Origin: an uncultured archaeon
GTDB lineage: Archaea; Thermoproteota; Nitrososphaeria_A; Caldarchaeales; Wolframiiraptoraceae
Length of the DNA stretch: 64,000 nt
Assembly (NCBI GenBank): GCA_938083505.1
Contig: CALKCF010000004.1
Coordinates: 64,001 to 128,000, forward strand
Direction of reading: 5' to 3'
Shown: positions 1 to 64,000 of the stretch, one piece after another
Numbering within the stretch: position 1 is the stretch's first letter
Layout: the number at the start of each line of letters is the position of its first letter
Made by a program: the position numbers and the translations under genes
The notes under the pieces: model-generated
What the model was told of the DNA's origin: nothing
The model's input: the letters and a program-made list of their open reading frames with translations, nothing else
Databases searched by the model: none

Positions 1-338
1 AAAGCCTCGCGATAGGCATGCCCGGTGACGGTACCTTTGCGCTCATGACTGTTAGGAAGAGCGGTGGTGTATGCGAATCAGTAACGGACGAGGAGATCTT
101 GGATTCCGTTAGGCTTTTGGCGAAGACGGAGGGGATTTTTGCAGAGCCTGGCGGGGCGATAAGCGTCGCGGTCTTAAAGAAGCTGCTGGAAGATGGCAAG
201 GTCGACAGGTCGGAGGAAGTGGTCTGCTGCGTGACGGGTGCAGGTTTCAAGACGATCGAGATGATTTCCCAGCAAGATGTTAAGACAAAGTTAATATTAC
301 CCAAGACTGAAATGCTCGATATGGTATTCGCTCGGTGA
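1..338 (+). CDS. thrC: Threonine synthase-like PLP enzyme (fold type II), 5'-truncated by window edge
   Basis: Frame open from window start (SLAIGMPGDG...). The C-terminal motifs EGIFAEPGGA and VCCVTGAGFK are typical of the threonine/cysteate synthase family. Confidence 0.75.
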   Translation, partial: SLAIGMPGDGTFALMTVRKSGGVCESVTDEEILDSVRLLAKTEGIFAEPGGAISVAVLKKLLEDGKVDRSEEVVCCVTGAGFKTIEMISQQDVKTKLILPKTEMLDMVFAR

Positions 339-344
339 GGTTTT

Positions 345-659
345 ATGGCGAAGGTTAAGCTCATCATGACAAGCGCGTTGGCCATGTACCTGAGCAGTGA
401 GCGAGAACTTTACGTCGAGGCGTCAAGCGTTCGGGAGTTACTTAACCGGCTCTCTGAGAGGTTTGGTGATGCGTTCAGGCAGAGGGTCTTTAATGCTGAC
501 GGAAATCTGAAGAGCTTCGTGGTCTTATACCTTAACGGAAAGAACATAGAATTCGCAGGAGGACTCGATGCAAAGCTCGAAGATGGTGACGAAGTGCTGA
601 TACTTCCGGCGATAGGCGGAGGTACCGCAAACATTAACACGGGCCTTCAGGCTGCTTGA
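345..659 (+). CDS. MoaD/ThiS-family ubiquitin-like small modifier (SAMP / sulfur carrier) with C-terminal extension
   Basis: Beta-grasp signature LYLNGKNIEF...L.DGDEVLILPAIGGG, followed by 11 extra residues. Confidence 0.85.
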   Translation: MAKVKLIMTSALAMYLSSERELYVEASSVRELLNRLSERFGDAFRQRVFNADGNLKSFVVLYLNGKNIEFAGGLDAKLEDGDEVLILPAIGGGTANINTGLQAA

Positions 660-923
660 ATAGAGCGGTGCAATAAGCATTATCCGTATATCAAAAAATT
701 ATGTAACTTCGCTGGAGTTTATAAAGCAACGAGCAAAAAGCGCATAAGCGAGAAGTTAAAGGTATAAGATGGCTTAATCCCCTCGCTATAACACTGAACC
801 CCAAAAAGAGAATTGAAAGTTGATTTCTTAGCAGAGACTTTTTATAAAGTAACACTCATCAGACTCGGTCTCGGAATAATACTCATACACAAGTGACATA
901 AATAGGTAGAAGGGATCATTGAT

Positions 924-1849
924 CTATAATGGGAGAAAAATGAGTTTTTCTGGTGGTAGTATTTTGTTTATTTTGTTGGCTACGAGCATAAGTAGTCCTC
1001 CTTTGAGCATGTTTAGAGATGATAAGCTTTTTTCGAGTTCGTCGTTTGACGAGAACCTTTTCATCTGTTTTTTGCATTCGCCTCTGCCTTTTTTTACAAC
1101 TTTTTTCATTAGATTTTCGTATACCTTTGTAACTTCTAAGCCTTCTTCTTCAGCCTTCGTTATGGCTTTTATTGCCAAGCGTCCGCTTAGAGCAGCATTA
1201 TCCATTCTAACACCTCGGTATAAATCAACTAAACCCGCAGCATCCCCAACCAGCATTTTATAGAACATGTAAAGCGTGTTTGGATCTAAATTCATATCTC
1301 TGACAAAATAATAATTTACAGTCGCTCCTGATTCTTTTCTCTCAAAATCTTGTGGCCGCAATTTCCATCTGATACGTGAAAGCATTCCATCAGCGCCAAT
1401 AAGATAACGAGCCTTTAACCTCCTTATACTCGCCTTCCGCTGACATCTTAATGATTATTTTTACCATTTTTATTTTCAACAAAATCAACTAGTGATGTGT
1501 TCTCGCTAAAATCTGCACCAGCATCCACTGCCAACAAGTTGAGCCAACTGTCAAAGGTGGATCTCTAAAAGTTTAGCATCCTCATCTTGCCTCGTAAAAC
1601 CTTGTCCTTCGGAGTTATCATCTCAACCTTAAAAAGTTCATTTTTACAAAGCTTATCTCTAGGTATCTTCTCACCAATAAGTTTCTCAAAATATAAAAAC
1701 TGAATCCCAGAACAAGGCTTGTTCCTAGGGGTCTTAAACTTCTCAATAACCAATGTCTTAAAACCACTTTTTGCCGCAAACCTTGCAGCAACAGAACCAG
1801 CCACACCCCCACCCACAACAACCACATCATACTCTTCCAAGAAACTCAT
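924..1849 (-). pseudogene. Geranylgeranyl reductase-family FAD oxidoreductase, disrupted
   Basis: N-terminal GxGxxG (YDVVVVGGGVAG). In-frame TAG at 1565-1567 followed by RSTFDSWLN. Frameshift(s) near 1410-1460 before YLIGADG. C-terminal LVGDAAG...SGRLA follows an apparent internal deletion. Confidence 0.8.
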
Positions 1850-2100
1850 CCCCAAATTAACATGTATTTTACCTTTTTATATTTGCAGAAATTTATGATT
1901 TTCTGTTAAGAGACATTAAAAGCCATGTTTACTCTGCGCTAAATTAACTCTAAATATTGTGGACTCTTGTCCGTTCTAGGTGTCGTGAATGTAAAGTTGT
2001 ACGTAAGGATGAGTTTACCTTGCAGGTATTTTTAGGTCCTCTTCGAGTTTATAACAAGTTTCAATATAAAAACCGAACCAAGGGTGGGTTTTGCTAACGC

Positions 2101-2592
2101 CTAGGATTTTAGAACACGAGCCTCCATATAGTAGTCTCCGGTATAATGGAGTAGTGGGTTGAACTCTCTCCTTCTCACGTGCTCCTCTACTACCTTTCCT
2201 ACAAGAAGATAGTGGTCACCGAATAGTTCCATGTGTACAATAACGCATTCAAGCGTTATCGGTGACTCGGCGATGCCAGGGGGTCTAATCTTCTTGGAGG
2301 GAACCTTCGTTAGCATCACCATGCTGAACTTATCGACGTCCCTACCCGAGTAGCTACCGCAAACTTTAACCTGGTCGAGCATCTCTAAGGTCGCCACATT
2401 CGCCGTGAATTCGCCAACCTCCTTGAGGTTCGAGAAGGTCTGTCTCTCCGGCGCTATAGCGATTGCTACATACTTAGGGCTGAAGCTGACTGGCATCACG
2501 AAGCTAGCCGGCATGATGTTCTCCCTACCCCTGCCGTCAACACTCACCACCAGCAAAACTGGTCTTGGGAATATTTGCTGAGATATGCGCAT
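2101..2592 (-). CDS. Flavin reductase-like (DIM6/NTAB) family protein
   Basis: PRPVLLV, SFSP, CGSYSGRDVDKF and LEC...GDH motifs. Confidence 0.9.
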   Translation of the reverse strand: MRISQQIFPRPVLLVVSVDGRGRENIMPASFVMPVSFSPKYVAIAIAPERQTFSNLKEVGEFTANVATLEMLDQVKVCGSYSGRDVDKFSMVMLTKVPSKKIRPPGIAESPITLECVIVHMELFGDHYLLVGKVVEEHVRRREFNPLLHYTGDYYMEARVLKS

Positions 2593-2830
2593 ACCCTCAA
2601 CGTAATTTTTTTACATTAAAATTTATTTAAATTTTTAGAGATTTTTAAAATAATTTTGTACTGGCAAATGCTCTGGACTCAATGTACCAAGCATAACTTT
2701 TACCAACGACCCTATTGTATAGGTCAAGCTTGCAGCACTAAGAGTTATGTCAACAACATCTTAAGCCAAACCAACATACCGTGATAGCATTCCTTAAACA
2801 TTCAAAACTCGGAGTTATGCTCATGCTCCC

Positions 2831-5716
2831 CTAAAAATTCATACTAGAAATCTGTATGCGCTTTTTACATTTGTACAATTTATTGACCATGCTTTCATAA
2901 AGGCACGAATCAGTGTATTCATTCCTGTAAACTTCGATTACGGAGTCTACCTTTTCTCCATAAATATTATGTTTAAGTGCTTTTTGAAACCTCAGCTCAG
3001 ATTCGGGTATCAGGAAGTTTGGCACCACACGCTTCACTAGTTCAAACTCAGCAAATGGTAGGGCTGCAGCTAACGTCAAAGTAACAAAATCTTGGGGTGA
3101 AAGTGGCACCAGCTGGAAGAAGCTCCTTAGGCCTTCCAAGCCGACTATCATGCACAATAAGAAAGCTTCCCATAAGATAGCAAGCAGTAGCCACTTATGC
3201 GGCTTAACCCTGCTTATCGGATGCCTTATCGAGCATAGGTTTAACGCGAGAGAAAGCTCAATTACGACAAAGGACAAGAAGAGGATAGTCCTAGCAACCT
3301 CGATGCCCCTGCTCATGTTCGATAGGAAGAGCCAGATTAGGAATGGTGTATGGATTAAAGTTATCAGAACTAGTAGGAACCTAACCTCACGCGAGAATAT
3401 CGACTCTTTTGGATCTCTTGGTGGGCGACTCATGAGTCCAGGTTCAGGAGGTGTTAAGCCGAGAGCGATCGCAGGAAGTCCGTCCGTTGCCAAGTTTATG
3501 TATAGTATGTGTACCGGTAGTAAAGGAAGCGGAAACCCTAGGAGCACGAGTATTCCTATGCTCACCACCTCAACTATGTTGCTCTCGAGTAGGTAGAGCA
3601 AAAACTTCTTGATGTTATCATATATCCACCTGCCCAGCTCTATCGCCTTCACGATCGTCGCAAAATTATCATCGGATAAGACCATATCCGCCGCTTCCTT
3701 AGAGACCTCCGTCCCTGTTATGCCCATGGCGATGCCTATGTCGGACTGCTTCAGCGCTGGTGCATCATTCACTCCGTCACCAGTCATTGCAACGATCTTG
3801 CCTTTTCGCTTCCAAGCCCTAACTATCTTCAACTTATCTAGGGGAGAAACTCTTGCGTAAACCGTAACTTTCTCGCACACCTCGTCAAGCTTGGCATCGT
3901 CCATCACTTCCAGCTCTTGCCCCGTTAATATAATATCACCTTCTTCGTAGATATTCATGCTTTTTGCTATAGCTACGGCTGTCTGTTTGTGGTCACCAGT
4001 GATCATCACAGGCTTTATCTGAACCTGTTTACATGTCTTGATAGCCTCTATGGCATCCTCCCTAGGCGGGTCTATCATGCCAAATAGGCCGATTAGCACA
4101 AAGTCTCTTTCTAGCCTTTTGGCATCCGCACACTCTTCACGTTCAACTTTTCTGTAGGCAACTGCTAAGACCCTGAGGCTTTTTGTTGCCATCTCGTTAT
4201 TCACCGCTAGCACCTTTGACCTTAACTCCTCCGATAGCTTTACCACTTCTCCGTCCAAGAGTACTCGATTGCAAGAATCCAGGACTACCTCGACGGCCCC
4301 CTTCATGTACGCAATCAAAGAACCGTCAGGTGTACTGTGGACCGTCGTCATTTTCTTCCTCTCCGAGCTGAACGGTACCTCGAAGACCCTCGGGTTTGTC
4401 CTCCTAAGCTCTAACTCGTCGATTCCGGCCTTCCTGGCAACTACCACAAGCGCACCTTCTGTCGGGTCTCCTATAACGCCCCATCCTCTATTAGTGTTTA
4501 CGAGTTGCGCATCGTTGCAGAGAACGCCTGCTTTGAGAAGCAAATAAATCGAAGCATCAGGCTCTATGACTTCTTCATCCTTAAAAAACTCCCCCTTCGG
4601 TTCGTAACCTACACCTGAGATCTTTATGCTCTTTCCTGAAACGAATAGCTGAACGACAGTCATCTCGCCCTTCGTGAGCGTCCCGGTCTTATCAGAACAT
4701 ATAACCTGAGTGCAACCGAGCGTCTCTACTGTAGACATTCTTCTAACTAGGGCGTTGTGCTTAGCCATAACGTACATACCTATTGCCAAAGTGCCCGTAA
4801 CTACCGCCGGTAGCGCCTCCGGAACGACCGCTACCGCTAGGGCTACCGTGAACATCATCATCTCAATGACGAAGCCAACCGTCAGACTACCGTGCAGAAA
4901 CAACTCCTCAAGGATGCCCGCGATAGCTATCAAGCTTATGACACTCAACACAACCCTTATGAGAAAGCTGCCTATCTCCTTCGTCTTCCTCTCGAGCGGT
5001 GTTTCTTCCTTTTCGATTGTTGCCACAGTTTTTGCTATCTTACCTAGCTCGGTATTCATGCCTGTGGCAACGACTATGCATTTGCCCCTGCCATACGTAA
5101 CTGTAGTACCTGCGAATACCATACAACGTCTATCGCTGATGCCCGCATCCATTGGCGAGGGTTCAACTTGCTTCAAAACCGGTACGGATTCGCCAGTAAG
5201 GGCCGCCTCGTTAACCTGCAGGTTAACGACGTGGACGAGCCGTGCGTCGGCAGGCACCTTATCGCCCGCCTCGAGAAGTAGCACATCACCAGGAACAACT
5301 TCTCTGGTTGATATGTTAACAGCTTTACCATCCCGGATGACGTTGACCCTTGGACTTAGCATCCTCTTTAGAGCTTCGAGTGCCCTCTCCGCCCTTAGTT
5401 CTTGGATGAATCCCAGGATTGTCGCCGCCATCACTATTATGAATATCAGTACGGAGTCGATGAACTCGCCTAAAATTGCAGAGATAAGTATGGCGACGAG
5501 CAATAGCAAAATCAGGACATTCTTAAACTGTCTGACGAATATCTTTAGACCTGAAACCTTCTTCGGCTTCTCGATTTCATTCGGACCTACTACTGAGAGT
5601 CTATTCATCGCTTCATCGTTGGTAAGTCCTTTTTCCGGGTCGGTTCTGAGCCTAGCTACGACCTCTTCGACACTCATCGAGTGCCAATTTTCAACCTTAG
5701 GCTTGCCACCTTCCAT
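2831..5716 (-). CDS. Cation-translocating P-type ATPase (type II, Ca2+/Mg2+-like)
   Basis: TGES, PEAL, DKTGTLT phosphorylation motif, MITGD and TGDGVNDAPAL. Confidence 0.95.
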   Translation of the reverse strand: MEGGKPKVENWHSMSVEEVVARLRTDPEKGLTNDEAMNRLSVVGPNEIEKPKKVSGLKIFVRQFKNVLILLLLVAILISAILGEFIDSVLIFIIVMAATILGFIQELRAERALEALKRMLSPRVNVIRDGKAVNISTREVVPGDVLLLEAGDKVPADARLVHVVNLQVNEAALTGESVPVLKQVEPSPMDAGISDRRCMVFAGTTVTYGRGKCIVVATGMNTELGKIAKTVATIEKEETPLERKTKEIGSFLIRVVLSVISLIAIAGILEELFLHGSLTVGFVIEMMMFTVALAVAVVPEALPAVVTGTLAIGMYVMAKHNALVRRMSTVETLGCTQVICSDKTGTLTKGEMTVVQLFVSGKSIKISGVGYEPKGEFFKDEEVIEPDASIYLLLKAGVLCNDAQLVNTNRGWGVIGDPTEGALVVVARKAGIDELELRRTNPRVFEVPFSSERKKMTTVHSTPDGSLIAYMKGAVEVVLDSCNRVLLDGEVVKLSEELRSKVLAVNNEMATKSLRVLAVAYRKVEREECADAKRLERDFVLIGLFGMIDPPREDAIEAIKTCKQVQIKPVMITGDHKQTAVAIAKSMNIYEEGDIILTGQELEVMDDAKLDEVCEKVTVYARVSPLDKLKIVRAWKRKGKIVAMTGDGVNDAPALKQSDIGIAMGITGTEVSKEAADMVLSDDNFATIVKAIELGRWIYDNIKKFLLYLLESNIVEVVSIGILVLLGFPLPLLPVHILYINLATDGLPAIALGLTPPEPGLMSRPPRDPKESIFSREVRFLLVLITLIHTPFLIWLFLSNMSRGIEVARTILFLSFVVIELSLALNLCSIRHPISRVKPHKWLLLAILWEAFLLCMIVGLEGLRSFFQLVPLSPQDFVTLTLAAALPFAEFELVKRVVPNFLIPESELRFQKALKHNIYGEKVDSVIEVYRNEYTDSCLYESMVNKLYKCKKRIQISSMNF

Positions 5717-5774
5717 TTTACTATGGCAGAAATCGCTTAAAGATACTATAAAGGGTTATTTGTGTTGCTTAAAG

Positions 5775-6398
5775 TTAAGCAACCCTTTTTCTGACGGATA
5801 TTCCAACGGGCATAACGTACATCGGCCTCTCTTCTCCTGATACTCCCAAAACTTCTCCGACCTTATCATCGTAGAACGCTCCAACGGCAACTGTTCCCAA
5901 ACCCATGGCCGTTGCTTGGAGGTATATGTTCTGGCTCACGTGGCCAACCTCTATATGCACATACCTCTCCCCCCTCGTTCCATACCTTCTTGCAGTTCTA
6001 GTGTATATCGCGGTTATGACAATGTTCAGTGGAGCATCCTTTACCCAACTCTGTCCGAGGCAGGCTGACGCTAGTTCTTCATTAAAATCACCTCTTCTTA
6101 TAAGCTCTAGAGAATGATCTTCCGGTTGGTAGTGGTACACGCCAGCTTCCAGGCCTTCCACACCGCCACTCCTCACGACCACGTAAACCTCAAGCGGATA
6201 TGTGGCGCCTGCGGATGGCGCAGCTCTTAACATATTCCTGTGATCCGTTATACCTTGCGCACACCACACTAGTTGCGAAACATGCTCTAGCATGAGCTTA
6301 CTTGATGTATATCTTCTCTCAGACCTGCGCCAGTGTATTGCCTCCTCGACGGACACGTTACCCCTTAAGGATGGACTAGGAAGCACCACCTTTCTCAT
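5775..6398 (-). CDS. SagB/ThcOx-family nitroreductase
   Basis: RRSER, RAAPSAGATYPLE, RYVHIEVGH.SQN and GAFYDD motifs. Start moved to ATG at 6398. Confidence 0.9.
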   Translation of the reverse strand: MRKVVLPSPSLRGNVSVEEAIHWRRSERRYTSSKLMLEHVSQLVWCAQGITDHRNMLRAAPSAGATYPLEVYVVVRSGGVEGLEAGVYHYQPEDHSLELIRRGDFNEELASACLGQSWVKDAPLNIVITAIYTRTARRYGTRGERYVHIEVGHVSQNIYLQATAMGLGTVAVGAFYDDKVGEVLGVSGEERPMYVMPVGISVRKRVA

Positions 6399-6529
6399 AG
6401 GCTTTAGCGGCAATGTATGGTCACCAAGTATTTTAAGATTTGTATAAATAAGCTTATGGATTATGTGAAGCATCAACCAAAAAATAAAAAATTAAACTTT
6501 TTTAAGGTGTTGTTTTTCTGGTATTTGCA

Positions 6530-8425
6530 ATGAAAGTTAGTATTAGAGATTTAGGATATTGGTACAGAGTATGTTTTGTTAACTTATCCGATGGTTCCGT
6601 GAAATATTTCGACCCTGGTAAAGACGTGTACAGGAATTTCATAGGTGGGAAGGGTTTGGGTGCAAAGTTACTATTCGACAACACGGAACCTAGAATAGAC
6701 CCGCTCTCGCCAGACAACGTTATTGTTTTCTCCGTAGGGCCGATAGAAGGTCTTGCCTTATCAAGCGCTGCTAGGATGGCTGCATGCTTTAAGTCGCCAC
6801 TCACAAATCTTTTCGGCGAAAGCTACAGCGGCGGTTACATAGGCACGGAAATGGGTAAAGCAGGGCTTGATGCCATCGTGGTAAAAGGTGCTTCAAATAA
6901 ACCAGTATATCTCTATGTTGAGGACGGTGAGGTCCAAATACGTGATGCATCCGCTCTTTGGGGTCTGAACACATTGGAGACCGAGAAGGCTCTCTGGAAA
7001 GAGCACGGCGATGAGGTCCAAACAGCCGTTATAGGACAGGCGGGCGAGAACTTAGTCAAGTTCGCATGTATAGTCCATGGTATATACCAACACAAAGTTA
7101 GGGGGTTGAGGGGCGGCTTCTTCGGCAGGACCGGAGGGGGTGCTGTTATGGGAAGCAAAAAGTTAAAAGCCATCGTGATAAGGGGAACGCTCGAGGTTGC
7201 CCCAGCTGATGAGAAAGCGTATGAGGAGTTAAAGAGGGATGTGTCGGAGAAAGCTCGGAACACATTAACCACACTCGCGAAGTATGGCACTTCAGGCATA
7301 ATGGCCCTTACGCAAAGCACGGGTTCCTTATCAACTAGATATTATCAGGGTGGGAGCTTTGAGGGTTACGAGAAGGTCGGACCGGAGACGATGAACAGCA
7401 CCATAGTGAAGAAACACATAACCTGTTTTGCGTGTCCAGTAGCTTGTGGTAGGCACACAGTCGTAGATTACGGAGGTAGAACCATAGTCTTAGAGGGGCC
7501 CGAGTACGAAACACTGTACGCGCTGAGCCCATTGTGTGGAATCGATGATCTAGCTGCAGTTGCGGCGGCCAACGAGTTCGCAAACCTGTACGGGCTGGAC
7601 ACGATAACGCTCGGGAACGTTGTAGGCTTCGCTATGTACTTAGTTGAACGAGGACTTCTCAAAGAAAACGACATAGGCTTGAAGTTCGGGGACGGAGCTT
7701 CACTCGTTAGGGCAGTGGAGGCTATAGCTTTCAAGAGGGGTCTTGGAAAGATACTCGCCGAGGGTGTGAGGAACGCCGCAAACATTCTAGGCGTTCCTGA
7801 ATTAGCGGTCCATGTGAAAGGGTTGGAGTTCCCAGGATACGATCCGAGGGGCTTGAAAGGTGTCGCTCTTGCATATGCTGTCTCACAAAGGGGGGCGTGC
7901 CATCTAAGACATGTAGCTTACAGGCCGAACTTGACGGAAAGGCATCCGTTCAAACCGGATGTTGCGGTTAACAGATTATCCTATGAAGGTCATGCCGAGT
8001 ACGTAGCAGAGCAGGAGGACTTCTACGCAGTTATCGATAGCCTGATAATGTGCAAGTTTTACTCCTTGCCAACGATCGGTCCAATGTTATGGGATGGCGT
8101 AACGGCAATATACAACATGGCTACTGGAGCAAGTATAAACGCGGTAGAGCTCAGAAGAATAGGTGAAAGGATCAACAATCTCATCAGGCTCTATAACATC
8201 AGAGAGGGTTTAACGAAGAATGATGATTACCTCCCAGAGAGAATGTACAAAGATCCGCTAACCTCCGGCGCGTCGAAAGGTGAGGTCGTAGATAGAGAAA
8301 GATTCGAGCAAATGTTAGATGAATTCTACAGTATAAGATGGTGGACAAAAGAAGGCAAGCCTAAGCTGGAAAAGCTTGCCGAGTTGGGGTTGACAGAATA
8401 CGCAAAGAAGATAGGCCTAGTGTAA
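6530..8425 (+). CDS. aor: Aldehyde:ferredoxin oxidoreductase family (tungstopterin)
   Basis: KSPLT, GR.G.GAVMGSKKLKAI, CFACPVAC, GPEYET, GLDTI, DPRG, RGACH and GERI motifs. Confidence 0.92.
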   Translation: MKVSIRDLGYWYRVCFVNLSDGSVKYFDPGKDVYRNFIGGKGLGAKLLFDNTEPRIDPLSPDNVIVFSVGPIEGLALSSAARMAACFKSPLTNLFGESYSGGYIGTEMGKAGLDAIVVKGASNKPVYLYVEDGEVQIRDASALWGLNTLETEKALWKEHGDEVQTAVIGQAGENLVKFACIVHGIYQHKVRGLRGGFFGRTGGGAVMGSKKLKAIVIRGTLEVAPADEKAYEELKRDVSEKARNTLTTLAKYGTSGIMALTQSTGSLSTRYYQGGSFEGYEKVGPETMNSTIVKKHITCFACPVACGRHTVVDYGGRTIVLEGPEYETLYALSPLCGIDDLAAVAAANEFANLYGLDTITLGNVVGFAMYLVERGLLKENDIGLKFGDGASLVRAVEAIAFKRGLGKILAEGVRNAANILGVPELAVHVKGLEFPGYDPRGLKGVALAYAVSQRGACHLRHVAYRPNLTERHPFKPDVAVNRLSYEGHAEYVAEQEDFYAVIDSLIMCKFYSLPTIGPMLWDGVTAIYNMATGASINAVELRRIGERINNLIRLYNIREGLTKNDDYLPERMYKDPLTSGASKGEVVDRERFEQMLDEFYSIRWWTKEGKPKLEKLAELGLTEYAKKIGLV

Positions 8426-8515
8426 GCTGTCTTTAGGAGTATTAAACCCGAAATTCTTAAATGTCGCTGCCCACTCAAGGGAAAGCGGAAAACTTATACC
8501 TATATTGAAAGAGGG

Positions 8516-8809
8516 GTGGTGTTCTACGTGTCAGAATCTAAGCACTCATGGGAAGAGAAAAGACAACAAATAGTTCAGATACTTGAGACTATAGCGAACG
8601 ACACAAGTACGCCTAGAAACATAAGGAGGGCGGCCAAATCTGCAAGCGACGTCCTCTTCGACGAAAGGTTCATACCTGCCGTTAGGGCGGCAAATGCTAT
8701 CGAGATCATCGATGAGATAATCTCAGATCCCAATATGCCGCCCTTCACTAGGACACAGCTCTGGATGGTGATGTCTTTGTTAGAGACGATAAGGGCTGCC
8801 CAACAATGA
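8516..8809 (+). CDS. UPF0147 family protein
   Basis: D.S.PRNIRRAA...RAA.AI...DPNMP...RT.LW signature. Confidence 0.9.
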   Translation: MVFYVSESKHSWEEKRQQIVQILETIANDTSTPRNIRRAAKSASDVLFDERFIPAVRAANAIEIIDEIISDPNMPPFTRTQLWMVMSLLETIRAAQQ

Positions 8810-8895
8810 GGTGCCAGCAAGTACCAATAGCTGCTATGACATTAGCACGTACGAGGGTTATATCAATTGCTATCCAATTAACGGTGAGTAGATGA

Positions 8896-9855
8896 TTGAA
8901 GGTTATGGTGAGGGGGATATATTCCACTGCGCTACTAAGGCTCATTTTAAAGAATGGACATGAAATATCCTTACCTACGGTCTCCCAGAAAGAAAGGTTC
9001 GGTGTATGGTCTACAGAATCGCCTGATGTGATAGTAAGCGACACCCAAGATAAACATGCAATCAAGATCTTAGGAAGGAGAGAACACGTTGAGGATTTTG
9101 TTAAGATACTAAAGAAAGGCGTCCCATCTACAATACTCGTTGGCAAAGCAAGACAATTGGAGAATTCTCAAGATAGTATCCAAATTATCGCGGCATTCCC
9201 GTTGGAAGCTAAGTTGGAGCTTGATGTGCTTAGGAGCGAGGTAACATATACTGTACCTTGGCACCATTTTTGTAGGGCTGGTGGCGAAAGCCTTTCGTTA
9301 GTGGTGTCTTTCGCAGAACAATTGCTCGAGGAGGGTTTGCTCCAACCAGACAAAGTTTATGCGATGTTTAAAGAGTATATGTCAAAGTTGACGCCTAGAT
9401 TGGGTAGCACTATACGTATCGTCCACTCAAAGCTGAACGGAAAGAACATACTCATGGGCCCAGCTAAGGTCATATGGAGAAGAGAGGGTGTCGTTAAAGT
9501 TCGAAGATCGATTCTTGGGGGTGGTGTCTACGACGGTCTTAACGTGCCGAAGTCGCCGGGAGATTATGCCATAACGGAGCTTAAGAAAGAGCGCATGTAT
9601 ACTTTAACAAGGTATTACTCCATAAACGGTAGCCTTAAAGGTGAATATTATAACATCTGCACATCGGTAGAGATGTATGACACGTATGTTAGGTACGTGG
9701 ACCTAGGTGTGGATGTCGTGAGACCTTTCGGTAAAGAGCCGAGTATTATAGATCAAGATGAGCCAAGAGAAGCGTGCGCTACTGGTCAGCTACCGGAGCA
9801 CATAATGAAAAAAGCACTCGATGTGGTAAAGGAAATCGTGAAACAGTTGGTCTAA
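8896..9855 (+). CDS. FAU-1-like RNA-binding/ribonuclease protein with DUF402 domain
   Basis: N-terminal VRGIYSTAL. C-terminal YDGL, G.LKGEYYNICT and RYVDL.VDVV. Confidence 0.85.
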   Translation: MKVMVRGIYSTALLRLILKNGHEISLPTVSQKERFGVWSTESPDVIVSDTQDKHAIKILGRREHVEDFVKILKKGVPSTILVGKARQLENSQDSIQIIAAFPLEAKLELDVLRSEVTYTVPWHHFCRAGGESLSLVVSFAEQLLEEGLLQPDKVYAMFKEYMSKLTPRLGSTIRIVHSKLNGKNILMGPAKVIWRREGVVKVRRSILGGGVYDGLNVPKSPGDYAITELKKERMYTLTRYYSINGSLKGEYYNICTSVEMYDTYVRYVDLGVDVVRPFGKEPSIIDQDEPREACATGQLPEHIMKKALDVVKEIVKQLV

Positions 9856-9890
9856 ACGGGTATGGCTATTATTCTCGTCAAGGTTAAAGG

Positions 9891-10304
9891 TTACTTAGCA
9901 ACGACGGCAAGCTTGAGCTGCTTTACACCTTTCTCCATCATCATACTCTCCATGAGCTCCTTTATCCTTCCCGACTCTCCCTTCACCGCGATTATCTCTA
10001 AGCAGTTATTCTCGTCAAGGTGCACATGCATCGTGGACGTTATTATGTTGCCGTATTCGTGCTGTATGTCGGTCAGAGACTCCTCTATGCCCCTACTCTT
10101 GTGATCGTATAGCAGTATTAATGCGCCAGCAATATCGCCAGACTCATGAGTCCACCTGTAATCCGTCAGGAAGTTTCTTATCGCCATCTGTATAACTTTT
10201 GACCTGTCGTAACCTGATTTCTCGATAAAGTTGTCCAACTCTTTTAGCAAGTCAGGCGGTATGGATATACTGATTCTGGTTACGCCCCCAGACATGTCTG
10301 ACAA
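9891..10304 (-). CDS. nikR: NikR-family (CopG RHH) nickel-responsive regulator
   Basis: RISISIP RHH N-terminus. YDH, QH and MHVHLD..NCLEII metal site. Confidence 0.9.
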   Translation of the reverse strand: MSDMSGGVTRISISIPPDLLKELDNFIEKSGYDRSKVIQMAIRNFLTDYRWTHESGDIAGALILLYDHKSRGIEESLTDIQHEYGNIITSTMHVHLDENNCLEIIAVKGESGRIKELMESMMMEKGVKQLKLAVVAK

Positions 10305-10326
10305 ATTAAAGATGCGCTGTGCTTAT

Positions 10327-11034
10327 TTATGAGCTATTGTTCGCTGAATCGCCCATCCTTCTCATGAAATCCCCCATCCAAGAGTTGCCAGCCATCTTGA
10401 CAAAAGCACCCACTTTTTCTATCCTCTGCACAATAATGGCTAGCGGTATTAAAGAGAGAACTACATGGCCTACGTTGTAGGCCGACGTAAGGGCCATGAT
10501 AAGCAAAATCAGCTCTAGCTCGGAGCCTAAACTCAGACCCAGCACCGTCGAGAGCAAGTAGTTAACAAAGATAAGTGACTCGGGCACTAATATCACCAGG
10601 ATTGCGTAGTTCATTGCGCCCATGACACTAACCCTAGTCAAAGTAGCCAATATGGCCATGCGCAGCAGGAGTGAGCCGAAACTACGTTCCTTACGTTTTG
10701 CTAATGTTTTGCAGCCCAGCCATATGCCTGCAAATGTGGAGACAATTGCCAAGAACTTCATGAATGGGCCTATCGGCCAGAGCCATTCTCCCATCGTTAC
10801 AATGGTCAGCACCATCCAATATGTCAGCGACGTTACGAGACCTAACAAGGGCCCGAATGCTAGGAAAGAAAAAATAACAGGAAGCTCCGCCAAATCAAAC
10901 CTAAGGTACGGCAGCGGCGGAAATGGAAAGCTGAGCTTGAGCATTGCGATTGTTGCGGAGATACCTCCGAATACCGCCGCAACGGCCACCAGCAAACTCT
11001 TTGACGGCTCTTCACGTTCCAAGGCTGCCACCAA
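10327..11034 (-). CDS. ECF transporter S component
   Basis: PFPPLPYLRFDLAELP...GP motif and about 6 TM helices. Confidence 0.8.
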   Translation of the reverse strand: MVAALEREEPSKSLLVAVAAVFGGISATIAMLKLSFPFPPLPYLRFDLAELPVIFSFLAFGPLLGLVTSLTYWMVLTIVTMGEWLWPIGPFMKFLAIVSTFAGIWLGCKTLAKRKERSFGSLLLRMAILATLTRVSVMGAMNYAILVILVPESLIFVNYLLSTVLGLSLGSELELILLIMALTSAYNVGHVVLSLIPLAIIVQRIEKVGAFVKMAGNSWMGDFMRRMGDSANNSS

Positions 11035-11111
11035 CTTCTTAAAACATATACTTAAACTTTTACTTAAATTTTAGTTTCTACCAATTTTTGAGTAAAAATT
11101 AATGGGTATTG

Positions 11112-11696
11112 CTAAGTTTTTCTGACGGGTAACATCGTAGGATTCAGGAAGGAGAGTATTTGACTCTTAAAACCATTGTGACCTGCAAGGGCTGCCGTGA
11201 AGAATCCCATAACAAATATCTCGAAAGTCCCTTTCAAAAGTATCGGAGCCCACAGACCCGGCAGAAAAGCTGGCGCTGCTGGTAGGAAAAGCGGTACCAT
11301 TACCACGAACACAAGGTATATCCATAAAGCCTCAGGTAGGAATGCTAGAAGGACTACCGGAATGTAAAGCCAAGTCCTCGAGTCGAGCCATTTCTTAAAG
11401 GCTCTAGAAAGCAAACCTACCATGATTCCCATAATGGCCTTTCCGATACTTGCCGTGATACCTAAAGGGCCAAGATTCCCAAGAGGTCCGAACCATATTG
11501 ACGGAAGGATTCCTGCTATGAAGCCTGTCAAGCCGCCTAGTGCCCAGCCTCCATATATTCCCGCTATGATCGCCGAAAGTAAAGAGAAGTCGAGCGCAAC
11601 TTGCTGAACCATCGTAGGTATGACCGTCAAGGCTGCCAAGGCGTTTCCTAAAGCTCCCATCATGACTGCAAAGGCCCAGTGCCTTGAGTTCAACAC
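11112..11696 (-). CDS. ECF transporter S component
   Basis: MGALGN, LDFS...AGIYGG..GG.TG motif and about 6 TM helices. Confidence 0.75.
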   Translation of the reverse strand: MLNSRHWAFAVMMGALGNALAALTVIPTMVQQVALDFSLLSAIIAGIYGGWALGGLTGFIAGILPSIWFGPLGNLGPLGITASIGKAIMGIMVGLLSRAFKKWLDSRTWLYIPVVLLAFLPEALWIYLVFVVMVPLFLPAAPAFLPGLWAPILLKGTFEIFVMGFFTAALAGHNGFKSQILSFLNPTMLPVRKT

Positions 11697-11745
11697 AAGA
11701 CCGCCCCTTCTTAATTTATTTTATCATGCTTGTTTTGGTTATAAA

Positions 11746-11761
11746 AATTTTACGTAAAATT
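11746..11761. promoter_or_regulatory. Perfect 16-bp palindrome, candidate operator at the ECF-S promoter
   Basis: AATTTTACGTAAAATT directly beside a minus-strand TATA-like TTTTTATAAC. Confidence 0.4.
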
Positions 11762-11781
11762 ATTATGACAATTTTTACAAA

Positions 11782-12108
11782 TTATTGTTTGATTTGTGAA
11801 AACTTATCTAACCGAATGACTTCAATTGTTTTAAGAAGTAGTTCCATAAACCTATCTTGATCCTTAAGCGACAAAACCCTAGACCTTCCAACTTCGTAAA
11901 TTTCTACTATGCCAGCCCCCTCTAGCACCTTTACATGCCTATATGTGGCTGCATAGTCCATTTTCAGGCTCTTGGCGACGGCCTTTATATGGAGCGGCCT
12001 CTTGGTATCAGCCACCATTAGCAGTATTTTTAGCCTTGTCTTATTACCCAGGGCCTCAAAGAGCATGGAAACACGCTCTAACAGCTCTTCAGTAAACAAA
12101 TTTGACAT
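11782..12108 (-). CDS. ArsR-family winged-helix transcriptional regulator
   Basis: FEALGNKTRLKIL...RHVKVLE.AGIV pattern. Confidence 0.88.
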   Translation of the reverse strand: MSNLFTEELLERVSMLFEALGNKTRLKILLMVADTKRPLHIKAVAKSLKMDYAATYRHVKVLEGAGIVEIYEVGRSRVLSLKDQDRFMELLLKTIEVIRLDKFSQIKQ

Positions 12109-12323
12109 TATATACTAACAATCAGAGATTAATATATAAACTTTAAAAACTCGAACTTATGATGTTTATTGCGTTATAGTTTTTTGAGACATTCATAACT
12201 TTGTAACTCTCTTAGAAGCATCTAAAGCTGCTCACAGCTCGTATACTCAGCCTTGGAATAACGAACCGAAGGGCGCTTTACTTAAAAAGCCTTTTAGTAG
12301 GTAACATGTATCGGGTTTGTTGC

Positions 12324-12917
12324 ATGAATAAGGGGCTCTTGGTGGCACTTGAGGGCGTAGACGGTGCGGGCAAGACAACACAGTCGAAAGCCATAGTCAG
12401 ATGGCTTAAGAAAAACGGTTATGCAGCGAAATACACGAGCGAGCCAACATCTGTCGGTGCAGGAAAATTGCTGAGCAAGCCCGGCTTTACAGCATCGCCA
12501 GCTTTGGAGGCACTTCTCTTCGCAGCAGATAGGATAGGGCATGTGAAAAGGGTCATAGAGCCCGGCCTTAGGAAGGGCTACGTGATAGTCTCCGATAGGT
12601 ATACGTACTCTTCGATAGCATACCAAGGTGTTATACTCGGGGATGTTGAGTGGGTAAGGACAATCAATAAGTTTGCGCCAAAACCAGACGTTGCTTTCCT
12701 CTTAGACGTGGAGCCAAGGCTTGCACTCTCTAGGATAAAGAGGCCGAGGAGCAGGTTCGAGAAGCTCGGACTCTTAGAGGCTGTTAGAAAGATATACTTA
12801 GATATGGTGGCGGCTGGCGAGTTGATAGTCGTAGACGGCACGAAGCCGCCGAAGCAAGTTACCGAAGAGCTCTTAGCCAAGCTTAGGCCTTTCTTACCCA
12901 ATCCAAGGTGCAGATAA
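12324..12917 (+). CDS. tmk: Thymidylate (dTMP) kinase
   Basis: EGVDGAGKTTQ, EP, LFAADR and DRY..SS.AYQ. Confidence 0.95.
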   Translation: MNKGLLVALEGVDGAGKTTQSKAIVRWLKKNGYAAKYTSEPTSVGAGKLLSKPGFTASPALEALLFAADRIGHVKRVIEPGLRKGYVIVSDRYTYSSIAYQGVILGDVEWVRTINKFAPKPDVAFLLDVEPRLALSRIKRPRSRFEKLGLLEAVRKIYLDMVAAGELIVVDGTKPPKQVTEELLAKLRPFLPNPRCR

Positions 12918-12919
12918 CT

Positions 12920-13447
12920 ATGAGTAGCATAGGCGAGGTTTACAGAAGGCTTAGGGGGCTTTTGCTTGAGAGGCCCTACAACTTCAGCTGGGTCGATAGC
13001 ATGCTTGCAGCCTGTGGTAGGCCTGTATCGAGATCTCAGATTATGTGGTTATATGAGCAGGGTATAAGGGCACTGCTTAGCCTAACCGAGAGCCCGCTTC
13101 CAAAAGAGTGGTTGGAATCGACAGACCTCCTTTATATGCACGTGCCCATGAAGGACCACGAACCTCCGAGCGTTGAAGACCTCGAGAAGTGCGTCGAGTT
13201 CATACTTTCCAATATCAAGGCTGGCAGGCCAACAGCAGTTCACTGCGCTGCAGGCTTAGGAAGAACTGGGGCGGTCATCGCAGCATACTTCATCACCTCG
13301 GAGAAAATTTATCCGAACGAAGCGATAGAAAAGATCAGAAGACTAAGACCCGGCTCCGTCGAAGCATTGCAGGAGGTTTCGGTGTACGCTTTCGCAGAGA
13401 AGGTATTTAACGAGCTTGAGGACGTGCACCACTCCCATAATCCATAA
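12920..13447 (+). CDS. Dual-specificity protein phosphatase (DUSP23-like)
   Basis: HCAAGLGRT CX5R motif, NFSWV and RRLRPGSVE. Confidence 0.92.
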   Translation: MSSIGEVYRRLRGLLLERPYNFSWVDSMLAACGRPVSRSQIMWLYEQGIRALLSLTESPLPKEWLESTDLLYMHVPMKDHEPPSVEDLEKCVEFILSNIKAGRPTAVHCAAGLGRTGAVIAAYFITSEKIYPNEAIEKIRRLRPGSVEALQEVSVYAFAEKVFNELEDVHHSHNP

Positions 13448-13471
13448 ATATAGCAAAGCCAAATCTTACGA

Positions 13472-13527
13472 GCGATGATGATGTTGAGGTACGCTGAATG
13501 TATGATGAGGGTTGCAGTAGCTGAATA
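13472..13527 (+). ncRNA. C/D-box guide sRNA
   Basis: C ATGATGA 13475-81, 12-nt guide, D' CTGA 13494-97, C' ATGATGA 13502-08, 12-nt guide, D CTGA 13521-24. All boxes match consensus. Confidence 0.9.
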
Positions 13528-13585
13528 ATATAACTATCTATACATAGTACGCTAACGATTAGTTCAGTAATTCGTTAAACTAATT

Positions 13586-15757
13586 TTAAGGAATCTCACT
13601 TAGCTGCTCCTTTATCCTGCGCGCTATCTGCGGCCCTATTCCCGGCACGGACATCAACGACTCGATGTCCGCCTTCTTCAAGTCCTCTATGTTCTTGAAG
13701 CCCCTGCTGTAGAGCGCCCTAGCCCTAACCCTACCTATGCCCTCGAGCCTCGCCAGCGGTATAAGCTCCTCCTTTATCCCGTGCTTTAGCCTCTCAGTCA
13801 TCACACGGAGTGGGTTTATGAAATCCACAGCCTTTATGACGTTCGCTATCTGATGGGCCGAGTAGCAGACCCACTCGGCCTTCTCCCTAAGGGCCGCGAG
13901 GTCGCCCGGCTCGACGCCAAGCTTCTCGTATATGTCACCTTCGCTCACCTCGTTTATCCATGCCTCCAAAACCATCACGTTCTTTAACGCTTCAAGATAT
14001 GCCTCGTAAGCTTCCGGTTCCTCATCGGGGTCTGGCGGTTTGACGAGTAGCTCATCCTTGTACCTCTCGTAGTAGTTTGCAAGCCTCTCGAGCGGAACCC
14101 TGGCCATCGGTATGGACGGAACGTCCGGGGTGATGCAGAGCATCTGAAGGAGTGTTACTGTCGTTATCTCCCTCACCTCTGCCTTCATAGCCTCTATAAG
14201 CCTAACAGCGGTCAGCGGGTCGATGTAAAGTTCCGATACTCTCCTGCCGAGTTTCGTTGCGCTCAACTTACCCTCAACGACCTCCACCATGCCGTGCCTG
14301 TCCAAGAATTCTATGGCCCTCACTATCTTGTCCTTCACGCCTACAACACTATACTGATATCCGAAGAAAGTCTTCTCGAAGAAGCTAATCAGCTCCTTCA
14401 TGCTTTCCGCGGCCCTCGTGGCTATCAATGCCAAAGTCTGAATCCTGATGTGTCTCTCATTCGAAAGCCTAGAATAAATTTTTTCTGGCAACCCGAGTAT
14501 ATACCTGCTGAATATCATCTCGCGCTCCACATCTTTTCTTGCTATGCTGACAGCGTAACCTACATCGTCGTACTTCGGCCTTCCCGCCCTTCCCGAAAAT
14601 TGTTTGTATTCCATAACAGATATATACTGCATACCGTACATCGGCTCGTACCTCCAAAGCTCAGGAATTATCACAGTCCTTGCCGGAAGGTTCACGCCGG
14701 CAGCGAGCGTCGGCGTGGCGCAGAGTATCTTCAGGCACCTGCTCCTGAAGGCCTCCTCAATTATCTGTCTGTGTTTGTAGCCGAGACCGGCATGATGAAA
14801 GGCGCTTCCCCTAACCATAAGCTTGACGAGCCTCTCCGTGAAGCTGGAGCGCTCGCTTTCGCTCATCATCTCCTCAGCGAACCTTCTCAACGTTTCCGCC
14901 TCCTCGTAGCTGATGCACTCTATGTGTCTGCCTAAAGCGGCTGCCGCCTTTTCTGCCAGGCTTTCTGCTTTCCGCCTGGATAGCGCAAATATCAGCGCCT
15001 GTCCGCCTTCCATAACTGTCCAAATAGCCACGTTCAATGTTGGGTCTGGCTCATAGTTCCTCAACTTGATGACGCCGTCGTTGAACTCCAGCTTACCGTC
15101 GAAGTAGACTGCTTCCTTGAGCGGGACCGGCCTCCACTCACTTATCACATAATCGCAACCTAACCAGTCCGCTAACTCTTCGGCGTTCCTTATCGTCGCG
15201 CTGAGCGAAAGGACCTGTGCCTTAGGTGCCATGTTCCTGAGCCTCGTTAGGACGACCTCGAGCGTAGGACCTCTCTCCGGCTCACCTATGACGTGAACTT
15301 CATCGACGATTAATAATGAGACGTCCCTTACCCATTCTGCACCGTGTCTTAGGAGGCTGTCGGCCTTTTCGTTTGTGCAAATTACGACGTCGTAGTCAGC
15401 AAGCCATTTGTCTTCGCTGTCATAGTCACCCGATGTTGCAGCCACCTTTATCCTTCCGCCCTCTCTAGAGGCCAGCAACTCCTTAAACTCGTGTAGCTTC
15501 TCTGACGTCAAGGCTCTGAGCGGTGTAAGGTACATCACCTTGCCGCCTTTTGTGAGGTGAATAGAGGCGGCGAGAATGGCTACTAGGGTCTTTCCACTAG
15601 CAGTCGGTGTCGCCAGTATGAGGTTCTTTCCCTCAAGGACGTTCTTCCTTATCGCATCAACCTGAGGAGGGTATAGCTCCCTTATTCCGGCTTTCAAGAG
15701 GTTTGACTTAAGATAATCTGGTATCGGAAGGTCTGTTATGAGCATGGATGGCACCAA
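13586..15757 (-). CDS. hel308: Hel308/Hjm (Ski2-like) SF2 DNA helicase
   Basis: PTASGKT, DEVH, SAT, FHHAGL, TLAAGVNLP, GRAGRP and C-terminal HhH (GIGRVRAR). Confidence 0.93.
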   Translation of the reverse strand: MVPSMLITDLPIPDYLKSNLLKAGIRELYPPQVDAIRKNVLEGKNLILATPTASGKTLVAILAASIHLTKGGKVMYLTPLRALTSEKLHEFKELLASREGGRIKVAATSGDYDSEDKWLADYDVVICTNEKADSLLRHGAEWVRDVSLLIVDEVHVIGEPERGPTLEVVLTRLRNMAPKAQVLSLSATIRNAEELADWLGCDYVISEWRPVPLKEAVYFDGKLEFNDGVIKLRNYEPDPTLNVAIWTVMEGGQALIFALSRRKAESLAEKAAAALGRHIECISYEEAETLRRFAEEMMSESERSSFTERLVKLMVRGSAFHHAGLGYKHRQIIEEAFRSRCLKILCATPTLAAGVNLPARTVIIPELWRYEPMYGMQYISVMEYKQFSGRAGRPKYDDVGYAVSIARKDVEREMIFSRYILGLPEKIYSRLSNERHIRIQTLALIATRAAESMKELISFFEKTFFGYQYSVVGVKDKIVRAIEFLDRHGMVEVVEGKLSATKLGRRVSELYIDPLTAVRLIEAMKAEVREITTVTLLQMLCITPDVPSIPMARVPLERLANYYERYKDELLVKPPDPDEEPEAYEAYLEALKNVMVLEAWINEVSEGDIYEKLGVEPGDLAALREKAEWVCYSAHQIANVIKAVDFINPLRVMTERLKHGIKEELIPLARLEGIGRVRARALYSRGFKNIEDLKKADIESLMSVPGIGPQIARRIKEQLSEIP

Positions 15758-15761
15758 AATC

Positions 15762-17780
15762 TCATGCGACTTTATAACAACCCGGCTTCGGTGTATAAAC
15801 CTTACCTTCCGTTATCAGCCAGCTCAGTATCCTATTTATCTCGAGCTCGCTCAACCCGTTCTCCAGTAGTGCGGCCTTAAGCTCCTCTTCCTCCGCTACT
15901 CCCTTTCTTTCCTCGAACTCCTTTATCATGTTCAGAACTATTGCAAGCTTATCCCTAACGCTCTTCGGCTTCCCCGTCATAATGACGTCTATGTCCGGCT
16001 TTCCAGTCTTGACATCGATACCAACCTCCTGCAAGCCCCTCTTCATTAAGAGGACTACGGCACCAGCATCCTCCTCCGTCACCTTATCCCTCAGCGCCAC
16101 CCTTGCCCTTGCTTCAGCTAACCTTATCAAGGATTCTAACTGTCTTGCGGTTATCGTGACCGTAGAGGTCTTTTCGTAAACTGACCTCATCTGTAGGTAA
16201 AAATCTTCTAAGATCTTCAGCGCTCCAGGCGTGAGTTCAGGGTTCACCCTTTTTGCATACGCTATGTACTTCTTTAGTATCTCCGGTTTTATCGGCGGCA
16301 CCACGGTAGGGCTACCTGTCGAATGGAGTGCGAGTATATGGGAAGATACTTTCCTATCTTGCTCTACGTTCGGCTCATCCCTCAACACGAATATGAGGTC
16401 GAACCTGGACAGCAAGGTTACTGGCAGGTTAACGTTGTCCGTGAAAGACATATATGGGTCGTACCTACCGAGCGCAGGGTTTGCGGCCGCCAAGATCGAT
16501 GTTCTGGCATTTAGCGTTGCCACTATGCCACCCTTTGCGATGCTCACTGTCTGTTGTGCCATAACTTCATGTAGAGCTACCCTATCTTCAGGTTTCATCT
16601 TATCTATCTCATCTATACAACATACTCCCATGTCAGCTAGGACCGTTGCACCGGCCTCCAGCACCATACCGCCGCCCTGCTCCCTAATGACGGCAGCGGT
16701 CAAGCCAGCGGCCGTTGTACCTCTTCCTGATGTGTATAGACCTCTTGGTGCTATGTTGGCTACATATTGCAGTAGGGCGCTCTTTGCAGTACCTGGATCT
16801 CCGACCAGTAAGATGTTCACGTCGCCCCTGACTTTCACACCATCCGGAAAGACCTTCGTCCTGCCGCCGAAGAGCAGCAGCATTATTGCCTCCTTTACAT
16901 GCTCAAGCCCGTAGATGCTTGGCGCTAACGAGTCTATTATTTTATTGTAGATCAGCGAGTCTTGTGCCATCTGCTTGAACAGCTCTTCCTCCTCCGGAGT
17001 TATTTGGAGGGACTCGGGCTCTTTGCTGACAGTCTCGACCCAGACTGCGTCCAGGTACGACCTGAAAGTCCTTAGGGGTGCATCGCCCGTCCTCTCTTGT
17101 GCTGAAAGCAGTGTGCTAGTTATTAGAACCCTATCTCCCGGCCTTGCCCTATCGACCAAGTCATCTCGTAACCTTACGTCGATAACCCTTGGTAGCTGAC
17201 CAGGTGGTAAATCCTCAGGTTTCTCTTGAACACCGATCACTTGGTAGTCCACGAACTCCGATTCTTCCTGAATGAGGTCAAAAGCTGGTCTCCTTCCCCT
17301 GCACTGGGGGCTTGTGCACCTTTCTGGCTGCCTTAGTCTAGGTGCGTTATTCTGCTCGATTTTATACTTTTCACCGCAGTATCTACACTGAAAGACACCC
17401 CTATCCAACATCGGTTTGACCACAGTCGCCCTTACGACGATACCGTCCACCATTATCAACTTTCCTAGATGCGCGGACCTTATCTCGCGTATTGGTGTGA
17501 TGATTGGTAGGTTATGTACCCTCGCATAGAAGTTCGTTATTTTCGCGGCGTATTCTGGGCCCTCTATTTGGAGCTGCCTGTATGCTGCTCTGCTGAGCAA
17601 TGGTAGGTATTTCAAAGGCTCGTTAACAACTTCATGGGATAATTCTTCGTCGAATGCTATTAAATCGTTAAAGTCGACCGGTATAGACCTCTGGTTTGTG
17701 AGTGCGGCCTTTGCTAGCAGGGCTCTATATTTATCGCTCTTGAACAACTCCACGAGCCTTTCTTCAATCGGAACGCTCAA
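15762..17780 (-). CDS. mcm: Replicative helicase MCM
   Basis: C4 Zn motif, QE.PE.LP.GQLP, GDPGTAKS, CIDEIDKM, LSRFD and TARQLE. Confidence 0.98.
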   Translation of the reverse strand: MSVPIEERLVELFKSDKYRALLAKAALTNQRSIPVDFNDLIAFDEELSHEVVNEPLKYLPLLSRAAYRQLQIEGPEYAAKITNFYARVHNLPIITPIREIRSAHLGKLIMVDGIVVRATVVKPMLDRGVFQCRYCGEKYKIEQNNAPRLRQPERCTSPQCRGRRPAFDLIQEESEFVDYQVIGVQEKPEDLPPGQLPRVIDVRLRDDLVDRARPGDRVLITSTLLSAQERTGDAPLRTFRSYLDAVWVETVSKEPESLQITPEEEELFKQMAQDSLIYNKIIDSLAPSIYGLEHVKEAIMLLLFGGRTKVFPDGVKVRGDVNILLVGDPGTAKSALLQYVANIAPRGLYTSGRGTTAAGLTAAVIREQGGGMVLEAGATVLADMGVCCIDEIDKMKPEDRVALHEVMAQQTVSIAKGGIVATLNARTSILAAANPALGRYDPYMSFTDNVNLPVTLLSRFDLIFVLRDEPNVEQDRKVSSHILALHSTGSPTVVPPIKPEILKKYIAYAKRVNPELTPGALKILEDFYLQMRSVYEKTSTVTITARQLESLIRLAEARARVALRDKVTEEDAGAVVLLMKRGLQEVGIDVKTGKPDIDVIMTGKPKSVRDKLAIVLNMIKEFEERKGVAEEEELKAALLENGLSELEINRILSWLITEGKVYTPKPGCYKVA

Positions 17781-18331
17781 ACTTCAGCACCCCCTTTCGG
17801 GCAGACGTGGTAGACCCATTCGTTAATGAGCCTCATCACCAGCTCAAAGAGTATGTTTTCTTCCGATGTCATCCTGTCGGATGTTGCAAGCTTGACTCTC
17901 TTCGCCGCATATGAAAACAGCTTCAGTAACCTGAGTGAGATTATGTCCATCAACTTCCGCCTGATTTCGTCGGCCTTTTCTTTGTTCGTCTTAGAAGTCT
18001 CCTCTATCAAACTTTTCACCTCCATGTAAAAGTACTTCGGCAACTCCTGGATTTCTGCAATGTTCTTCTCCTTCCACAGAAGCTGTGATAGGTAGTTTAG
18101 GTCGATGGTAGTCTCCGCCCATTTCGCTATGCCTGCCTCAACAAGCTTGTTAGCAACCCACCTCCTGAGCTGTAAAACATTTCCCTGCTTCAGATTCTCC
18201 ATAACGGCACCTGGCACTTCTAACCTTGGCACATCTTTCAGCAAAACTACCTTACAGTAAGCGTTCATGTATTCGAATTCGACCTCTTTTAGCAACTCGC
18301 TGAGGGGCGGAGGCTCTAGGTACGCACTCAT
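17777..18331 (-). CDS. GINS subunit (Gins23-like)
   Basis: Directly upstream of mcm with overlapping stop/start. W.A..L..AG, LPKYFY, R..K and MT.EE motifs. Confidence 0.8.
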   Translation of the reverse strand: MSAYLEPPPLSELLKEVEFEYMNAYCKVVLLKDVPRLEVPGAVMENLKQGNVLQLRRWVANKLVEAGIAKWAETTIDLNYLSQLLWKEKNIAEIQELPKYFYMEVKSLIEETSKTNKEKADEIRRKLMDIISLRLLKLFSYAAKRVKLATSDRMTSEENILFELVMRLINEWVYHVCPKGGAEV

Positions 18332-18486
18332 TTTACATGCAAACATCTGTATTTTGAACATGACTTAAAAAAGGTTAACTTCCAGAGAGTTAGCCGAAAG
18401 TGGAATGAATTACCAGAATATTTGCTCCGTCCCAATTTCTAAATATTTAAAAATAGGCTCCATAGAAGCTAACATGAACAGAAAGC

Positions 18487-19626
18487 ATGATAGACGAGCT
18501 CTTCCTAAATCGGTTAATGGGGTTCGAAGATGCAGGACTGGGGACGCTAGTGTGGCTAATATGGCTTGGCCTTATGATGCTGTTCCTGTTCTACCCTACG
18601 ATGAGTCAGAGGATACAGCTCAGCTATATGTTGAGGGATGTTGAAAGAAAGCTAGCAAGACTTAAGCTAGTTAAGGACGAGGTCAGGGAGAGGACTATAG
18701 AGACCATAAAGAGGGTTGGAAAGCCCGAGAAAGACCCCACACAGGATATAGATAAACTCCTGGAGTTCTTCGTGATAGAGCCTGAATCTATGGACCCATA
18801 CGGCATAGTCTACAAGCTTGAGCACATACTAGAGACCGGTGAGTCGAAGTTTGAGGAGGAAATCAGGAAGCTTAGCCCAGCCGCTGAAGAGTACAAAGTT
18901 AAGACTCTGGCAAACCTAATGGAAGTTGCTAGGACAACCAACTACTTGTACCGTATAGTTAGACACTACTATTTGCTTGGAAAGAAGACATCTAATATTT
19001 ACCTGATACTCCAGCTGCAGATGCTGATACCTCAGCTCATGGAGATAACGGAGGCGTTAAGACTTGCTAGCTATGCGTTTGCTTACGGTCAACCGATAGG
19101 CGATGGTGTTGGTGTGTTGGCAGCGGCTAAGCTAGCATATGGTAAGGAGAAAGTGCGATATGAGATAGTAAAGGATACGACGGTGTCTGAGATAGAATTC
19201 GAGAATAGAAGGGTTCTGATAGTGAGGGCGACCGGTCCAGGAGGAACGGTCGGCAGACCGGGCGAGGGTGTGAAAAGGCTCATCGAAAGAGAGGGGGACA
19301 ACGTGAAGCTAATAATAACGATAGATGCTGGTTTAAGACTTGAGGGCGATGAGTCAGGTAAAATGGTGGAAGGAGTAGGTGTTGCCATCGGAGGGCCTGG
19401 AGTCGATAAGTACAAGATAGAAGAGATAGCGAAGGAAAGGCAAATACCGTTGTATGCCTTCGTTATCTACGAATCGATAGTTGAGGCGATAACGCCGATG
19501 AGGGAGGTGATAGCGAAAGCAGCAGACATAGTTGTCGAGAAGGTAAAAAGCGTTCTATTAGAGAAGGTTCCAGCTGGCTCGACCGCAATAGTTGCTGGAA
19601 TAGGGAACACAGTAGGCATCGGTTAA
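18487..19626 (+). CDS. DUF1512 family protein
   Basis: FF.IEP..MDP.GI, VRHYYL, PIGDG.G and IDA...EG...G...EG.GVAIGG. Confidence 0.85.
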   Translation: MIDELFLNRLMGFEDAGLGTLVWLIWLGLMMLFLFYPTMSQRIQLSYMLRDVERKLARLKLVKDEVRERTIETIKRVGKPEKDPTQDIDKLLEFFVIEPESMDPYGIVYKLEHILETGESKFEEEIRKLSPAAEEYKVKTLANLMEVARTTNYLYRIVRHYYLLGKKTSNIYLILQLQMLIPQLMEITEALRLASYAFAYGQPIGDGVGVLAAAKLAYGKEKVRYEIVKDTTVSEIEFENRRVLIVRATGPGGTVGRPGEGVKRLIEREGDNVKLIITIDAGLRLEGDESGKMVEGVGVAIGGPGVDKYKIEEIAKERQIPLYAFVIYESIVEAITPMREVIAKAADIVVEKVKSVLLEKVPAGSTAIVAGIGNTVGIG

Positions 19627-19679
19627 GCTAAGAAAATGTATAATAAAAAGCATAAAGCCCCAATAGTTGGGTGTGATTA

Positions 19680-19895
19680 ATGGAAAGTTTTCCGTCCTCT
19701 AAAATGATGCTAAGGTATGTACCGCCGCTAACGTTCCTAAAATGTACCTCATGCGGTACGGAGAATTCTCGGACGTTTAAAGAAGAAGATTACGTCTTTA
19801 AGAAGACGAACGAGGCATGTCCCAAGTGTAGCAACAACGAGATGCTGATTGTGGGAATATACGTTAAGGAAAGGGAGAAGAAATCATCAAGTTAA
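19680..19895 (+). CDS. Small zinc-ribbon protein
   Basis: CTSC...R.F...DYVF...CPKC...I.GIY, downstream of DUF1512. Confidence 0.75.
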   Translation: MESFPSSKMMLRYVPPLTFLKCTSCGTENSRTFKEEDYVFKKTNEACPKCSNNEMLIVGIYVKEREKKSSS

Positions 19896-20789
19896 GATCT
19901 TGCAACCATCCTCTTCTACATACACTGTATGCTCTGCTTGCGCCACTGGCTGTCTTTTCTTCTCAATCAACACTGGGTACTTATGTACCCTGCCGGTTTT
20001 GACGAGCTTCTCATGGATGCTTAAAGGATCGGAGACCTTCGAGGCATACAACCATCTTGGCGAATACGGTAGTCCCTTAAAGCTCTCATTTATATACTCG
20101 ACGAGAGCCCTTTCCTCGGGCTTCAACTTCATCACCGGGGCCTTCTTACTATCCAACCTGAATATGGTCGAGGTGTCCGCATTTACTACCTCGCCGGCGG
20201 AGTTCGCGAAGCTTACAAAAGGCTCTATCGCATAGACGGCTCCCTTAGTCACCCTCCTTACGTCCGGTATCGCGATGTTTGGTATAGATGCTCCACCGTG
20301 AAGGTTGTACCTCAATATCTCGTGGCCTGTAAGGTTCTTGATGGGTTTGAACCCAGCCTTCTGTATGGTGTTTTGAATTACGGCACCTATCTCACCCAAC
20401 CTCGTGCCCGCTCTAATGAACTTCACAGCAGCCCGTAATGCTTCTTCGGCCACGGTTACGAGCGGTTGCTTTTCTTTCGAGAGCGACACGCTTACGGCCG
20501 TGTCGACTATGTAGCCGTCAATATGCACACCTAGATCTACTTTGACGAGTGCATTCGGGGGTACTGTGGTTTGGTCGTCTGGTAACGGCGAGTAGTGGGC
20601 TGCGACCTCGTCCACGCAAACGTTGCAAGGAAATGCAGGCTTTCCACCTTCGGATTCTATCATCATCTCAACAGCCTCACAAATCTCTATCAACTTAACA
20701 CCTTCCTTTACTAAGCTGTACGCCCTTTCTTTTACGCGGGCAGCTATCCTTCCGGCTTGGAACAGCAGCTCAAGAACTTCTTCGTTCAT
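19887..20789 (-). CDS. map: Type II methionine aminopeptidase
   Basis: AFP, AAHY, KVD.GVHIDGYIVDTA, NLTGH, AIEPF and QAEHT. Confidence 0.96.
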   Translation of the reverse strand: MNEEVLELLFQAGRIAARVKERAYSLVKEGVKLIEICEAVEMMIESEGGKPAFPCNVCVDEVAAHYSPLPDDQTTVPPNALVKVDLGVHIDGYIVDTAVSVSLSKEKQPLVTVAEEALRAAVKFIRAGTRLGEIGAVIQNTIQKAGFKPIKNLTGHEILRYNLHGGASIPNIAIPDVRRVTKGAVYAIEPFVSFANSAGEVVNADTSTIFRLDSKKAPVMKLKPEERALVEYINESFKGLPYSPRWLYASKVSDPLSIHEKLVKTGRVHKYPVLIEKKRQPVAQAEHTVYVEEDGCKILT

Positions 20790-21889
20790 CGTTCACCCTC
20801 TAGTTTGCTTCTTGCAAGATCCATGAAGCCCTCCCTTTTTTGCTGGTGTCTCATCAAGAAATTAGAGACGATGTCCGCAAGTTGAGACTTACAATCACCA
20901 CATATTCTGCTACCGGTCCTGCATTCCCAGTAAACCCCCCTCAGCTCATCATCATCGTCAATAAAGTGGTTGCTCATGAGCTCGAAGACAACACACTTCT
21001 CAGGCTCGCCACCAAGTCTTCGTTGTTCTTCAACTGTACCCCTACCGCCAGTAAGGGCTGACCAGACTTTTCTTTCAGCTAGCTTCGGGTCGTCTGACAG
21101 TGTCATGACACTCATCGGGTTCCTCTTCGACATCTTCTCCTCACCCAATAATGATCTCGTCAACTTATGGAAGACAGCGCTTGGTGGTACGAACCTAAAC
21201 TTCTTGGCTATGTCCCTAGAGAGTCTGATGTGTGGATCTTGGTCAATACCTACAGGCACGAGGACGGGCTTAGGACCGCCATGCTCCCCGGTTTGTGGTA
21301 ACATTATGTCTCCGACCTGTACCAAGGCGGATAGATAGTATTTGATCTGCTTAGGGCCATAGATCGCCTCTAACGTGTTAAACGTCACAGCCGTCGAGAA
21401 AATGAACGCCATCTTCTGGACTAGTTTTTCCTCGGACTGCTTGTATATGTAAGCCCTCTTATAGTCCAAACCAAGTGCAAGTAAGTCTGCGACATTTCCC
21501 ACAGCTATCTCATGTGATTCCTCAAGGGGTATGCCGTTATCAGCGAGCGCCTCGAGGTCCGCTATGCAGTAGTAAGCCGTTGCTTTATTTGAGAGACTCT
21601 GGTAAAATATGATCTCCTCGGCGGTCATCATCGTGCCAAGATGGAACTCGCCTGTCGGCTTTATCCCACTCATCACAGCATACGCTTCATTCCTTCTTAT
21701 ACTATCCAATATCCTCAAAAGGTCTCTATGACCAAACTCGACTTTTCTCCTTAGGAGCCTATGCGTTGACGGAAATGCTGAGATAAGCTCGTCGGTCATA
21801 GGCTCTATACCAAATTCCCTCATCAGGGTCTCATAATCCGCCGGGAGAGTCGAGTTCCATGGGTCTATCGGCATTTTGCCGTCCGACAA
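20786..21889 (-). CDS. trpS: Tryptophan--tRNA ligase
   Basis: IDPW, PTGEFHLG (HIGH-like), PVGIDQDPH, KMSK and CGDCK. Confidence 0.95.
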   Translation of the reverse strand: MSDGKMPIDPWNSTLPADYETLMREFGIEPMTDELISAFPSTHRLLRRKVEFGHRDLLRILDSIRRNEAYAVMSGIKPTGEFHLGTMMTAEEIIFYQSLSNKATAYYCIADLEALADNGIPLEESHEIAVGNVADLLALGLDYKRAYIYKQSEEKLVQKMAFIFSTAVTFNTLEAIYGPKQIKYYLSALVQVGDIMLPQTGEHGGPKPVLVPVGIDQDPHIRLSRDIAKKFRFVPPSAVFHKLTRSLLGEEKMSKRNPMSVMTLSDDPKLAERKVWSALTGGRGTVEEQRRLGGEPEKCVVFELMSNHFIDDDDELRGVYWECRTGSRICGDCKSQLADIVSNFLMRHQQKREGFMDLARSKLEGER

Positions 21890-22020
21890 TCTTTTGCACC
21901 TTTAAAGAGGACTTTCAAACCTAAAAATATAAGCATATAGCTAGAACTTAAAGATGCGTAGAAATAAGGGTAAGTTCTTCTTGAACTGGAAACTGCAATA
22001 TACCTTTCAACCTTTATCTC

Positions 22021-22840
22021 GTGCTACGCGATCTTTACTCTGAGTTGGTAAGCGGGATAAAGAGGTTGAAGACAGGAATCACAGGGATCGATGAGCTGTT
22101 AGATGGTGGAATCCCAGAAGATTTCTTCGTAGCCATAACAGGAGAGCCCGGTTGTGGAAAGACAATATTCTGCATACACTTCATTAACCAGGGAATAATT
22201 GAGGATGACAAATGTATATACGTAACGACTGAGGAAAGCAAGGAGTCGATAATAAGACAAGCATCGCAGTTTAACATGAAGTTTACGGAGGCGATAAACA
22301 AGGGGGAAATTGATAATAATAGATGCGCTGATGGGTAAGGAAGAGAAATGGAGCCTCCAAAACCTTGAATTAGAATCACTCGTCAGCAAGATAATTGAAG
22401 CGAAGAAAGAACTTGGCTATGGTAGGGCAAGGGTGGTGATAGACAGTCTATCGGTCTTCTGGCTCGACAAGCCTGTAATGGCTAGGAGATACAGCTACTT
22501 CATGAAGAAGGTATTATCAAAATGGAACTTCACGATGTTGGCGGTCAGCCAGTACGCGATAACGACCGCAGAGAGTTTTGGTTGGGGAATTGAACATATA
22601 GCGGATGGGATAATCAGGTTCAGGAGGCTCTTGAGGAGTGGCGAGCTGAAGAGGTTCGTGATAATCGAGAAAATGAGGCAGACGAACCACAACAGGTACC
22701 TACATGAGATAGACATCAAGCCCGACATAGGCATGGTCGTTCTGCGTAGGGTGGATATGAGAGTGGAGGATTACAAGCTTCCGACTGACTTTGTGAGAAA
22801 GATGCTTGAGGCGAAGAGGAAATCAGAAGATGTTCTTTGA
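22021..22840 (+). CDS. KaiC/RecA-superfamily ATPase (single domain), frameshifted
   Basis: RLKTGI, GEPGCGKT, VTTEES, then IDS, EH.ADG and EKMR.T.H. Removing one G from the G5 run at 22302-22306 fuses both ORFs (NKGKLIIIDA). Confidence 0.85.
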
Positions 22841-22904
22841 TGTGTTGTACCGGTAAAACCAAAGTATTGTTAGACTTAAATTGAACGTTCGCGTTTCATG
22901 TCTT

Positions 22905-23414
22905 ATGTGTAATGAAGCAAAGAGGTTAGTGGACAGGGCAGCAAAACTTACCAAAATGTTTGGTGAAGAGTTTAGCGGATGTTCGCAGATGACCTTGAAG
23001 GCCCTTCAAGAAACTTTTGGTGTAGTGGACTAGAGCGTTTTCATGGCAGCAACGCCGCTTGCTGGTGGTGTGGCGAGGGGCGGAGAGGTATGCGGTGCAT
23101 TGCTCAGAGCCATGATGTTCGTCGGCATGCTTTATGGCAGGAGAAAGTTAGAAAAGACGAGCGAATCAGAAGACTACTCGAAGTGCATGGACTTGGCGAT
23201 CATGATATACGATGAGTTTAATAAGACTTATGGAAGCGTTAGATGCAAAGATATACATCCGAGACTTTTTCGGTAGAATTTATGATTTAAGAAACCCTGC
23301 GGATTTGAAGTTTTTGCTGAATCCGAAGCAATGAACAAGTGCGCCGATGTGATGGCAAAGGTTGCCGAGATAACCACGAAGCACATCTTACGTACAGAAC
23401 GACCGGGCAGTTAA
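22905..23414 (+). pseudogene. C_GCAxxG_C_C-family putative redox protein, disrupted
   Basis: GCSQ, LAGG...EVCGA, GSVRC and KC motifs. In-frame TAG at 23031-33 and two downstream frameshifts. Confidence 0.8.
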
Positions 23415-23495
23415 ATTTCTAAAGAGCTCATAAAGATTCAGGAGAAGCAATACCGCCTGCTATACGAGTTTTCGTAAAATTCATGAAGCAAGCAG

Positions 23496-23503
23496 TTTAT
23501 AAA
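23496..23503 (+). promoter_or_regulatory. TATA box of tRNA-Ser gene
   Basis: TTTATAAA about 40 bp upstream of the mature tRNA 5' end. Confidence 0.55.
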
Positions 23504-23543
23504 GTAGCACGAATAGACTGACAAACAAGGTAAGCGTGCCTTA

Positions 23544-23636
23544 GCCGGGGTGCCCTAGCCCGGTAGGTCTGCCGAAGGGGCCGGTCTGCTAAACCGGTGG
23601 CCTATGGCCGCGCGGGTTCAAATCCCGCCCCCGGCG
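23544..23636 (+). tRNA. tRNA-Ser(GCT) with putative 10-nt D-loop intron (23567-23576)
   Basis: Acceptor GCCGGGG/CCCCGGC, anticodon stem CCGGT/ACCGG with GCT at 23588-90, long variable arm TGGCC-TAT-GGCCG, T arm GCGGG-TTCAAAT-CCCGC, G73. Confidence 0.93.
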
Positions 23637-23665
23637 CCTCGGTAAGTCTCAAAAAGTTACCTGCG

Positions 23666-25039
23666 TTAAGACCGCAGCTTACCTCTCGCTAAAGACGCGA
23701 AGATTCCTGCAAAGCAGAGTACTGAAAAAACTATGAACGCCAGATTAGCGCTTTTTAGGAAAATCGGATAGGATTCTGGAGTTATTTGAATCCTGCCCAT
23801 GTATACGGCGAATATCGTCGTTACTATGCCCATGCTCAACATCTGTCCAACAGAGCGCATGGTTGCAAGTGTCGCTGACGCAATTCCGTAAAACCTCTTC
23901 TTGACGGAGCTCATGACGGCATTCGTATTAGGAGATGAAAAGAGTCCAAACCCGAGCCCTATCAAGAGCAAGTTAGCTGTTATGAAGCTCATGGGCGTTT
24001 TATCGCCTAGGGAGGTGAATAGGAAGAGCGATACAGTGGTTAGTGCCATGCCGGCTGATGCGAGAACCCTCGGCTCAATCTTATCAGAAAGCCTGCCCGC
24101 GATCGGTGAGAAGATGGACATCACGGCGGGTTGGATGAGCAAAACCATACCAGCATCCTGGGGACTAAGTCCTTTCACGTTCTGTAAGTAAAGGCTAAGT
24201 AGGTAACCTACGGCAAACGTTGCGCTGTAGTTTATCAGTGCTGCCAAATTGGAGAACGCAAATGTAACGTTTTTTCTGAACAAGCTAATGTCGAGCACAG
24301 GACTTTTTATCCTAGATTCCCAAACGATGAACGCTACGAGACCTAAAGCGCCTAAGGTTGTTAAAAGCAACCCCAAATCATGTGGAAACAAAGAGATACC
24401 GTACATCAGGATAACGAGTGCTAACCCGTAAGTTACGGAGCCGATCAGGTCGAATTTTTCACCCTTAGCCTCAGCCCACTCACCATTTAACTTCCAAAAA
24501 ACAATGAGAATGGCTACTAGGCCGATAAGTGCATTAAAGATGAAAAGACTCCTCCAACTGAGGTTTTGGGTCATTAAGCCACCCAATGACGGGCCCAACG
24601 AAAGCCCCAGGTAGATTGAAGCCGCGTTTATACCGAGAACCTTTCCTCTCTCAACAAGAGGAAATACCGATGTCAGTATGGCTGCGGCAGTAGCAAATAT
24701 CATCGCGCTCCCAATACCCTGGAACGCCCGATAGAGGATTATCAGAATAGGAGAAGCGGACGTGGCCGAGAGCAGCGAAGAAACAACGTAAACTATTAAG
24801 CCATATACGAAGACCCTCTTTCTTCCGTAAAGGTCCGCGACTCTTCCAAACGGTACAAGGGAAGCCGCGGCCGTTAGAAGAAACGACATGGCGACCCAGT
24901 TCATGAGAATAACGTCCATCGCGAATTCTTTTGCTATGGATGGTAAGGCAACGTTTATCGAGGAGCCCATGAATGGTGTGAGAAAAGACCCGAGCGTAGT
25001 TACGAGCAATGCACCCCTCTTCTTAGAGTAGTTATTCAT
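23666..25039 (-). CDS. MFS transporter, DHA2 (EmrB/QacA) family
   Basis: NVALPSI, GRVADLYGRKR, RAFQGIG and about 14 TM helices. Start moved to ATG 25039. Confidence 0.92.
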   Translation of the reverse strand: MNNYSKKRGALLVTTLGSFLTPFMGSSINVALPSIAKEFAMDVILMNWVAMSFLLTAAASLVPFGRVADLYGRKRVFVYGLIVYVVSSLLSATSASPILIILYRAFQGIGSAMIFATAAAILTSVFPLVERGKVLGINAASIYLGLSLGPSLGGLMTQNLSWRSLFIFNALIGLVAILIVFWKLNGEWAEAKGEKFDLIGSVTYGLALVILMYGISLFPHDLGLLLTTLGALGLVAFIVWESRIKSPVLDISLFRKNVTFAFSNLAALINYSATFAVGYLLSLYLQNVKGLSPQDAGMVLLIQPAVMSIFSPIAGRLSDKIEPRVLASAGMALTTVSLFLFTSLGDKTPMSFITANLLLIGLGFGLFSSPNTNAVMSSVKKRFYGIASATLATMRSVGQMLSMGIVTTIFAVYMGRIQITPESYPIFLKSANLAFIVFSVLCFAGIFASLARGKLRS

Positions 25040-25184
25040 TTCAAGCCGAAAGAATGTTTCTGTAACTATGTAAATATTTATTGTTCGAAATATGGGAAAA
25101 CTTTTTACAAATAGAGGAAGAATGAGTGCACAAAATAATCCTAAAGTTAGAGCGTTGTGCAGGAGTATGGTATGGTGAGCGAGG

Positions 25185-25649
25185 GTGCTGGTGGGCATAG
25201 TGTCTGATACCCACGACAATCTGGATAGGATAAGAAGGTCGGTTCAGGTCTTTAAGGAGCGAAAAGTCGAGATTGTTATACACTGCGGAGACTGGGTAGC
25301 GCCGTTCTCAGTTAAGGAGTTTAAGGAGTTAAGGGTAATGTCCGTGCTCGGTAACAACGACGGAGACCTACTCTTACTGGAGAAAACTTTAAGAGAGATG
25401 GGCTCAAGCTTAGAGGGCAGGTTTGCCTCGCTTAGCTTAAACGGTAAGAGGGTAGCCGTAATTCACGGCGAATATCCCGAGCTTGTAGAAGCACTCGTGA
25501 AGAGCGGTATGTACGACGTCGTAATCCACGGGCACACGCATAAGCGTAGATGCGAAAGGCTCAGTGGTACTTTGATACTCAACCCGGGATGGGATTCCGT
25601 TATAATCTACGATGAATCAACGGACACGGCAGATTTTGTCGAAACGTAA
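25185..25649 (+). CDS. Metallophosphoesterase (YfcE/MJ0936 family)
   Basis: SDTH, HCGD, GNND, HG, GHTH and NPG motifs. Confidence 0.92.
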   Translation: MLVGIVSDTHDNLDRIRRSVQVFKERKVEIVIHCGDWVAPFSVKEFKELRVMSVLGNNDGDLLLLEKTLREMGSSLEGRFASLSLNGKRVAVIHGEYPELVEALVKSGMYDVVIHGHTHKRRCERLSGTLILNPGWDSVIIYDESTDTADFVET

Positions 25650-25687
25650 GTCGAAAGACTTAAATGCTATTAAAGTTACAAAAATTT

Positions 25688-26098
25688 ATGCAAAGAGAAA
25701 GGCCTTTTGGTGTAACGGTTATAGCGATACTTGAAATTATAGGTGGTTTAGTCCTCATCGGCCTGGGAGCATTTTTTGCTGCGGTTGGGATGGCGGCGGG
25801 TGTGATTCCTTTCTTTGGTTTGCCTATCAGTATAGTATATATCGGCTTAGCCATCATACTCATAATCCTAGGTTTGATCGCCTTCGCGATAGCCTACGGT
25901 TTATGGACTGGTAAGGGATGGGCTTGGACCGTTGCATTAGTTTTTTCAATAATCGGTATAATAATCGGCCTCTTAAACCTTCCTGGGGGTATAATAAACA
26001 TAATCATCAATGCCATCATAATCTACTACTTAACGCGTCCACATGTCAAAGAGTTCTTCGGGAAAGCACCACCTATGCCTCCACCGCCGCCACCTTAG
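25688..26098 (+). CDS. Small 4-TM membrane protein with C-terminal polyproline tail
   Basis: RP.GVT..AIL, GLW.GK.WAW, YYLTRP.VK.FF and the tail APPMPPPPPP. Confidence 0.75.
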   Translation: MQRERPFGVTVIAILEIIGGLVLIGLGAFFAAVGMAAGVIPFFGLPISIVYIGLAIILIILGLIAFAIAYGLWTGKGWAWTVALVFSIIGIIIGLLNLPGGIINIIINAIIIYYLTRPHVKEFFGKAPPMPPPPPP

Positions 26099-26247
26099 AT
26101 AAGCGGCCTGCCGAGTTTCTGAATGTACTGATAAAGCTCCTTAGCGTAGTTAGACAGAGCGTCAACCTTTTTCGATAATTCCTCTATCTTGGCCTCCAAC
26201 TTTGCGACCTTTTCCCTTAGCTCTACAAGCTCCTTATCTATACTCAT
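26095..26247 (-). CDS. Small 50-aa coiled-coil protein (absent from ORF track)
   Basis: MSIDKELVELREKVAKLEAKIEELSKKVDALSNYAKELYQYIQKLGRPLI. Clean heptad pattern, fills the gap, TATA-like TTTAAGTA upstream. Confidence 0.75.
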   Translation of the reverse strand: MSIDKELVELREKVAKLEAKIEELSKKVDALSNYAKELYQYIQKLGRPLI

Positions 26248-26346
26248 GGATATTCAAAAGAAGGTTAAACGATAATCTTTTACTTAAACTTTTTTTAACC
26301 AAATGCGTATTCCATCGCGGGTTGCTGTATCTCGTTGCTTTTGCAA

Positions 26347-27810
26347 CTAAATGCCTATCTGACCACTCACAGCCCTTCCTATTATGCTGAGTATCGGAGC
26401 ATTAATGAATCCTAAAGTTATGACTAACAGTAGTAGGATACTCATGGAGAACAACATACTAATCGGTACCTCCTTTACCTCTTTATACTTCAATTCCAAG
26501 AAGAAGATGGCTCTGATCATTCTAAGGTAGTATGCTGCCGTGATAGCGGTCACAAAGATCGCGATAGCTGTCAAAAGCGTCGCGCCAGATGCGAAAGCCC
26601 CGGAGAATACCATCCATTCGCTTGCGAAGCCTCCAAGCGGCGGCGTCCCGGCTATCGATAGCCCAGCTACAAGCATCGTTATGGCCGTTACGGGCATCTT
26701 GGATGCTAAGCCGCCAAGCTTCGTCAAGTCCCTTTCCTTGACCTCATGTATTAAGGCTCCGGCACACATGAAGAGTAGCCCTTTAGCAAAGCCGTGATTC
26801 AGGACATGAAATAAGCCACCAGAGGCGCCTATTGGTATAAGCGACGAGAGGCCGAAGAGTATGTAGCCCATCTGACTGATGCTGCTGTAAGCCAAAAGCC
26901 TCTTAACGTCGTTCTGAACCAGGGCCATGAGACCTCCCCAGAGCATGGTTACGACCGCGAGGGGCATAAGCCATGCCGACATCTCGGAGACCGCTGCTGG
27001 CATGAGATCAAGTATCAGCCTTGAAAAGGCATAAGCACCCGTCTTTATCATAACACCGCTCAGGAGGACACTTATAGGCGTTGGCGCCTCAGCATGAGCA
27101 TCTGGAAGCCATGTATGGAACGGAAACACTGCCATCTTAACGGCTGCTCCTATGAATATCAATGTCGCTACACCTAGCAATGACATTCTGTGGATTTCAT
27201 AACTACGAGGAACGTTTTCTAAGAGTAGCGACATGTCCATGCTACCGAACATGGAGTTCAACCAAGCTATGCCAAGGAGCATGCAAAGGGCGCCAGCATG
27301 AGTGAAGATGAAGTACTTAAAGCCTATGAGTCTCGGGTTTCCAGTTCCCCAGTACGCTATGAGGAAGTAAGATGGAATGAGCATGATTTCCCAGAATATA
27401 TAGAGCATAAATAGGTTCCAAGAAAGGACGACGCCCATCATGCCCGTTTGGAATATTTGCAACAAAGGATAGTAGACTTCCAACTTGTTTTCGTGCTCCA
27501 TGTACCTGTGCGAGTAAACGCTAGCCAAGAAACCCATTAGGGATATGAGCAGGGCGAACGGATAGCTTAGGCTGTCCAACATGAAGTTTAGGTTGAGGCC
27601 GAATGCCGGTATCCAACTGTACGTCTCGTACAGCTGCTTGCCAGCCATTATTATTGGTGCATGGTATAAGATTATCAGGAACGGTATAAGACATGAGATG
27701 TGACATAGTATGGCTCCGTATGTCCACGAATGTCTTCCCAATAAGTAGGTGAAGGGTGAAGCAAGTAGGGGCAGCAACACACTGATGAAAAGCAAGTAAT
27801 TCATCATCAT
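26347..27810 (-). CDS. nuoM: NADH-quinone oxidoreductase subunit M-like proton-translocating subunit
   Basis: FWE.MLIP, KM..FPFHTWLPDAH.EAP.P.S, KRLLAYSSI and NHG. Confidence 0.88.
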   Translation of the reverse strand: MMMNYLLFISVLLPLLASPFTYLLGRHSWTYGAILCHISCLIPFLIILYHAPIIMAGKQLYETYSWIPAFGLNLNFMLDSLSYPFALLISLMGFLASVYSHRYMEHENKLEVYYPLLQIFQTGMMGVVLSWNLFMLYIFWEIMLIPSYFLIAYWGTGNPRLIGFKYFIFTHAGALCMLLGIAWLNSMFGSMDMSLLLENVPRSYEIHRMSLLGVATLIFIGAAVKMAVFPFHTWLPDAHAEAPTPISVLLSGVMIKTGAYAFSRLILDLMPAAVSEMSAWLMPLAVVTMLWGGLMALVQNDVKRLLAYSSISQMGYILFGLSSLIPIGASGGLFHVLNHGFAKGLLFMCAGALIHEVKERDLTKLGGLASKMPVTAITMLVAGLSIAGTPPLGGFASEWMVFSGAFASGATLLTAIAIFVTAITAAYYLRMIRAIFFLELKYKEVKEVPISMLFSMSILLLLVITLGFINAPILSIIGRAVSGQIGI

Positions 27811-29723
27811 ATACGAAGACCTCCGAAAAGCAATATTAAGAATATAACCAAGAGTATCGCGATTCCTAAAGCATACGCGCTTATATTGATGTTGCTGCTG
27901 CCGGTCTGTAAGTACCTGAAAGCCTGAATGAATGATTGTGTCACCCTAGCCAGCGCGTAGTTGAAACCATCTATGACCTTCTCCTCTATATACCTCCTGA
28001 CTTTTGATGAGAACCATAGCGTTCCATCTACGAAAACCTTGTAGTATACGTGGTCGACGTAGTATCTGTTAACCAGAAGTTTGTGGAGCGCCGAACCCAG
28101 CCCACTCGTCCTAATACTAACAGGGTTTATGAGCGGTGCGCCTCTTAACGTTGCGGATAAGTAAAAAGCATAGGCAAGCAGTAGGCCGAATATGAGTATA
28201 GCCGCTGACGTTGCGTATGTTAGCAAGCTGGGCTTAAAATGGTGATGTAGACCGAAGTAGCTCGTGAAAGGTTCTTCGAAGAAGCCGACTAGCAAGCTTA
28301 GTGCGGCGAGTATGAGTAGCGGTATTGTCATGACCTTCGGAGCCTCATGCGCATGGGACGATTCTGGGTTTGAGGAAGCCAAGAATATCTTATAAATCCA
28401 CCTCATGATGTACGTAACTGTTAAGATCGATGTGAGGACGATGAGTAGGTAAATTACAGCGTTGCTAATCTCGAGCGCCGCCTCTATTATCAGGTCTTTG
28501 CTGAAGAAACCACTGAATGGAGGTATACCGGAGAGCGCAAGCGCGCCAAAGAGTGATGCGATGAAAGTGAGCGGCATCTTTCTTGCCAGCCCACCCATCC
28601 TATCGATGTCGTTCGTATGAACAACATGTATCACCGCTCCGGCCGAAAGGAATAGTAAGGCTTTGAATATACTGTGGCTGAGAACGTGGAATTGGCTGGA
28701 GAACCATCCAAGCTCAGAGGCTAAGCCGAGGGCGGCAAACATCAGCCCAAGTTGACTTATCGTGGAGTACGCCACGACCCTCTTTATATCGTTCATCACC
28801 AAGCCCATCGTGGCAGCCAAGAAAGCCGTTACCGCCCCTATTATTGCTATGGTTTCGTACCAAGGGGTCAGAATTTTCCCAAAGGATTCCAGCGGAACAA
28901 TTGTGAATGCTGTCCTAGCAACAAGATAAACACCTGCCTTTACCATGGTTGCCGCGTGGATGAGAGCGCTGACTGGTGTTGGGCCTTCCATGGCGTCAGG
29001 CAGCCATACATGTAAGGGAAATTGAGCCGACTTCCCCATCGCGCCACCAAATATTAACAGCATACATGTGATAACGAAGCCCTGAGCACCCGGGTCTTTT
29101 GAAAGCAACTCTTCCAGACCTATTGATACTTCGCGCATACTAAATGTGCCAAGAGAGATGTAAAGCAAGAGTATGCCGATTAAGAATACTACGTCGCCCA
29201 CTCTTGTAGTGACGAACGCTTTTATTCCTGCATGCGCCGCGGACGGTCTCCTGTACCAAAAGCCGATTAGCGCGTAAGAACACAACCCGACTATTTCCCA
29301 GAATATGTATGTTTGTAAGAGGTTGTTGGAAAGCACGAGACCTACCATCGCACCAACGAAGAAGAGCATGAAGAAATAGTATCTCGGGAGCCCCTCTTCA
29401 TGTTCCATGTAACCTATAGAGTAAAGGATTATGAGTGTACCAAGAAACGATGCGATGGATGCAAACAGCACCGATAACGGGTCTGCCAGGACGCCTGCTT
29501 CGATCCAGCTACCGTCTGGCAGGGGTATCCACTTTATCTTTTCTTCTATAACCTTACCTCCCCATACACTAGGCACCATGGAGAGTGAGAAAATAGCGGA
29601 AATCGATGTAATAATGACCGGGTACGTTTCGCCTGCCTTCTTACCTAGCCTGAAGATAGCAGGAGCGAACACGGAGCCAACAATAGGTATCAACCACGAA
29701 AGCCATGCTGCGAACGGCAACAT
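27807..29723 (-). CDS. nuoL: NADH-quinone oxidoreductase subunit L
   Basis: WE.VGLCSY.LIGFW, KSAQFPLHVWLPDAMEGPTPVSALIHAATMV and DIKRVVAYSTISQLG. Confidence 0.93.
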   Translation of the reverse strand: MLPFAAWLSWLIPIVGSVFAPAIFRLGKKAGETYPVIITSISAIFSLSMVPSVWGGKVIEEKIKWIPLPDGSWIEAGVLADPLSVLFASIASFLGTLIILYSIGYMEHEEGLPRYYFFMLFFVGAMVGLVLSNNLLQTYIFWEIVGLCSYALIGFWYRRPSAAHAGIKAFVTTRVGDVVFLIGILLLYISLGTFSMREVSIGLEELLSKDPGAQGFVITCMLLIFGGAMGKSAQFPLHVWLPDAMEGPTPVSALIHAATMVKAGVYLVARTAFTIVPLESFGKILTPWYETIAIIGAVTAFLAATMGLVMNDIKRVVAYSTISQLGLMFAALGLASELGWFSSQFHVLSHSIFKALLFLSAGAVIHVVHTNDIDRMGGLARKMPLTFIASLFGALALSGIPPFSGFFSKDLIIEAALEISNAVIYLLIVLTSILTVTYIMRWIYKIFLASSNPESSHAHEAPKVMTIPLLILAALSLLVGFFEEPFTSYFGLHHHFKPSLLTYATSAAILIFGLLLAYAFYLSATLRGAPLINPVSIRTSGLGSALHKLLVNRYYVDHVYYKVFVDGTLWFSSKVRRYIEEKVIDGFNYALARVTQSFIQAFRYLQTGSSNINISAYALGIAILLVIFLILLFGGLRI

Positions 29724-29834
29724 GTTAAAAATAGAACTTTTTGGCAATCATTTAAACGTTGAGCTAAATATGGATTCCTCGCACTAATTGTCGTTAATAG
29801 ATATGGATTTATAGGGTTATTTACATCATAATGG

Positions 29835-30137
29835 TTGGTGGTTAAGCTGGAGCTCGTGTTAAAAGTAAGCTCAGAAAATGTCGATAAAGCAAGAAACGTC
29901 TTGTTAAGCGACGAGATCGTGTCGAGGGCCAATGTTCTGTTTAGAGATGCAAAGATAATAGGAGAAGAAGGCTACTACGTTCGAATAATAGGAACTGACG
30001 AACAGTGTTATAGGGCTTTGGAGCTAGCTAGAGATTTTGCGAAAGAGGTTAAAAGTGAAGAGAGGGAGAGGGTGCTTTCGAAGTTCGAGGAAGAAGGCGA
30101 AGCTGCACTTGAAGGATTTGGAAGAATTTTTAGATAA
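29835..30137 (+). CDS. Hypothetical protein
   Basis: Intact 100-aa ORF with protein-like composition filling the gap. Confidence 0.65.
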   Translation: MVVKLELVLKVSSENVDKARNVLLSDEIVSRANVLFRDAKIIGEEGYYVRIIGTDEQCYRALELARDFAKEVKSEERERVLSKFEEEGEAALEGFGRIFR

Positions 30138-30227
30138 TTAACCCAACTTTATCGGAAACGTTGGGTGATGTTTAAATATTTTTTAAATTTACTACATAAT
30201 AACTAAGACGTATTTAACGGTGGTCGC

Positions 30228-31817
30228 ATGGGTAGGCGGATAGTTCTAACTTGTGATAGAACATTGACAAGTGAGTATAGGCATGTACCGCTTTTGGATT
30301 TCCTCCCATGCGCGCCCTCAGAAAAAGTTCCTGAGTTTCTCTTCAAATTTTTAGCACCCCAAATACCGGCTGTGGATGGTGTGCTGCCCTATGCACCTTA
30401 TGGTCTTAGGAAGATTGAAGCATCTTTGCGTAGGGATTATAGCGAGAAGGACGTAGTAGTTGCACACCCAGATTACGTTGAAAATTTCATCGGTGAGGAA
30501 ACGAAGGTTGTTGGAATATACGAGATGGACCCACTCGGCTTAGGTCCTTTAAGCCTCGCATTTACGACTGGAAAATTTACGTCGTTCTCAAAGAAATACT
30601 TTGTAGAACTTATTAACAAACTTAACACAATTAGGAAGTCTTATGGCTTTAAGTTCAAAATTGTCGTGGGAGGTCCTGGCGCGTGGTATCTTGATGTAAG
30701 ACCTCAGATAAGGAAGGAGCTGAACATAGACCACATAGTGATAGGTGAGGCTGACCACGTTGCGCCGATTTTATTCCACGAGTTTGAGGAGGGCGATCCG
30801 CCGGAGACCATAAAGATTACGAATCCGCCAAGGTTGGAAGACATACCATTGATAGTTAATCCGAGCATACATGGCCTCGTGGAGGTCATGAGGGGTTGCG
30901 GTAGAAATTGCCAGTTCTGCGACCCGACGCTGAGGGTTGCGAGGTATGTACCGGTAGAGAACGTACTAGAAGAGATCAAAGTTAACACGAAGCACGAAAT
31001 CCATAATGCATGGACTCATAGTGAAGACATCTTCCTGTATAAGGTTGAAGATAAGAAGAATTTCTATCCAAATAGGGACGCACTCATCGAACTCTTCTCA
31101 GCGGTGATGTCAACCCCAGGTATAAGGCACAGCAACCCGACACACGGGACCGTAGCGCCTGCGGCCGCCGACCCGTTACTCATACATCAGCTCTCTAAGA
31201 TATTGAGAAGTTCACCAGAACATTGGATAGGCATACAGTGCGGAATGGAGACAGGCTCCGGAACTCTGCTTGCTAGGTACATGCCGTTGAAGGCTAAGCC
31301 CTTTAACCCTGAAGAATGGCCAGAAGTTGTGATAAATGGAACGGCGGTCTTCAACATGAATTATTGGTTTCCGGGCTACACGTTGCTGATAGGGCTTCCG
31401 ACAGAGACCGACGACGATTTATGGGACACCGTAAGGTTGCTGGATGCAATGGAAATTATTCTGCCCGAGAAGATAGGCGAGAAGGCTCATTTCACAGCTA
31501 CACCGCTCTTCTTCGTACCTATGGGTGTATTGAGCGGTGAGGAGTTCTTCGACGCGAGTAAGCTGACAGAGGCGCAGATGTGTGTTATATACAGAGCATG
31601 GAGACACATACTCATAGAGCTGAATAGACTCCCGACTCGGATGATAAGGCTGAACCCGTTACTGAAGCTAGCGTTCAATATAATAGCGCACTTCGGTGCC
31701 AACTTAGTAGTAAAGGTCATAGAGAAGTCTGCGAAGTCTATGGGTTATGACGTCTCGAAGGCTCTGAGAGTCAGCCCGATAGAGGTAAAGATCAGCCTGC
31801 CCCAGACCCCAGCTTAG
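30228..31817 (+). CDS. B12-binding-domain-type radical SAM protein
   Basis: APYGLRKIEA, MDPLG, GGPGAW and EVMRGCGRNCQFC (CxxxCxxC). Confidence 0.88.
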   Translation: MGRRIVLTCDRTLTSEYRHVPLLDFLPCAPSEKVPEFLFKFLAPQIPAVDGVLPYAPYGLRKIEASLRRDYSEKDVVVAHPDYVENFIGEETKVVGIYEMDPLGLGPLSLAFTTGKFTSFSKKYFVELINKLNTIRKSYGFKFKIVVGGPGAWYLDVRPQIRKELNIDHIVIGEADHVAPILFHEFEEGDPPETIKITNPPRLEDIPLIVNPSIHGLVEVMRGCGRNCQFCDPTLRVARYVPVENVLEEIKVNTKHEIHNAWTHSEDIFLYKVEDKKNFYPNRDALIELFSAVMSTPGIRHSNPTHGTVAPAAADPLLIHQLSKILRSSPEHWIGIQCGMETGSGTLLARYMPLKAKPFNPEEWPEVVINGTAVFNMNYWFPGYTLLIGLPTETDDDLWDTVRLLDAMEIILPEKIGEKAHFTATPLFFVPMGVLSGEEFFDASKLTEAQMCVIYRAWRHILIELNRLPTRMIRLNPLLKLAFNIIAHFGANLVVKVIEKSAKSMGYDVSKALRVSPIEVKISLPQTPA

Positions 31818-31858
31818 ATGCAAAAAATTCAATAAGCCCTATGTTGTATAAATATACT

Positions 31859-31880
31859 GGCCGGGGTAAAAGGCCGGGGT
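31859..31880 (+). repeat. 9-bp direct repeat GGCCGGGGT duplicating the tRNA-Cys 5' acceptor strand
   Basis: Copies at 31859-31867 and 31872-31880, separated by AAAA. Confidence 0.85.
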
Positions 31881-31962
31881 TGGCGAAAAGCCACCGAAGG
31901 CCGAGCAGCTAGGCGGCGGCCTGCAGAGCCGCTCCACTCGGGTGCAAATCCCGACCCCGGCT
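31873..31962 (+). tRNA. tRNA-Cys(GCA) with putative 18-nt intron at position 8/9 (31881-31898)
   Basis: Acceptor GCCGGGG/CCCCGGC, D stem GCC/GGC, anticodon stem GCGGC/GCCGC with GCA at 31923-25, T arm TCGGG-TGCAAAT-CCCGA, U73 discriminator typical of Cys. Confidence 0.88.
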
Positions 31963-32088
31963 TTATATATAATGAATACGTCGTGCAAATTCTGCGACTC
32001 AGTACAACTTTGAACAAACTCTGGTTAAATTTAATAAATGACGGTATGGTCCTATGCCTCAAACGTTTAGCTTTTTTGCATACAATTG

Positions 32089-33924
32089 TTATGGAGTCTT
32101 TCGTCCCTCATTTGAAGATGATGCTTCTTCATCTTTTCTTTTTAGGCGTTGTCCATCTTGAACGCTCCTTATGAAAGTTATGACCTCATGAAATTTGTAA
32201 GGCAGATATAACAGAGGTATTCCGGGTCCTCGAAGGACGAATCCTATTCTTGCTTGGACCGCGAATATTATCAAAGCTATCAAAAATGGGATTATAGGGA
32301 GAATTTCCAAGAATATTTTCAGAAATGGAGATTGCAAGAATGCCTCTGGAAAGATATAACGCATGAACTCTTCAACTCTGGAGATGAAATTTTCTGAAAA
32401 TACTGGTCTTAAACTTGGCCCAATAATAAGGAGTAGGGAAATGATCAACCCCGTCACAAGTGTTTTCCACGTATACCTTCGTAAGTACTCTATTGAAGAG
32501 ATATTTGTGTAAGGGATTTCGATGACTTTTTTAGAAACAACACCTTTCTTGATGAAAAGTCTTCGTTCTGTAGCTATCACCCCCCAACTCCCTGATGACC
32601 AGCTTTTCAAAATGCATTCCGGCTCGGCCAGAGTAACGCGAACCTCGCTTGGGATCTTGATTAAGCCCCCTTCTTTAATTAACTCTTCGGTTATAGCTTT
32701 ATCAAGCTCCATAATCAGATTTGACATGGTTAGGCTAGCTGCCCTTTTTTTGCTGTTTGATGAAAGTTTATTCCAAAGGATCGGGTCATCGACTAGTTTA
32801 ATAATAGCGGCCGCAGCCCCTTCTATATCATCCGGTCCGTTTACATGAATGCCTTCTACTTCGTTTCGAATAAGCCATGCCTGGCCTCCAACTGCTGAGG
32901 TGATTACTGGAACACCAAAATACATGAATTCAAGTTGAGTCAACCCCAGCGCTTCTAGACGGCTCAAGATGATATTAATGTAAGAAGCTTTGATAAGTAG
33001 CACTTTATCCTTTTCACTTACCTCACCAAGGTAAGTAACATTCGGTAGACTGTTGGCTATTTTAATGACTTCTTTGGCGTAAGGTGAATCACCTCTTCCA
33101 GCTATGATGAAGTGTATGTCTCTTCTTTCTTGAAGCTTTTTAGCTACCTTTAAGACCGCCATAGGGTTCTTACGCTCCTCGATTGTTCCAAGGTAGGATA
33201 CTATTTTTGTCCCTTCTTCAATTTTAAGTTGTTCAAGAAAGCTTTTAACATCAACATTCGCATAACACAACAGCATTTCTTCATCAACACCACCCGGAAA
33301 TAGGAAGCATTTTTTAGCTTTAGCACCCATCTTAACCATGGTCTCCTTTTCTAAGGGCGTTACGACGAGGAGAAGGTTAGCAGTTGAAAAGATCTGTGGA
33401 AATACAAGTTTGTTCCAAGCGATTCTAAAGCATCGTTCAATCAAGGAGTATCTTTTGGGTGAGGGCTCTTGGAAATGAGACATGTGACAGAATACAAGAG
33501 GATCTTGGTATCTGCCTATGCTCTTCATTTCGCGCCGCCATCCTATAAATTTGGTAACTTCTTCCGGGCCGTTCCACAGAGTGCTGTGAGTGATGAGGAC
33601 ATTAAGTTGGAATTTATCAACAATTTTTTCTAATGTAGAAATAAAATCTCTAAAGAATATGCGTCGAGGGGGCCATCTTCCAATATAACTATCTACTCGT
33701 ATTACAGGTATGCCAAGTTCTTTATCCTCCACGTATAAGTATCCTCCAATTTTCTTCACATTCTCTGACGAAACCACTTCCTTTCCATCATGATAAACGC
33801 TGGTGATAAGATATGCTTTGTAACCAAGTTTAATGAACTCACGTACCATTCTCTGAGCAACTAACTCTTGTCCTTTGCTCTTACTTGTCTGATACATTAT
33901 AACTCCTATTCGTTTGTTTAACAT
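32089..33924 (-). CDS. Glycosyltransferase family 4 with C-terminal PH-like/2-TM domain
   Basis: GT-B motifs LG..EERKN and SRLEALGLTQLEFM.FGVPVI. C-terminal ATERRLFI...EIPY.NISSIE followed by two hydrophobic helices. Confidence 0.85.
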   Translation of the reverse strand: MLNKRIGVIMYQTSKSKGQELVAQRMVREFIKLGYKAYLITSVYHDGKEVVSSENVKKIGGYLYVEDKELGIPVIRVDSYIGRWPPRRIFFRDFISTLEKIVDKFQLNVLITHSTLWNGPEEVTKFIGWRREMKSIGRYQDPLVFCHMSHFQEPSPKRYSLIERCFRIAWNKLVFPQIFSTANLLLVVTPLEKETMVKMGAKAKKCFLFPGGVDEEMLLCYANVDVKSFLEQLKIEEGTKIVSYLGTIEERKNPMAVLKVAKKLQERRDIHFIIAGRGDSPYAKEVIKIANSLPNVTYLGEVSEKDKVLLIKASYINIILSRLEALGLTQLEFMYFGVPVITSAVGGQAWLIRNEVEGIHVNGPDDIEGAAAAIIKLVDDPILWNKLSSNSKKRAASLTMSNLIMELDKAITEELIKEGGLIKIPSEVRVTLAEPECILKSWSSGSWGVIATERRLFIKKGVVSKKVIEIPYTNISSIEYLRRYTWKTLVTGLIISLLLIIGPSLRPVFSENFISRVEEFMRYIFPEAFLQSPFLKIFLEILPIIPFLIALIIFAVQARIGFVLRGPGIPLLYLPYKFHEVITFIRSVQDGQRLKRKDEEASSSNEGRKTP

Positions 33925-34000
33925 ACTTCAGAACACTCCAAAAATTCTTACAATTTTTATATATTTCAAAATATTTAAAGCTAGAATCTGTATGCTAGCT

Positions 34001-34816
34001 TCATCGGATGTATCGGCGTAAAATAGGGGCAATTTTTGGGCTAAAGCGAAAACAGTTTTCTAAGAGATTTTGGAGAAACATAGTCACGTCTTCAAATTTT
34101 ATAAAGTAGTCACAAACAAGATCATCTGGTGTTTCTTTGTGTATCACCCCAACAGCAATATCCGCTACCTCGAAGGCTGGATTGTCAACGATCGAATCAC
34201 CCATGTATAAAATACCATTACGTAAACCAAGTCTCTGCTTCAGTTCTAACAAAGCATTACCCTTGTTAATGGGACATGGAAAAATGTCAAAAAAAGGTTG
34301 GCCCTCATATCTAATCAAGGATACCGACAATGTTTCGCAGTAAGAAATTATCTTCGAGACAAACTCTTCTGCCCTATGTCTATCTACGCTCTGTCGCCAG
34401 TCGACAGAAAAAGCCACAACAACTCCATCAGAATCTCGCTTCTCTTCAATCACCAAGTCATTGCCAGAAAAACTCTTCGCATATTCTAACGCTGCAGTTA
34501 TGTATTGCATCATTTTTCTTAAGCATGGTGCCCTAGTCACTACATTGCCTATCTTGATTTCCAAACCTCCTAAACAAGCCCAAGCATGAGCAAAGGGTGT
34601 TCTCTCAACTACAAACATAAGATCCTTAGTAGTTATCACAGCTACAGGTATTTTGCGGCTTATTTCGTAAAGAATCGCCATGTTTTCCGAAGACACTTTA
34701 GATTCTGATCTAGGAACATCCAACGGACTTATTGTCCCGTCATAGTCTAAGAACAATGCACGCACTTCAATTTCAGTCTGATGGTCTTTACGATGGTTAC
34801 TCTTGCCTCTTTTCAT
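34001..34816 (-). CDS. HAD-IIB hydrolase, trehalose-phosphatase-like
   Basis: LFLDYDGTISP, NKG.AL and YMGDSIVD.PAF motifs. Start moved to ATG 34816. Confidence 0.8.
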   Translation of the reverse strand: MKRGKSNHRKDHQTEIEVRALFLDYDGTISPLDVPRSESKVSSENMAILYEISRKIPVAVITTKDLMFVVERTPFAHAWACLGGLEIKIGNVVTRAPCLRKMMQYITAALEYAKSFSGNDLVIEEKRDSDGVVVAFSVDWRQSVDRHRAEEFVSKIISYCETLSVSLIRYEGQPFFDIFPCPINKGNALLELKQRLGLRNGILYMGDSIVDNPAFEVADIAVGVIHKETPDDLVCDYFIKFEDVTMFLQNLLENCFRFSPKIAPILRRYIR

Positions 34817-35060
34817 GAGAACATTCACCTTTTTGTAACCTTCTCTGTAGAATAAAACTAAAAAGCTTTTGCGTAAGTAGCCGTGCTTTGTTGTCATAAG
34901 CATTATGGATAGTACACATTTTCCAACACAAATTCTATGCATTTCTCTAAGTCGTTTTTAATCGTTTTCTTTGCATCCTTTTGGAAAGTTACCTCTTAAA
35001 AGTTAATTTTCGCGGCATTTTCAACTTCGACTTATAAAAAAGCAACTCTTCTGAAGTTAT

Positions 35061-36137
35061 ATGGTTATGGACGAGCAGTTGAGGTATCCGATTGCCAGGT
35101 TCCAAGAGAAAGCAAATACAATAGTAAGATGTATGGCTTGCATGAGGTTTTGTAAAGTAAGAGAAGGTGGCAAGGGGATATGCGGCAACTATGCTAACAT
35201 GGGTGGCAGGCTTCTAAACATGGGCTACGGACTCTTAAGCTCAGTTGAGAGCAGACCTATAGAAATAAAGCCATTATTTCACTACTGGCCCGGCTCTTCC
35301 GCTCTTACCTTCTCGAACTGGGGCTGTAACTTTTACTGTCCCTGGTGCCAAAATCACAGCATCAGTTTTAGCAGACCTCCAACAGATCCTAACATCAGAT
35401 ATTCTCCGGAAGAGTTAGTAGGTATGGCGAAAGCGTTTGGTGATGAAGGTCTTTGCGCTAGCTTTAATGAACCCGCTACTCAAGTCGACTTTCTTTTAGA
35501 TACATTCTCCCTCGGTAGCAAGGAGGGGCTCTACTCGACAGTAGTCACAAATGGGTACTTCAGTCGCACATCATTGAAGGCCGTACTTGAATCAGGATGC
35601 GACGGTCTCTCTATAGATATTAAAGGTTGTCCCAAGGCCCATTTCAGGATTTTGAAAGGTATCGACCCCAATGCTGTCCTGAGTAATGCAAAGTATGCAA
35701 TCAACCTTGGCGCACATGTGGAGATGGTCTTTCTCATGGTCCCTGGGTTTAACGATGATGAGGATTGTGTAAGATGGGTCGTGGAGAAGCATGTATCTAT
35801 ACTCGGAGAAGATGTCCCATTACACATCAACAGGTACTACCCTGCTCATAAGTACACCGCACCACCTACGTCTGTTGAGAAATTGTTAACCGCAAAGAAA
35901 ATAGCTCAGGATTCTGGTGTGAAGTTCGTCTATGTAGGAAACGTTGGTTTGCCAGGGCTTGAGAATACGTACTGTCCTACATGCGGAAAGCTCCTAATAG
36001 CCAGGAGCGGTTATGAAGTTGTCGCATATAATTTAGGTAAAGATAACAGATGTTCTAAATGCAACACTGCCATACTGTTAAGAGGTAGATATGTAAAGAA
36101 AGATAAGAGATGGCGTGTTTATTCTAGATTCAATTAA
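35061..36137 (+). CDS. AmmeMemoRadiSam-system radical SAM enzyme (PFL-activase-like)
   Basis: N-terminal Cys cluster, PIE.KPLFHYWPG, GCNFYCPWCQN, YVGN and terminal CPTC/CSKC. Confidence 0.88.
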   Translation: MVMDEQLRYPIARFQEKANTIVRCMACMRFCKVREGGKGICGNYANMGGRLLNMGYGLLSSVESRPIEIKPLFHYWPGSSALTFSNWGCNFYCPWCQNHSISFSRPPTDPNIRYSPEELVGMAKAFGDEGLCASFNEPATQVDFLLDTFSLGSKEGLYSTVVTNGYFSRTSLKAVLESGCDGLSIDIKGCPKAHFRILKGIDPNAVLSNAKYAINLGAHVEMVFLMVPGFNDDEDCVRWVVEKHVSILGEDVPLHINRYYPAHKYTAPPTSVEKLLTAKKIAQDSGVKFVYVGNVGLPGLENTYCPTCGKLLIARSGYEVVAYNLGKDNRCSKCNTAILLRGRYVKKDKRWRVYSRFN

Positions 36138-36172
36138 ATGTACATTTTAGGAGCAACATATAAAGTCCATAT

Positions 36173-36637
36173 ATGGTGAACGTCTTGTCTTCACAAAAGT
36201 TGCTTCTCATACTCCCATCTTATCTGCTATGGTTCGTGGTGTTCAGGATGGATTTTCTAAATTTCTGGGCTAGGATGCTCCTAGCAGTCTCATTACTCAT
36301 TTTGATAGCTTTCATAGGAAGATCTGAGCTATTAAAATCATGTCCACGTTTCCAAGCGTTTACGATGCTACTCGGTGTAATATTGGGGTTCTTGCTTTAC
36401 TGGTTGCTTTATTTTGGATACGTAGTTTTTGAGCCGTTTATAACAAAGGGTGCAGAAGAGATTTATGCGTTAAGATACGAAGCACCACTAACATTCATAG
36501 CTCTATCGCTTATCTTTACAAGTTTTGGAGAAGAGGGTTTACTGGAGAGGGTTCATACAGCGCGAGCTTCAAAAAAGGTTGGGAGATATGAAGGTAAAGA
36601 TTTTTCCTTCCACAAAATTGGTTGGTCATGGGTCTAA
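36173..36637 (+). pseudogene. CPBP (CAAX/Abi) intramembrane protease, frameshifted and truncated
   Basis: Removing one G at 36535-37 restores EEVYWRGFIQ. The C-terminal H...HxxxN motifs are absent. Confidence 0.7.
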
Positions 36638-37520
36638 AAATCTGGTTTCTAGCCACTAGGCCTTGGTCATTCATGATGACAATAATCTCAGTAGGGTTGG
36701 CTGGCTCCCTTGCTTGGAGGATCGGCTCTTTTGAGCCTTTATGCTTCTTGCTTACACTTTTTGGCTTAATAGCTTTCCATGCGGCAAGTAATATGCTAAA
36801 CGATTATTACAACGTGAAACATATGGTTGACAAGCATGATGACCTACCACTAGATACAGGCCACACCCCTTAGTATCGGGTCTAATAGATGTTAGGTCGT
36901 TCCAAATTACCATCGTGTTCTTGTACGCAATCGTGCTAAGTATCGCGACGTATCTTTCATCAATAAGAGGGGCTATTGTTTTAATATTTACCGTGGCTTG
37001 TTTGTTCTTCAGCTATTTCTACACGGCCGACCCGATTCCGTCTTCATAATGTGGGGGCCCCCTAATGGTAGGTGGAACCTACTTCGTCCTAACTGGAAAA
37101 GTGGATGTCCTATCGATAATCGCATCCTTGCCTATAGGTGTGCTTGTTATGGCGGTTCTTTTCGCGAACAACATGCGTGACGTAGATTACGATAAGGCAG
37201 TCAATATCACTACTCTGCCGATAATCCTAGGAAGAGAGCGATCTCTAAGGTTCTTTCAATACTCGCTCCTTTCTGCTTATTTGATACTCTTTGCGCTAGT
37301 AGCGTCTGATGTGCTTCTTCCAACAGCACTCCTCGTAATATTGAGCATACCAAATGCGGTAAGGTTGGTCAGAACTTTTAAACGTGGCATACCCGATACC
37401 GCAGACCCGCTAACGGCACAGCTTGCGTTTCACTTTGGTCTTTTAATGGTAGCAGGGATACTCATAGGAACCTTTTTAGAAATGTTTGGCATGAAAATTC
37501 CCGTTTTCTTTTCAGAATGA
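36628..37520 (+). pseudogene. menA: MenA/UbiA-family prenyltransferase, disrupted
   Basis: ATRPWS, N..NDYY, YT.DP, GP and NN.RD..YD...TL motifs spread over several frames, with an apparent deletion after YTADPI. Confidence 0.8.
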
Positions 37521-37541
37521 TTATGACTATTGGTTGCATAT

Positions 37542-37603
37542 TAGGGTCAGCTCGGCTCTTCCGACATCATAAGCTCAGTCTGGGACGGCTGCCTCATCCC
37601 CTA
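37542..37603 (-). ncRNA. C/D-box guide sRNA, D guide complementary to the 23S PTC
   Basis: Minus strand: C GGGATGA, guide GGCAGCCGTCCCAGA, D' CTGA, C' ATGATGT, guide CGGAAGAGCCGAG, D CTGA, terminal TAGGG/CCCTA stem. Confidence 0.88.
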
Positions 37604-37657
37604 CAAAGATTAATGTATAAATGGCTTTATATCCTTTCAATCTTAGTTAAGGTGGCC

Positions 37658-38143
37658 TTGAAGTGGTTATGGGCTCCATGGCGCATGGCTTATATAAGCT
37701 CTGGCGGGCCTAAAGCGTGCATTTTCTGCACAAAAGTTGAATCTTCAAAAGATAGGGAGAACCTAGTCCTATTCAGGGGTAAGAAGTGTTTTGTGCTGAT
37801 GAACCTTTATCCATACAACACCGGCCACCTTATGGTGGCACCTTATAGGCATGTAGGCAACTTAACGGAGCTTGATATGGATGAGCGGGGCGAATTAATG
37901 GAGCTGATAGTAAAATCTATAGCAATTTTGCAGAACGTCCTAAATCCTGATGGTTTTAATGTAGGCATAAACTTAGGAAGAGTCGCGGGCGCTGGTATTG
38001 AGGGGCACGTTCATTTCCACGTCGTTCCACGGTGGTCTGGCGACACGAACTTCATGACCGTTGTTGGTGATGTGAAGGTGATGCCTGAGTTGCTGAGTGA
38101 CACCTATGAAAAACTCGTGATTCATTTCTCTAAAGGTATGTAG
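37658..38143 (+). CDS. HIT-family (Ap4A hydrolase-like) protein
   Basis: LWAPWR..YI, CIFC, NLYPYN.GHLM and HVHFHVVPRW.GDTNF. Start moved to TTG 37658. Confidence 0.92.
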   Translation: MKWLWAPWRMAYISSGGPKACIFCTKVESSKDRENLVLFRGKKCFVLMNLYPYNTGHLMVAPYRHVGNLTELDMDERGELMELIVKSIAILQNVLNPDGFNVGINLGRVAGAGIEGHVHFHVVPRWSGDTNFMTVVGDVKVMPELLSDTYEKLVIHFSKGM

Positions 38144-38169
38144 TCATGGCTCAGGTGTTTTAGTTTTAA

Positions 38170-38820
38170 ATGAGAAAGTTTAAGACCATAATATTTGACA
38201 TTAACTCGACAATATGTGACAACACTAAAAGAAAGAGGAAAGCAATCGAACTTGCAATGAATATCACGATTCCTGATGAATTTTACTCACGTATAAAGAA
38301 ACGAGACTTTCCGTACATCATAAAGATGCTTGGGTTCGAACCTAACAGCGAAATCATCAAGAATGTTGAGAAACACTTTCTTGAGGGCGAGGCGCTTTAC
38401 ATACTGGACAGGCCAGTAAAGAACGCAGTCGAGATTCTTAACGCTTTAGCATCAACTTATAAGATAGGTTACGTGACAGGTAGGCCGAAAGAGCAGTTGG
38501 CACTAGATTTCCTGAAAAGATACAAATTTCCCTTAGGCCCAGTGATTGCAAAAAGAATAAGTAGTGGTGAAGGTATGAAAAAAGTGGAGATGTTTAAGGA
38601 GATGTTCAAAAGACTTGATACAACACCATCGGAAACAGTATCTGTTGGTGACATGCCCGAAGATGCTCTTGCCTCAAAAGCTGTAAGTATGTTATCTGTA
38701 GGCATCGCAGAGTTTTCAACAGTCGATGTCAACATCATGAGAAATAATTTTGACTACGTGATTGAGAAAGTAAGCGACCTTCCTAAACTCCTTGCGAATC
38801 TAGAAGGATACGATCTTTGA
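38170..38820 (+). CDS. HAD-family hydrolase
   Basis: IIFDINST, VTGR and VGDMPED motifs. Confidence 0.82.
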   Translation: MRKFKTIIFDINSTICDNTKRKRKAIELAMNITIPDEFYSRIKKRDFPYIIKMLGFEPNSEIIKNVEKHFLEGEALYILDRPVKNAVEILNALASTYKIGYVTGRPKEQLALDFLKRYKFPLGPVIAKRISSGEGMKKVEMFKEMFKRLDTTPSETVSVGDMPEDALASKAVSMLSVGIAEFSTVDVNIMRNNFDYVIEKVSDLPKLLANLEGYDL

Positions 38821-39771
38821 TAGTTCCACGTCAGGTCTGGCTAAAAGCACCACTCTGCTATCAGAATCTTTAGTAATGAGCATGTAGCCTAAAAACTTCT
38901 TAAGCTCTTCAGCAAAAGCCGAGACTTCTTCCATGCTCGGCATAACTTCCTTCGGTAGCCTCTTTTGTGATTCACCTACATGCATGTACGCCTTACATTC
39001 AACAAATTCAGGCATAGCGAGCTTTATTAAATCAGAGTACTTTTCGGCGTCTTTCATTGTATAGTTCTTCACCAATGTTAGCCTTACAACCTTTCTACAG
39101 TTGAGTGAGTTGATGATCTCCAGACTTTTTATAACTCTCTGCCAACTATCCATTATAAGCGGTCTTGTAACCCGTTTGTGCACCTCCTCATCAGGCCCGT
39201 ATAAGCTTATGTACAGGTTTGTAGGTAAAACCTCAAGCTCTCTGAGCACATCGGGCATCGTACCATTCGTAACAAGGAATGTTGTCATACCTCTTAGCTT
39301 GGCCTCCTTTATCAGGTCGGAAAGGTAAGGATAGAGTGTTGGTTCACCATCTAGCGATATGGCTATGTGCTTTGGGTCAATAGCCTCGTTAAACCTTTGA
39401 ATAGTAACCTTGGGATTGCCCTTGAAGCCCGAAAGAAGCTCTTGCTGTGCTGCTATGCAACCATCGAGTATGACCTTAGGCTCGTCCCAATCTCCGCCAT
39501 ATGGACTAATCCTGTTTATGCTATGAAAGCGCCAGCAGAATGTGCACATCATGTTGCAATACTGAAGTGTTGGTGTCATCTGAATGCATCTGTGGCTCCT
39601 TATGCCGTACCACCTCTTATAGCAGAACTTACCACCTTTCAGTGCCGTTTTTGTCCAATGGCAGACCTTAACGGCAGAATGTCTGCCTACTATTCTATAC
39701 CCTGCCTTCTTAAATTTCTCCAATGCTTTAGGCTCATCCCTGGAGGGTCTATACACTGGGACGGTTGACAT
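38800..39771 (-). CDS. taw1: 4-demethylwyosine synthase TYW1 (radical SAM)
   Basis: HSAVK.CHW, CYK..YGI.SHRC.QMTP, CNMMCTFCWR, AISL.GEPT and KAYMHVG.S. Confidence 0.95.
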   Translation of the reverse strand: MSTVPVYRPSRDEPKALEKFKKAGYRIVGRHSAVKVCHWTKTALKGGKFCYKRWYGIRSHRCIQMTPTLQYCNMMCTFCWRFHSINRISPYGGDWDEPKVILDGCIAAQQELLSGFKGNPKVTIQRFNEAIDPKHIAISLDGEPTLYPYLSDLIKEAKLRGMTTFLVTNGTMPDVLRELEVLPTNLYISLYGPDEEVHKRVTRPLIMDSWQRVIKSLEIINSLNCRKVVRLTLVKNYTMKDAEKYSDLIKLAMPEFVECKAYMHVGESQKRLPKEVMPSMEEVSAFAEELKKFLGYMLITKDSDSRVVLLARPDVELSKIVSF

Positions 39772-39854
39772 CCGGATTTAACTGTAAGCTCGGCAACATA
39801 TATGTTTAACATAATATAACATAAATAACAATGGAAGGTTAAGGTGTATGGAGT

Positions 39855-40965
39855 GTGAAGATAACTGACGTTAGAGTTGTGTCACTGTACTCACCTCTTA
39901 ATGAACCTATGAAGTTATCCATCGGTACGCTTGAAAAGAGGCCTTTTGCTCTTATCGAAGTTCATACAGATGAAGGTATAATAGGCCTCGGAGAGACTTT
40001 TGTTAACTTTCCACCATGGTCGGTCGAGGAAAGAAGAACAACTCTCAAGAATGTAAAAACTGCTTTTAGGTGAAGATCCTACAAATATCGAGGCTATATG
40101 GAAAAAGATGTACACATCGCTAGTAAAGATGGGACTTCAATGTGGTTGTAAGGGCGCTATGCTCCAAGTGATTAGCGGAATAGACATAGCCCTTTGGGAC
40201 ATACTCGGAAAAGTAAAGAACCAACCTATATGCAAACTCATATCCAATAATCCAAAGCAGAAATTAAGACTTTATGCAACAGGACTCAGCGCTAGCGACC
40301 CAGTTGGGCATGCAAGGAGTTTAGTATCAGAAGGATACGACACCTTAAAGCTTAGGATAGGATTTGATCCTGAGAAGGATGTCGAGCTCGTGAAAAGTGT
40401 AAGGAAGGCTGTAGGCAAAGATGTCAGGCTAATCGCGGACGCGAACATGGCTTGGGACTATAAAAAGGCATTAGAGATAGCAAGGAGGTTAGAAAAGTAC
40501 GAACTCTTCTGGCTTGAGGAACCTATCATATGTGACGACCTAGATGGCATGTCAAGACTTGCAGCGGAACTTGAGACTTGGATCGATGCAGGAGAGAATG
40601 TATATGGTTTGGCTGAGTTTGAAAGGATGATAAATAAGAGGGCCGCCGATGTTCTCATGCCTGACGTCAGCAAGACTGGTGGTATAACCGAAGGTATTAA
40701 GATAGCCAATTTAATAAATTCGAACGGCCTACCTTTCTCGCCACACTTTTACGGCTCTGAAGTTGGCTTTGTGACGACCTTACATTTTGTTGCGGCAACC
40801 GAAGGGTGTTTGATAGTTCAAAGAGATATATCAGATGTACCCCTCTTCAAGGATATGCTAAAAGAGCCAGTAAAGATAGATGATGGGTATGCGGAGGTGC
40901 CCAAAGCTCCCGGCCTAGGAATAGAGCTAAACTGGGAGAGGTTAGAAATATACCGCAAAAGTTAG
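39855..40965 (+). CDS. Mandelate racemase/muconate lactonizing enzyme family, frameshifted
   Basis: TDEG..G.GE, SGIDIALWDI.GK, KLR, DAN, WLEEP, GE and GGITE. One extra A in the A5 run at 40055-59 splits the gene. Confidence 0.85.
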
Positions 40966-41011
40966 TATCAAACAACAGTTCCAAACTAATAGAAGAAGGT
41001 GAATTTATTAA

Positions 41012-41797
41012 TTACTGAAAAATTTCCATGAGTTCTTTCAGTAGTTTATCATTAGCAGCAGCAACGTAGCTTATGTCTCCTTTATAGAGTAGGTCTAAGT
41101 TTTTCAACGACCCATCCAAACTCTCCACAACACCGCCTGCCTGCATCACTATATACGCCGCAGCTGCCATATCAACGACCCTCACACCCTCCAGAGCAAG
41201 GAAGCAATCTAACCTTCCGCAACTTACGTATGCGGTCTCAAGGGCTGCGGAACCCATGGACCTCGTATAACGAGCCCTTGAGATCACGTGTTCAGCAAAC
41301 ATCGATAGCTTTTCATTATGCTTGAAAACCTTTAGGTCTAATGAAACTATGGCTTCATTCAATGAAGTTGTGTTTGACGGTCTGACCAGCTTATCGTTTA
41401 TATATGCACCTCTTTTGTCTGCTATGATAACCTCGCCGTTAACTAAGTTGATTATGCCGGCAGCGATTATGTCCGAAAACTTCTTTCCCTTAGAGATTGC
41501 TATGGCCGCGGAGTAAAAAGGCAAGTCTTGCTTCAGGTTTACTGTTCCATCCACTGGGTCCACGATAGCTAAGTACTCAGAATTGTCCACGTCGCCGAGG
41601 AGTCCTGTTTCCTCACTAATTATTGAGATGTTTTGTATAGCGCTCTTTAACACATCGATTATAGCTTTTTCAGAGGCGACATCCGCCACAGTAGATATAT
41701 CACCGAAAGCACCAGCGTTTAGCTCACGTCCTTTGTCTTCTAGGTTATTTACTGTTACCCTTGCCGCCTCTAGTGCTTTTTTTATTATTAACTCCAA
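41012..41797 (-). CDS. suhB: Inositol monophosphatase / FBPase family
   Basis: SEE, DPVDGT.N, GSAALE and D.AAA motifs. Confidence 0.9.
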   Translation of the reverse strand: MELIIKKALEAARVTVNNLEDKGRELNAGAFGDISTVADVASEKAIIDVLKSAIQNISIISEETGLLGDVDNSEYLAIVDPVDGTVNLKQDLPFYSAAIAISKGKKFSDIIAAGIINLVNGEVIIADKRGAYINDKLVRPSNTTSLNEAIVSLDLKVFKHNEKLSMFAEHVISRARYTRSMGSAALETAYVSCGRLDCFLALEGVRVVDMAAAAYIVMQAGGVVESLDGSLKNLDLLYKGDISYVAAANDKLLKELMEIFQ

Positions 41798-41811
41798 GTT
41801 AGGTCTTTTTC

Positions 41812-42819
41812 CTAAATCACTTTGACTTTATCGAGAGGTCTGATTTTCATAACTTCTGTGTTGAACAGTGAGAGCGGGGGCTCACCTTTCAGGACCTTAA
41901 CGACATTCAACGCACCCGTCTCTGCCATCGCATACCTTGCTTCATACGAAGCATTACCTATGTGGGGCGTTAAGACCACGTTTGGAAGTGTCAGTAATGG
42001 ACTATCCATGGGTAGCGGTTCGACCTCGAAGACGTCAAGCCCTGCCCCAGCTATCCAGCCTTCTTTTAAAGCCTTTATCAATGCTTTCTCGTCCACAACA
42101 GGCCCTCTTGAAGTATTTATTAGGAATGCTGTCTTTTTCATCATCTTAAGCCTTTCTTCATTTATCAGATGGTATGTATCTTTGGATAGAAATACATGTA
42201 TGGAAACAAAATCTGACGTTTTTAGAAGCTCCTCAAGGTTAACAAACCTTATTCCGAGCTCCTCCTCAGCCTTCTGATTCCTTATAATGTCGTAGTAGAT
42301 TAGGTTCATGCCGAACGCCTTTGCTCTTACGGCCGTCGCATAACCTATCTTACCAAGTCCAATTATGCCCAATGTTTTATCCTTAAGTTCTGTTCCCAAC
42401 ATCATGAAGGGTGTCCATGCAATTTTCCACTTTCCCTCTCTTATGTATCTGTCACCTTCAACTATTCTCCTAGCAACTGCAAGCATAAGACCTATGGCCA
42501 CTTCAGATACGGGCTCAGATGCTGCTGGAGAATTTGTAACATATATTCCCTTAGACGTAGCGTAAGCTACGTCTATATGATCAACACCTGCTGTAATTGT
42601 GCCTATAATTCTGAGGTCTGGTGCAGCATCTATCACCTCTTTATCTACTTTAGCTGTTAGGTGACAGAGTATGGCTTGGACATCTTTTACACTTTTAACG
42701 AACTCATCATGCGGTATCGGCTCATCCTTTTCTCTGTAGATCACTTCGCACTCTTTTTTCAGAACTTCTATACCTGACTCCGGTATCCTGTTGGTTACGA
42801 ATACTTTAGGTTTCATCAT
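41812..42819 (-). CDS. gyaR: Glyoxylate reductase / D-2-hydroxyacid dehydrogenase
   Basis: GVDHID, GLGKIG, NTSRG, GAGLDVFE.EP and TPHIG. Confidence 0.9.
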   Translation of the reverse strand: MMKPKVFVTNRIPESGIEVLKKECEVIYREKDEPIPHDEFVKSVKDVQAILCHLTAKVDKEVIDAAPDLRIIGTITAGVDHIDVAYATSKGIYVTNSPAASEPVSEVAIGLMLAVARRIVEGDRYIREGKWKIAWTPFMMLGTELKDKTLGIIGLGKIGYATAVRAKAFGMNLIYYDIIRNQKAEEELGIRFVNLEELLKTSDFVSIHVFLSKDTYHLINEERLKMMKKTAFLINTSRGPVVDEKALIKALKEGWIAGAGLDVFEVEPLPMDSPLLTLPNVVLTPHIGNASYEARYAMAETGALNVVKVLKGEPPLSLFNTEVMKIRPLDKVKVI

Positions 42820-42853
42820 AGTTTATTTCAAAATTTTTAGTTAAATATAAATT

Positions 42854-43120
42854 TCACCTTCGCTTCTGTTTTAAGATCTTTTCTACAGTTTTCGAAAGTT
42901 CTGGCCATTTTTTTCTGACTTCCGCCTCAATTATTTTAGCTATTTCGTCGCTTATGCTGTAGCGTGGTAGTAAGCTTTTCCTGTAGTTGAATATTGCCGC
43001 CGAGAGCGGAGAGTAGAAGGTAAGCCTTGGTTGTTTTACGGCTAGCTTTATTGCCTCTGTTAAGAATTTCTTGTTTATCTTCTCCTGTTTTTTGTTTGAA
43101 GGGGTTTGTTTTATTTTCAT
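42854..43120 (-). CDS. SegB-like ribbon-helix-helix DNA-binding protein (no adjacent segA)
   Basis: Gapless by-eye match of PRLTFYSPLSAAIFNYRKSLLPRYSISDEIAKIIEAEVRKKWPEL to the Sulfolobus SegB core as I recall it, with P, S, Y, P, S, E and aromatic-P-x-L conserved. Confidence 0.65.
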   Translation of the reverse strand: MKIKQTPSNKKQEKINKKFLTEAIKLAVKQPRLTFYSPLSAAIFNYRKSLLPRYSISDEIAKIIEAEVRKKWPELSKTVEKILKQKRR

Positions 43121-43155
43121 ACTTTCATCGACTTTTGAAAATTTATGAAAGTTAT

Positions 43156-43188
43156 AAGGTTTACCTTTTATGTTTTAAGGTAAACCTA
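43156..43188. promoter_or_regulatory. Pair 1 of AAGGT-NN-ACCT(T/A) palindromes, 21-bp spacing
   Basis: AAGGTTTACCTT 43156-67 and AAGGTAAACCTA 43177-88, overlapping the promoter region of the SegB-like gene. Confidence 0.75.
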
Positions 43189-43441
43189 ACAATTCGATAA
43201 CTATTGCAATTCGATCGTGAACGAATAAGGTGAAGCAGTTTAATTCAATATAAAATGAATTAATACTCTACCAAACACCTGAGAGGTTATAAAGCCCCCT
43301 CGAAAAACCCTATTTTTCGCGTTTTCGGCAGGATTTCTCATAAGAATCGGTTGGGGAATCGTGTATTTGTAAAAATAAGTCATTATTCAATGACTTAGCG
43401 TGGAAGAGGTTTTGTTCTTATTACTTGATGAATTTTCATCA

Positions 43442-43474
43442 AAGGTTTACCTAAAAAGGTAGAAGGTTTACCTT
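43442..43474. promoter_or_regulatory. Pair 2 of AAGGT-NN-ACCT(T/A) palindromes, 21-bp spacing
   Basis: AAGGTTTACCTA 43442-53 and AAGGTTTACCTT 43463-74. The second copy overlaps the purA stop codon. Confidence 0.75.
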
Positions 43475-44748
43475 ATAACAATTTCGCGCCGTTCAGCACC
43501 TATTGATACATACTTGATAGGACAAACCAAAAGCTTTTCCAGAAATTCAATGTAGTCCCTCAATTGCTTTGGAAGAGCATCGAAATTTCCCTTCAGCGCT
43601 TCGACCTTTTCCTTTTCCGAAAGTTCCCTCCACCCCTCCAGCTCGACATACACGGGTTTACACTTTTCCAGAACATGGAGCGAGCTGGGGAAGGTTTTAA
43701 CCTCTTGACCGTTAACCTCATAAGCCAAGCAAACCTTGACTGGGTCTATATTCGTAAGACAGTCTACTTTCGTCACAGCCACCGATGTAACACCGTTTAG
43801 CATTATTGAATACCTTACGGCTACTGCATCGAACCAGCCAACCCTTCTGGGCCTACCGGTTGTTGTTCCGTACTCTTTCCCTTTCTCTCTTACTATCGAA
43901 GCTACGGGCTCTTCCATCTCTGTCGGAAACGGACCTTTACCGACTCTTGTTGTGTATGCTTTAGTAACGCCTATGATCTCGTCAACCCTTTTTGGACCTA
44001 TGCCCACGCTATTACATGCAGCTCCTGCTGTTGTGTTTGAAGATGTAACGAAAGGATAGGTTCCGTGATCTATGTCCAATAGCGTTCCTTGGGCTCCTTC
44101 TAGTATGACAAAACCTCCCTTGTCTAGCGTCTCATTTACGAGGCGTGCCACGTCCCCAACATATTTTCCTAACTTTGAGGCAACCTCGTGGAGAAACTGG
44201 GTCACATGTTCAACGTCCAGCTCTACCTTTATATTGTAGACATCTGATAAGAGGGCTTTTGTCATGGTTATGCTTTTCTCAAGTCTGGACCTTATGGACT
44301 CTATCTCTACCAAATCAGAGAACCTTATGCCAACCCTTGCAGACTTATAGGTATAGGTTGGACCTATGCCCATTCTAGTCGTTCCAACACCCTTACCGGA
44401 CGACTCTTCAGCCTCATCCAGCATCTTGTGTATGTCCAACACTATATGCGCTTTGCCGTCTATTGTTAGCTTCGGTTGTATACCTTCTCTGTTCAATGAT
44501 TCCAGTTCCTTGAGGAGCTTTACAGGATCTATTACCATGCCCGAGGCAAGGCAGACGTGCTTACCCCTAAGTGCTGCAACAGGTAGATGATGAAATCTGT
44601 AAATCTTCCCATTAAGGACGACTGTATGGCCCGCGTTAGCACCGCCTTGGTATCTCACCGCCAAATCTGCGTTTTCTGATATAAAGTCCACGATCTTGCC
44701 TTTACCCTCATCGCCCCATTGGAGACCGACGATTACTACGGCTGGCAT
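43468..44748 (-). CDS. purA: Adenylosuccinate synthetase
   Basis: QWGDEGKG, GGANAGHT, EGAQG, GTYPFVTSS and TTGRPRR. Confidence 0.97.
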   Translation of the reverse strand: MPAVVIVGLQWGDEGKGKIVDFISENADLAVRYQGGANAGHTVVLNGKIYRFHHLPVAALRGKHVCLASGMVIDPVKLLKELESLNREGIQPKLTIDGKAHIVLDIHKMLDEAEESSGKGVGTTRMGIGPTYTYKSARVGIRFSDLVEIESIRSRLEKSITMTKALLSDVYNIKVELDVEHVTQFLHEVASKLGKYVGDVARLVNETLDKGGFVILEGAQGTLLDIDHGTYPFVTSSNTTAGAACNSVGIGPKRVDEIIGVTKAYTTRVGKGPFPTEMEEPVASIVREKGKEYGTTTGRPRRVGWFDAVAVRYSIMLNGVTSVAVTKVDCLTNIDPVKVCLAYEVNGQEVKTFPSSLHVLEKCKPVYVELEGWRELSEKEKVEALKGNFDALPKQLRDYIEFLEKLLVCPIKYVSIGAERREIVIR

Positions 44749-44751
44749 CGC

Positions 44752-46206
44752 TCACTCTATTACCTCAACGTCATGAGGATAGCTTTCTTTTATACCGGCT
44801 TCAGATAGGCTGATAAACTTAGCATTATTCCAGAGTTCTCTTATGTTCCTTGCACCACAGTAACTCATGCCAGCTCTTAGAGCTGCTACAAGCTGGTTAA
44901 GGAGCTCTGAGGCCCTCCCCCTATAGGGTACGTATGCCTCCACACCCTCAGATGTGTATGCATAATCTACTATAGAGTCCAAATCTATCTGCTTGTCTTC
45001 TTTGAAGTCTCTAGCTAGCATGGCATAGAATGATGCCATGCCCCTATAGACCTTATACTTCTTGCCACCCCTAGATATCGTTGCACCAGGACTCTCATCC
45101 GTACCAGCAAGGAGGCTGCCTATCATCACTGTTGATGCGCCTGCGGCAATCGCTTTGACAAGGTCACCGCTGTTACGTATACCGCCATCAGCTATTATAG
45201 GCACACCCCACTCGATAGATTTCTCGGCGCAGCTGAGTATTGCAGTAAGCTGCGGTACACCGACGCCGGTTACGATTCTCGTAGTGCACACAGTCCCAGG
45301 TCCTATCCCAACCTTGACAGCGTCGGCACCAGCGGAAGCAAGGTCCTCAAAACCTTCAGGTGTAGCTACATTACCGGCAACCACTTGAATGTCACCGAAG
45401 GTTTCTTTAAGTTTCCTAACAGCCCTTATGACTTCGTCTGTGTGACCGTGGGCAACATCGATGACTAAGGCATCTGCACTGGCATCCAGTAATACTTTTG
45501 CCCTCTCCAGGTAGCCTTCCCTTATTCCTATTGCGGCGGCGACCAAAAGCCTACCCTTTTGATCTCTCGCGGCATTCGGATACATGCTCTTGATCATGAT
45601 GTCTTTTGCTGTTACGAGACCGACTACTTTGTCCTCTTCATCAACAAGCGGTAACTTCTCAACTTTGTACTTCTTGAATATCTCTTTTGCCTCCTCTAGC
45701 GTTATCTTTCGGGTAGATACCACGAGTCTTTCTCTGGGCGTCATAACGTCTATTATAGGTTTTTCATAATTCTCCTCAAAGAGTATGTCGCGCTTCGTAA
45801 CTAGGCCTTTGAGCTTGCCATCCTCTTCAACAACCAAAAGCCCTCCTACGCCGTAGTTTTCCATGAGTTCCTTCGCTTTTCCGACTGTGCTTTTAAAGGG
45901 CAGCGTGTATGGTTTCTCTATTATGATATTTTCGGCCCTCTTAACGCGCTGAACCTCTTGGGCTTGACGCTCGATGGACATGAATCTATGGATAACACCT
46001 ATGCCTCCATGTCTTGCCATCGTAATTGCCATCTCAGATTCCGTAACGGTGTCCATCGCTGAAGAGACTATTGGTATATTCAGCCGTATCTTCTTCGTGA
46101 AGAAAGTTTCTATCGAAACCTCTTTTCTTGAATGTAGAGGGAATCTACGGGGCACGAGAAGGACGTCGTCGAAGGTTAAACCTCTCTCTATTTCCTTTAC
46201 GACCAC
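44752..46206 (-). CDS. guaB: IMP dehydrogenase (with CBS domains)
   Basis: [30 protein letters not shown] and YRGM. Confidence 0.95.
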
Positions 46207-46251
46207 TTAATCCCTTAGCCCACTGATTATGTGGCTAAATTTAAAGATTAA

Positions 46252-47271
46252 CTAGGTCACGAGTTTCTCTAAGTCGGAAGTTTCATATGCGAGCCTTATC
46301 TCCCTAGCTATTCTTCTACCCATGCTCATTTCCTCACCATATATTAAGTAGGAGTATGGCGAGCCGCTTATGAAGAGGTTTGTGCCAGCAACTATCCTAG
46401 CCGAGAACTCAAAAACAACCACATCATCTGGTGTTCTACAAGCAGCCTCTATACAAAAAGGTCCTATTATGCCAGGCGGCACGAGCCTTTTCGTAGCCTC
46501 AACAAACCTCTCAGCTATATCGAAAAATTTTTCCAAAATGGATTCCCTTAGGACCAGAGGTATGTTGCCCACGACTTCGTAAGTTGGTTGCATGTCAAGA
46601 TTCAGTTGGTCTGATGCCGGTATCCTTCCTAAAGAATCGACATTTGTTTCATACCTCCTGTCAACACCAAGCAACTCCACCTCTTCTTTAAGGGGTGAAT
46701 AGAAAAAGTGAGGATATACCGTTACGCCTATTACGTACTCCTGTATGTAAAACTCACAGTTCGTTTTTACGCTCATTTTCGTCAGTTTTTTTATCAAATC
46801 CTCTCTTCCGCTTGCTAAGAAGTAACCCTTGCCTCCTTCTGCGCCTGGCAGCTTGACTATAACAGGGCAATCCACTTCATCTGGTGAGCTAAAACTCCTC
46901 GGCACCTTTATACCTGCCTCTTTAAGTAACCTTTCTTTAAGTTCTCTGTCCGATTCCCAGAGTAGGAGTTCCCTGTTCCCAAAAATGGGGACCTTGAAAT
47001 CCCTAATGAACTTACTAATATTAACATCCGATATTATCGTTCCATGGGGTACGAGTATACTGCCCATGTTCATTAAGGTCTTTTGTATATGTCCTCTTAT
47101 CAGATCTTCCACATTGTCTACTAAGAGTAGCTCATCCGCTAACCTGAACCTCTCGTAGAATTTACGGCGACTCCTAGGGCATAGAAGTACTGTTTTAAGC
47201 CCCTCATCTTTAGCACCTTTTAGTATTTGAAGGGCTGAGTGTGAGCCATAGGTAGTGACGGATATGTTCAT
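46252..47271 (-). CDS. purP: PurP-family ATP-grasp ligase (formate--AICAR ligase)
   Basis: SHSALQI..GAK.EG, GGKGYF, DRRYE, LRES and EFSARIVAGTN. Confidence 0.88.
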   Translation of the reverse strand: MNISVTTYGSHSALQILKGAKDEGLKTVLLCPRSRRKFYERFRLADELLLVDNVEDLIRGHIQKTLMNMGSILVPHGTIISDVNISKFIRDFKVPIFGNRELLLWESDRELKERLLKEAGIKVPRSFSSPDEVDCPVIVKLPGAEGGKGYFLASGREDLIKKLTKMSVKTNCEFYIQEYVIGVTVYPHFFYSPLKEEVELLGVDRRYETNVDSLGRIPASDQLNLDMQPTYEVVGNIPLVLRESILEKFFDIAERFVEATKRLVPPGIIGPFCIEAACRTPDDVVVFEFSARIVAGTNLFISGSPYSYLIYGEEMSMGRRIAREIRLAYETSDLEKLVT

Positions 47272-48374
47272 GTAACCACCTCTTTTAACCTATTCTGTTC
47301 CATTGCCCTCTTGAGCTCCATCGCTATCCTCCTACCGACGCCTATAACAAAACCATGGTAGTATTTTGAATAAGGGCTAGTCGTGGTTAGCATAGGGCTT
47401 CCCGGAACCCTTAATGAAACGTCAAAAACTACAAAATCTAAATCCTTATTTATTGCGCCCTGGAGGGCGAACGGTCCTATTATACCTGGCGGATATTCTT
47501 CCTTTACGGTCTCTACAAACCTTTCACCAACTTCCAAGACTTTCTCCAACAACGACTCCCTCACGGATGCTGGCTGATGACCTACTTCTATGTTCTGGAG
47601 TAGGATGTTAATCTCCAGTTGGTCCTTAGCAGGAAGGTTGACAAAGTCGTAGAGATTTGTCTGAAGTCTTCTATCTATGCCAAGAAACTCAAGGTTACTA
47701 TCGATGGGTGAATAGAAGTAATTGAAATTGAAGAATGTGCCTATAACAAGTTCTTCTATCACAGCCTTAGATAACTCCTCTTCGGATATTAGACCCGCCT
47801 CAATCCTTTCTCGAACCTTTTGCCTATATTCCGAGGGTGAGGAAGCAATAAAAAAGGCTCTCTCCACCTTCCTCTTAGCTTCCTGTACCTTCACCATCAC
47901 GGGCCTATCTATTTCGTCAGGTGAGCTGAACCTCATGGGCGTCCTTATGCCAGCCTTTGAGAGGAGATAGTACTGATTCTTTTCTGCCCACCTTTCTTCT
48001 GCCTTCAATAGGGCCCTATTACCGAAGATTGGTACTAAGAATACGTTCTCTATACCCTCATAGGGCACATAGGTCGTAAAAGACCTATTTGGAACGAATA
48101 TAGAGTTTGATGCCCTTAGCTCATTTATTATATCTTTTCTCAGAACTTCGCTAAATTTGTTAACTATGAGTATCCTGTCAACTATTCTCTTAAAGTGCAC
48201 ATAGGCCCTCATCCTGTCTTTTTGACAAACAGCCATCGTCGAAAGCCCTTCGTCCTTTGCACCATCAAAGACTTCTAAGGCCGAGTGACTACCTATGCAG
48301 CTAACAGATAACGCTCTCGTATTATAACTCTCTATAAGCTCTGCTATCTGTGACCTCTCGATCAAACTCAGCAC
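47268..48374 (-). CDS. PurP-like ATP-grasp paralog
   Basis: SHSAL...GAKDEG, PNRSF, ERAFF, RESLLE, GPFALQ and DVSLRVPG. Confidence 0.85.
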   Translation of the reverse strand: MLSLIERSQIAELIESYNTRALSVSCIGSHSALEVFDGAKDEGLSTMAVCQKDRMRAYVHFKRIVDRILIVNKFSEVLRKDIINELRASNSIFVPNRSFTTYVPYEGIENVFLVPIFGNRALLKAEERWAEKNQYYLLSKAGIRTPMRFSSPDEIDRPVMVKVQEAKRKVERAFFIASSPSEYRQKVRERIEAGLISEEELSKAVIEELVIGTFFNFNYFYSPIDSNLEFLGIDRRLQTNLYDFVNLPAKDQLEINILLQNIEVGHQPASVRESLLEKVLEVGERFVETVKEEYPPGIIGPFALQGAINKDLDFVVFDVSLRVPGSPMLTTTSPYSKYYHGFVIGVGRRIAMELKRAMEQNRLKEVVT

Positions 48375-48435
48375 CTACACAGGACCTCAGTATGTTGAAG
48401 ATAAAAAATTTTTAAGGATTAAAAATAAAGAATTT

Positions 48436-48864
48436 TTAGACACCTTCCCGGACCACTTCAGTTCTGACCATGATGGACGATCTGTCAGCAAAGTGCTTTG
48501 TGTATCCCTTCGGGGCTAACCCTTTAACTATATATTCAAAGGCTTTCTCAGGCTGACTTTCACGACCGCAGGTATAAACATCAACGGTTGCATAGTGGTA
48601 GGCGGGCCATGTATGTACTGCAACATGACTTTCTGTAACCAGAGCTATTACCGATATACCGCCTTTTTTGCTAAAGAACTTCCAAGATTTAAGCTCAACT
48701 AAATGCATATTCGCTATCTTAACAGCATCCCTTACCAACTTTCTCAGATAGCCCTCATTAGCTATCAGACGAACGTCGCACTCATAGAGATTTCCATAAA
48801 CGTGCTTGCCTACTATGTTATCCTCGCCTTCCTTGAATGTAGTCAACTTGTAGTTACTCAACAT
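48436..48864 (-). CDS. Pyruvoyl-dependent decarboxylase proenzyme (AdoMetDC family), probably the crenarchaeal arginine decarboxylase type
   Basis: ESH cleavage site, HTWP and D.YTCG. GKHVYGNLY, KKGG.SVIALV and FADRSS resemble the ArgDC subgroup. Confidence 0.85.
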   Translation of the reverse strand: MLSNYKLTTFKEGEDNIVGKHVYGNLYECDVRLIANEGYLRKLVRDAVKIANMHLVELKSWKFFSKKGGISVIALVTESHVAVHTWPAYHYATVDVYTCGRESQPEKAFEYIVKGLAPKGYTKHFADRSSIMVRTEVVREGV

Positions 48865-49215
48865 TTTTTGTCTATTTGCTCTACAAACTAAATTATAAAT
48901 GTTCACTCACACATAAGGTCAGAGCGCTATTAACAACTCCTACTTACACACGTTAACTTTCAGATCGTAAACGATCGCGAGTTCTCATAAATTGCTAATT
49001 TGCTCGATATCATCATTCAAAAATGAAACAAAATTTGCAAACTAACTGAACAACAAGGAAAACGAGCACACAATCCTGCCTGCCAACTCAGCATAGTTTG
49101 GCCATGAATGATCTGAAATCACTCACTAACATCAGCGACTAACCAACTCATGGGAGTCTCCTCTTACGATAAAGTTTTTTAAATAGAAGTGCTCACCTAA
49201 AGTAGGTCATCCCTT

Positions 49216-50283
49216 TTGCCAACAGAGAAAGAAATCATTCAAATGCTTAGGGGCGTTATCGACCCAGAACTCGGTGTTGACATAGTCTCCTTGGGAATGA
49301 TAAAAGACGTTAAAATAGAAAACAGCACAGTAAGAGTGACGCTGGAGCTGACGACGCCAGCTTGTCCGTTTCGTAACCAGCTAAAGGAGAAAGTCGAGAA
49401 TGTTTTAAAGAGATTGACTGAAGTCTCCGAGGTCAAAGTGGATGTAGTTGCCCGCGTCGCCCCTTCAAGGATTATTAAGGATAATCCTATTCCATATGTA
49501 AAGAATATAATCGCAATCGCTAGTGGCAAGGGTGGTGTCGGCAAATCTACAGTTGCCGTAAACGTTGGCTTGGCCTTAAGCGAGTCTGGCGCAAGCGTAG
49601 GCATACTCGACGCAGACATATATGGGCCCACAATACCTAAAATCCTTAATATTGAAATAAGCCCTACCAGTGCTGACAATAAAATATTGCCAGCAATAGC
49701 CTATAAAGGTATTAAGGTAATGTCTATAGGCTTCCTTCTACAAGATGAAGAGCCTGTGATATGGCGGGGACCGCTCGTGGCAAACACCATCAAACAGTTC
49801 TTGAGTGAGGTGGAGTGGGGCGAGCTCGACTATCTCATAGTGGACCTTCCGCCGGGTACTGGAGATGCCTCGCTAACGCTAGCGCAGAGCATCCCCCTAA
49901 CCGGAGTTGTCATAGTTAGCACACCCCAAGATGCCGCACTGAGGATAGCTATGAAGGCTCTGAATATGTTTAGAAGACTAAAAGTTGAAATAATAGGCAT
50001 GGTTGAAAATATGAGCTACTTCATTTGTCCTAACTGCGGTTATGTTTCCGAAATATTCAGCAGGGGTAATGTCAAGGCTGTTTGTGAGAGGTTGGGAATA
50101 AAGTTTCTGGGAGAGGTGCCGCTAAGTCCAGACATAAGGATTAATGGTGACCTCGGGAAGCCGGTCGTGATTGCGGCACCGAAATCCGGATCAGCGGAAG
50201 CGTTCAGAAGGATAGCTTATTCGATAGCTAGTAGTGTTTCGGTTATAGCCTATAAGAGGAAAGAGACGAGTATGGGGGCTTGA
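49216..50283 (+). CDS. Mrp/NBP35 (ApbC) Fe-S cluster carrier ATPase with DUF59 N-terminus
   Basis: DPELG, LTTPACP, SGKGGVGKST, DADIYGP, WRGP, DLPPGTGD and ENMS.F.CP.C. Confidence 0.95.
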   Translation: MPTEKEIIQMLRGVIDPELGVDIVSLGMIKDVKIENSTVRVTLELTTPACPFRNQLKEKVENVLKRLTEVSEVKVDVVARVAPSRIIKDNPIPYVKNIIAIASGKGGVGKSTVAVNVGLALSESGASVGILDADIYGPTIPKILNIEISPTSADNKILPAIAYKGIKVMSIGFLLQDEEPVIWRGPLVANTIKQFLSEVEWGELDYLIVDLPPGTGDASLTLAQSIPLTGVVIVSTPQDAALRIAMKALNMFRRLKVEIIGMVENMSYFICPNCGYVSEIFSRGNVKAVCERLGIKFLGEVPLSPDIRINGDLGKPVVIAAPKSGSAEAFRRIAYSIASSVSVIAYKRKETSMGA

Positions 50284-50292
50284 GGGTGCAGT

Positions 50293-50745
50293 TTGAGAAA
50301 AAAAGAGCTACCTCTGCCAGGAGTTTATAAAAAAGAAGAACTCGACTTATGGAAACTCCTACCAATGATGCAGGATGTGTTCTCAGACGGGAGCTCTGGA
50401 GCTATCGTTAGCTTCTTGGGCATCGTTAAGTCCATCGGTAGCAACGGTAAAAGGGTTAGGCATTTAGAGATAGAGGCATATGACAGACATGCAAACCCTG
50501 TGATTCGTACGATATGCGAAGAGACGAAAGAGAAATTCAATCTAGAATTTGTTGGTATATGGCACCTAAAAGGCAGTTTTAAGGTAGGCGAACCCCTTGT
50601 ATTAGTAGTTATAGCAGGTAAGAGTAGAGAGGGGGTTTTTCCAGCTTTAGACGAGGCTGTTAATAGGTACAAGACAGAGCCCGCGCTTTTTAAAAAAGAG
50701 GTCTACGAAGATGGGACCTATGCGTGGCTTAGCACAGAACATTGA
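50293..50745 (+). CDS. moaE: Molybdopterin synthase catalytic subunit
   Basis: GAIVSF.G.V, L..EAY, H..G...VGE and K...FKKE. Confidence 0.88.
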   Translation: MRKKELPLPGVYKKEELDLWKLLPMMQDVFSDGSSGAIVSFLGIVKSIGSNGKRVRHLEIEAYDRHANPVIRTICEETKEKFNLEFVGIWHLKGSFKVGEPLVLVVIAGKSREGVFPALDEAVNRYKTEPALFKKEVYEDGTYAWLSTEH

Positions 50746-50774
50746 TGGGCATCATTAGCAAATTATGAACAATC

Positions 50775-51266
50775 TTATTTAGATTTAGCAAACTGAGGTA
50801 GTAAGACCCTGACGAGTCTCTCCTCACCAGCCATGACATGATAGCTCGGCGACCTAACCTTCTTATCTCCCACGAATACGTGACCGTGAACTATCAGTTG
50901 CCTTGCGTGATATACTGATGCAGCCATTCCGAGCCTATAAACAACTGTTTGTAACCTTCTCTCTAAAAAGTCCCTAACAGTAAGCTTTAGTACGTCGTCT
51001 AGTGTGGCCGTAGGAGGTAAAACGCCAAGCCTTGCCAGTTTTCCTATAAGCACCCCTTCTTTCATCTTCCTCTCTTCGCCGCTAAGAACGAAGAGGGACC
51101 TAGCTATTGTCCTGTACTTCCTGAGGATTGCTACCGTCCTCCAAAGTTCTCTCTTATTCCTTAACCCATACTCACCCAAGAGCTTCAATTCTTCTGCTAA
51201 AACGTCAGCCCTCCAAGGATGTCTTGGCGTTTCATACTTCTTACGATGTCTCTTAGGGTCTCCCAT
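50775..51266 (-). CDS. rps4: 30S ribosomal protein S4 (uS4)
   Basis: MGDPK, PRHPW, YGLRNKRELW, LERRLQT and ARQLIVHGH. Confidence 0.97.
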   Translation of the reverse strand: MGDPKRHRKKYETPRHPWRADVLAEELKLLGEYGLRNKRELWRTVAILRKYRTIARSLFVLSGEERKMKEGVLIGKLARLGVLPPTATLDDVLKLTVRDFLERRLQTVVYRLGMAASVYHARQLIVHGHVFVGDKKVRSPSYHVMAGEERLVRVLLPQFAKSK

Positions 51267-51352
51267 ACCTACAGGCTAGACTTTATTGTCCTATTTTTAG
51301 CTTTCGTAGGATCAAAGGAAGAGGTTTATACGACCCCGTTCTACTACATACC

Positions 51353-51661
51353 ATGACTTATAGCTCGTTAAGATCCCTTGCAAGTTTTCAGAACTTATTC
51401 AAAGAACTCTACATTTCTAGGGATTTAAGTAGAGGTGCCGACAAGACTCTGCTCTGGTTGGTATCAGAGTTGGGTGAGTTGAGCGATGCTTATCTGAAGC
51501 AGGATTTAAATGCCATGAAGGAAGAAGTAGCTGACGTATTCGCATGGCTTTGTAGCTTTTGCAACTTGCTTAACATAGACCTCGAAGAGGCTGTCTTAAA
51601 AAAGTATGGCAACGGGTGTCCTAGGTGCTCCTCGTCACCATGTAGGTGTCCAATAAGATAA
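51353..51661 (+). CDS. MazG-like nucleotide pyrophosphohydrolase
   Basis: WL.SELGEL, EE.ADV.AW and C-terminal CPRC..PC.C. Confidence 0.9.
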   Translation: MTYSSLRSLASFQNLFKELYISRDLSRGADKTLLWLVSELGELSDAYLKQDLNAMKEEVADVFAWLCSFCNLLNIDLEEAVLKKYGNGCPRCSSSPCRCPIR

Positions 51662-51688
51662 GGAAATTAAATCCCTTTTAACAAAATC

Positions 51689-52940
51689 TTGTTAGGGTTG
51701 CTACGCGAGTACGAGATTAGTGAGCTTGAGATAAAGAGAGAGCAGGGGAATTTCTGCCCAGTCTGCAAACAAAGGCAGGCTTTCCGAATGTAGGCCCACT
51801 ATATGTCCTTTCGTTAAGAAGTTGTCTGCTTGGATACCTACAGAAAGGTTTCAAGATAGGGTAGTATTTGGAGCAAGCCCACCAACGGTGTTGGTGGGTG
51901 AGTGGGGGTATCCAAAGGTAAACATCGGTCCTGCCGTTTCCGTTATGGAAAAGGACTTTGCAGGATTGTTAGACGTTTATGAAAAGTGGTTAGATTTTCC
52001 CATAGAAGAACTCCTGCTTATGAGGCTCAGCCTACTTCACGGTAAGAAAAAGGTCAGCGTTACCGCATCAAGAATGCCGAGTAGGTTTATCGAATCTTTT
52101 CAAGAGTTGGCAACGTCCTCAACACCAGTGGATACTGAGATGGAGCTTGAGAGCAAACCCGCATTGAAGCCCCTATTTTACATAAGAGAACCCCCCATAG
52201 GCCCCTCGGCGCCGCTTCTGAAGTTGAGAATTGTAGAAAACCCTAGTGTTCCAAGGGTTGTAGAAAAGGTAGTAGGGGATACAGATTTGAAGGCGGCAAA
52301 TGCCGTTATAACAATGTATCGTTCCGGCATTAGGCAAGAACAGATAACTCGGCTCCTTTCAATCGGCCTCCTTGGTGCAAAGAATGAGAGGAAGATTGTT
52401 CCTACAGAGTGGAGCATAACGGCAGTTGATGATATAATCGGTAAGACACTTAGAAAAGAGGTTATGAAGAATCCCTTAGTAAACTATTACGAGATTTACG
52501 GGTTTGAGGCCCTGTATAATAGGGTTTACATACTCCTGCTTCCGTTAAAGTGGATGTTTGAGGTTCTCGAATACTGGCATAGTATGCCTAGTATGCTTCC
52601 TTACTCAGACCATGAATTACCCGGTTTCCCAGAGAAGTATCCTGAAAATATCGGTGGCGTATATCACGCGACAAGGCTCCCAGTACTGGAGCATCTATCA
52701 GCCAGGAGGAAGCAAGCGGCAGCTCTTGTTTTTATCGAGGTATTCCCTGGATGGTTGCCGCTTGGTGTTTGGAGGCTTAGAGAGATAAGCAGGAAGGCCC
52801 TTAGTAGGCAATATGCTAAGACAGGTAGTCTAGATGAGGCTCTGTCACTCCTATCGACAAGGCTGAAGCTTCCCATCGAAAAGTGGATAAGGGCAAGCTG
52901 GTTGCTGGATTTCTTGAAAAATCAGACCAGGTTAGAATGA
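51689..52940 (+). CDS. Nre-family DNA repair protein, frameshifted after the first CxxC
   Basis: SPP.V.VG..GYPKV, VPT.WSITAVD, G.Y.A.RL, PLGVW..RE and C-terminal QTRL. The N-terminal CPVC...C....CP joins if one C at 51784-85 is removed. Confidence 0.85.
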
Positions 52941-53040
52941 AGGAGAAAAGTCGTTTTACCCTAAGAATGTTCGGTAATAGAAGAAAAGGAAGCGGTTTAT
53001 ATTAGTATAGAATTCGTAAAGGCGGAAACGGTGCATACAA

Positions 53041-53472
53041 ATGCCCAAGAAACCCAAAGATGCGCTCTCACCAAAATACAAAGCAAGGGTCGGTTATGAG
53101 AGTGAGTATGCTTTAGTCAAAAAATTGGTCGGAAAAGGATGGCCTGGATGGTATGCTGTGAGGACTCCTGGAAGCGGAAGCGGAAAGATGGCAAAGCCGG
53201 ACATCATAGCAGTCGAGAATGGAGAGCTGTACGCAATAGAGGTTAAGTCAAGCAGGAAACCTTACGTTATGTTAAACAAAGAGCAGGTTAAGAGACTCCT
53301 CGAGTTTTGCAGAATGTTTCGTTTAAGGTGCCCTCACTGTGGAAGAGAATTTGCAGCAAAACCCGTCTTGGCAGTCAGGTTTATGGGTTATGGATGGGAA
53401 TTCGTTGAAATTCCAAATAATGCAGAGCACCCTATTATAATAAAACGAAGACCTAAAGAGCTAGGTTCCTGA
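53041..53472 (+). CDS. hjc: Holliday junction resolvase (Hjc/Hje-like PD-(D/E)xK nuclease)
   Basis: G...E, AVR.PGSG, PDIIA, IEVKS and P.LAVRF...W. Confidence 0.8.
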   Translation: MPKKPKDALSPKYKARVGYESEYALVKKLVGKGWPGWYAVRTPGSGSGKMAKPDIIAVENGELYAIEVKSSRKPYVMLNKEQVKRLLEFCRMFRLRCPHCGREFAAKPVLAVRFMGYGWEFVEIPNNAEHPIIIKRRPKELGS

Positions 53473-53886
53473 TACGTTTTTTCTTGTTTGTAGTTGCTTA
53501 TAATGTCCCCTTTTTGGTACCTGGTTAAGCTTTATCACCTTTTCCTCCTCGGCTGGTCTTCTAAAGACCCTTCTCTCAACTTCGCCAAGCTCTATGAGCA
53601 AAGGGCTGAGAAAATGGCTGAGCGATGGCGAATTTTTGACCCATTTCCGCTCAGAGGGTTTTGATAGATACCCTATCTGGACGAGAGCCTGGAGTAGATT
53701 CGATACACTCCTTCTCTTCTTCCTGTCTTTAGTAATCTCTGTTGGTAGAAGTTCTGCTACCTGTGTTAAAGTAAACGGTTGAACGTCTATGTTTGCTATG
53801 GCAGCCAAAATCATCTCAACATCCTCCGGCGTTAGTAACCTTGTTTTCCAACTAAGCATTGTGACTATTGGATGGAACTCACCCAT
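53461..53886 (-). CDS. Hypothetical winged-helix protein
   Basis: FTL.QVAE.L...VSNLLQALVQIGYL.K....W resembles a wHTH. Confidence 0.6.
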   Translation of the reverse strand: MGEFHPIVTMLSWKTRLLTPEDVEMILAAIANIDVQPFTLTQVAELLPTEITKDRKKRRSVSNLLQALVQIGYLSKPSERKWVKNSPSLSHFLSPLLIELGEVERRVFRRPAEEEKVIKLNQVPKRGHYKQLQTRKNVSGT

Positions 53887-53895
53887 CGTGTCGCT

Positions 53896-55365
53896 CTACC
53901 TCTTATAGAGCTTAAGTATGATGTCCGGGTCTATGATGTTTGCTCTATTACATGAGGGGCATATCATCTTTATAGTTTCTCCTTTACTTTTTAGTTCCAT
54001 TAGTTCCTCAGTAGTGGGTAGCCAGACTGAAGTTCCAGCCCTACAGTATCTGCATATTATCTTCGCCTTTTTATCGCTCGGCACCTTAGGAACCTTTTCT
54101 CCTGTAACCGTTTTTACCAAGAAAGTTGTCTGTTCAACACCCTTCGGCATTCCGGCAGACACTTCAGTCTGCATGGATTTGAGGATATTCTTTAGGGACT
54201 GTAACTCTTCCTCTAACTTTGCCCTTTTCTCTACCAAGCTTTCAAATTGTTTTTCTAATCTCTCGAAAACCCACTTCGGAACAAATTCGCCGGAAAGAGC
54301 CGGTATGACCAATTCCACCAGTCTTTTTCTTGCTTTCTCGAGCAGATGTCCTTCCAGTGGCTTCAACATCGAGAGCTCACCACGTTTTATCTTCAGTATG
54401 TTATTCAATTGTTGGATGATTGCTTCTATGTCCTCCGGTTGGGTATTTTTAGGATCGGAAAGTAGTGTAAGCAAGGATCTTGTGGCATTTAGCTCATCTT
54501 CCAGCTCCTTGATGTTTGTTTGCTTCTTTGATATCTCCTCATCCAGCCTTTTTAACTCCTCTCTTTTCTTTTCTATTGCTGAAAGCAATTCCTTTATGGT
54601 GCCCTTTACTTCAAGCAATGAGGAGTACTCAGCGTAAAGGGCCTCGTGTAGTCTTTTCAGTTCATCAACTTCCTGTCTTAGGTTATCACGCTGAACTCTT
54701 AACTCTTCTAAAGCAGACCTTATCATAGCTACATCCGATTCGACGTTAAGGAGCTCAGCACACTCGCCAAGGAGAGAGTTCCGTTTCGCGTCAGCCTCAT
54801 TTACCAGCTTCTCAACTTCTTTCAACTTCCGCTCTAGCTCTGCTATCCGTTTACTTAAGTCGTCAGCCCTGATCGCTTGCTCGATCACTTCATTTGGGTC
54901 GCCCTGCATGTTCTTTATTGAATTCAATACGACAACAAGTCTCTCAATATCGTCTAGACCCAACTTGAATTGTTCTAAAACCGAGATTAGGGAATTAACC
55001 TTGTTCACCATCTCCAAGGTGAGCTTTTTTTGTTGCATATAAATCTCAAGGTCTTCCTCAAGTCTTGCCCTCTTCTTTTTCAGATCGTCTATTGCATACT
55101 CTATAGTTACGAGCTCCCTTGCCTTCTTCTCGTACTCTTTTAACAGGGCGCCTATACTCTTCCCAGTCTCCTTTTCCAGCTTTCTTAGCCTAGTCATAGC
55201 GGCAACGTAGTACCTAATCTTTGATGGCTCCTTTGCGACGTTTTCGACGACGTCAAGGAAGTCTTCTAGCTTCTGCAGTGAAACACCAGCCTTATCTAAT
55301 TGGTGCAATAATTCTTCTGCTTTATGGATAGGCTCGCTTTCCCTAAAGACTCTTTCCTCTCTCAA
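53896..55365 (-). CDS. Long coiled-coil protein with C-terminal Zn ribbon
   Basis: Extended E/K/L heptads, CRYC and CPSC pairs, no Walker motifs. Confidence 0.75.
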   Translation of the reverse strand: MREERVFRESEPIHKAEELLHQLDKAGVSLQKLEDFLDVVENVAKEPSKIRYYVAAMTRLRKLEKETGKSIGALLKEYEKKARELVTIEYAIDDLKKKRARLEEDLEIYMQQKKLTLEMVNKVNSLISVLEQFKLGLDDIERLVVVLNSIKNMQGDPNEVIEQAIRADDLSKRIAELERKLKEVEKLVNEADAKRNSLLGECAELLNVESDVAMIRSALEELRVQRDNLRQEVDELKRLHEALYAEYSSLLEVKGTIKELLSAIEKKREELKRLDEEISKKQTNIKELEDELNATRSLLTLLSDPKNTQPEDIEAIIQQLNNILKIKRGELSMLKPLEGHLLEKARKRLVELVIPALSGEFVPKWVFERLEKQFESLVEKRAKLEEELQSLKNILKSMQTEVSAGMPKGVEQTTFLVKTVTGEKVPKVPSDKKAKIICRYCRAGTSVWLPTTEELMELKSKGETIKMICPSCNRANIIDPDIILKLYKR

Positions 55366-55453
55366 GGACTTTTCTCTCGAATTTATTTAACCATAAAATA
55401 TAAAAAAATTATTGTTACTCAAGAACAGGCTGAATGACCGCCTTAATACTCTA

Positions 55454-55520
55454 GTATCAGTTCCTGCACAGATTCTTCATCGTTACGCGGTAACTCCGAA
55501 ATACCCGCTTTCATCATCTG
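55454..55520 (-). ncRNA. C/D-box guide sRNA
   Basis: Minus strand: C ATGATGA (55511-17), guide AAGCGGGTATTT, D' CGGA, hairpin GTTAC-CGC-GTAAC, C' ATGAAGA, guide ATCTGTGCAGGAA, D CTGA (55457-60). Confidence 0.8.
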
Positions 55521-55593
55521 TAACAGAGGTGTATAGCAGTCACTAATTAGCGTTTCAGTCTTAGATATCGGCACTACCCTTTGCCTTTGTTTT

Positions 55594-56019
55594 CTACTTT
55601 TGTTTACCTCTTCTTCCTGTCTGAAACCTTCGTCCTCGTGGTCTGCTAAAACCCTCTTCACGAGGCATAGCCTTTGCTGAAAGGTTATTTTCTACGTTTA
55701 TATTTGGAATTTTTTCATCGACAACCTCTATCGAACCGTATCTTCCAAGGTTTAATTGCATAAAACCCTTGAACGGCTTTACGAAAGCGTTAGTGATCAT
55801 AACCACGTCTCCTTCGTTTACTTTGTCTATATTTTCGTCCCAAAGAACCAGCGTTATAGCACCGGTCTCGTCAGCGATCAGTGCCTCGTTAAGTTTATGC
55901 TCCCTTTGGTCAAACTTTGAAGCTACGAACTTCTCCTCGCCTTTTTTTACAACCTTCGCAAGAAGGTTTACCGAACGCGACCACGGGTTCAGGTTACCGA
56001 TTTTTACTAACCCGCTCAA
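55594..56019 (-). CDS. ssb: Single-stranded DNA-binding protein (single OB fold, crenarchaeal type)
   Basis: KI..L.P, ADETG.I.L.LW, NA.V..FKG...LN.GRYG and a G/R-rich tail. Confidence 0.88.
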   Translation of the reverse strand: MSGLVKIGNLNPWSRSVNLLAKVVKKGEEKFVASKFDQREHKLNEALIADETGAITLVLWDENIDKVNEGDVVMITNAFVKPFKGFMQLNLGRYGSIEVVDEKIPNINVENNLSAKAMPREEGFSRPRGRRFQTGRRGKQK

Positions 56020-56097
56020 CCTCTTTTACCACGCTTTTTTGGCAATAGGTTTGATGGGCCGTATTTAAGTGTTTGTGATCCTGCAAGAGTGTCTGAT

Positions 56098-57690
56098 TCA
56101 ATCGGAGTGCAGGTATGGTTCGAGCAACCTAAGAACTTCGTCTTTACCTATGTCGAACAAATAGGGGCCTAGTCTTGGACCCCTGGGTATGCCTAAGAAT
56201 ATTTCGTAAAGCTTTCTGAAGAATTGCCGGGGTTCTATTCTGTTGGAACGGGCGAGCTCGAATATACTGTGCTGGAGTTCATCTGGAGTGTTAACCTCGC
56301 GTATCTTCGATACCAGTTGTCTGAGCGCCAACTTCTCATTCTTGCTCAACTCCACCAGACCTCTCTTTAACCTACCGAATTTATGTGCATAATTTATCGC
56401 TAGCCTGGCCCTCCTCAGCACCTCCTCGTCAACTTTGTAACCGTACTTTATGAGTCTAGAGATTACGAATTCCTCGACCCTTCCTTGGGGGGCAAAGCTG
56501 GCTAACTCCACGAGCAGGTTATAGGGAACATGCGTCTTGGGTTTGCTTGGCGGTCTAAGGTGATGAATGTACTCGTACAGTCCCTTTAGACGCATTTCAG
56601 CCGTTTTTGTAGTAGCTCTTTGCTTACCGAAGTAAATGTCTTCTATGTAGTCAACTTCGTCCATTAACTTAGGTATGCTCTTATATGATAATCTCCTAGT
56701 TCCAGTATATCTTTTATACAAAAGAAGGAGCAAACTCTCTGGCGTCCCATATTTCAGCCACTCCTGCGGTGTAAAGACGTTACCTGCGGATTTAGATATC
56801 TTCCTCCCATGTTCGTCCAAAAACATCTCGTATCTGATATGATAAGGCGGCACGAAGTTTAAAATACGTTCAGCTACCAAGTCGTTCACCTTAACGGAAT
56901 CTGCTATGTCTTTCCCGTAAGCCTCAAACCTTATGTCAAGCCTAGCCCACCTAGCAGCAAACTCTACTTTCCAGGCCAGCTTCCCATCAGCCTTCCTTAT
57001 GTCCGCCTCTCCTTCATATCCGCACCCTTCTATCTTCTTACCCTTTATTTCAACACCTTCACATCTGTATTTTACGATGAACCTTTTTTGATCGTACTCA
57101 TAGGCATTTGCCGTGTATATCCTTCCACATTCTTTGCATATAGGAAAGTACGGAAGAACCTTTAGGAATTTGTCCTGACCTACTGTTTCGTATATTATGT
57201 AACCTATAGTGGACGAGTTCCTTAGAATTTTATCTATCACATTGGCCAGCATTCCCCCTTCGTAAACTTTTTTTGCCGAAAAGAATTTGTACTCTATGTT
57301 AATCGCGTCGAGAGCGTCCCTCAGCATACCGCTCATATGCTCGCTATAGGAATTATGACAACCGAATGGGTCTGGTATATGAGACACGGGTTTTAGCAAG
57401 TATTCTTGGAGCCAAGGGGGCATATCAGAAGGTACTCTCCTCAAACCGTCCATGTCGTCCGCAAAAGTCACAGTTTCAGAATTGTAACCAAGGTTTTTGA
57501 GGGCCAGCGTTACACCATAAGCCCTTACAGCATCTGATAGGCTTCCAATATGCGGTATTCCTGAGGCGCCAAGACCGCTTTCAGTTCTTATCATGCTTAG
57601 GTCTCTACCTAAATAGACTTCGCGCTCAATTATCTTGTTGGCTACTGCATCTAGCCATGTTCCTTTTCCGATTATCTCGTTCTTTTTCAT
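56098..57690 (-). CDS. lysS: Lysine--tRNA ligase, class I
   Basis: SG.PHIG, DD.DGLR, PDPFG, KL.WKVE, E.YGKD, KISKS.GN and GPRLG. Confidence 0.95.
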   Translation of the reverse strand: MKKNEIIGKGTWLDAVANKIIEREVYLGRDLSMIRTESGLGASGIPHIGSLSDAVRAYGVTLALKNLGYNSETVTFADDMDGLRRVPSDMPPWLQEYLLKPVSHIPDPFGCHNSYSEHMSGMLRDALDAINIEYKFFSAKKVYEGGMLANVIDKILRNSSTIGYIIYETVGQDKFLKVLPYFPICKECGRIYTANAYEYDQKRFIVKYRCEGVEIKGKKIEGCGYEGEADIRKADGKLAWKVEFAARWARLDIRFEAYGKDIADSVKVNDLVAERILNFVPPYHIRYEMFLDEHGRKISKSAGNVFTPQEWLKYGTPESLLLLLYKRYTGTRRLSYKSIPKLMDEVDYIEDIYFGKQRATTKTAEMRLKGLYEYIHHLRPPSKPKTHVPYNLLVELASFAPQGRVEEFVISRLIKYGYKVDEEVLRRARLAINYAHKFGRLKRGLVELSKNEKLALRQLVSKIREVNTPDELQHSIFELARSNRIEPRQFFRKLYEIFLGIPRGPRLGPYLFDIGKDEVLRLLEPYLHSD

Positions 57691-57758
57691 CAAGCAAAGC
57701 TTCATAATGGAACGAGCCTTAAAAGTTTTAGCTTTAGGGTAAATAAGCACATCAACTA

Positions 57759-58616
57759 CTAGAAAAGTTGAGCAACCACACTCATGGAAGCTTCGTCAAA
57801 GCGGACAGAAAAACCTGCCTCTCTAAGCCTTCTCATCACACCTACCCAGAGCTTTATTCCCCTTTTTATTCCAGGCTGACCTACATAATGAATCAAAATC
57901 CCGTCTGGTTTTAAGACTTTGGCAAGTTTCTTATAAAACTCTAAACTGTAAAGGTGACCTGCAAGGGAAAACCGTGGCGGGTCATGTATTATAACGTTAA
58001 ATTCCCTCTCAAAAGTGTCAACGACTTCGTACACATCACCAAGGATCACCTCAACATTTTCACTAGCTAAATTCCTTGACCAAGGATTTATCCTAGCAAG
58101 CTCTAACACGTTCTTATCTACCTCCACCGTGATTACGGAGGCTGCACCTCTTGAGATAGCACTTATGGCCGTGTAGCCTAGACCCATACAAGTATCCAGA
58201 ACGCGCTTACCGCGAAAGCTTTTCACATTCCTAAGCTTAAGCCTTGTATCTTCATCCGGTGTGACATCTTTTATCCTATGCATATGTATGCCGTCGATCT
58301 CAAGCGTTGGTGGTTTTCCCCACTTCACTATTACGAGCTTATAAAAGTGCTCGCCGACTATTACTGCCGGCTTCACGTCTCTTGCTCTTAAAATGTACAC
58401 GTCTCGTGGCCTTTTCGCAGACTCCTCGATGACCTTCCAATCTACAAACCTCCCACTAACTTCTACACCTGTCTCCGTCAACCTGCATGACTTTTTTGAT
58501 ATTGCAAGGTCAAAAGAAACCGCAACCTCGGAAAGACTGCGCCTTTTAGCATCGAGTAGCTCCTTTGCTACTGGCTCGGCAAGTAATGGCTCATCGAGGG
58601 GGTCGAACTTCATCAT
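57759..58616 (-). CDS. Predicted archaeal SAM-dependent methyltransferase
   Basis: PTLEIDGI.MH, VLDTC.GLGYTA, NPWS and HDPPRF..AG.LYS. Start moved to 58616. Confidence 0.88.
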   Translation of the reverse strand: MMKFDPLDEPLLAEPVAKELLDAKRRSLSEVAVSFDLAISKKSCRLTETGVEVSGRFVDWKVIEESAKRPRDVYILRARDVKPAVIVGEHFYKLVIVKWGKPPTLEIDGIHMHRIKDVTPDEDTRLKLRNVKSFRGKRVLDTCMGLGYTAISAISRGAASVITVEVDKNVLELARINPWSRNLASENVEVILGDVYEVVDTFEREFNVIIHDPPRFSLAGHLYSLEFYKKLAKVLKPDGILIHYVGQPGIKRGIKLWVGVMRRLREAGFSVRFDEASMSVVAQLF

Positions 58617-58653
58617 AGATATGGTTAAAGCTAGGCTATTTAAGCAGAATTTT

Positions 58654-59469
58654 GTGATAAAAGCGAAGGCAGCAATATTGACGTCCACAAAGGACACAGC
58701 ATCTATGCTTGTTAGGAAAATCCTGTTAGAAAATTTTGGATTTAAAGAATCTGATTGGTTTTTTAACAGTAATCCTGTCTTTATTAAAAATGACATAATT
58801 CTTGTGACACTTGACATGCCACTAATCCATGCGGAAGGTGTAGACAAAACGTTAGATGTATCCCTTATCGTAGCTGCCTCAAAGCATGTATCGAAGAGTG
58901 GTATAAATGCGCTACTCACACACCCTGTCGGAAATTGGGGCTCAGATATACGTCAAGGCGGTATGGCATTTAAGCTCTCTAGAACGTCTTGCGCAGCTCT
59001 CACAGCATCTTTACTAACGCTCTATGAAGATTCGGGCTCTTTACGGAGCTGGTCCGTCGGTCTTGAAGTAACGCACCATGGTCCATTTAGCACAAAGCCC
59101 TTAATATTCGTGGAATTTGGGGGCCCGGAGAACGAACTAAATAACGTTAGTGCAGCAGAGGCTGTGGCAGCCGCGGCGATTGCTGCCATCGAAAGACCAA
59201 GGCTTTTGGAACCTGCTGTAGGGTTTGGAGGTGGGCATTATGCCCCACTATTTACAAAACTTGTGCTTTCAGGTGAGTATTCATTTGGCCACATGCTACC
59301 GAAATACGCATTTCCAGTAACTAGGGAGATAATATTACAGGCCTTTGAAATGACGGTTGAAAAACCTGATGTGGCTGTCATAGACTGTAATGGTATTCCT
59401 GCTACAGACCGACAAGCGCTTCAATCTATTTTGGAGAAGCTTGAAAAAAAGGTAGCGAAGAAAAAGTGA
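58654..59469 (+). CDS. dtdA: D-aminoacyl-tRNA deacylase (DTD2)
   Basis: S.H, TH..GNW, EVTHHGP, FVE.G and GGGHY. Confidence 0.9.
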   Translation: MIKAKAAILTSTKDTASMLVRKILLENFGFKESDWFFNSNPVFIKNDIILVTLDMPLIHAEGVDKTLDVSLIVAASKHVSKSGINALLTHPVGNWGSDIRQGGMAFKLSRTSCAALTASLLTLYEDSGSLRSWSVGLEVTHHGPFSTKPLIFVEFGGPENELNNVSAAEAVAAAAIAAIERPRLLEPAVGFGGGHYAPLFTKLVLSGEYSFGHMLPKYAFPVTREIILQAFEMTVEKPDVAVIDCNGIPATDRQALQSILEKLEKKVAKKK

Positions 59470-59524
59470 TTTCGTAAAAGGTACAGCAAACTTTTATTAT
59501 CGCATATTCATAAGGGCTGAGTAA

Positions 59525-60088
59525 GTGTTCGTCGACATGAACGAGGTTAAGAAAATAGTGAAGGAATCCACTGTTGCCGAGATCGTATCAGTCAGTGGTG
59601 GAGTAATTGCTGGGATTACGCTCTCAGCCATGACAGGTATAATAAAGGAGATACCTGGGGTAATGGTTGCTATACCAGCGTTCTTAAACATGAGAGGTGC
59701 TGTCTTCACCTCCTTTGGTGCGAGAATATCTACATGGTTACACCTTGGTGAGCTCAAGCCAGTCTACAGAATAAAGGGTTTGGCCCTGGAGGAAGTTGCT
59801 GCATCCTTCGTGCTGGGCGTCTCGCAGTCTATATTGATAGGCTTTCTCGCTTATATTGTCTCCTTCTTCATGGGTGCCATACCGTCCCTGCCTATACTCC
59901 TAGGGCTTTTTACCATAGCAGGCGCCCTGTCGAACATCATACTGATTACGATAACGTACTACTCAGACATCTTCTTATATAAAAGGGGGATAGATCCAGA
60001 GAATGTTATAGGTCCGTACATAACAACCGTCGGCGATACCATAGGCCTTCTTTGTATAATCTTAGCCTATGCGGTGATTATCCCATGA
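59525..60088 (+). CDS. MgtE-type divalent cation transporter membrane domain
   Basis: P....RG....GAR.ST.LHLG and DP.NV..P..TT.GD. Confidence 0.85.
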   Translation: MFVDMNEVKKIVKESTVAEIVSVSGGVIAGITLSAMTGIIKEIPGVMVAIPAFLNMRGAVFTSFGARISTWLHLGELKPVYRIKGLALEEVAASFVLGVSQSILIGFLAYIVSFFMGAIPSLPILLGLFTIAGALSNIILITITYYSDIFLYKRGIDPENVIGPYITTVGDTIGLLCIILAYAVIIP

Positions 60089-60645
60089 GAATAGTCTTCT
60101 GGAAGGTTCTGAAGGAGGGAAGGATATCCTTGACTTTAGCTGCAATCGTCGAGATATTTGCTGGAACTATTTTAGAGATTCATCTTGAGTCCCTTATAGC
60201 TCTACCGATACTGCTTGCGATCATACCACCACTAAATGACATGGTAGGTGACCTTGGAACGATAATTGTTGCAAGGTTAAACACGTCGTTTTATCTCGGT
60301 ACCGTTGATCCAAGGATCCTTAAGAATAAAGGAATGAGAGTAAACTACACGGCTCTATCTCTTGTCAGCGTCATAGTGTGTTTATACATAAGTATTGTAA
60401 TGTTGTCTATCTATGCTTTCCCATATGTAAACCTATCCATAATCGCTACAGTCTTTCAGGTAGTGTTAATAGCTGGAATAATCGCCGTCTCCATTACGCT
60501 CTTTCTAGGCATGCTTCTATCGACTATCAGCTTTAGAAGAGGCCATGACCCAAACGTCATGGTGATGCCCATCATCACAGTCATAGGGGATTTTTTAGGC
60601 ATCATGAGTATCGTACTCGTTGCCAAAATGCTTTCTCTAGCTTAG
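60085..60645 (+). CDS. MgtE-type divalent cation transporter membrane domain (second half)
   Basis: P...MVG.LG....ARL and DP.....P..T..GD. ATGA overlap with the upstream gene. Confidence 0.85.
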   Translation: MRIVFWKVLKEGRISLTLAAIVEIFAGTILEIHLESLIALPILLAIIPPLNDMVGDLGTIIVARLNTSFYLGTVDPRILKNKGMRVNYTALSLVSVIVCLYISIVMLSIYAFPYVNLSIIATVFQVVLIAGIIAVSITLFLGMLLSTISFRRGHDPNVMVMPIITVIGDFLGIMSIVLVAKMLSLA

Positions 60646-60937
60646 CTAACCTCAGCAATTCGAATTTCTTAATGAAAAATTCAGGCCCCTCCAGAAGAGT
60701 CTGTCTACAAAATATGTTAATCCTAAGAAATTTCTGAGAAACATTGCTTCCTATGATGGTAAGTTAATGAAGTGCGAAAATAAGTTTTTAGTCATGTTGG
60801 TTATTCAGATCCAAGAAATCAGTTTCTCCCCGAATGTTCTTTATATAATTACATGTTTTCACACCCTTTATAAATGGACGACATTAAATTATATATCGAG
60901 CTTTCAATGATAAAGATAGTGAGGTTAGGAGGTACAG

Positions 60938-62164
60938 TTGTCTAAAGCCTCCAAACAACGAAAGTTAAAGCCTACAAATTTGAAAGATATATTAATTCAG
61001 ATGAAGGATACCTCAGAATTGATGCTGGACCTTGCCTTCTCTACGATACTCTTTGAGGAGGACTATTTTGCAGAAGAGGTCCTTGAGTTGGAAAAGGAAA
61101 TGACAGAGTTATGCTTCAAAGCAAGAGAAGTCGTTATGATGGCATCGAAGGGCATAAAAGAGGTTGAGAGTCTATCAGCAATCCTTCAAATAATTCAAGC
61201 TGCTGAAAAGTTCAGCAACGCTGCTGTTGAGATTGCGACGATAGAACTTAGGGATATTGGTCTTCCAAAAACGTTCTTCAGGACAATGCACCTAATTGAG
61301 GAAACGATAACGTCCTTAATCGTGCCTGAAAATTCAGCTGCCATTGGAAAACGACTGGATTATATAGAGAAGGAAACAGGTATGCAGATAATCACGATGA
61401 AAAGGGATAATCAGTGGCTGATAAAGCCCGATGGTAAAATAACCTTGAAGGTGGGCGATAGGCTGATAGCAAAAGGACCATTCGAGGCCCTTTCCAATTT
61501 TGAGATTTTCATATTGGGTAAGCACGTAATGATGCCAAGCATATCGGAGTTAATGGAACCTGAATCCCAAAGGAAGATACGTGAAATGTTGGTTGAGATG
61601 ATGAACCTTTCACAACTTTCTGTTGACCTTGCATATTCTTCAACGATATTTTATAGTAAAGAGATAGCCGAAGAAGTGTTAAAAGTGGAGGAAAAGATGG
61701 ACTATATGCAGGAAGCTGTAGAGCATGAGATTCTGCTTTTTGCGAAAGTTACCGATAATGTAAAGCTTCTAAAAGGGTTGCTGAGGCTTGCTTGGGCATT
61801 AGAGACCATAGCCGATGCTAGCGTTGAGATGGCGAACGTCGTACTGAGCAATATAGCTCTGCATCCGGTATTTGTGTTGGCAATGGGAGAAAGCGATGAA
61901 GTGATAAGTAAGATAGAAGTTAAGCCGAATAGCAAGCTGGACAGGCTGACGATTACAGAGTGTGGGCTTCAGTCTAATATGGGAATTCAGATAGTGACCA
62001 TAAGGAAGGCACTCACGGGTAATTGGGAGTACTATCCAAAGGGAGATAGTAAGATAGAAGCAGGCGACGTTCTTATAATAAAGGGTAGCAGGGAGGCGAT
62101 TGAATCCTTTATTAACTTAACCACAACAGAAGAGAGTGTTCCGAATGAATCCAGACAAGTTTAA
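60938..62164 (+). CDS. Tandem PhoU/TrkA-C domain protein
   Basis: Two repeats of MK/MN.S.L..DLA.S...AEEVL..E, each followed by a TrkA-C domain (P.G...GD.L..KG). Confidence 0.82.
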   Translation: MSKASKQRKLKPTNLKDILIQMKDTSELMLDLAFSTILFEEDYFAEEVLELEKEMTELCFKAREVVMMASKGIKEVESLSAILQIIQAAEKFSNAAVEIATIELRDIGLPKTFFRTMHLIEETITSLIVPENSAAIGKRLDYIEKETGMQIITMKRDNQWLIKPDGKITLKVGDRLIAKGPFEALSNFEIFILGKHVMMPSISELMEPESQRKIREMLVEMMNLSQLSVDLAYSSTIFYSKEIAEEVLKVEEKMDYMQEAVEHEILLFAKVTDNVKLLKGLLRLAWALETIADASVEMANVVLSNIALHPVFVLAMGESDEVISKIEVKPNSKLDRLTITECGLQSNMGIQIVTIRKALTGNWEYYPKGDSKIEAGDVLIIKGSREAIESFINLTTTEESVPNESRQV

Positions 62165-62666
62165 TCTGATTGTGACAACTTTAAGGGGTATGGAATCGAT
62201 CTCGGCGTCTGAGTTAGTAGACATACTAAAACGCATGGGTGACCCATCCCCTAAAGTCGAGCAGACCAGGGTCTCAGGGGTTCTAACGGCCAAAACTTCT
62301 CTAAATCCCGTCAATTTGGTCGAGAGGTTGAAGGATATCACCGAAAAGGAGCCATGGTTTGTTAGAAATATACAAAGGGTCATACCTGTCAATGAGGTTG
62401 TCGAAACGAACGCTGAAAGGATAGCTGACGTTGCATCTAAACTTGCCCAAATCATACCTGAGGACCATACCTTCAGAATCACCGTAGAAAAGAGGCACAC
62501 GCAACTTTCGAGTAAAGAGGTAATAGAAGCAGTGGCCGCCAAAATTAACAGAAAGGTCAACTTAGAGAACCCTGATTGGGTCGTTCTAATCGAAATTCTG
62601 GGCGGCTTAACGGGCGTATCTGTAATTAAGCCGGACCAAATATTCAGTGCCTCAAAGCACAGCTAG
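62145..62666 (+). CDS. THUMP-domain RNA-binding protein
   Basis: RVIPV, TFRITVEKR and KVNLENPD..V.IE. Confidence 0.88.
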   Translation: MNPDKFNLIVTTLRGMESISASELVDILKRMGDPSPKVEQTRVSGVLTAKTSLNPVNLVERLKDITEKEPWFVRNIQRVIPVNEVVETNAERIADVASKLAQIIPEDHTFRITVEKRHTQLSSKEVIEAVAAKINRKVNLENPDWVVLIEILGGLTGVSVIKPDQIFSASKHS

Positions 62667-62667
62667 T

Positions 62668-63594
62668 TTAGCCAATATAGCTTCTTGCTATCCTTAACGC
62701 TTTCCTCACAACATCGGTAGCCGACTTACCGAAGACGTACGTCATGGGTTCTAAGCCAACACCTCCTTTATCAAATACAATATCCAGCTCGCCATATTTT
62801 TTGAAAGCTGCAGTAACTGCATCTATCACAGCCTCTTCGTCGCTCACGTCTCCCTTTTCCGTATAGGCTACATTCATTCCTAATTTCTTGGCCGCAAGTT
62901 CGACACCTTCATCACATTTTATATTCATAACAGCTCTAACCTCATTCTTAACTGTTCTAACTCGTAGAAGTACCCTTGCCATATGTTTTGAGGCGCCAAA
63001 CTCAGGCCTACTCATGGGCTTTGGTCGGTCTTTTAGGGCAATGATCCTTCCTGGTATGGCAGCAACGTCCGTTTCGGATCTGGCATCCTTCAACGACACG
63101 GCTATGTTGACCGCTACCTCAGGTATCAACTTCACAAAGTAGCTTGAGCCTTCCAGCATATAGAGTGCGTGCTCTAAATCTCTTAACACCTCAATGTGTT
63201 CGACAGATGGATATGTTGGAGCTTTGAGACATACATGACATTCGCTCAATGAGGGATACATATTCCTATGATATTTACAGAGTAAGCCCTTTGAAAGTAT
63301 TTCTTTCCAAAAGGCATAAAATATCTCGTTTGCCTTTACCGCACCTTCCAATATATCGTTGGAGATGAGCTTTACAAGATTATCCACCTCATCTAAAGGT
63401 ATGCCTATAGACTGAAGCCTCTTCTTGTAATAGTTGGCATCTTTTGATAGGTACAGACTAACGGCCGCTTGTGTTATTCCGAGAAGGGCAGCTATCCTTG
63501 ACTGGCTCATCCCACCTTTCCTGAGCTCAAGCGCAACCAGACCTCTCATTGCTGGTAAAAACTCACGAATCATTATCTCGCATGGAGGGAACAT
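62668..63594 (-). CDS. HTH-ThiN fusion transcriptional regulator (ThiR-like)
   Basis: P.E.....LP.MR, SQ..IA..LGITQAAVS.Y HTH. ThiN motifs IPEV..N, V..IPGRI, FGASKH.A and G..G.EP. Confidence 0.85.
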   Translation of the reverse strand: MFPPCEIMIREFLPAMRGLVALELRKGGMSQSRIAALLGITQAAVSLYLSKDANYYKKRLQSIGIPLDEVDNLVKLISNDILEGAVKANEIFYAFWKEILSKGLLCKYHRNMYPSLSECHVCLKAPTYPSVEHIEVLRDLEHALYMLEGSSYFVKLIPEVAVNIAVSLKDARSETDVAAIPGRIIALKDRPKPMSRPEFGASKHMARVLLRVRTVKNEVRAVMNIKCDEGVELAAKKLGMNVAYTEKGDVSDEEAVIDAVTAAFKKYGELDIVFDKGGVGLEPMTYVFGKSATDVVRKALRIARSYIG

Positions 63595-63701
63595 TTCGTC
63601 CTGATATTGTTATGGTTGCAGTAGTTTATAACCTTCTGTTTAGAAACAGTAAATGTATTTGTCTGACTATTCTTCTGTCTTTTTATGAAGGCTGAGATGC
63701 T

Positions 63702-64000
63702 TTGGTCCACACAATGTGGCTTCCAAATATAATAATTATCGGAAGAGGTTTGAAGGATAAGGTCGCCGAGGTCGCGCTTACAGCATCAAACGGTCAGCCG
63801 GTACTCATCGTTACGGGAAAGACCGCCTACAGTATATATGGGCGCACGGTTTCCGAAGCGATAGGAGAAAGAATCGATATTGAAGTTCACCAAGTTGGGG
63901 CAGATTTTTCCCAGGAGTTAAAAATTATCCACACGATTCTCTCTAAAAAAAGGTTTGGCGCAGTCGTAGGAATAGGTGGTGGTAAGGTAATAGACATATC
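63702..64000 (+). CDS. egsA: sn-glycerol-1-phosphate dehydrogenase, 3'-truncated by window edge
   Basis: Manual translation gives H.M.LP..I.IG.G ... LIVTG ... VVGIGGGKVIDI. Confidence 0.8.
   Translation, partial: MVHTMWLPNIIIIGRGLKDKVAEVALTASNGQPVLIVTGKTAYSIYGRTVSEAIGERIDIEVHQVGADFSQELKIIHTILSKKRFGAVVGIGGGKVIDI

What the first reader, a model, noticed from the sequence alone, without database searches (positions are those of the whole stretch)
31872..31962. tRNA-Cys(GCA) with an apparent intron at position 8/9, just after the acceptor strand
Seen in sequence: 18 extra nt (TGGCGAAAAGCCACCGAA, 31881-98) between T8 and G9. It folds as a bulge-helix-bulge: outer helix GGC/GCC using the -1 G, central CGGG/ACCG with one G-A mismatch, bulges GUU and AAG, inner helix GGC/GCC. 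Cutting after the second base of each bulge restores GCCGGGG-TG-GCC exactly. I do not recall 8/9 among the commonly reported non-canonical archaeal intron sites. The BHB is mutually exclusive with the acceptor and D stems. The D loop also reads AG where GG (18/19) is expected.
Basis: partly seen in the sequence, partly recalled or inferred. Interest (0 to 1): 0.7.

Follow-up and report, generated by a model that had tools for sequence, protein, structure and literature searches.

The report
tRNA-Cys intron with spare acceptor strand
This is the genome's only cysteine tRNA gene, interrupted right after its first eight bases by a small archaeal-type intron, and it starts with a conserved spare copy of those first bases that probably holds the tRNA's 3' end while the intron is cut out, a helper I found described in no paper.

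Summary
Window 31873-31962 is a tRNA-Cys(GCA) gene with an 18-nt insert (31881-31898) between U8 and G9. Removing it gives a normal cloverleaf. The result differs at one variable-loop base from the uninterrupted tRNA-Cys gene of a same-genus genome. The insert and its flanks fit the archaeal bulge-helix-bulge splice motif, with one G.A in the central helix. No other tRNA-Cys gene was found in the 98.5%-complete genome. CysRS, two EndA genes, RtcB and RNase P RNA are present.

All 7 tRNA-Cys genes with this intron in the 76-genome class carry it, and no intronless one does. All 6 tRNA-His genes with a 9/10 intron have the same arrangement. In tRNA-Cys the copy is invariant while its flanks have diverged.

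My reading is that the spare strand pairs with the 3' acceptor strand, so the real strand can form the splice hairpin and the short 5' exon stays tethered. RNase P then removes the leader. Splicing, the transcript start and the helper role are inferred, because no RNA data were available.

Other notes of this scan report the same element on other DNA (Asgard, DPANN, another hot-spring archaeon). I found no paper describing it.

The parts
31829..31838 (+). Promoter-like box TCAATAAGCC. It is the best match to the AT-rich box found upstream of this genome's tRNA genes.
   Evidence: A weight matrix built from 34 tRNA upstream regions scores it 7.5. It starts 44 nt before the real G1 and 31 nt before the G1 of the spare copy. 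TTCAATAAGCC is kept in four of the five intron-bearing genus members and as CTCAATAGCTT in the fifth, while the next 19 nt have diverged. Its promoter function and the transcript start are inferred.
31859..31867 (+). Spare (decoy) copy of the 5' acceptor strand, GGCCGGGGT. It matches G(-1), positions 1-7 and T8 of the real gene.
   Evidence: It is an exact direct repeat of 31872-80. GCCGGGG is invariant in all 7 intron-bearing tRNA-Cys genes of two families. No intronless tRNA-Cys gene in the 76 genomes has it. It pairs 8/8 with 31955-62. In the minimum-energy folds and the RNAalifold consensus it pairs with the 3' strand.
31868..31871 (+). Spacer AAAA between the spare and the real strand.
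   Evidence: Its length and sequence vary among relatives: AAA, TAG, GAA, CAA, TAAAA.
31872..31872 (+). G(-1), the last leader base. It closes the outer helix of the splice hairpin by pairing with C12.
   Evidence: G is present at -1 in all 7 intron-bearing genes.
31873..31880 (+). Exon 1: tRNA positions 1-8 (GCCGGGG + U8).
31881..31898 (+). An 18-nt BHB-type intron between U8 and G9: T GGC GAAAA GCC ACCG AA.
   Evidence: It is absent from the G001 ortholog. Motif geometry is and the shuffle test. Only its loop varies (A/G) within the genus. The inner helix of the related intron shows one compensatory change between G040 and G051.
31899..31962 (+). Exon 2: tRNA positions 9-73. It includes the D arm (A18 G19), anticodon arm, T arm (T54 G55 C56) and discriminator U73.
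   Evidence: Rfam tRNA match 31899-31954. ARAGORN cloverleaf of the spliced sequence. Among the five intron-bearing genus members it varies only at two adjacent variable-loop bases.
31923..31925 (+). Anticodon GCA (Cys).
31955..31962 (+). 3' acceptor strand CCCCGGC plus U73. It is the proposed partner of the spare strand in the precursor and of the real strand in the mature tRNA.

Best explanation
Window 31873-31962 is the genome's single, functional tRNA-Cys(GCA) gene. An 18-nt endonuclease-type (BHB) intron, 31881-98, splits it between U8 and G9. In the precursor, the real 5' acceptor strand cannot sit in the acceptor stem because it is needed to build the splice signal. G(-1)G1C2 pair with D-stem bases G10-C12 (outer helix). 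C3-G6 pair with the 3' part of the intron (central helix, with one G.A). The intron closes on itself (inner helix). This leaves two 3-nt bulges, G7-U8|U and A-A|G9, which the two-subunit splicing endonuclease cuts. RtcB then joins U8 to G9.

A spare copy of the acceptor strand (31859-67) lies at the predicted start of the transcript. During this stage it pairs with the 3' acceptor strand. This keeps the strong real acceptor stem from forming, so the splice hairpin can form. It gives the precursor a four-armed shape. It also keeps the 22-nt 5' piece attached by about 8 more base pairs after cutting. After ligation the real strand replaces the spare one, and RNase P removes the 13-nt leader.

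Shown here: the sequence and motif geometry, the match of the spliced product to an intronless ortholog, the strict association and conservation of the spare strand, and the presence of the enzymes. Inferred: splicing in vivo, the transcript start, the pairing role of the spare strand, and the order of steps. My confidence in the intron is about 0.9 and in the helper role about 0.55-0.6.
For: Intron:
- The borders and BHB geometry hold, and shuffled inserts match in only 0.03% of trials.
- The spliced sequence is called tRNA-Cys by ARAGORN.
- It differs at one variable-loop base from the uninterrupted G001 gene.
- The same site carries a 23-nt intron with a perfect central helix in G040 and G051, with a compensatory C-G to U-A change in the inner helix.
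- Among the five intron-bearing genus members, the exons vary only at two adjacent variable-loop bases.
- No other tRNA-Cys gene was found in the 98.5%-complete genome.
- CysRS, two EndA paralogs, RtcB and RNase P RNA are present. One EndA paralog is closest to the tRNA-splicing endonuclease chains 3p1z_B, 3ajv_B and 2zyz_B, which I recall to be the catalytic subunits of crenarchaeal heterotetramers.
- (alpha-beta)2 endonucleases accept relaxed motifs (PMC3239211).

Spare strand:
- In G000, only tRNA-Cys and tRNA-His among 44 T-arm-anchored tRNAs have a duplicated 5' strand. They are also the two with introns at 8/9 and 9/10.
- In the 76-genome class, 7/7 intron-bearing Cys genes and 6/6 intron-bearing His genes carry it.
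- No Cys gene has a copy without the intron.
- In Cys it is invariant, while only 2 of the 19 nt upstream are invariant and the spacer varies.
- Where the His intron was lost (G004), the copy has a G-to-A change.
- In G035 the copy, GCCGCAG, is fully Watson-Crick to the 3' strand CTGCGGC, whereas the real strand makes a G.U pair.
- In folding models the spare strand takes the 3' strand in the minimum-energy structure. At 37 C its pairing probability is about 1; at 75 C it is 0.5 for G000 Cys and at least 0.9 for the other three genes. For Cys the outer and inner splice helices form with probability about 1 at 37 C. Without the spare strand the real acceptor stem dominates (probability 0.76-1.0), and the outer splice helix forms with probability 0-0.2.
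- tRNA-Asp of G005 has a 5/6 intron with a canonical motif and an upstream copy. The five members without a 5' intron have no copy.
Against: - Nearest-neighbour folding prefers a slipped register of the Cys hairpin (-16.3 kcal/mol) over the canonical BHB register (-10.3 kcal/mol). In this genus the central helix has a G.A.
- Covariation cannot separate the two registers, because nearly all pairs never vary.
- For tRNA-His the splice helices are not predicted by folding, with or without the spare strand.
- After in-silico splicing the model still pairs the spare strand, not the real one, with the 3' end. Secondary-structure energy therefore does not explain the hand-over to the native fold.
- The promoter-box positions of this genome's tRNA genes scatter from -59 to -11. 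The transcript start at the spare strand is therefore only a plausible inference.
- tRNA-Asp of G006 has an upstream copy of positions 1-13 although its 15/16 intron does not use the acceptor strand. Such copies may therefore arise as footprints of intron gain.
- The independent lineages are few: about 5-6 events, all in one class.
Confidence: 0.68

Rival explanations
1. The intron is real, but the upstream copy is only a footprint of how the intron arrived. It would come from a duplication or recombination that left the old 5' end of the gene in front of a new, intron-bearing 5' end. It would play no part in processing.
For: Sugahara et al. 2012 (PMC3293823) describe a 5' fragment of tRNA-Thr lying upstream of an intron-bearing tRNA-Thr gene as a direct repeat in Ca. 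Caldiarchaeum subterraneum. They read it as the border of an integrated element. In G006, tRNA-Asp has an upstream copy of positions 1-13 next to a species-specific 15/16 intron whose splice motif does not need the acceptor strand. In G035 the copy, not the real strand, is the perfect complement of the 3' strand, as an ancestral 5' end would be. The spare copy sits where a 5' end is usually found relative to the promoter box.
Against: In tRNA-Cys the 7 bases are invariant in five species of one genus and two species of another family, while adjacent non-coding bases are nearly randomised. A neutral footprint should have decayed. In the His lineage that lost the intron, the copy carries a substitution, and the intronless G001 Cys gene has no copy. 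Only 4 nt, not an element, lie between the copies, and the neighbours are a radical-SAM gene and a glycosyltransferase gene. In G005 tRNA-Asp the real start lies 46 nt from the promoter box, as in G000 (my count on the sequences), so the copy lies within an equally long leader with no net insertion. Origin as a footprint and later retention for function are compatible.
Confidence: 0.2
2. The upstream copy (31860-67) is the true exon 1, and the intron is 31 nt long (31868-98), containing the second copy.
For: In G000 and G003 the upstream copy is followed by T, so joining 31867 to 31899 would give the same mature sequence. The same central and outer helices could form with the upstream copy, because the copies are identical.
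Against: In 5 of the 7 genes the base after the upstream copy is A, G or C, which would put a non-U at the near-universal U8. In tRNA-His the upstream copy is followed by TT, which would give U9 where the intronless orthologs have G9. No inner helix adjoins the bulge in this reading. The minimum-energy folds pair the upstream copy with the 3' strand instead.
Confidence: 0.05
3. The gene is a decaying pseudogene, or the 18 nt stay in the RNA as an expansion and no splicing takes place.
For: tRNA finders miss the gene. The D and T loops lack the usual G18 and U55. The central helix has a mismatch.
Against: It is the only tRNA-Cys candidate although CysRS is present. The exons are conserved across species, and the insert keeps its helices. 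The unspliced RNA cannot form both an acceptor stem and a D arm. A18/G55 is shared by the intronless tRNA-Cys genes of a whole family, so it is a lineage trait and not decay.
Confidence: 0.03

Closest known systems
[quoted passage not shown] 2007, 2008; reviewed by Yoshihisa 2014, PMC4090602), including the 3/4 intron of some Thermoproteales
   Same: It is a short intron whose ends lie in two 3-nt bulges around a 4-bp helix built from exon and intron bases. It is cut by EndA and joined by RtcB. It occurs in a lineage with a two-subunit EndA and many interrupted tRNA genes.
   Different: The site 8/9, at the acceptor/D junction, is not among the positions the review names: 3/4, 20/21, 22/23, 25/26, 29/30, 30/31, 45/46, 53/54, 56/57, 59/60, 'etc.'. 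The motif uses a leader base and the whole 5' acceptor strand. The gene carries a conserved spare strand that these papers, as far as I could read them, do not mention. I could not read the full position catalogues (Sugahara 2008, SPLITSdb, GtRNAdb), so 8/9 may be listed there. [quoted passage not shown]
Split and tri-split tRNA genes (Nanoarchaeum equitans, Caldivirga maquilingensis), whose extra leader or trailer sequences pair to bring the pieces together and form the BHB (PMC4090602, PMC4033280)
   Same: Sequence that is absent from the mature tRNA pairs in the precursor, so the splice motif can form and the exons are held together.
   Different: In split genes the helper sequences act between two transcripts, pair with each other, and are removed by EndA itself. 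Here the helper is in cis, is a copy of an exon strand, pairs with a mature part of the tRNA, and must be removed by RNase P after a strand exchange.
tRNA-Thr(GGU) 5' fragment upstream of an intron-bearing tRNA-Thr gene in Ca. Caldiarchaeum subterraneum (Sugahara et al. 2012, PMC3293823)
   Same: A direct repeat of the 5' part of a tRNA lies upstream of a gene whose 5' part carries a non-canonical intron. If the scan's taxon label is right, that organism belongs to the same group of archaea.
   Different: In that case a 1.9-kb insertion with a recombinase gene separates the copies, and the repeat is read as an integration border. Here 1-8 nt separate them, no mobile gene is near, and the copy is conserved across species.

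Membership tests
Archaeal EndA-dependent (BHB) tRNA intron | Two 3-nt bulges on opposite strands, separated by a 4-bp helix and flanked by helices (hBHBh' or a relaxed form) | tested here: met
   Outer helix 3/3, central helix 3/4 (G.A next to the 5' bulge), bulges GUU and AAG, inner helix 3 bp. The central helix is a perfect 4/4 in G040 and G051. The canonical register is not the minimum-energy one.
Archaeal EndA-dependent (BHB) tRNA intron | Cutting after the second base of each bulge and joining gives a tRNA with a regular cloverleaf | tested here: met
   ARAGORN calls tRNA-Cys(gca) on the joined sequence. It differs at one base from the uninterrupted ortholog of G001.
Archaeal EndA-dependent (BHB) tRNA intron | Splicing endonuclease and RNA ligase encoded in the genome | tested here: met
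   Two PF01974 genes (103.7 and 59 bits). The first is closest to PDB chains 3p1z_B, 3ajv_B and 2zyz_B and the second is divergent. RtcB scores 577.9 bits.
Archaeal EndA-dependent (BHB) tRNA intron | The intron is excised and the exons are ligated in the cell | not testable with these tools
   This needs tRNA-seq, RT-PCR or an in vitro assay.
tRNA-Cys | Anticodon GCA and discriminator U73 (the main CysRS identity elements, from general knowledge) | tested here: met
   GCA at 31923-25 and T at 31962. CysRS is present.
tRNA-Cys | Universal elbow bases G18 G19 and T54 Psi55 C56 | tested here: not met
   The gene has A18 G19 and T54 G55 C56. The 12 relatives with A18 all have G55, and the 12 with G18 all have T55. 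This is a lineage-wide paired change, not decay.
Integration footprint (direct repeats of a tRNA part flanking a mobile element) | A mobile element or recombinase gene lies between or next to the repeats | tested here: not met
   Four nt lie between the copies. The neighbours are a radical-SAM gene and a glycosyltransferase gene. The radical-SAM neighbour is kept in five genus members.
Leader-borne spare acceptor strand (proposed helper; no published family) | A copy of the 5' acceptor strand lies just upstream, complementary to the 3' strand, and is present only with an intron that uses the real 5' strand | tested here: met
   13/13 intron-bearing Cys and His genes have it. No Cys gene has a copy without the intron. 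The single His exception has lost its intron and carries a mutated copy. G005 Asp with a 5/6 intron has a copy. G006 Asp has a copy with a 15/16 intron that does not use the acceptor strand.
Leader-borne spare acceptor strand (proposed helper; no published family) | The copy is transcribed and pairs with the 3' strand in the precursor | not testable with these tools
   Only promoter spacing and folding models bear on this.

The most novel reading that the evidence does not exclude
Spare strands in the discarded leader (or trailer) may be a general cis-acting splicing helper of archaeal tRNA genes that has not been described. On this reading, a copy of whichever end strand the splice motif sequesters holds the opposite strand. 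This makes introns within about ten bases of a tRNA end spliceable and keeps the tiny end exon tethered. The copies may arise together with the intron, and selection keeps them only where the motif uses the acceptor strand.
Probability: 0.45. Interest if true: 0.75.

Novelty: new variant of a known kind. Interest (0 to 1): 0.62.

Why it matters
Archaeal tRNA introns are thought to be tolerated wherever a BHB motif can form. An intron next to the acceptor stem poses a folding conflict, because the motif and the strongest helix of the tRNA need the same strand. This gene suggests how the conflict is solved in cis. A disposable second copy of that strand would act as a placeholder and tether and would later be removed by RNase P.

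If this holds, three things follow:
- It adds a new kind of functional element to pre-tRNA leaders.
- It explains why end-proximal introns are rare, and it predicts where they can occur.
- It gives gene finders a signature for tRNA genes they now miss. ARAGORN and Rfam both miss the only tRNA-Cys gene of this genome.

It also offers a simple testable system, one transcript plus three enzymes, for a programmed RNA strand exchange.

Tried and rejected
- RNA evidence: the look-up of sequencing runs listed no RNA holder. There was only one DNA run holding the stretch (labelled marine metagenome, probably the source) and its study mates.
- The metagenome-contig scan gave 8 stretches. Only one was a tRNA gene, and it was identical to the G004 type.
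- The look-up of encoding contigs for the neighbouring radical-SAM protein gave no named record. The genus name Ca. Terraquivivens comes only from earlier notes of this scan and is unverified.
- An RF00005 scan of five other genomes, meant to list truncated matches, cut off its 44 weakest rows, which were the ones I needed.
- I looked for tRNA-His in the sister genus of G035 to learn the ancestral acceptor strand and found none.
- The ARAGORN 'tRNA-Cys' call at C5:11942-12032 was rejected. Read with a canonical 37/38 intron, it is tRNA-Gly(CCC).
- A weight-matrix search for promoters was too noisy to fix transcript starts.
- Covariation counts could not separate the canonical from the slipped hairpin register.
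- Papers: Marck and Grosjean 2003 and Sugahara 2007 are not held, and Sugahara 2008 is cited without a PMC id. The tRNAscan-SE 2.0 supplements list no intron positions. Text searches for introns at positions 8/9 or 9/10, or for leader copies of the acceptor strand, found nothing relevant.
- A phylum sample of 301 genomes showed tRNA-His alignments truncated at position 10/11 only in this genus.

Full report
**1. What is there**

The window is G000:C4:64001-128000 of a 1.15-Mb, 10-contig, 98.5%-complete genome. At 31872-31962 the sequence reads as follows:
- G(-1)
- GCCGGGG (positions 1-7)
- T8
- 18 extra bases, TGGCGAAAAGCCACCGAA (31881-98)
- G9, a D arm, an anticodon arm with CTGCAGA, a 5-nt variable loop and a T arm
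- CCCCGGC and T73

ARAGORN and Rfam at gathering score do not report it. At the E-value threshold, Rfam's tRNA model matches only 31899-31954, model positions 9-63, at 24.8 bits. With 31881-98 removed, ARAGORN calls tRNA-Cys(gca) with a regular cloverleaf.

**2. Is it an intron at 8/9?**

The best evidence is comparative.
- Four other genomes of the genus (G003-G006) carry the same 18 nt, differing only by A/G in its loop.
- A sixth genus member, G001, has an uninterrupted gene, GCCGGGGTGGCCGAG....
- The G000 exons joined at 31880|31899 differ from the G001 gene at one variable-loop base.
- Shifting the junction one base either way changes the joined sequence (read).

That junction is what the archaeal rule predicts, namely a cut after the second base of each 3-nt bulge. 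The motif has an outer helix G(-1)G1C2/G10C11C12, a central helix C3G4G5G6/ACCG (three pairs plus a G.A), bulges G7U8|U and AA|G9, and an inner helix GGC/GCC. Only 0.03% of shuffled inserts fit as well.

In another family, G040 and G051 have a 23-nt intron at the same site. Its central helix (CGGG/CCCG) is perfect and its inner helix has 6 bp, with a C-G to U-A double change between the two genomes.

The machinery is present:
- two EndA-family genes, one closest to the tRNA-splicing endonuclease chains 3p1z_B, 3ajv_B and 2zyz_B, which I recall to be the catalytic subunits of crenarchaeal heterotetramers
- RtcB
- RNase P RNA

Two-subunit endonucleases accept relaxed motifs (PMC3239211).

**3. 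Is the gene needed?**

CysRS is encoded. A T-arm-anchored scan, a scan for GCA anticodon arms and a scan allowing a canonical intron all find only this locus. ARAGORN's 'tRNA-Cys' on contig 5 reads as tRNA-Gly(CCC) with a 37/38 intron. Among the five intron-bearing species, the exons vary only at two adjacent variable-loop bases.

**4.

Four bases upstream lies an exact second copy of GGCCGGGGT, at 31859-67. In G000 only two of 44 T-arm-anchored tRNAs have a duplicated 5' acceptor strand. They are this gene and tRNA-His (C2:162613-162718). tRNA-His has a 21-nt intron that the intronless orthologs place at 9/10.

Across the 76 genomes of the class:
- The Cys intron occurs in 7 genomes (genus g1 and genus g11).
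- The His intron occurs in 6 genomes (g1 and g10).
- All 13 of these genes have the upstream copy with the same BHB layout.
- A pattern that allowed an intron of zero length found no intronless Cys gene with a copy.

In the Cys alignment the 7 copied bases are invariant. Only 2 of the 19 bases between the promoter box and the copy are invariant, and the spacer varies in length and sequence. In G004, which has lost the His intron precisely, the copy carries a G-to-A change. G001, which has an intronless Cys gene in a different gene neighbourhood, has no copy. In G035 the copy (GCCGCAG) is fully complementary to the 3' strand CTGCGGC, while the real strand makes a G.U pair.

**5. How it probably works**

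- Folding the Cys precursor from the spare copy to U73 pairs the spare copy with the 3' strand. The splice hairpin forms where the D arm would be (RNAalifold consensus).
- Folding from G(-1) gives the ordinary acceptor stem, and the outer splice helix has probability 0-0.2.
- For tRNA-His the spare copy likewise captures the 3' strand, but the model does not predict the BHB helices in either case.

I therefore read the copy as a placeholder that frees the real strand. I also read it as a tether. After cutting, the 5' piece would otherwise be held to the 3' exon by the 3-bp outer helix alone.

The conserved box TCAATAAGCC starts 31 nt before the copy. With the usual archaeal TATA-to-start spacing (general knowledge), this puts the transcript start at about the first base of the copy. 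However, box positions in this genome scatter widely. After ligation the real strand must displace the copy, and RNase P must remove the 13-nt leader. The folding model does not favour that exchange, so it would depend on tertiary contacts or on capture by RNase P. These steps are inferred.

**6. Weak points**

- The canonical BHB register is 6 kcal/mol worse than a slipped register.
- The single variable position of the central helix favours the slipped register in g1 and the canonical register in g11. Only the canonical register explains the junction.
- Independent events are few.
- No RNA data exist.

**7. Origin of the copy**

tRNA-Asp gives a natural comparison within the genus.
- All seven members have a 68/69 intron.
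- G005 has an extra 18-nt intron at 5/6. It has a canonical motif using leader base -1, and an uninterrupted GCCCTGG lies 8 nt upstream.
- G006 has an extra 30-nt intron at 15/16, with a copy of positions 1-13 lying 15 nt upstream.
- The five members without a 5' intron have no copy within 140 nt.

The G006 intron does not use the acceptor strand. Copies may therefore arise with the intron, much as in the repeat described for Ca. Caldiarchaeum subterraneum (PMC3293823), and be kept only where they help. The g1 tRNA-Cys (acceptor GCCGGGG, A18/G55) resembles that of family f4 more than that of its own family. This hints that the gene was transferred or replaced together with its intron and copy. 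That is an inference.

**8. Novelty**

The review PMC4090602 names ten non-canonical positions plus 'etc.', and 8/9 is not among them. tRNAscan-SE 2.0 does search flanks for introns near the ends. [quoted passage not shown] The position alone is therefore rare rather than new.

I found no paper describing a leader copy of the acceptor strand, although key catalogues were not readable.

Earlier notes of this scan report the same element in this genome and on other DNA, namely Asgard tRNA-His at 8/9, a DPANN tRNA-Arg and another hot-spring archaeon. I reached the idea before reading them. I count them as leads, not as support.

**9. Verdict**

This is a real, essential tRNA-Cys gene with a BHB intron at 8/9 (confidence about 0.9). 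A conserved leader-borne spare acceptor strand most likely assists its splicing (about 0.55-0.6). It is a new variant of a known kind.

Noticed in passing
G000:C2:162604-162744, minus strand (L062:1511-1615): tRNA-His(GTG) has a 21-nt intron at 9/10 and a tandem upstream copy GGCCGCGGT of G(-1) plus the acceptor strand. The central helix has the same G.A as in tRNA-Cys. Five of seven genus members and G035 of another family share this layout. G004 has lost the intron precisely and has a mutated copy.
   Followed up: yes
G000:C2:145629-145799, minus strand (L256): tRNA-Asp(GTC) has a 29-nt BHB intron at 68/69 inside the 3' acceptor strand, and CCA is encoded. All seven genus members keep a trailer element TTTGAACCCGGG just after a T run. 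This element repeats the T-stem 3' strand that the splice motif sequesters. The intronless orthologs of other genera that I inspected lack it.
   Followed up: partly
L261 (G005) and L262 (G006), tRNA-Asp loci: The same tRNA-Asp gene has species-specific extra introns: 18 nt at 5/6 in G005 and 30 nt at 15/16 in G006. Each comes with an upstream copy of the gene's 5' end (positions 1-7 and positions 1-13). The G006 copy has G9, as in family f4. These may be footprints of recent intron gain.
   Followed up: partly
window 31907-31908 and 31943-31945: The tRNA-Cys elbow reads A18 G19 and T54 G55 C56. Among 24 relatives, the 12 with A18 all have G55 and the 12 with G18 all have T55. This is a paired change of the near-universal G18-Psi55 contact, shared by genus g1 and family f4.
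   Followed up: partly
window 23558-23638: ARAGORN calls tRNA-Ser(GCT) here, but Rfam's tRNA model matches only 23571-23636, below its cut-off (26.7 bits). The acceptor strand lies further upstream, so the gene probably has a non-canonical insert in the D-arm region.
   Followed up: no
G000:C5:11942-12032, minus strand (L025): ARAGORN's intron mode labels this gene tRNA-Cys(gca). Read with a canonical 37/38 intron of 14 nt, it is tRNA-Gly(CCC). Automatic annotation could therefore report a false tRNA-Cys gene and miss the true one.
   Followed up: yes
window 31845-31857: A second TATA-like stretch, GTATAAATATAC, lies just before the spare strand in G000 only. It is not conserved in the other four species. 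If used, it would start transcription inside the real acceptor strand.
   Followed up: no
L036 (G001): The intronless tRNA-Cys gene of G001 is not next to the radical-SAM gene that flanks the gene in the five intron-bearing species. The intron loss may have come with a relocation or replacement of the gene.
   Followed up: partly

Follow-up and report, generated by a model that had tools for sequence, protein, structure and literature searches.

A SegB-family protein without SegA in Caldarchaeales, and the conserved palindrome arrays that accompany its gene

Introduction

What would a SegB protein do without SegA? SegB, a small DNA-binding protein, is known only as one of the two partners of the SegA-SegB system for chromosome segregation in archaea, in which segA, encoding a ParA-type Walker ATPase, lies directly upstream of segB and overlaps it. 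The question is raised by a small gene lying between two metabolic genes in a 64-kb stretch of archaeal DNA (the window, to which coordinates refer unless a contig is named), with a series of palindromes in front of it. The synteny of segA and segB has been described as strict (PMC12284271), and SegB has been reported as confined to Sulfolobaceae and some Euryarchaeota (bioRxiv 10.1101/2025.04.15.649018); searches of the literature for SegB in Aigarchaeota, for an orphan SegB and for the core block described below returned nothing relevant. The nearest relatives of the protein are labelled Nitrososphaerota/'Aigarchaeota', the genus being Candidatus Terraquivivens.

Results and Discussion

The segB-like gene and its neighbours

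The basic 88-aa ORF claimed by the first-pass annotation was found at 42854-43120 on the minus strand, where it encodes a short Lys-rich tail followed by a ribbon-helix-helix (RHH) domain of the SegB type, with the order helix, PRLTFYSP strand and three helices, a pI of 10.35, and 23 Lys and Arg versus eight Asp and Glu residues. Upstream of it is purA for adenylosuccinate synthetase (43468-44748, minus strand; Pfam PF00709, E 8.7e-159), and downstream a gene for a D-2-hydroxyacid dehydrogenase (41812-42819, minus strand; Pfam PF02826 and PF00389), the three being co-directional. The dehydrogenase gene has its own TATA-like box within the 34-nt gap that separates it from segB. The spacer upstream of segB has a length of 347 bp and a GC content of 32.6%, versus 44.8% in the window. 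The genes flanking segB vary from family to family; in Ca. Terraquivivens a purine block formed by purP, purP, guaB and purA has been inserted upstream, and from the gene orders compared, the ancestral neighbourhood appears to consist of an AdoMet decarboxylase gene, followed by the module with segB and then by an IMPase-like gene.

Membership of the SegB family

Searches of Pfam and NCBIfam with the 88-aa ORF gave no match, nor did any sequence in the family alignment match a Pfam model of SegB. A single-sequence search of solved structures ranked SegB first, weakly (E 0.047). An exhaustive search of 1.84 billion representatives recovered 139 relatives with a common C-terminal domain of about 70 aa, and a profile built from 68 relatives matched the solved SegB structures 7duv_A (E 5.5e-19) and 7dv2_A (E 8e-17). 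Pairwise BLASTP with SegB gave an alignment of 68 aa without gaps (E 3e-5). The AF2 model (pLDDT 84.9) has helices at residues 17-29, 38-50, 56-71 and 73-87, an order that agrees with the SegB fold published as alpha1-beta1-alpha2-alpha3-alpha4 (PMC8682754); the PRLTFYSP segment sits at the position of the SegB strand, the strand itself being unformed in the monomer model. Comparison with 48,161 chains by VIA-align placed two SegB entries at the top, with Z of 5.4 and 5.3 and an rmsd of 1.5-1.7 A over 55 residues, followed by other RHH proteins, and Foldseek also placed 7duv_A first, at a non-significant E of 0.66. The SegB homology and gapless core alignment that had been drawn by eye from the sequence are thus borne out by the family profile, the BLASTP alignment and the two best structural matches, and it is near-certain that the protein is a SegB-family member, orphaned from SegA and accompanied by conserved, cognate-looking arrays.

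Some of the residues that contact DNA in Sulfolobus SegB have diverged. Arg32 of the 88-aa protein is aligned with Lys52, the base-reading residue of the Sulfolobus protein, for which Arg is reported in euryarchaeal SegBs, whereas Lys75 and Arg78, which contact DNA in Sulfolobus (PMC8682754), are replaced by Ser and Asp; their loss is consistent with a site of different sequence. The stretch K-Q-P-R-L-T-F-Y-S-P-L fits six of 11 positions of the published signature K/R-D/N-P-K/R-I-G/T-V/L-W-S-Y/P-P/E, which was derived from SegA-linked members only (bioRxiv 10.1101/2025.04.15.649018), and the remaining changes are conservative (I to L, W to Y).

Among the more distant relatives, about 43 proteins of the SegB family (within P0017-P0146) start with a ParB-like LG(K/R)GLDALI peptide, those named by source coming from Archaeoglobales, Methanobacterium and Methanobrevibacter, and members of the Sulfolobus type start with DF(L/I)LKK, so that there are two unrelated forms of SegA-activating tail. 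Tandem SegB domains are found in proteins of 160-330 aa (P0009, which has a Methanosaeta source name, and P0017, P0019, P0020, P0022, P0023 and P0027); each of them would amount to an RHH pseudo-dimer in a single chain.

Distribution and phylogeny

The search of Caldarchaeales, an order of hot-spring archaea, with the family profile found exactly one copy in 58 of 61 genomes, spread over four families, and segB is present in all 42 genomes of good quality. Within a 301-genome sample of the phylum, SegB was detected only in Caldarchaeales (43/44) and in one other family (10/10), and was not found in the approximately 50 other families searched. This second family is Sulfolobaceae-like, has a SegB nearly identical to the crystallised one and served as a positive control, with segA directly upstream of segB in all four loci compared. 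In the domain tree, built from 74 columns with a quick search and used for this grouping only, the Caldarchaeales proteins and their metagenomic near-relatives form a single clade (43 rows, SH-aLRT 89) containing no member with the Sulfolobus-type (DFLLKK) or the ParB-like (LG(K/R)GLDALI) N-terminus. The Caldarchaeales SegB is a separate, third, SegA-less clade that has been kept throughout the order. A clade that is universal in another order, and SegA-less yet with its sites under strong selection, offers a natural case of separation of function for a role of SegB beyond SegA activation, which is an open question in archaeal chromosome biology.

Absence of SegA and candidate ATPases

SegB proteins bind and activate SegA through 10-12 conserved N-terminal residues. 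The N-terminus of the Caldarchaeales protein is short, Lys-rich and unconserved in the order, and neither the DF(L/I)LKK nor the LG(K/R)GLDALI motif was found in it. The flanks of segB, with purA and the dehydrogenase gene, hold no segA. Across this 98.5%-complete genome, Pfam families of the ParA type match only three proteins, namely an Mrp/NBP35 protein, a GPN-loop GTPase and a protein of 564 aa that has no KGGxGK[ST] Walker A motif. With a SegA of the Sulfolobus type as the query, only Mrp was matched in the genome (E 4e-6), as was also the case in all seven genomes of the genus, and in a six-frame scan Mrp was the sole KGGxGK[ST] protein, and so the only ATPase with a deviant Walker A motif. 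The first-pass annotation had remarked that the neighbours were not segA and had proposed a search of the genome for segA or ParA; its remark holds, and the search found neither segA nor ParA in this genome. A query with SegC also found nothing.

The Mrp/NBP35 protein (49216-50283, plus strand) matches PF10609 (E 3e-99) and PF01883 (DUF59) and has a CPNC motif, features that are typical of Fe-S cluster carriers. Its gene is 6 kb from segB here, across the inserted speH-purP-purP-guaB-purA block, and adjoins segB, in divergent orientation, in two sister genera, both of family f1 like this genus. This adjacency is taken as synteny rather than partnership, and Mrp is unlikely as a hidden partner of SegB, given its DUF59 domain and CPNC motif and its adjacency in family f1 only. 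Some other genera have ParA/MinD-like genes, none of them beside segB, and no ATPase gene is a conserved neighbour of segB across the order. True ParA proteins in genus g6 of family f2 and genus g10 of family f3 were considered as partners and set aside, as their genes are not near segB. In genus g6 (L039, G047:C9 603-2004) the ParA-type ATPase (AAA_31, E 1e-49) precedes an ORF of 155 aa that matches nothing in Pfam; unlinked to segB, the two may be a separate partition pair or part of a mobile element.

Heptad arrays around segB

The palindrome AAGGTNNACCT occurs at 43156, 43177, 43442 and 43463, with no further occurrence in the window; counted on both strands it gives six matches versus 0.67 expected, a number reached by none of 100 shuffles. 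The first-pass annotation had listed four AAGGT-NN-ACCT sites at these positions, in two pairs of 21-bp spacing, one pair lying on the segB promoter and the other on the purA stop codon, and these positions and spacings proved accurate; the site at 43463-43474 overlaps the stop codon of purA (43468-43470). The clusters, at 43151-43187 and 43443-43479, form inverted arms of 37 nt each that are 84% complementary and separated by 255 nt, and each of them is made of about five in-phase heptads of the pattern [AAGGTAA][ACCTTnn], the 21-bp spacing of the sites being equal to three heptads of 7 bp. On the minus strand, the proximal array (43151-43188, unstranded), holding the sites 43156 and 43177, reads TAGGTTT, ACCTTAA, AACATAA, AAGGTAA and ACCTTAT, and the distal array (43440-43479, unstranded), an inverted copy of the proximal one, reads AAGGTAA, ACCTTCT, ACCTTTT, TAGGTAA and ACCTTTG. 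A regular phase between the clusters had also been proposed, with both pairs on the same face of the helix; this is not conserved, the distance between clusters ranging from 299 to 310 bp within the genus.

Conservation of the arrays extends well beyond the genus. Upstream of 30 orthologues, AAGGTNNACCTT (with up to two mismatches) is located in two zones, from -18 to -70 and from -310 to -420 relative to the start codon; the proximal zone is conserved in orthologues of four families, and the distal site is present in families f1, f2 and f4. Within the genus, the arrays are invariant (for the distal array, in its non-coding part) and the surrounding spacer is heavily diverged. The 47 Caldarchaeales genomes with a located segB have 61 exact AAGGTWWACCTT sites in total, of which 34 are no more than 1 kb from segB, and 24 of these genomes have one or more sites at this distance; the other 27 exact sites lie away from segB, and of the three exact sites in this genome two are at segB. 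Half-sites up to 42 bp apart upstream of orthologues are separated by multiples of 7 bp in 218 of 389 pairs versus 138 of 785 in the control, which consisted of other DNA of the same loci. The arrays, the core block and segB also stay linked through an inversion (family f2), a permutation (family f3) and changes of neighbours, a pattern which indicates that the sites are under strong selection and tied to segB.

Across the whole genome the motif is at chance under an order-3 Markov model, with three exact copies versus 1.5 expected, and 22 versus 28 with one mismatch. The first-pass annotation had counted a background frequency genome-wide, together with a lack of conservation beside orthologues, against its own reading; the former was observed, while the latter was not, the motif being conserved upstream of orthologues in four families. 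Several near-sites were examined and dismissed: a fifth one, at 43017 within the segB-like ORF, arises from the codons for P-R-L-T-F, with wobble positions that vary among orthologues; another (C6:35359) falls within a CdrS-like RHH ORF upstream of ftsZ; and the remaining near-sites are single and mostly intragenic.

These observations bear on which protein reads the sites. The palindromes could be read by a different protein, or be lineage-specific promoter elements whose link to segB is merely positional, as would fit the departure of the DNA-contact residues from those of Sulfolobus SegB and the fusion of one site to a TATA-like box. However, with about one exact site per genome away from segB they are not a general promoter element, copies are present where no gene starts, the sites keep with segB through rearrangements, and palindromes with 7-bp half-sites at the start codon mirror S1 and S2 of Sulfolobus and the heptads of segS in S. 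acidocaldarius. Such a positional link is judged to be very improbable on the sequence evidence, and binding of the arrays by the SegB protein itself is considered likely.

Promoter and autoregulation

The promoter-proximal palindrome is fused at its 3' end to a TATA-like TTATAA (43152-43157, minus strand; ACCTTATAAC), for which a promoter role is inferred. The combination of palindrome and TATA-like box (AAGGTAAACCTTATAACTTTCA) is invariant in the seven species of the genus, with the centre of the box 27-35 nt before the ATG in five of them and at 36.5 nt and about 48 nt in the other two; the proximal array thus abuts a putative promoter, in line with the earlier placement of one site pair over the promoter of segB. 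In families f3 and f4 and in genus g5 the array extends to the ATG, and in Sulfolobus the site S1 of segA (...TAGTCTAGAC) is directly before the ATG. Because the palindrome is fused to the TATA-like box, a bound protein would cover the BRE/TATA region, which makes autorepression the best-supported step of the mechanism. From this arrangement, SegB probably represses its own promoter.

A simple alternative reading is that SegB is an ordinary autoregulated RHH transcription factor with no role in chromosome organisation, repressing itself and perhaps a flanking gene; the candidate targets would be AdoMet decarboxylase or Mrp at the distal array and the dehydrogenase or IMPase genes downstream. 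In favour of it, the core promoter is where the proximal array sits, the rest of the genome shows no enrichment of the motif, the distal array is upstream of a divergent gene in family f2 and in genera g3 and g5 of family f1, and RHH proteins are frequent among archaeal regulators (PMC12284271). Against this, the module of two arrays and core remains with segB while the flanking genes change; in Ca. Terraquivivens and in family f4 the distal array falls on the 3' end of a gene that runs in the same direction as segB, a position that offers nothing to regulate; clustered sites at its own gene only leave the protein with no evident regulon; and the only members of the family that have been studied are segregation or organisation proteins. 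An exclusively regulatory role is therefore regarded as rather unlikely.

The interior of the cassette

Between the two arms is a 20-nt core block, CACGATTCCCCAACCGATTC (43344-43363, minus strand), which is invariant in the genus and of which no copy or complement was found elsewhere in the genome at up to four mismatches. The core (CGATTCCCCAACCGATTCG) keeps a fixed position in families f1 and f4, at -218 to -266 relative to the ATG, and is inverted in family f2; family f3 has it downstream of segB, at about 100 bp, with some 400 bp of AT-rich DNA between the core and the 'distal' sites. A palindrome, TTAATTCA-N8-TGAATTAA, which may also be parsed as 9+6+9 (TTAATTCAA-N6-TTGAATTAA), is present at 43240-43263 (unstranded), with arms that are conserved and a spacer that is hypervariable in the genus, and more TTAATTC/GAATTA boxes occur near it. 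Other lineages have a different palindrome in the same place, TAATCC-N10-GGATTA in genus g5 and TTCGA-N5-TCGAA in families f3 and f4. The core and these lineage-specific palindromes travel with segB (window 43190-43440; L057/L058 6300-6950; L054-L056), and no known element fits them.

A hairpin, AAGTCATT-GAAT-AATGACTT, followed by the T-tract TTATTTTT (43369-43396, minus strand), with the T-tract conserved in the genus, is the probable end or terminator of the purA transcript, as judged by its form. A structured ncRNA in the spacer found no support in Rfam (E up to 10), in a tRNA scan or in RNAalifold predictions covering the two strands in seven species, with no family and no covariation detected and a consensus of about -10 kcal/mol over 260 nt; a small ORF in the spacer was rejected for its lack of a start codon and its indels that are not multiples of three.

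The inverted arms raise the prospect that the 330-bp segment itself is the primary unit, for example an unconventional origin, a Xer/dif-like site or an invertible segment, with SegB as an accessory. This would suit the 37-nt arms, the conserved core that is unique in the genome, the 9+6+9 palindrome with a hypervariable spacer, which is the form of a dif site (PMC8371274), the interior of family f2 being inverted relative to f1 and f4, and the AT-rich stretch of about 400 bp in family f3. Archaeal origins have ORB or mini-ORB repeats on either side of an AT-rich region and usually adjoin orc1/cdc6. Here, however, contigs C2 and C3 hold the Orc1/Cdc6 genes, which in a complete relative are about 140 kb away; classical ORB-like TCCATAAGAAAT..GGGG boxes lie upstream of orc1 on C3 and none were found in the segB spacer; and GC skew is uninformative. 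A replication origin is not supported on these grounds, nor is a dif site, the likeness being one of form only and genus g5 having two or three copies of the palindrome with a 10-nt spacer, unlike dif. As for an invertible segment, a single orientation is seen in the contigs of the one sequencing run that contain the stretch. A segment with SegB as a mere accessory is accordingly held to be highly unlikely. Elsewhere in this genome, inverted ORB-like boxes (CTCCATAAGAAAT..GGGG) are present upstream of an Orc1/Cdc6 gene, within about 640 bp of AT-rich intergenic DNA (G000:C3:163510-164150), which from these features is likely a replication origin.

Proposed function of the SegB locus

Here it is proposed, with a probability of roughly 0.6, that a SegA-less clade of SegB binds the heptads, represses its own gene and bridges the two arrays into one complex per chromosome. 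Dimers of SegB would bind the AAGGTWW/ACCTTnn heptads in their 7-bp phase; the proximal array, placed over BRE/TATA and elsewhere also over the transcription start and the ATG, would give repression of SegB's own short-leader or leaderless promoter; the distal array would be bridged to the proximal one by contacts between dimers, as for Sulfolobus SegB in vitro; and this bridging would wrap or loop the conserved core into a single high-affinity nucleoprotein complex per chromosome. Sulfolobus SegB has been reported to compact in vitro a 289-bp fragment with three sites and to loop sites 1 kb apart (PMC12284271), and by analogy the bridging of the two arrays is plausible.

Since the distal array and the core keep with segB through rearrangements, the SegB locus is read, from its arrangement, as a SegA-independent nucleoprotein locus, and the lone clustered sites at its own gene, together with a cis cassette conserved across the order, argue for more than simple gene control. 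As counterpoints, the chance-level motif across the genome fits a simple self-operator as well as it fits a single centromere, and the conserved core and the second type of palindrome may belong to another factor. Autoregulation is what the sequence supports directly, while a role as centromere or organiser is solely inferred. A further step is tentative and, on balance, doubtful, namely that the SegA-independent function proper to SegB would be to build a looped or wrapped nucleoprotein body on the cis cassette, once per chromosome, and that in Caldarchaeales this would serve as a ParA-less chromosomal centromere or organising centre; such a centre might connect to the membrane or to a different cytoskeletal system, an actin-family protein and FtsZ being encoded in the genome, and the SegA-linked arrangement of Sulfolobales could then have been added later or be one variant. 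The 12-bp palindrome, set in heptad arrays, is a well-defined DNA target that can be tested, and the conserved cis cassette, at about 330 bp, is compact enough for in vitro work.

Comparison with known systems

The closest system is SegAB of Saccharolobus solfataricus and Sulfolobus acidocaldarius (PDB 7DUV, 7DV2), with which the Caldarchaeales locus shares a C-terminal RHH domain, which is homologous and has its helices in the same order, and palindromic or heptad sites with a 7-bp half-site spacing, set against the start codon of their own transcription unit and with a second cluster upstream. The compaction and looping of DNA are published for Sulfolobus SegB. Unlike in SegAB, there is no segA adjacent to segB in Caldarchaeales, nor one anywhere in this genome, and the conserved SegA-activating N-terminal peptide is lacking; the site is AAGGTWWACCTT instead of TCTAGA-S-TCTAGA, and the two inverted arrays enclose a conserved core element. 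In S. solfataricus 39 ChIP peaks have been described for SegB, whereas here there is no scatter of strong sites, weaker ones being possible. The Caldarchaeales clade is also separate and belongs to a different class of Thermoproteota.

Plasmid centromere-binding RHH proteins (omega of pSM19035, ParG of TP228 and ParR/parC of R1) are likewise small RHH dimers with flexible basic tails that have phased arrays of short repeats over their own promoter, the centromere being the operator, and parC of R1 also has two repeat blocks around a central region. These systems always have a motor of the ParA or ParM type next door, whereas none was found at segB, and the segB locus is chromosomal and order-wide rather than on a mobile element; omega matches the 88-aa protein with a Z of 3.4, a sequence relationship being undetectable beyond the fold. 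On the subject of other filament-forming systems, the genome encodes an actin-family gene 61 kb from segB (G000:C4:45143-46117; Pfam Actin, E 7e-15; 428-aa frame), with a product that is probably crenactin-like; neither this gene nor ftsZ is linked to segB.

The regulators aCcr1 of Sulfolobales and CdrS of Haloarchaea are also small RHH proteins on short promoter palindromes, but their families are different and their targets are many or other promoters, and this genome has a separate CdrS-like gene. The latter, a CdrS-like RHH ORF (MMVKVVTVHLPEVYLEVIDELV...; G000:C6:35077-35427, L067 about 2040-2190, minus strand), is directly upstream of the sole FtsZ/tubulin gene, and the cdrS-ftsZ arrangement, known from Euryarchaeota, is thus present here in an aigarchaeon.
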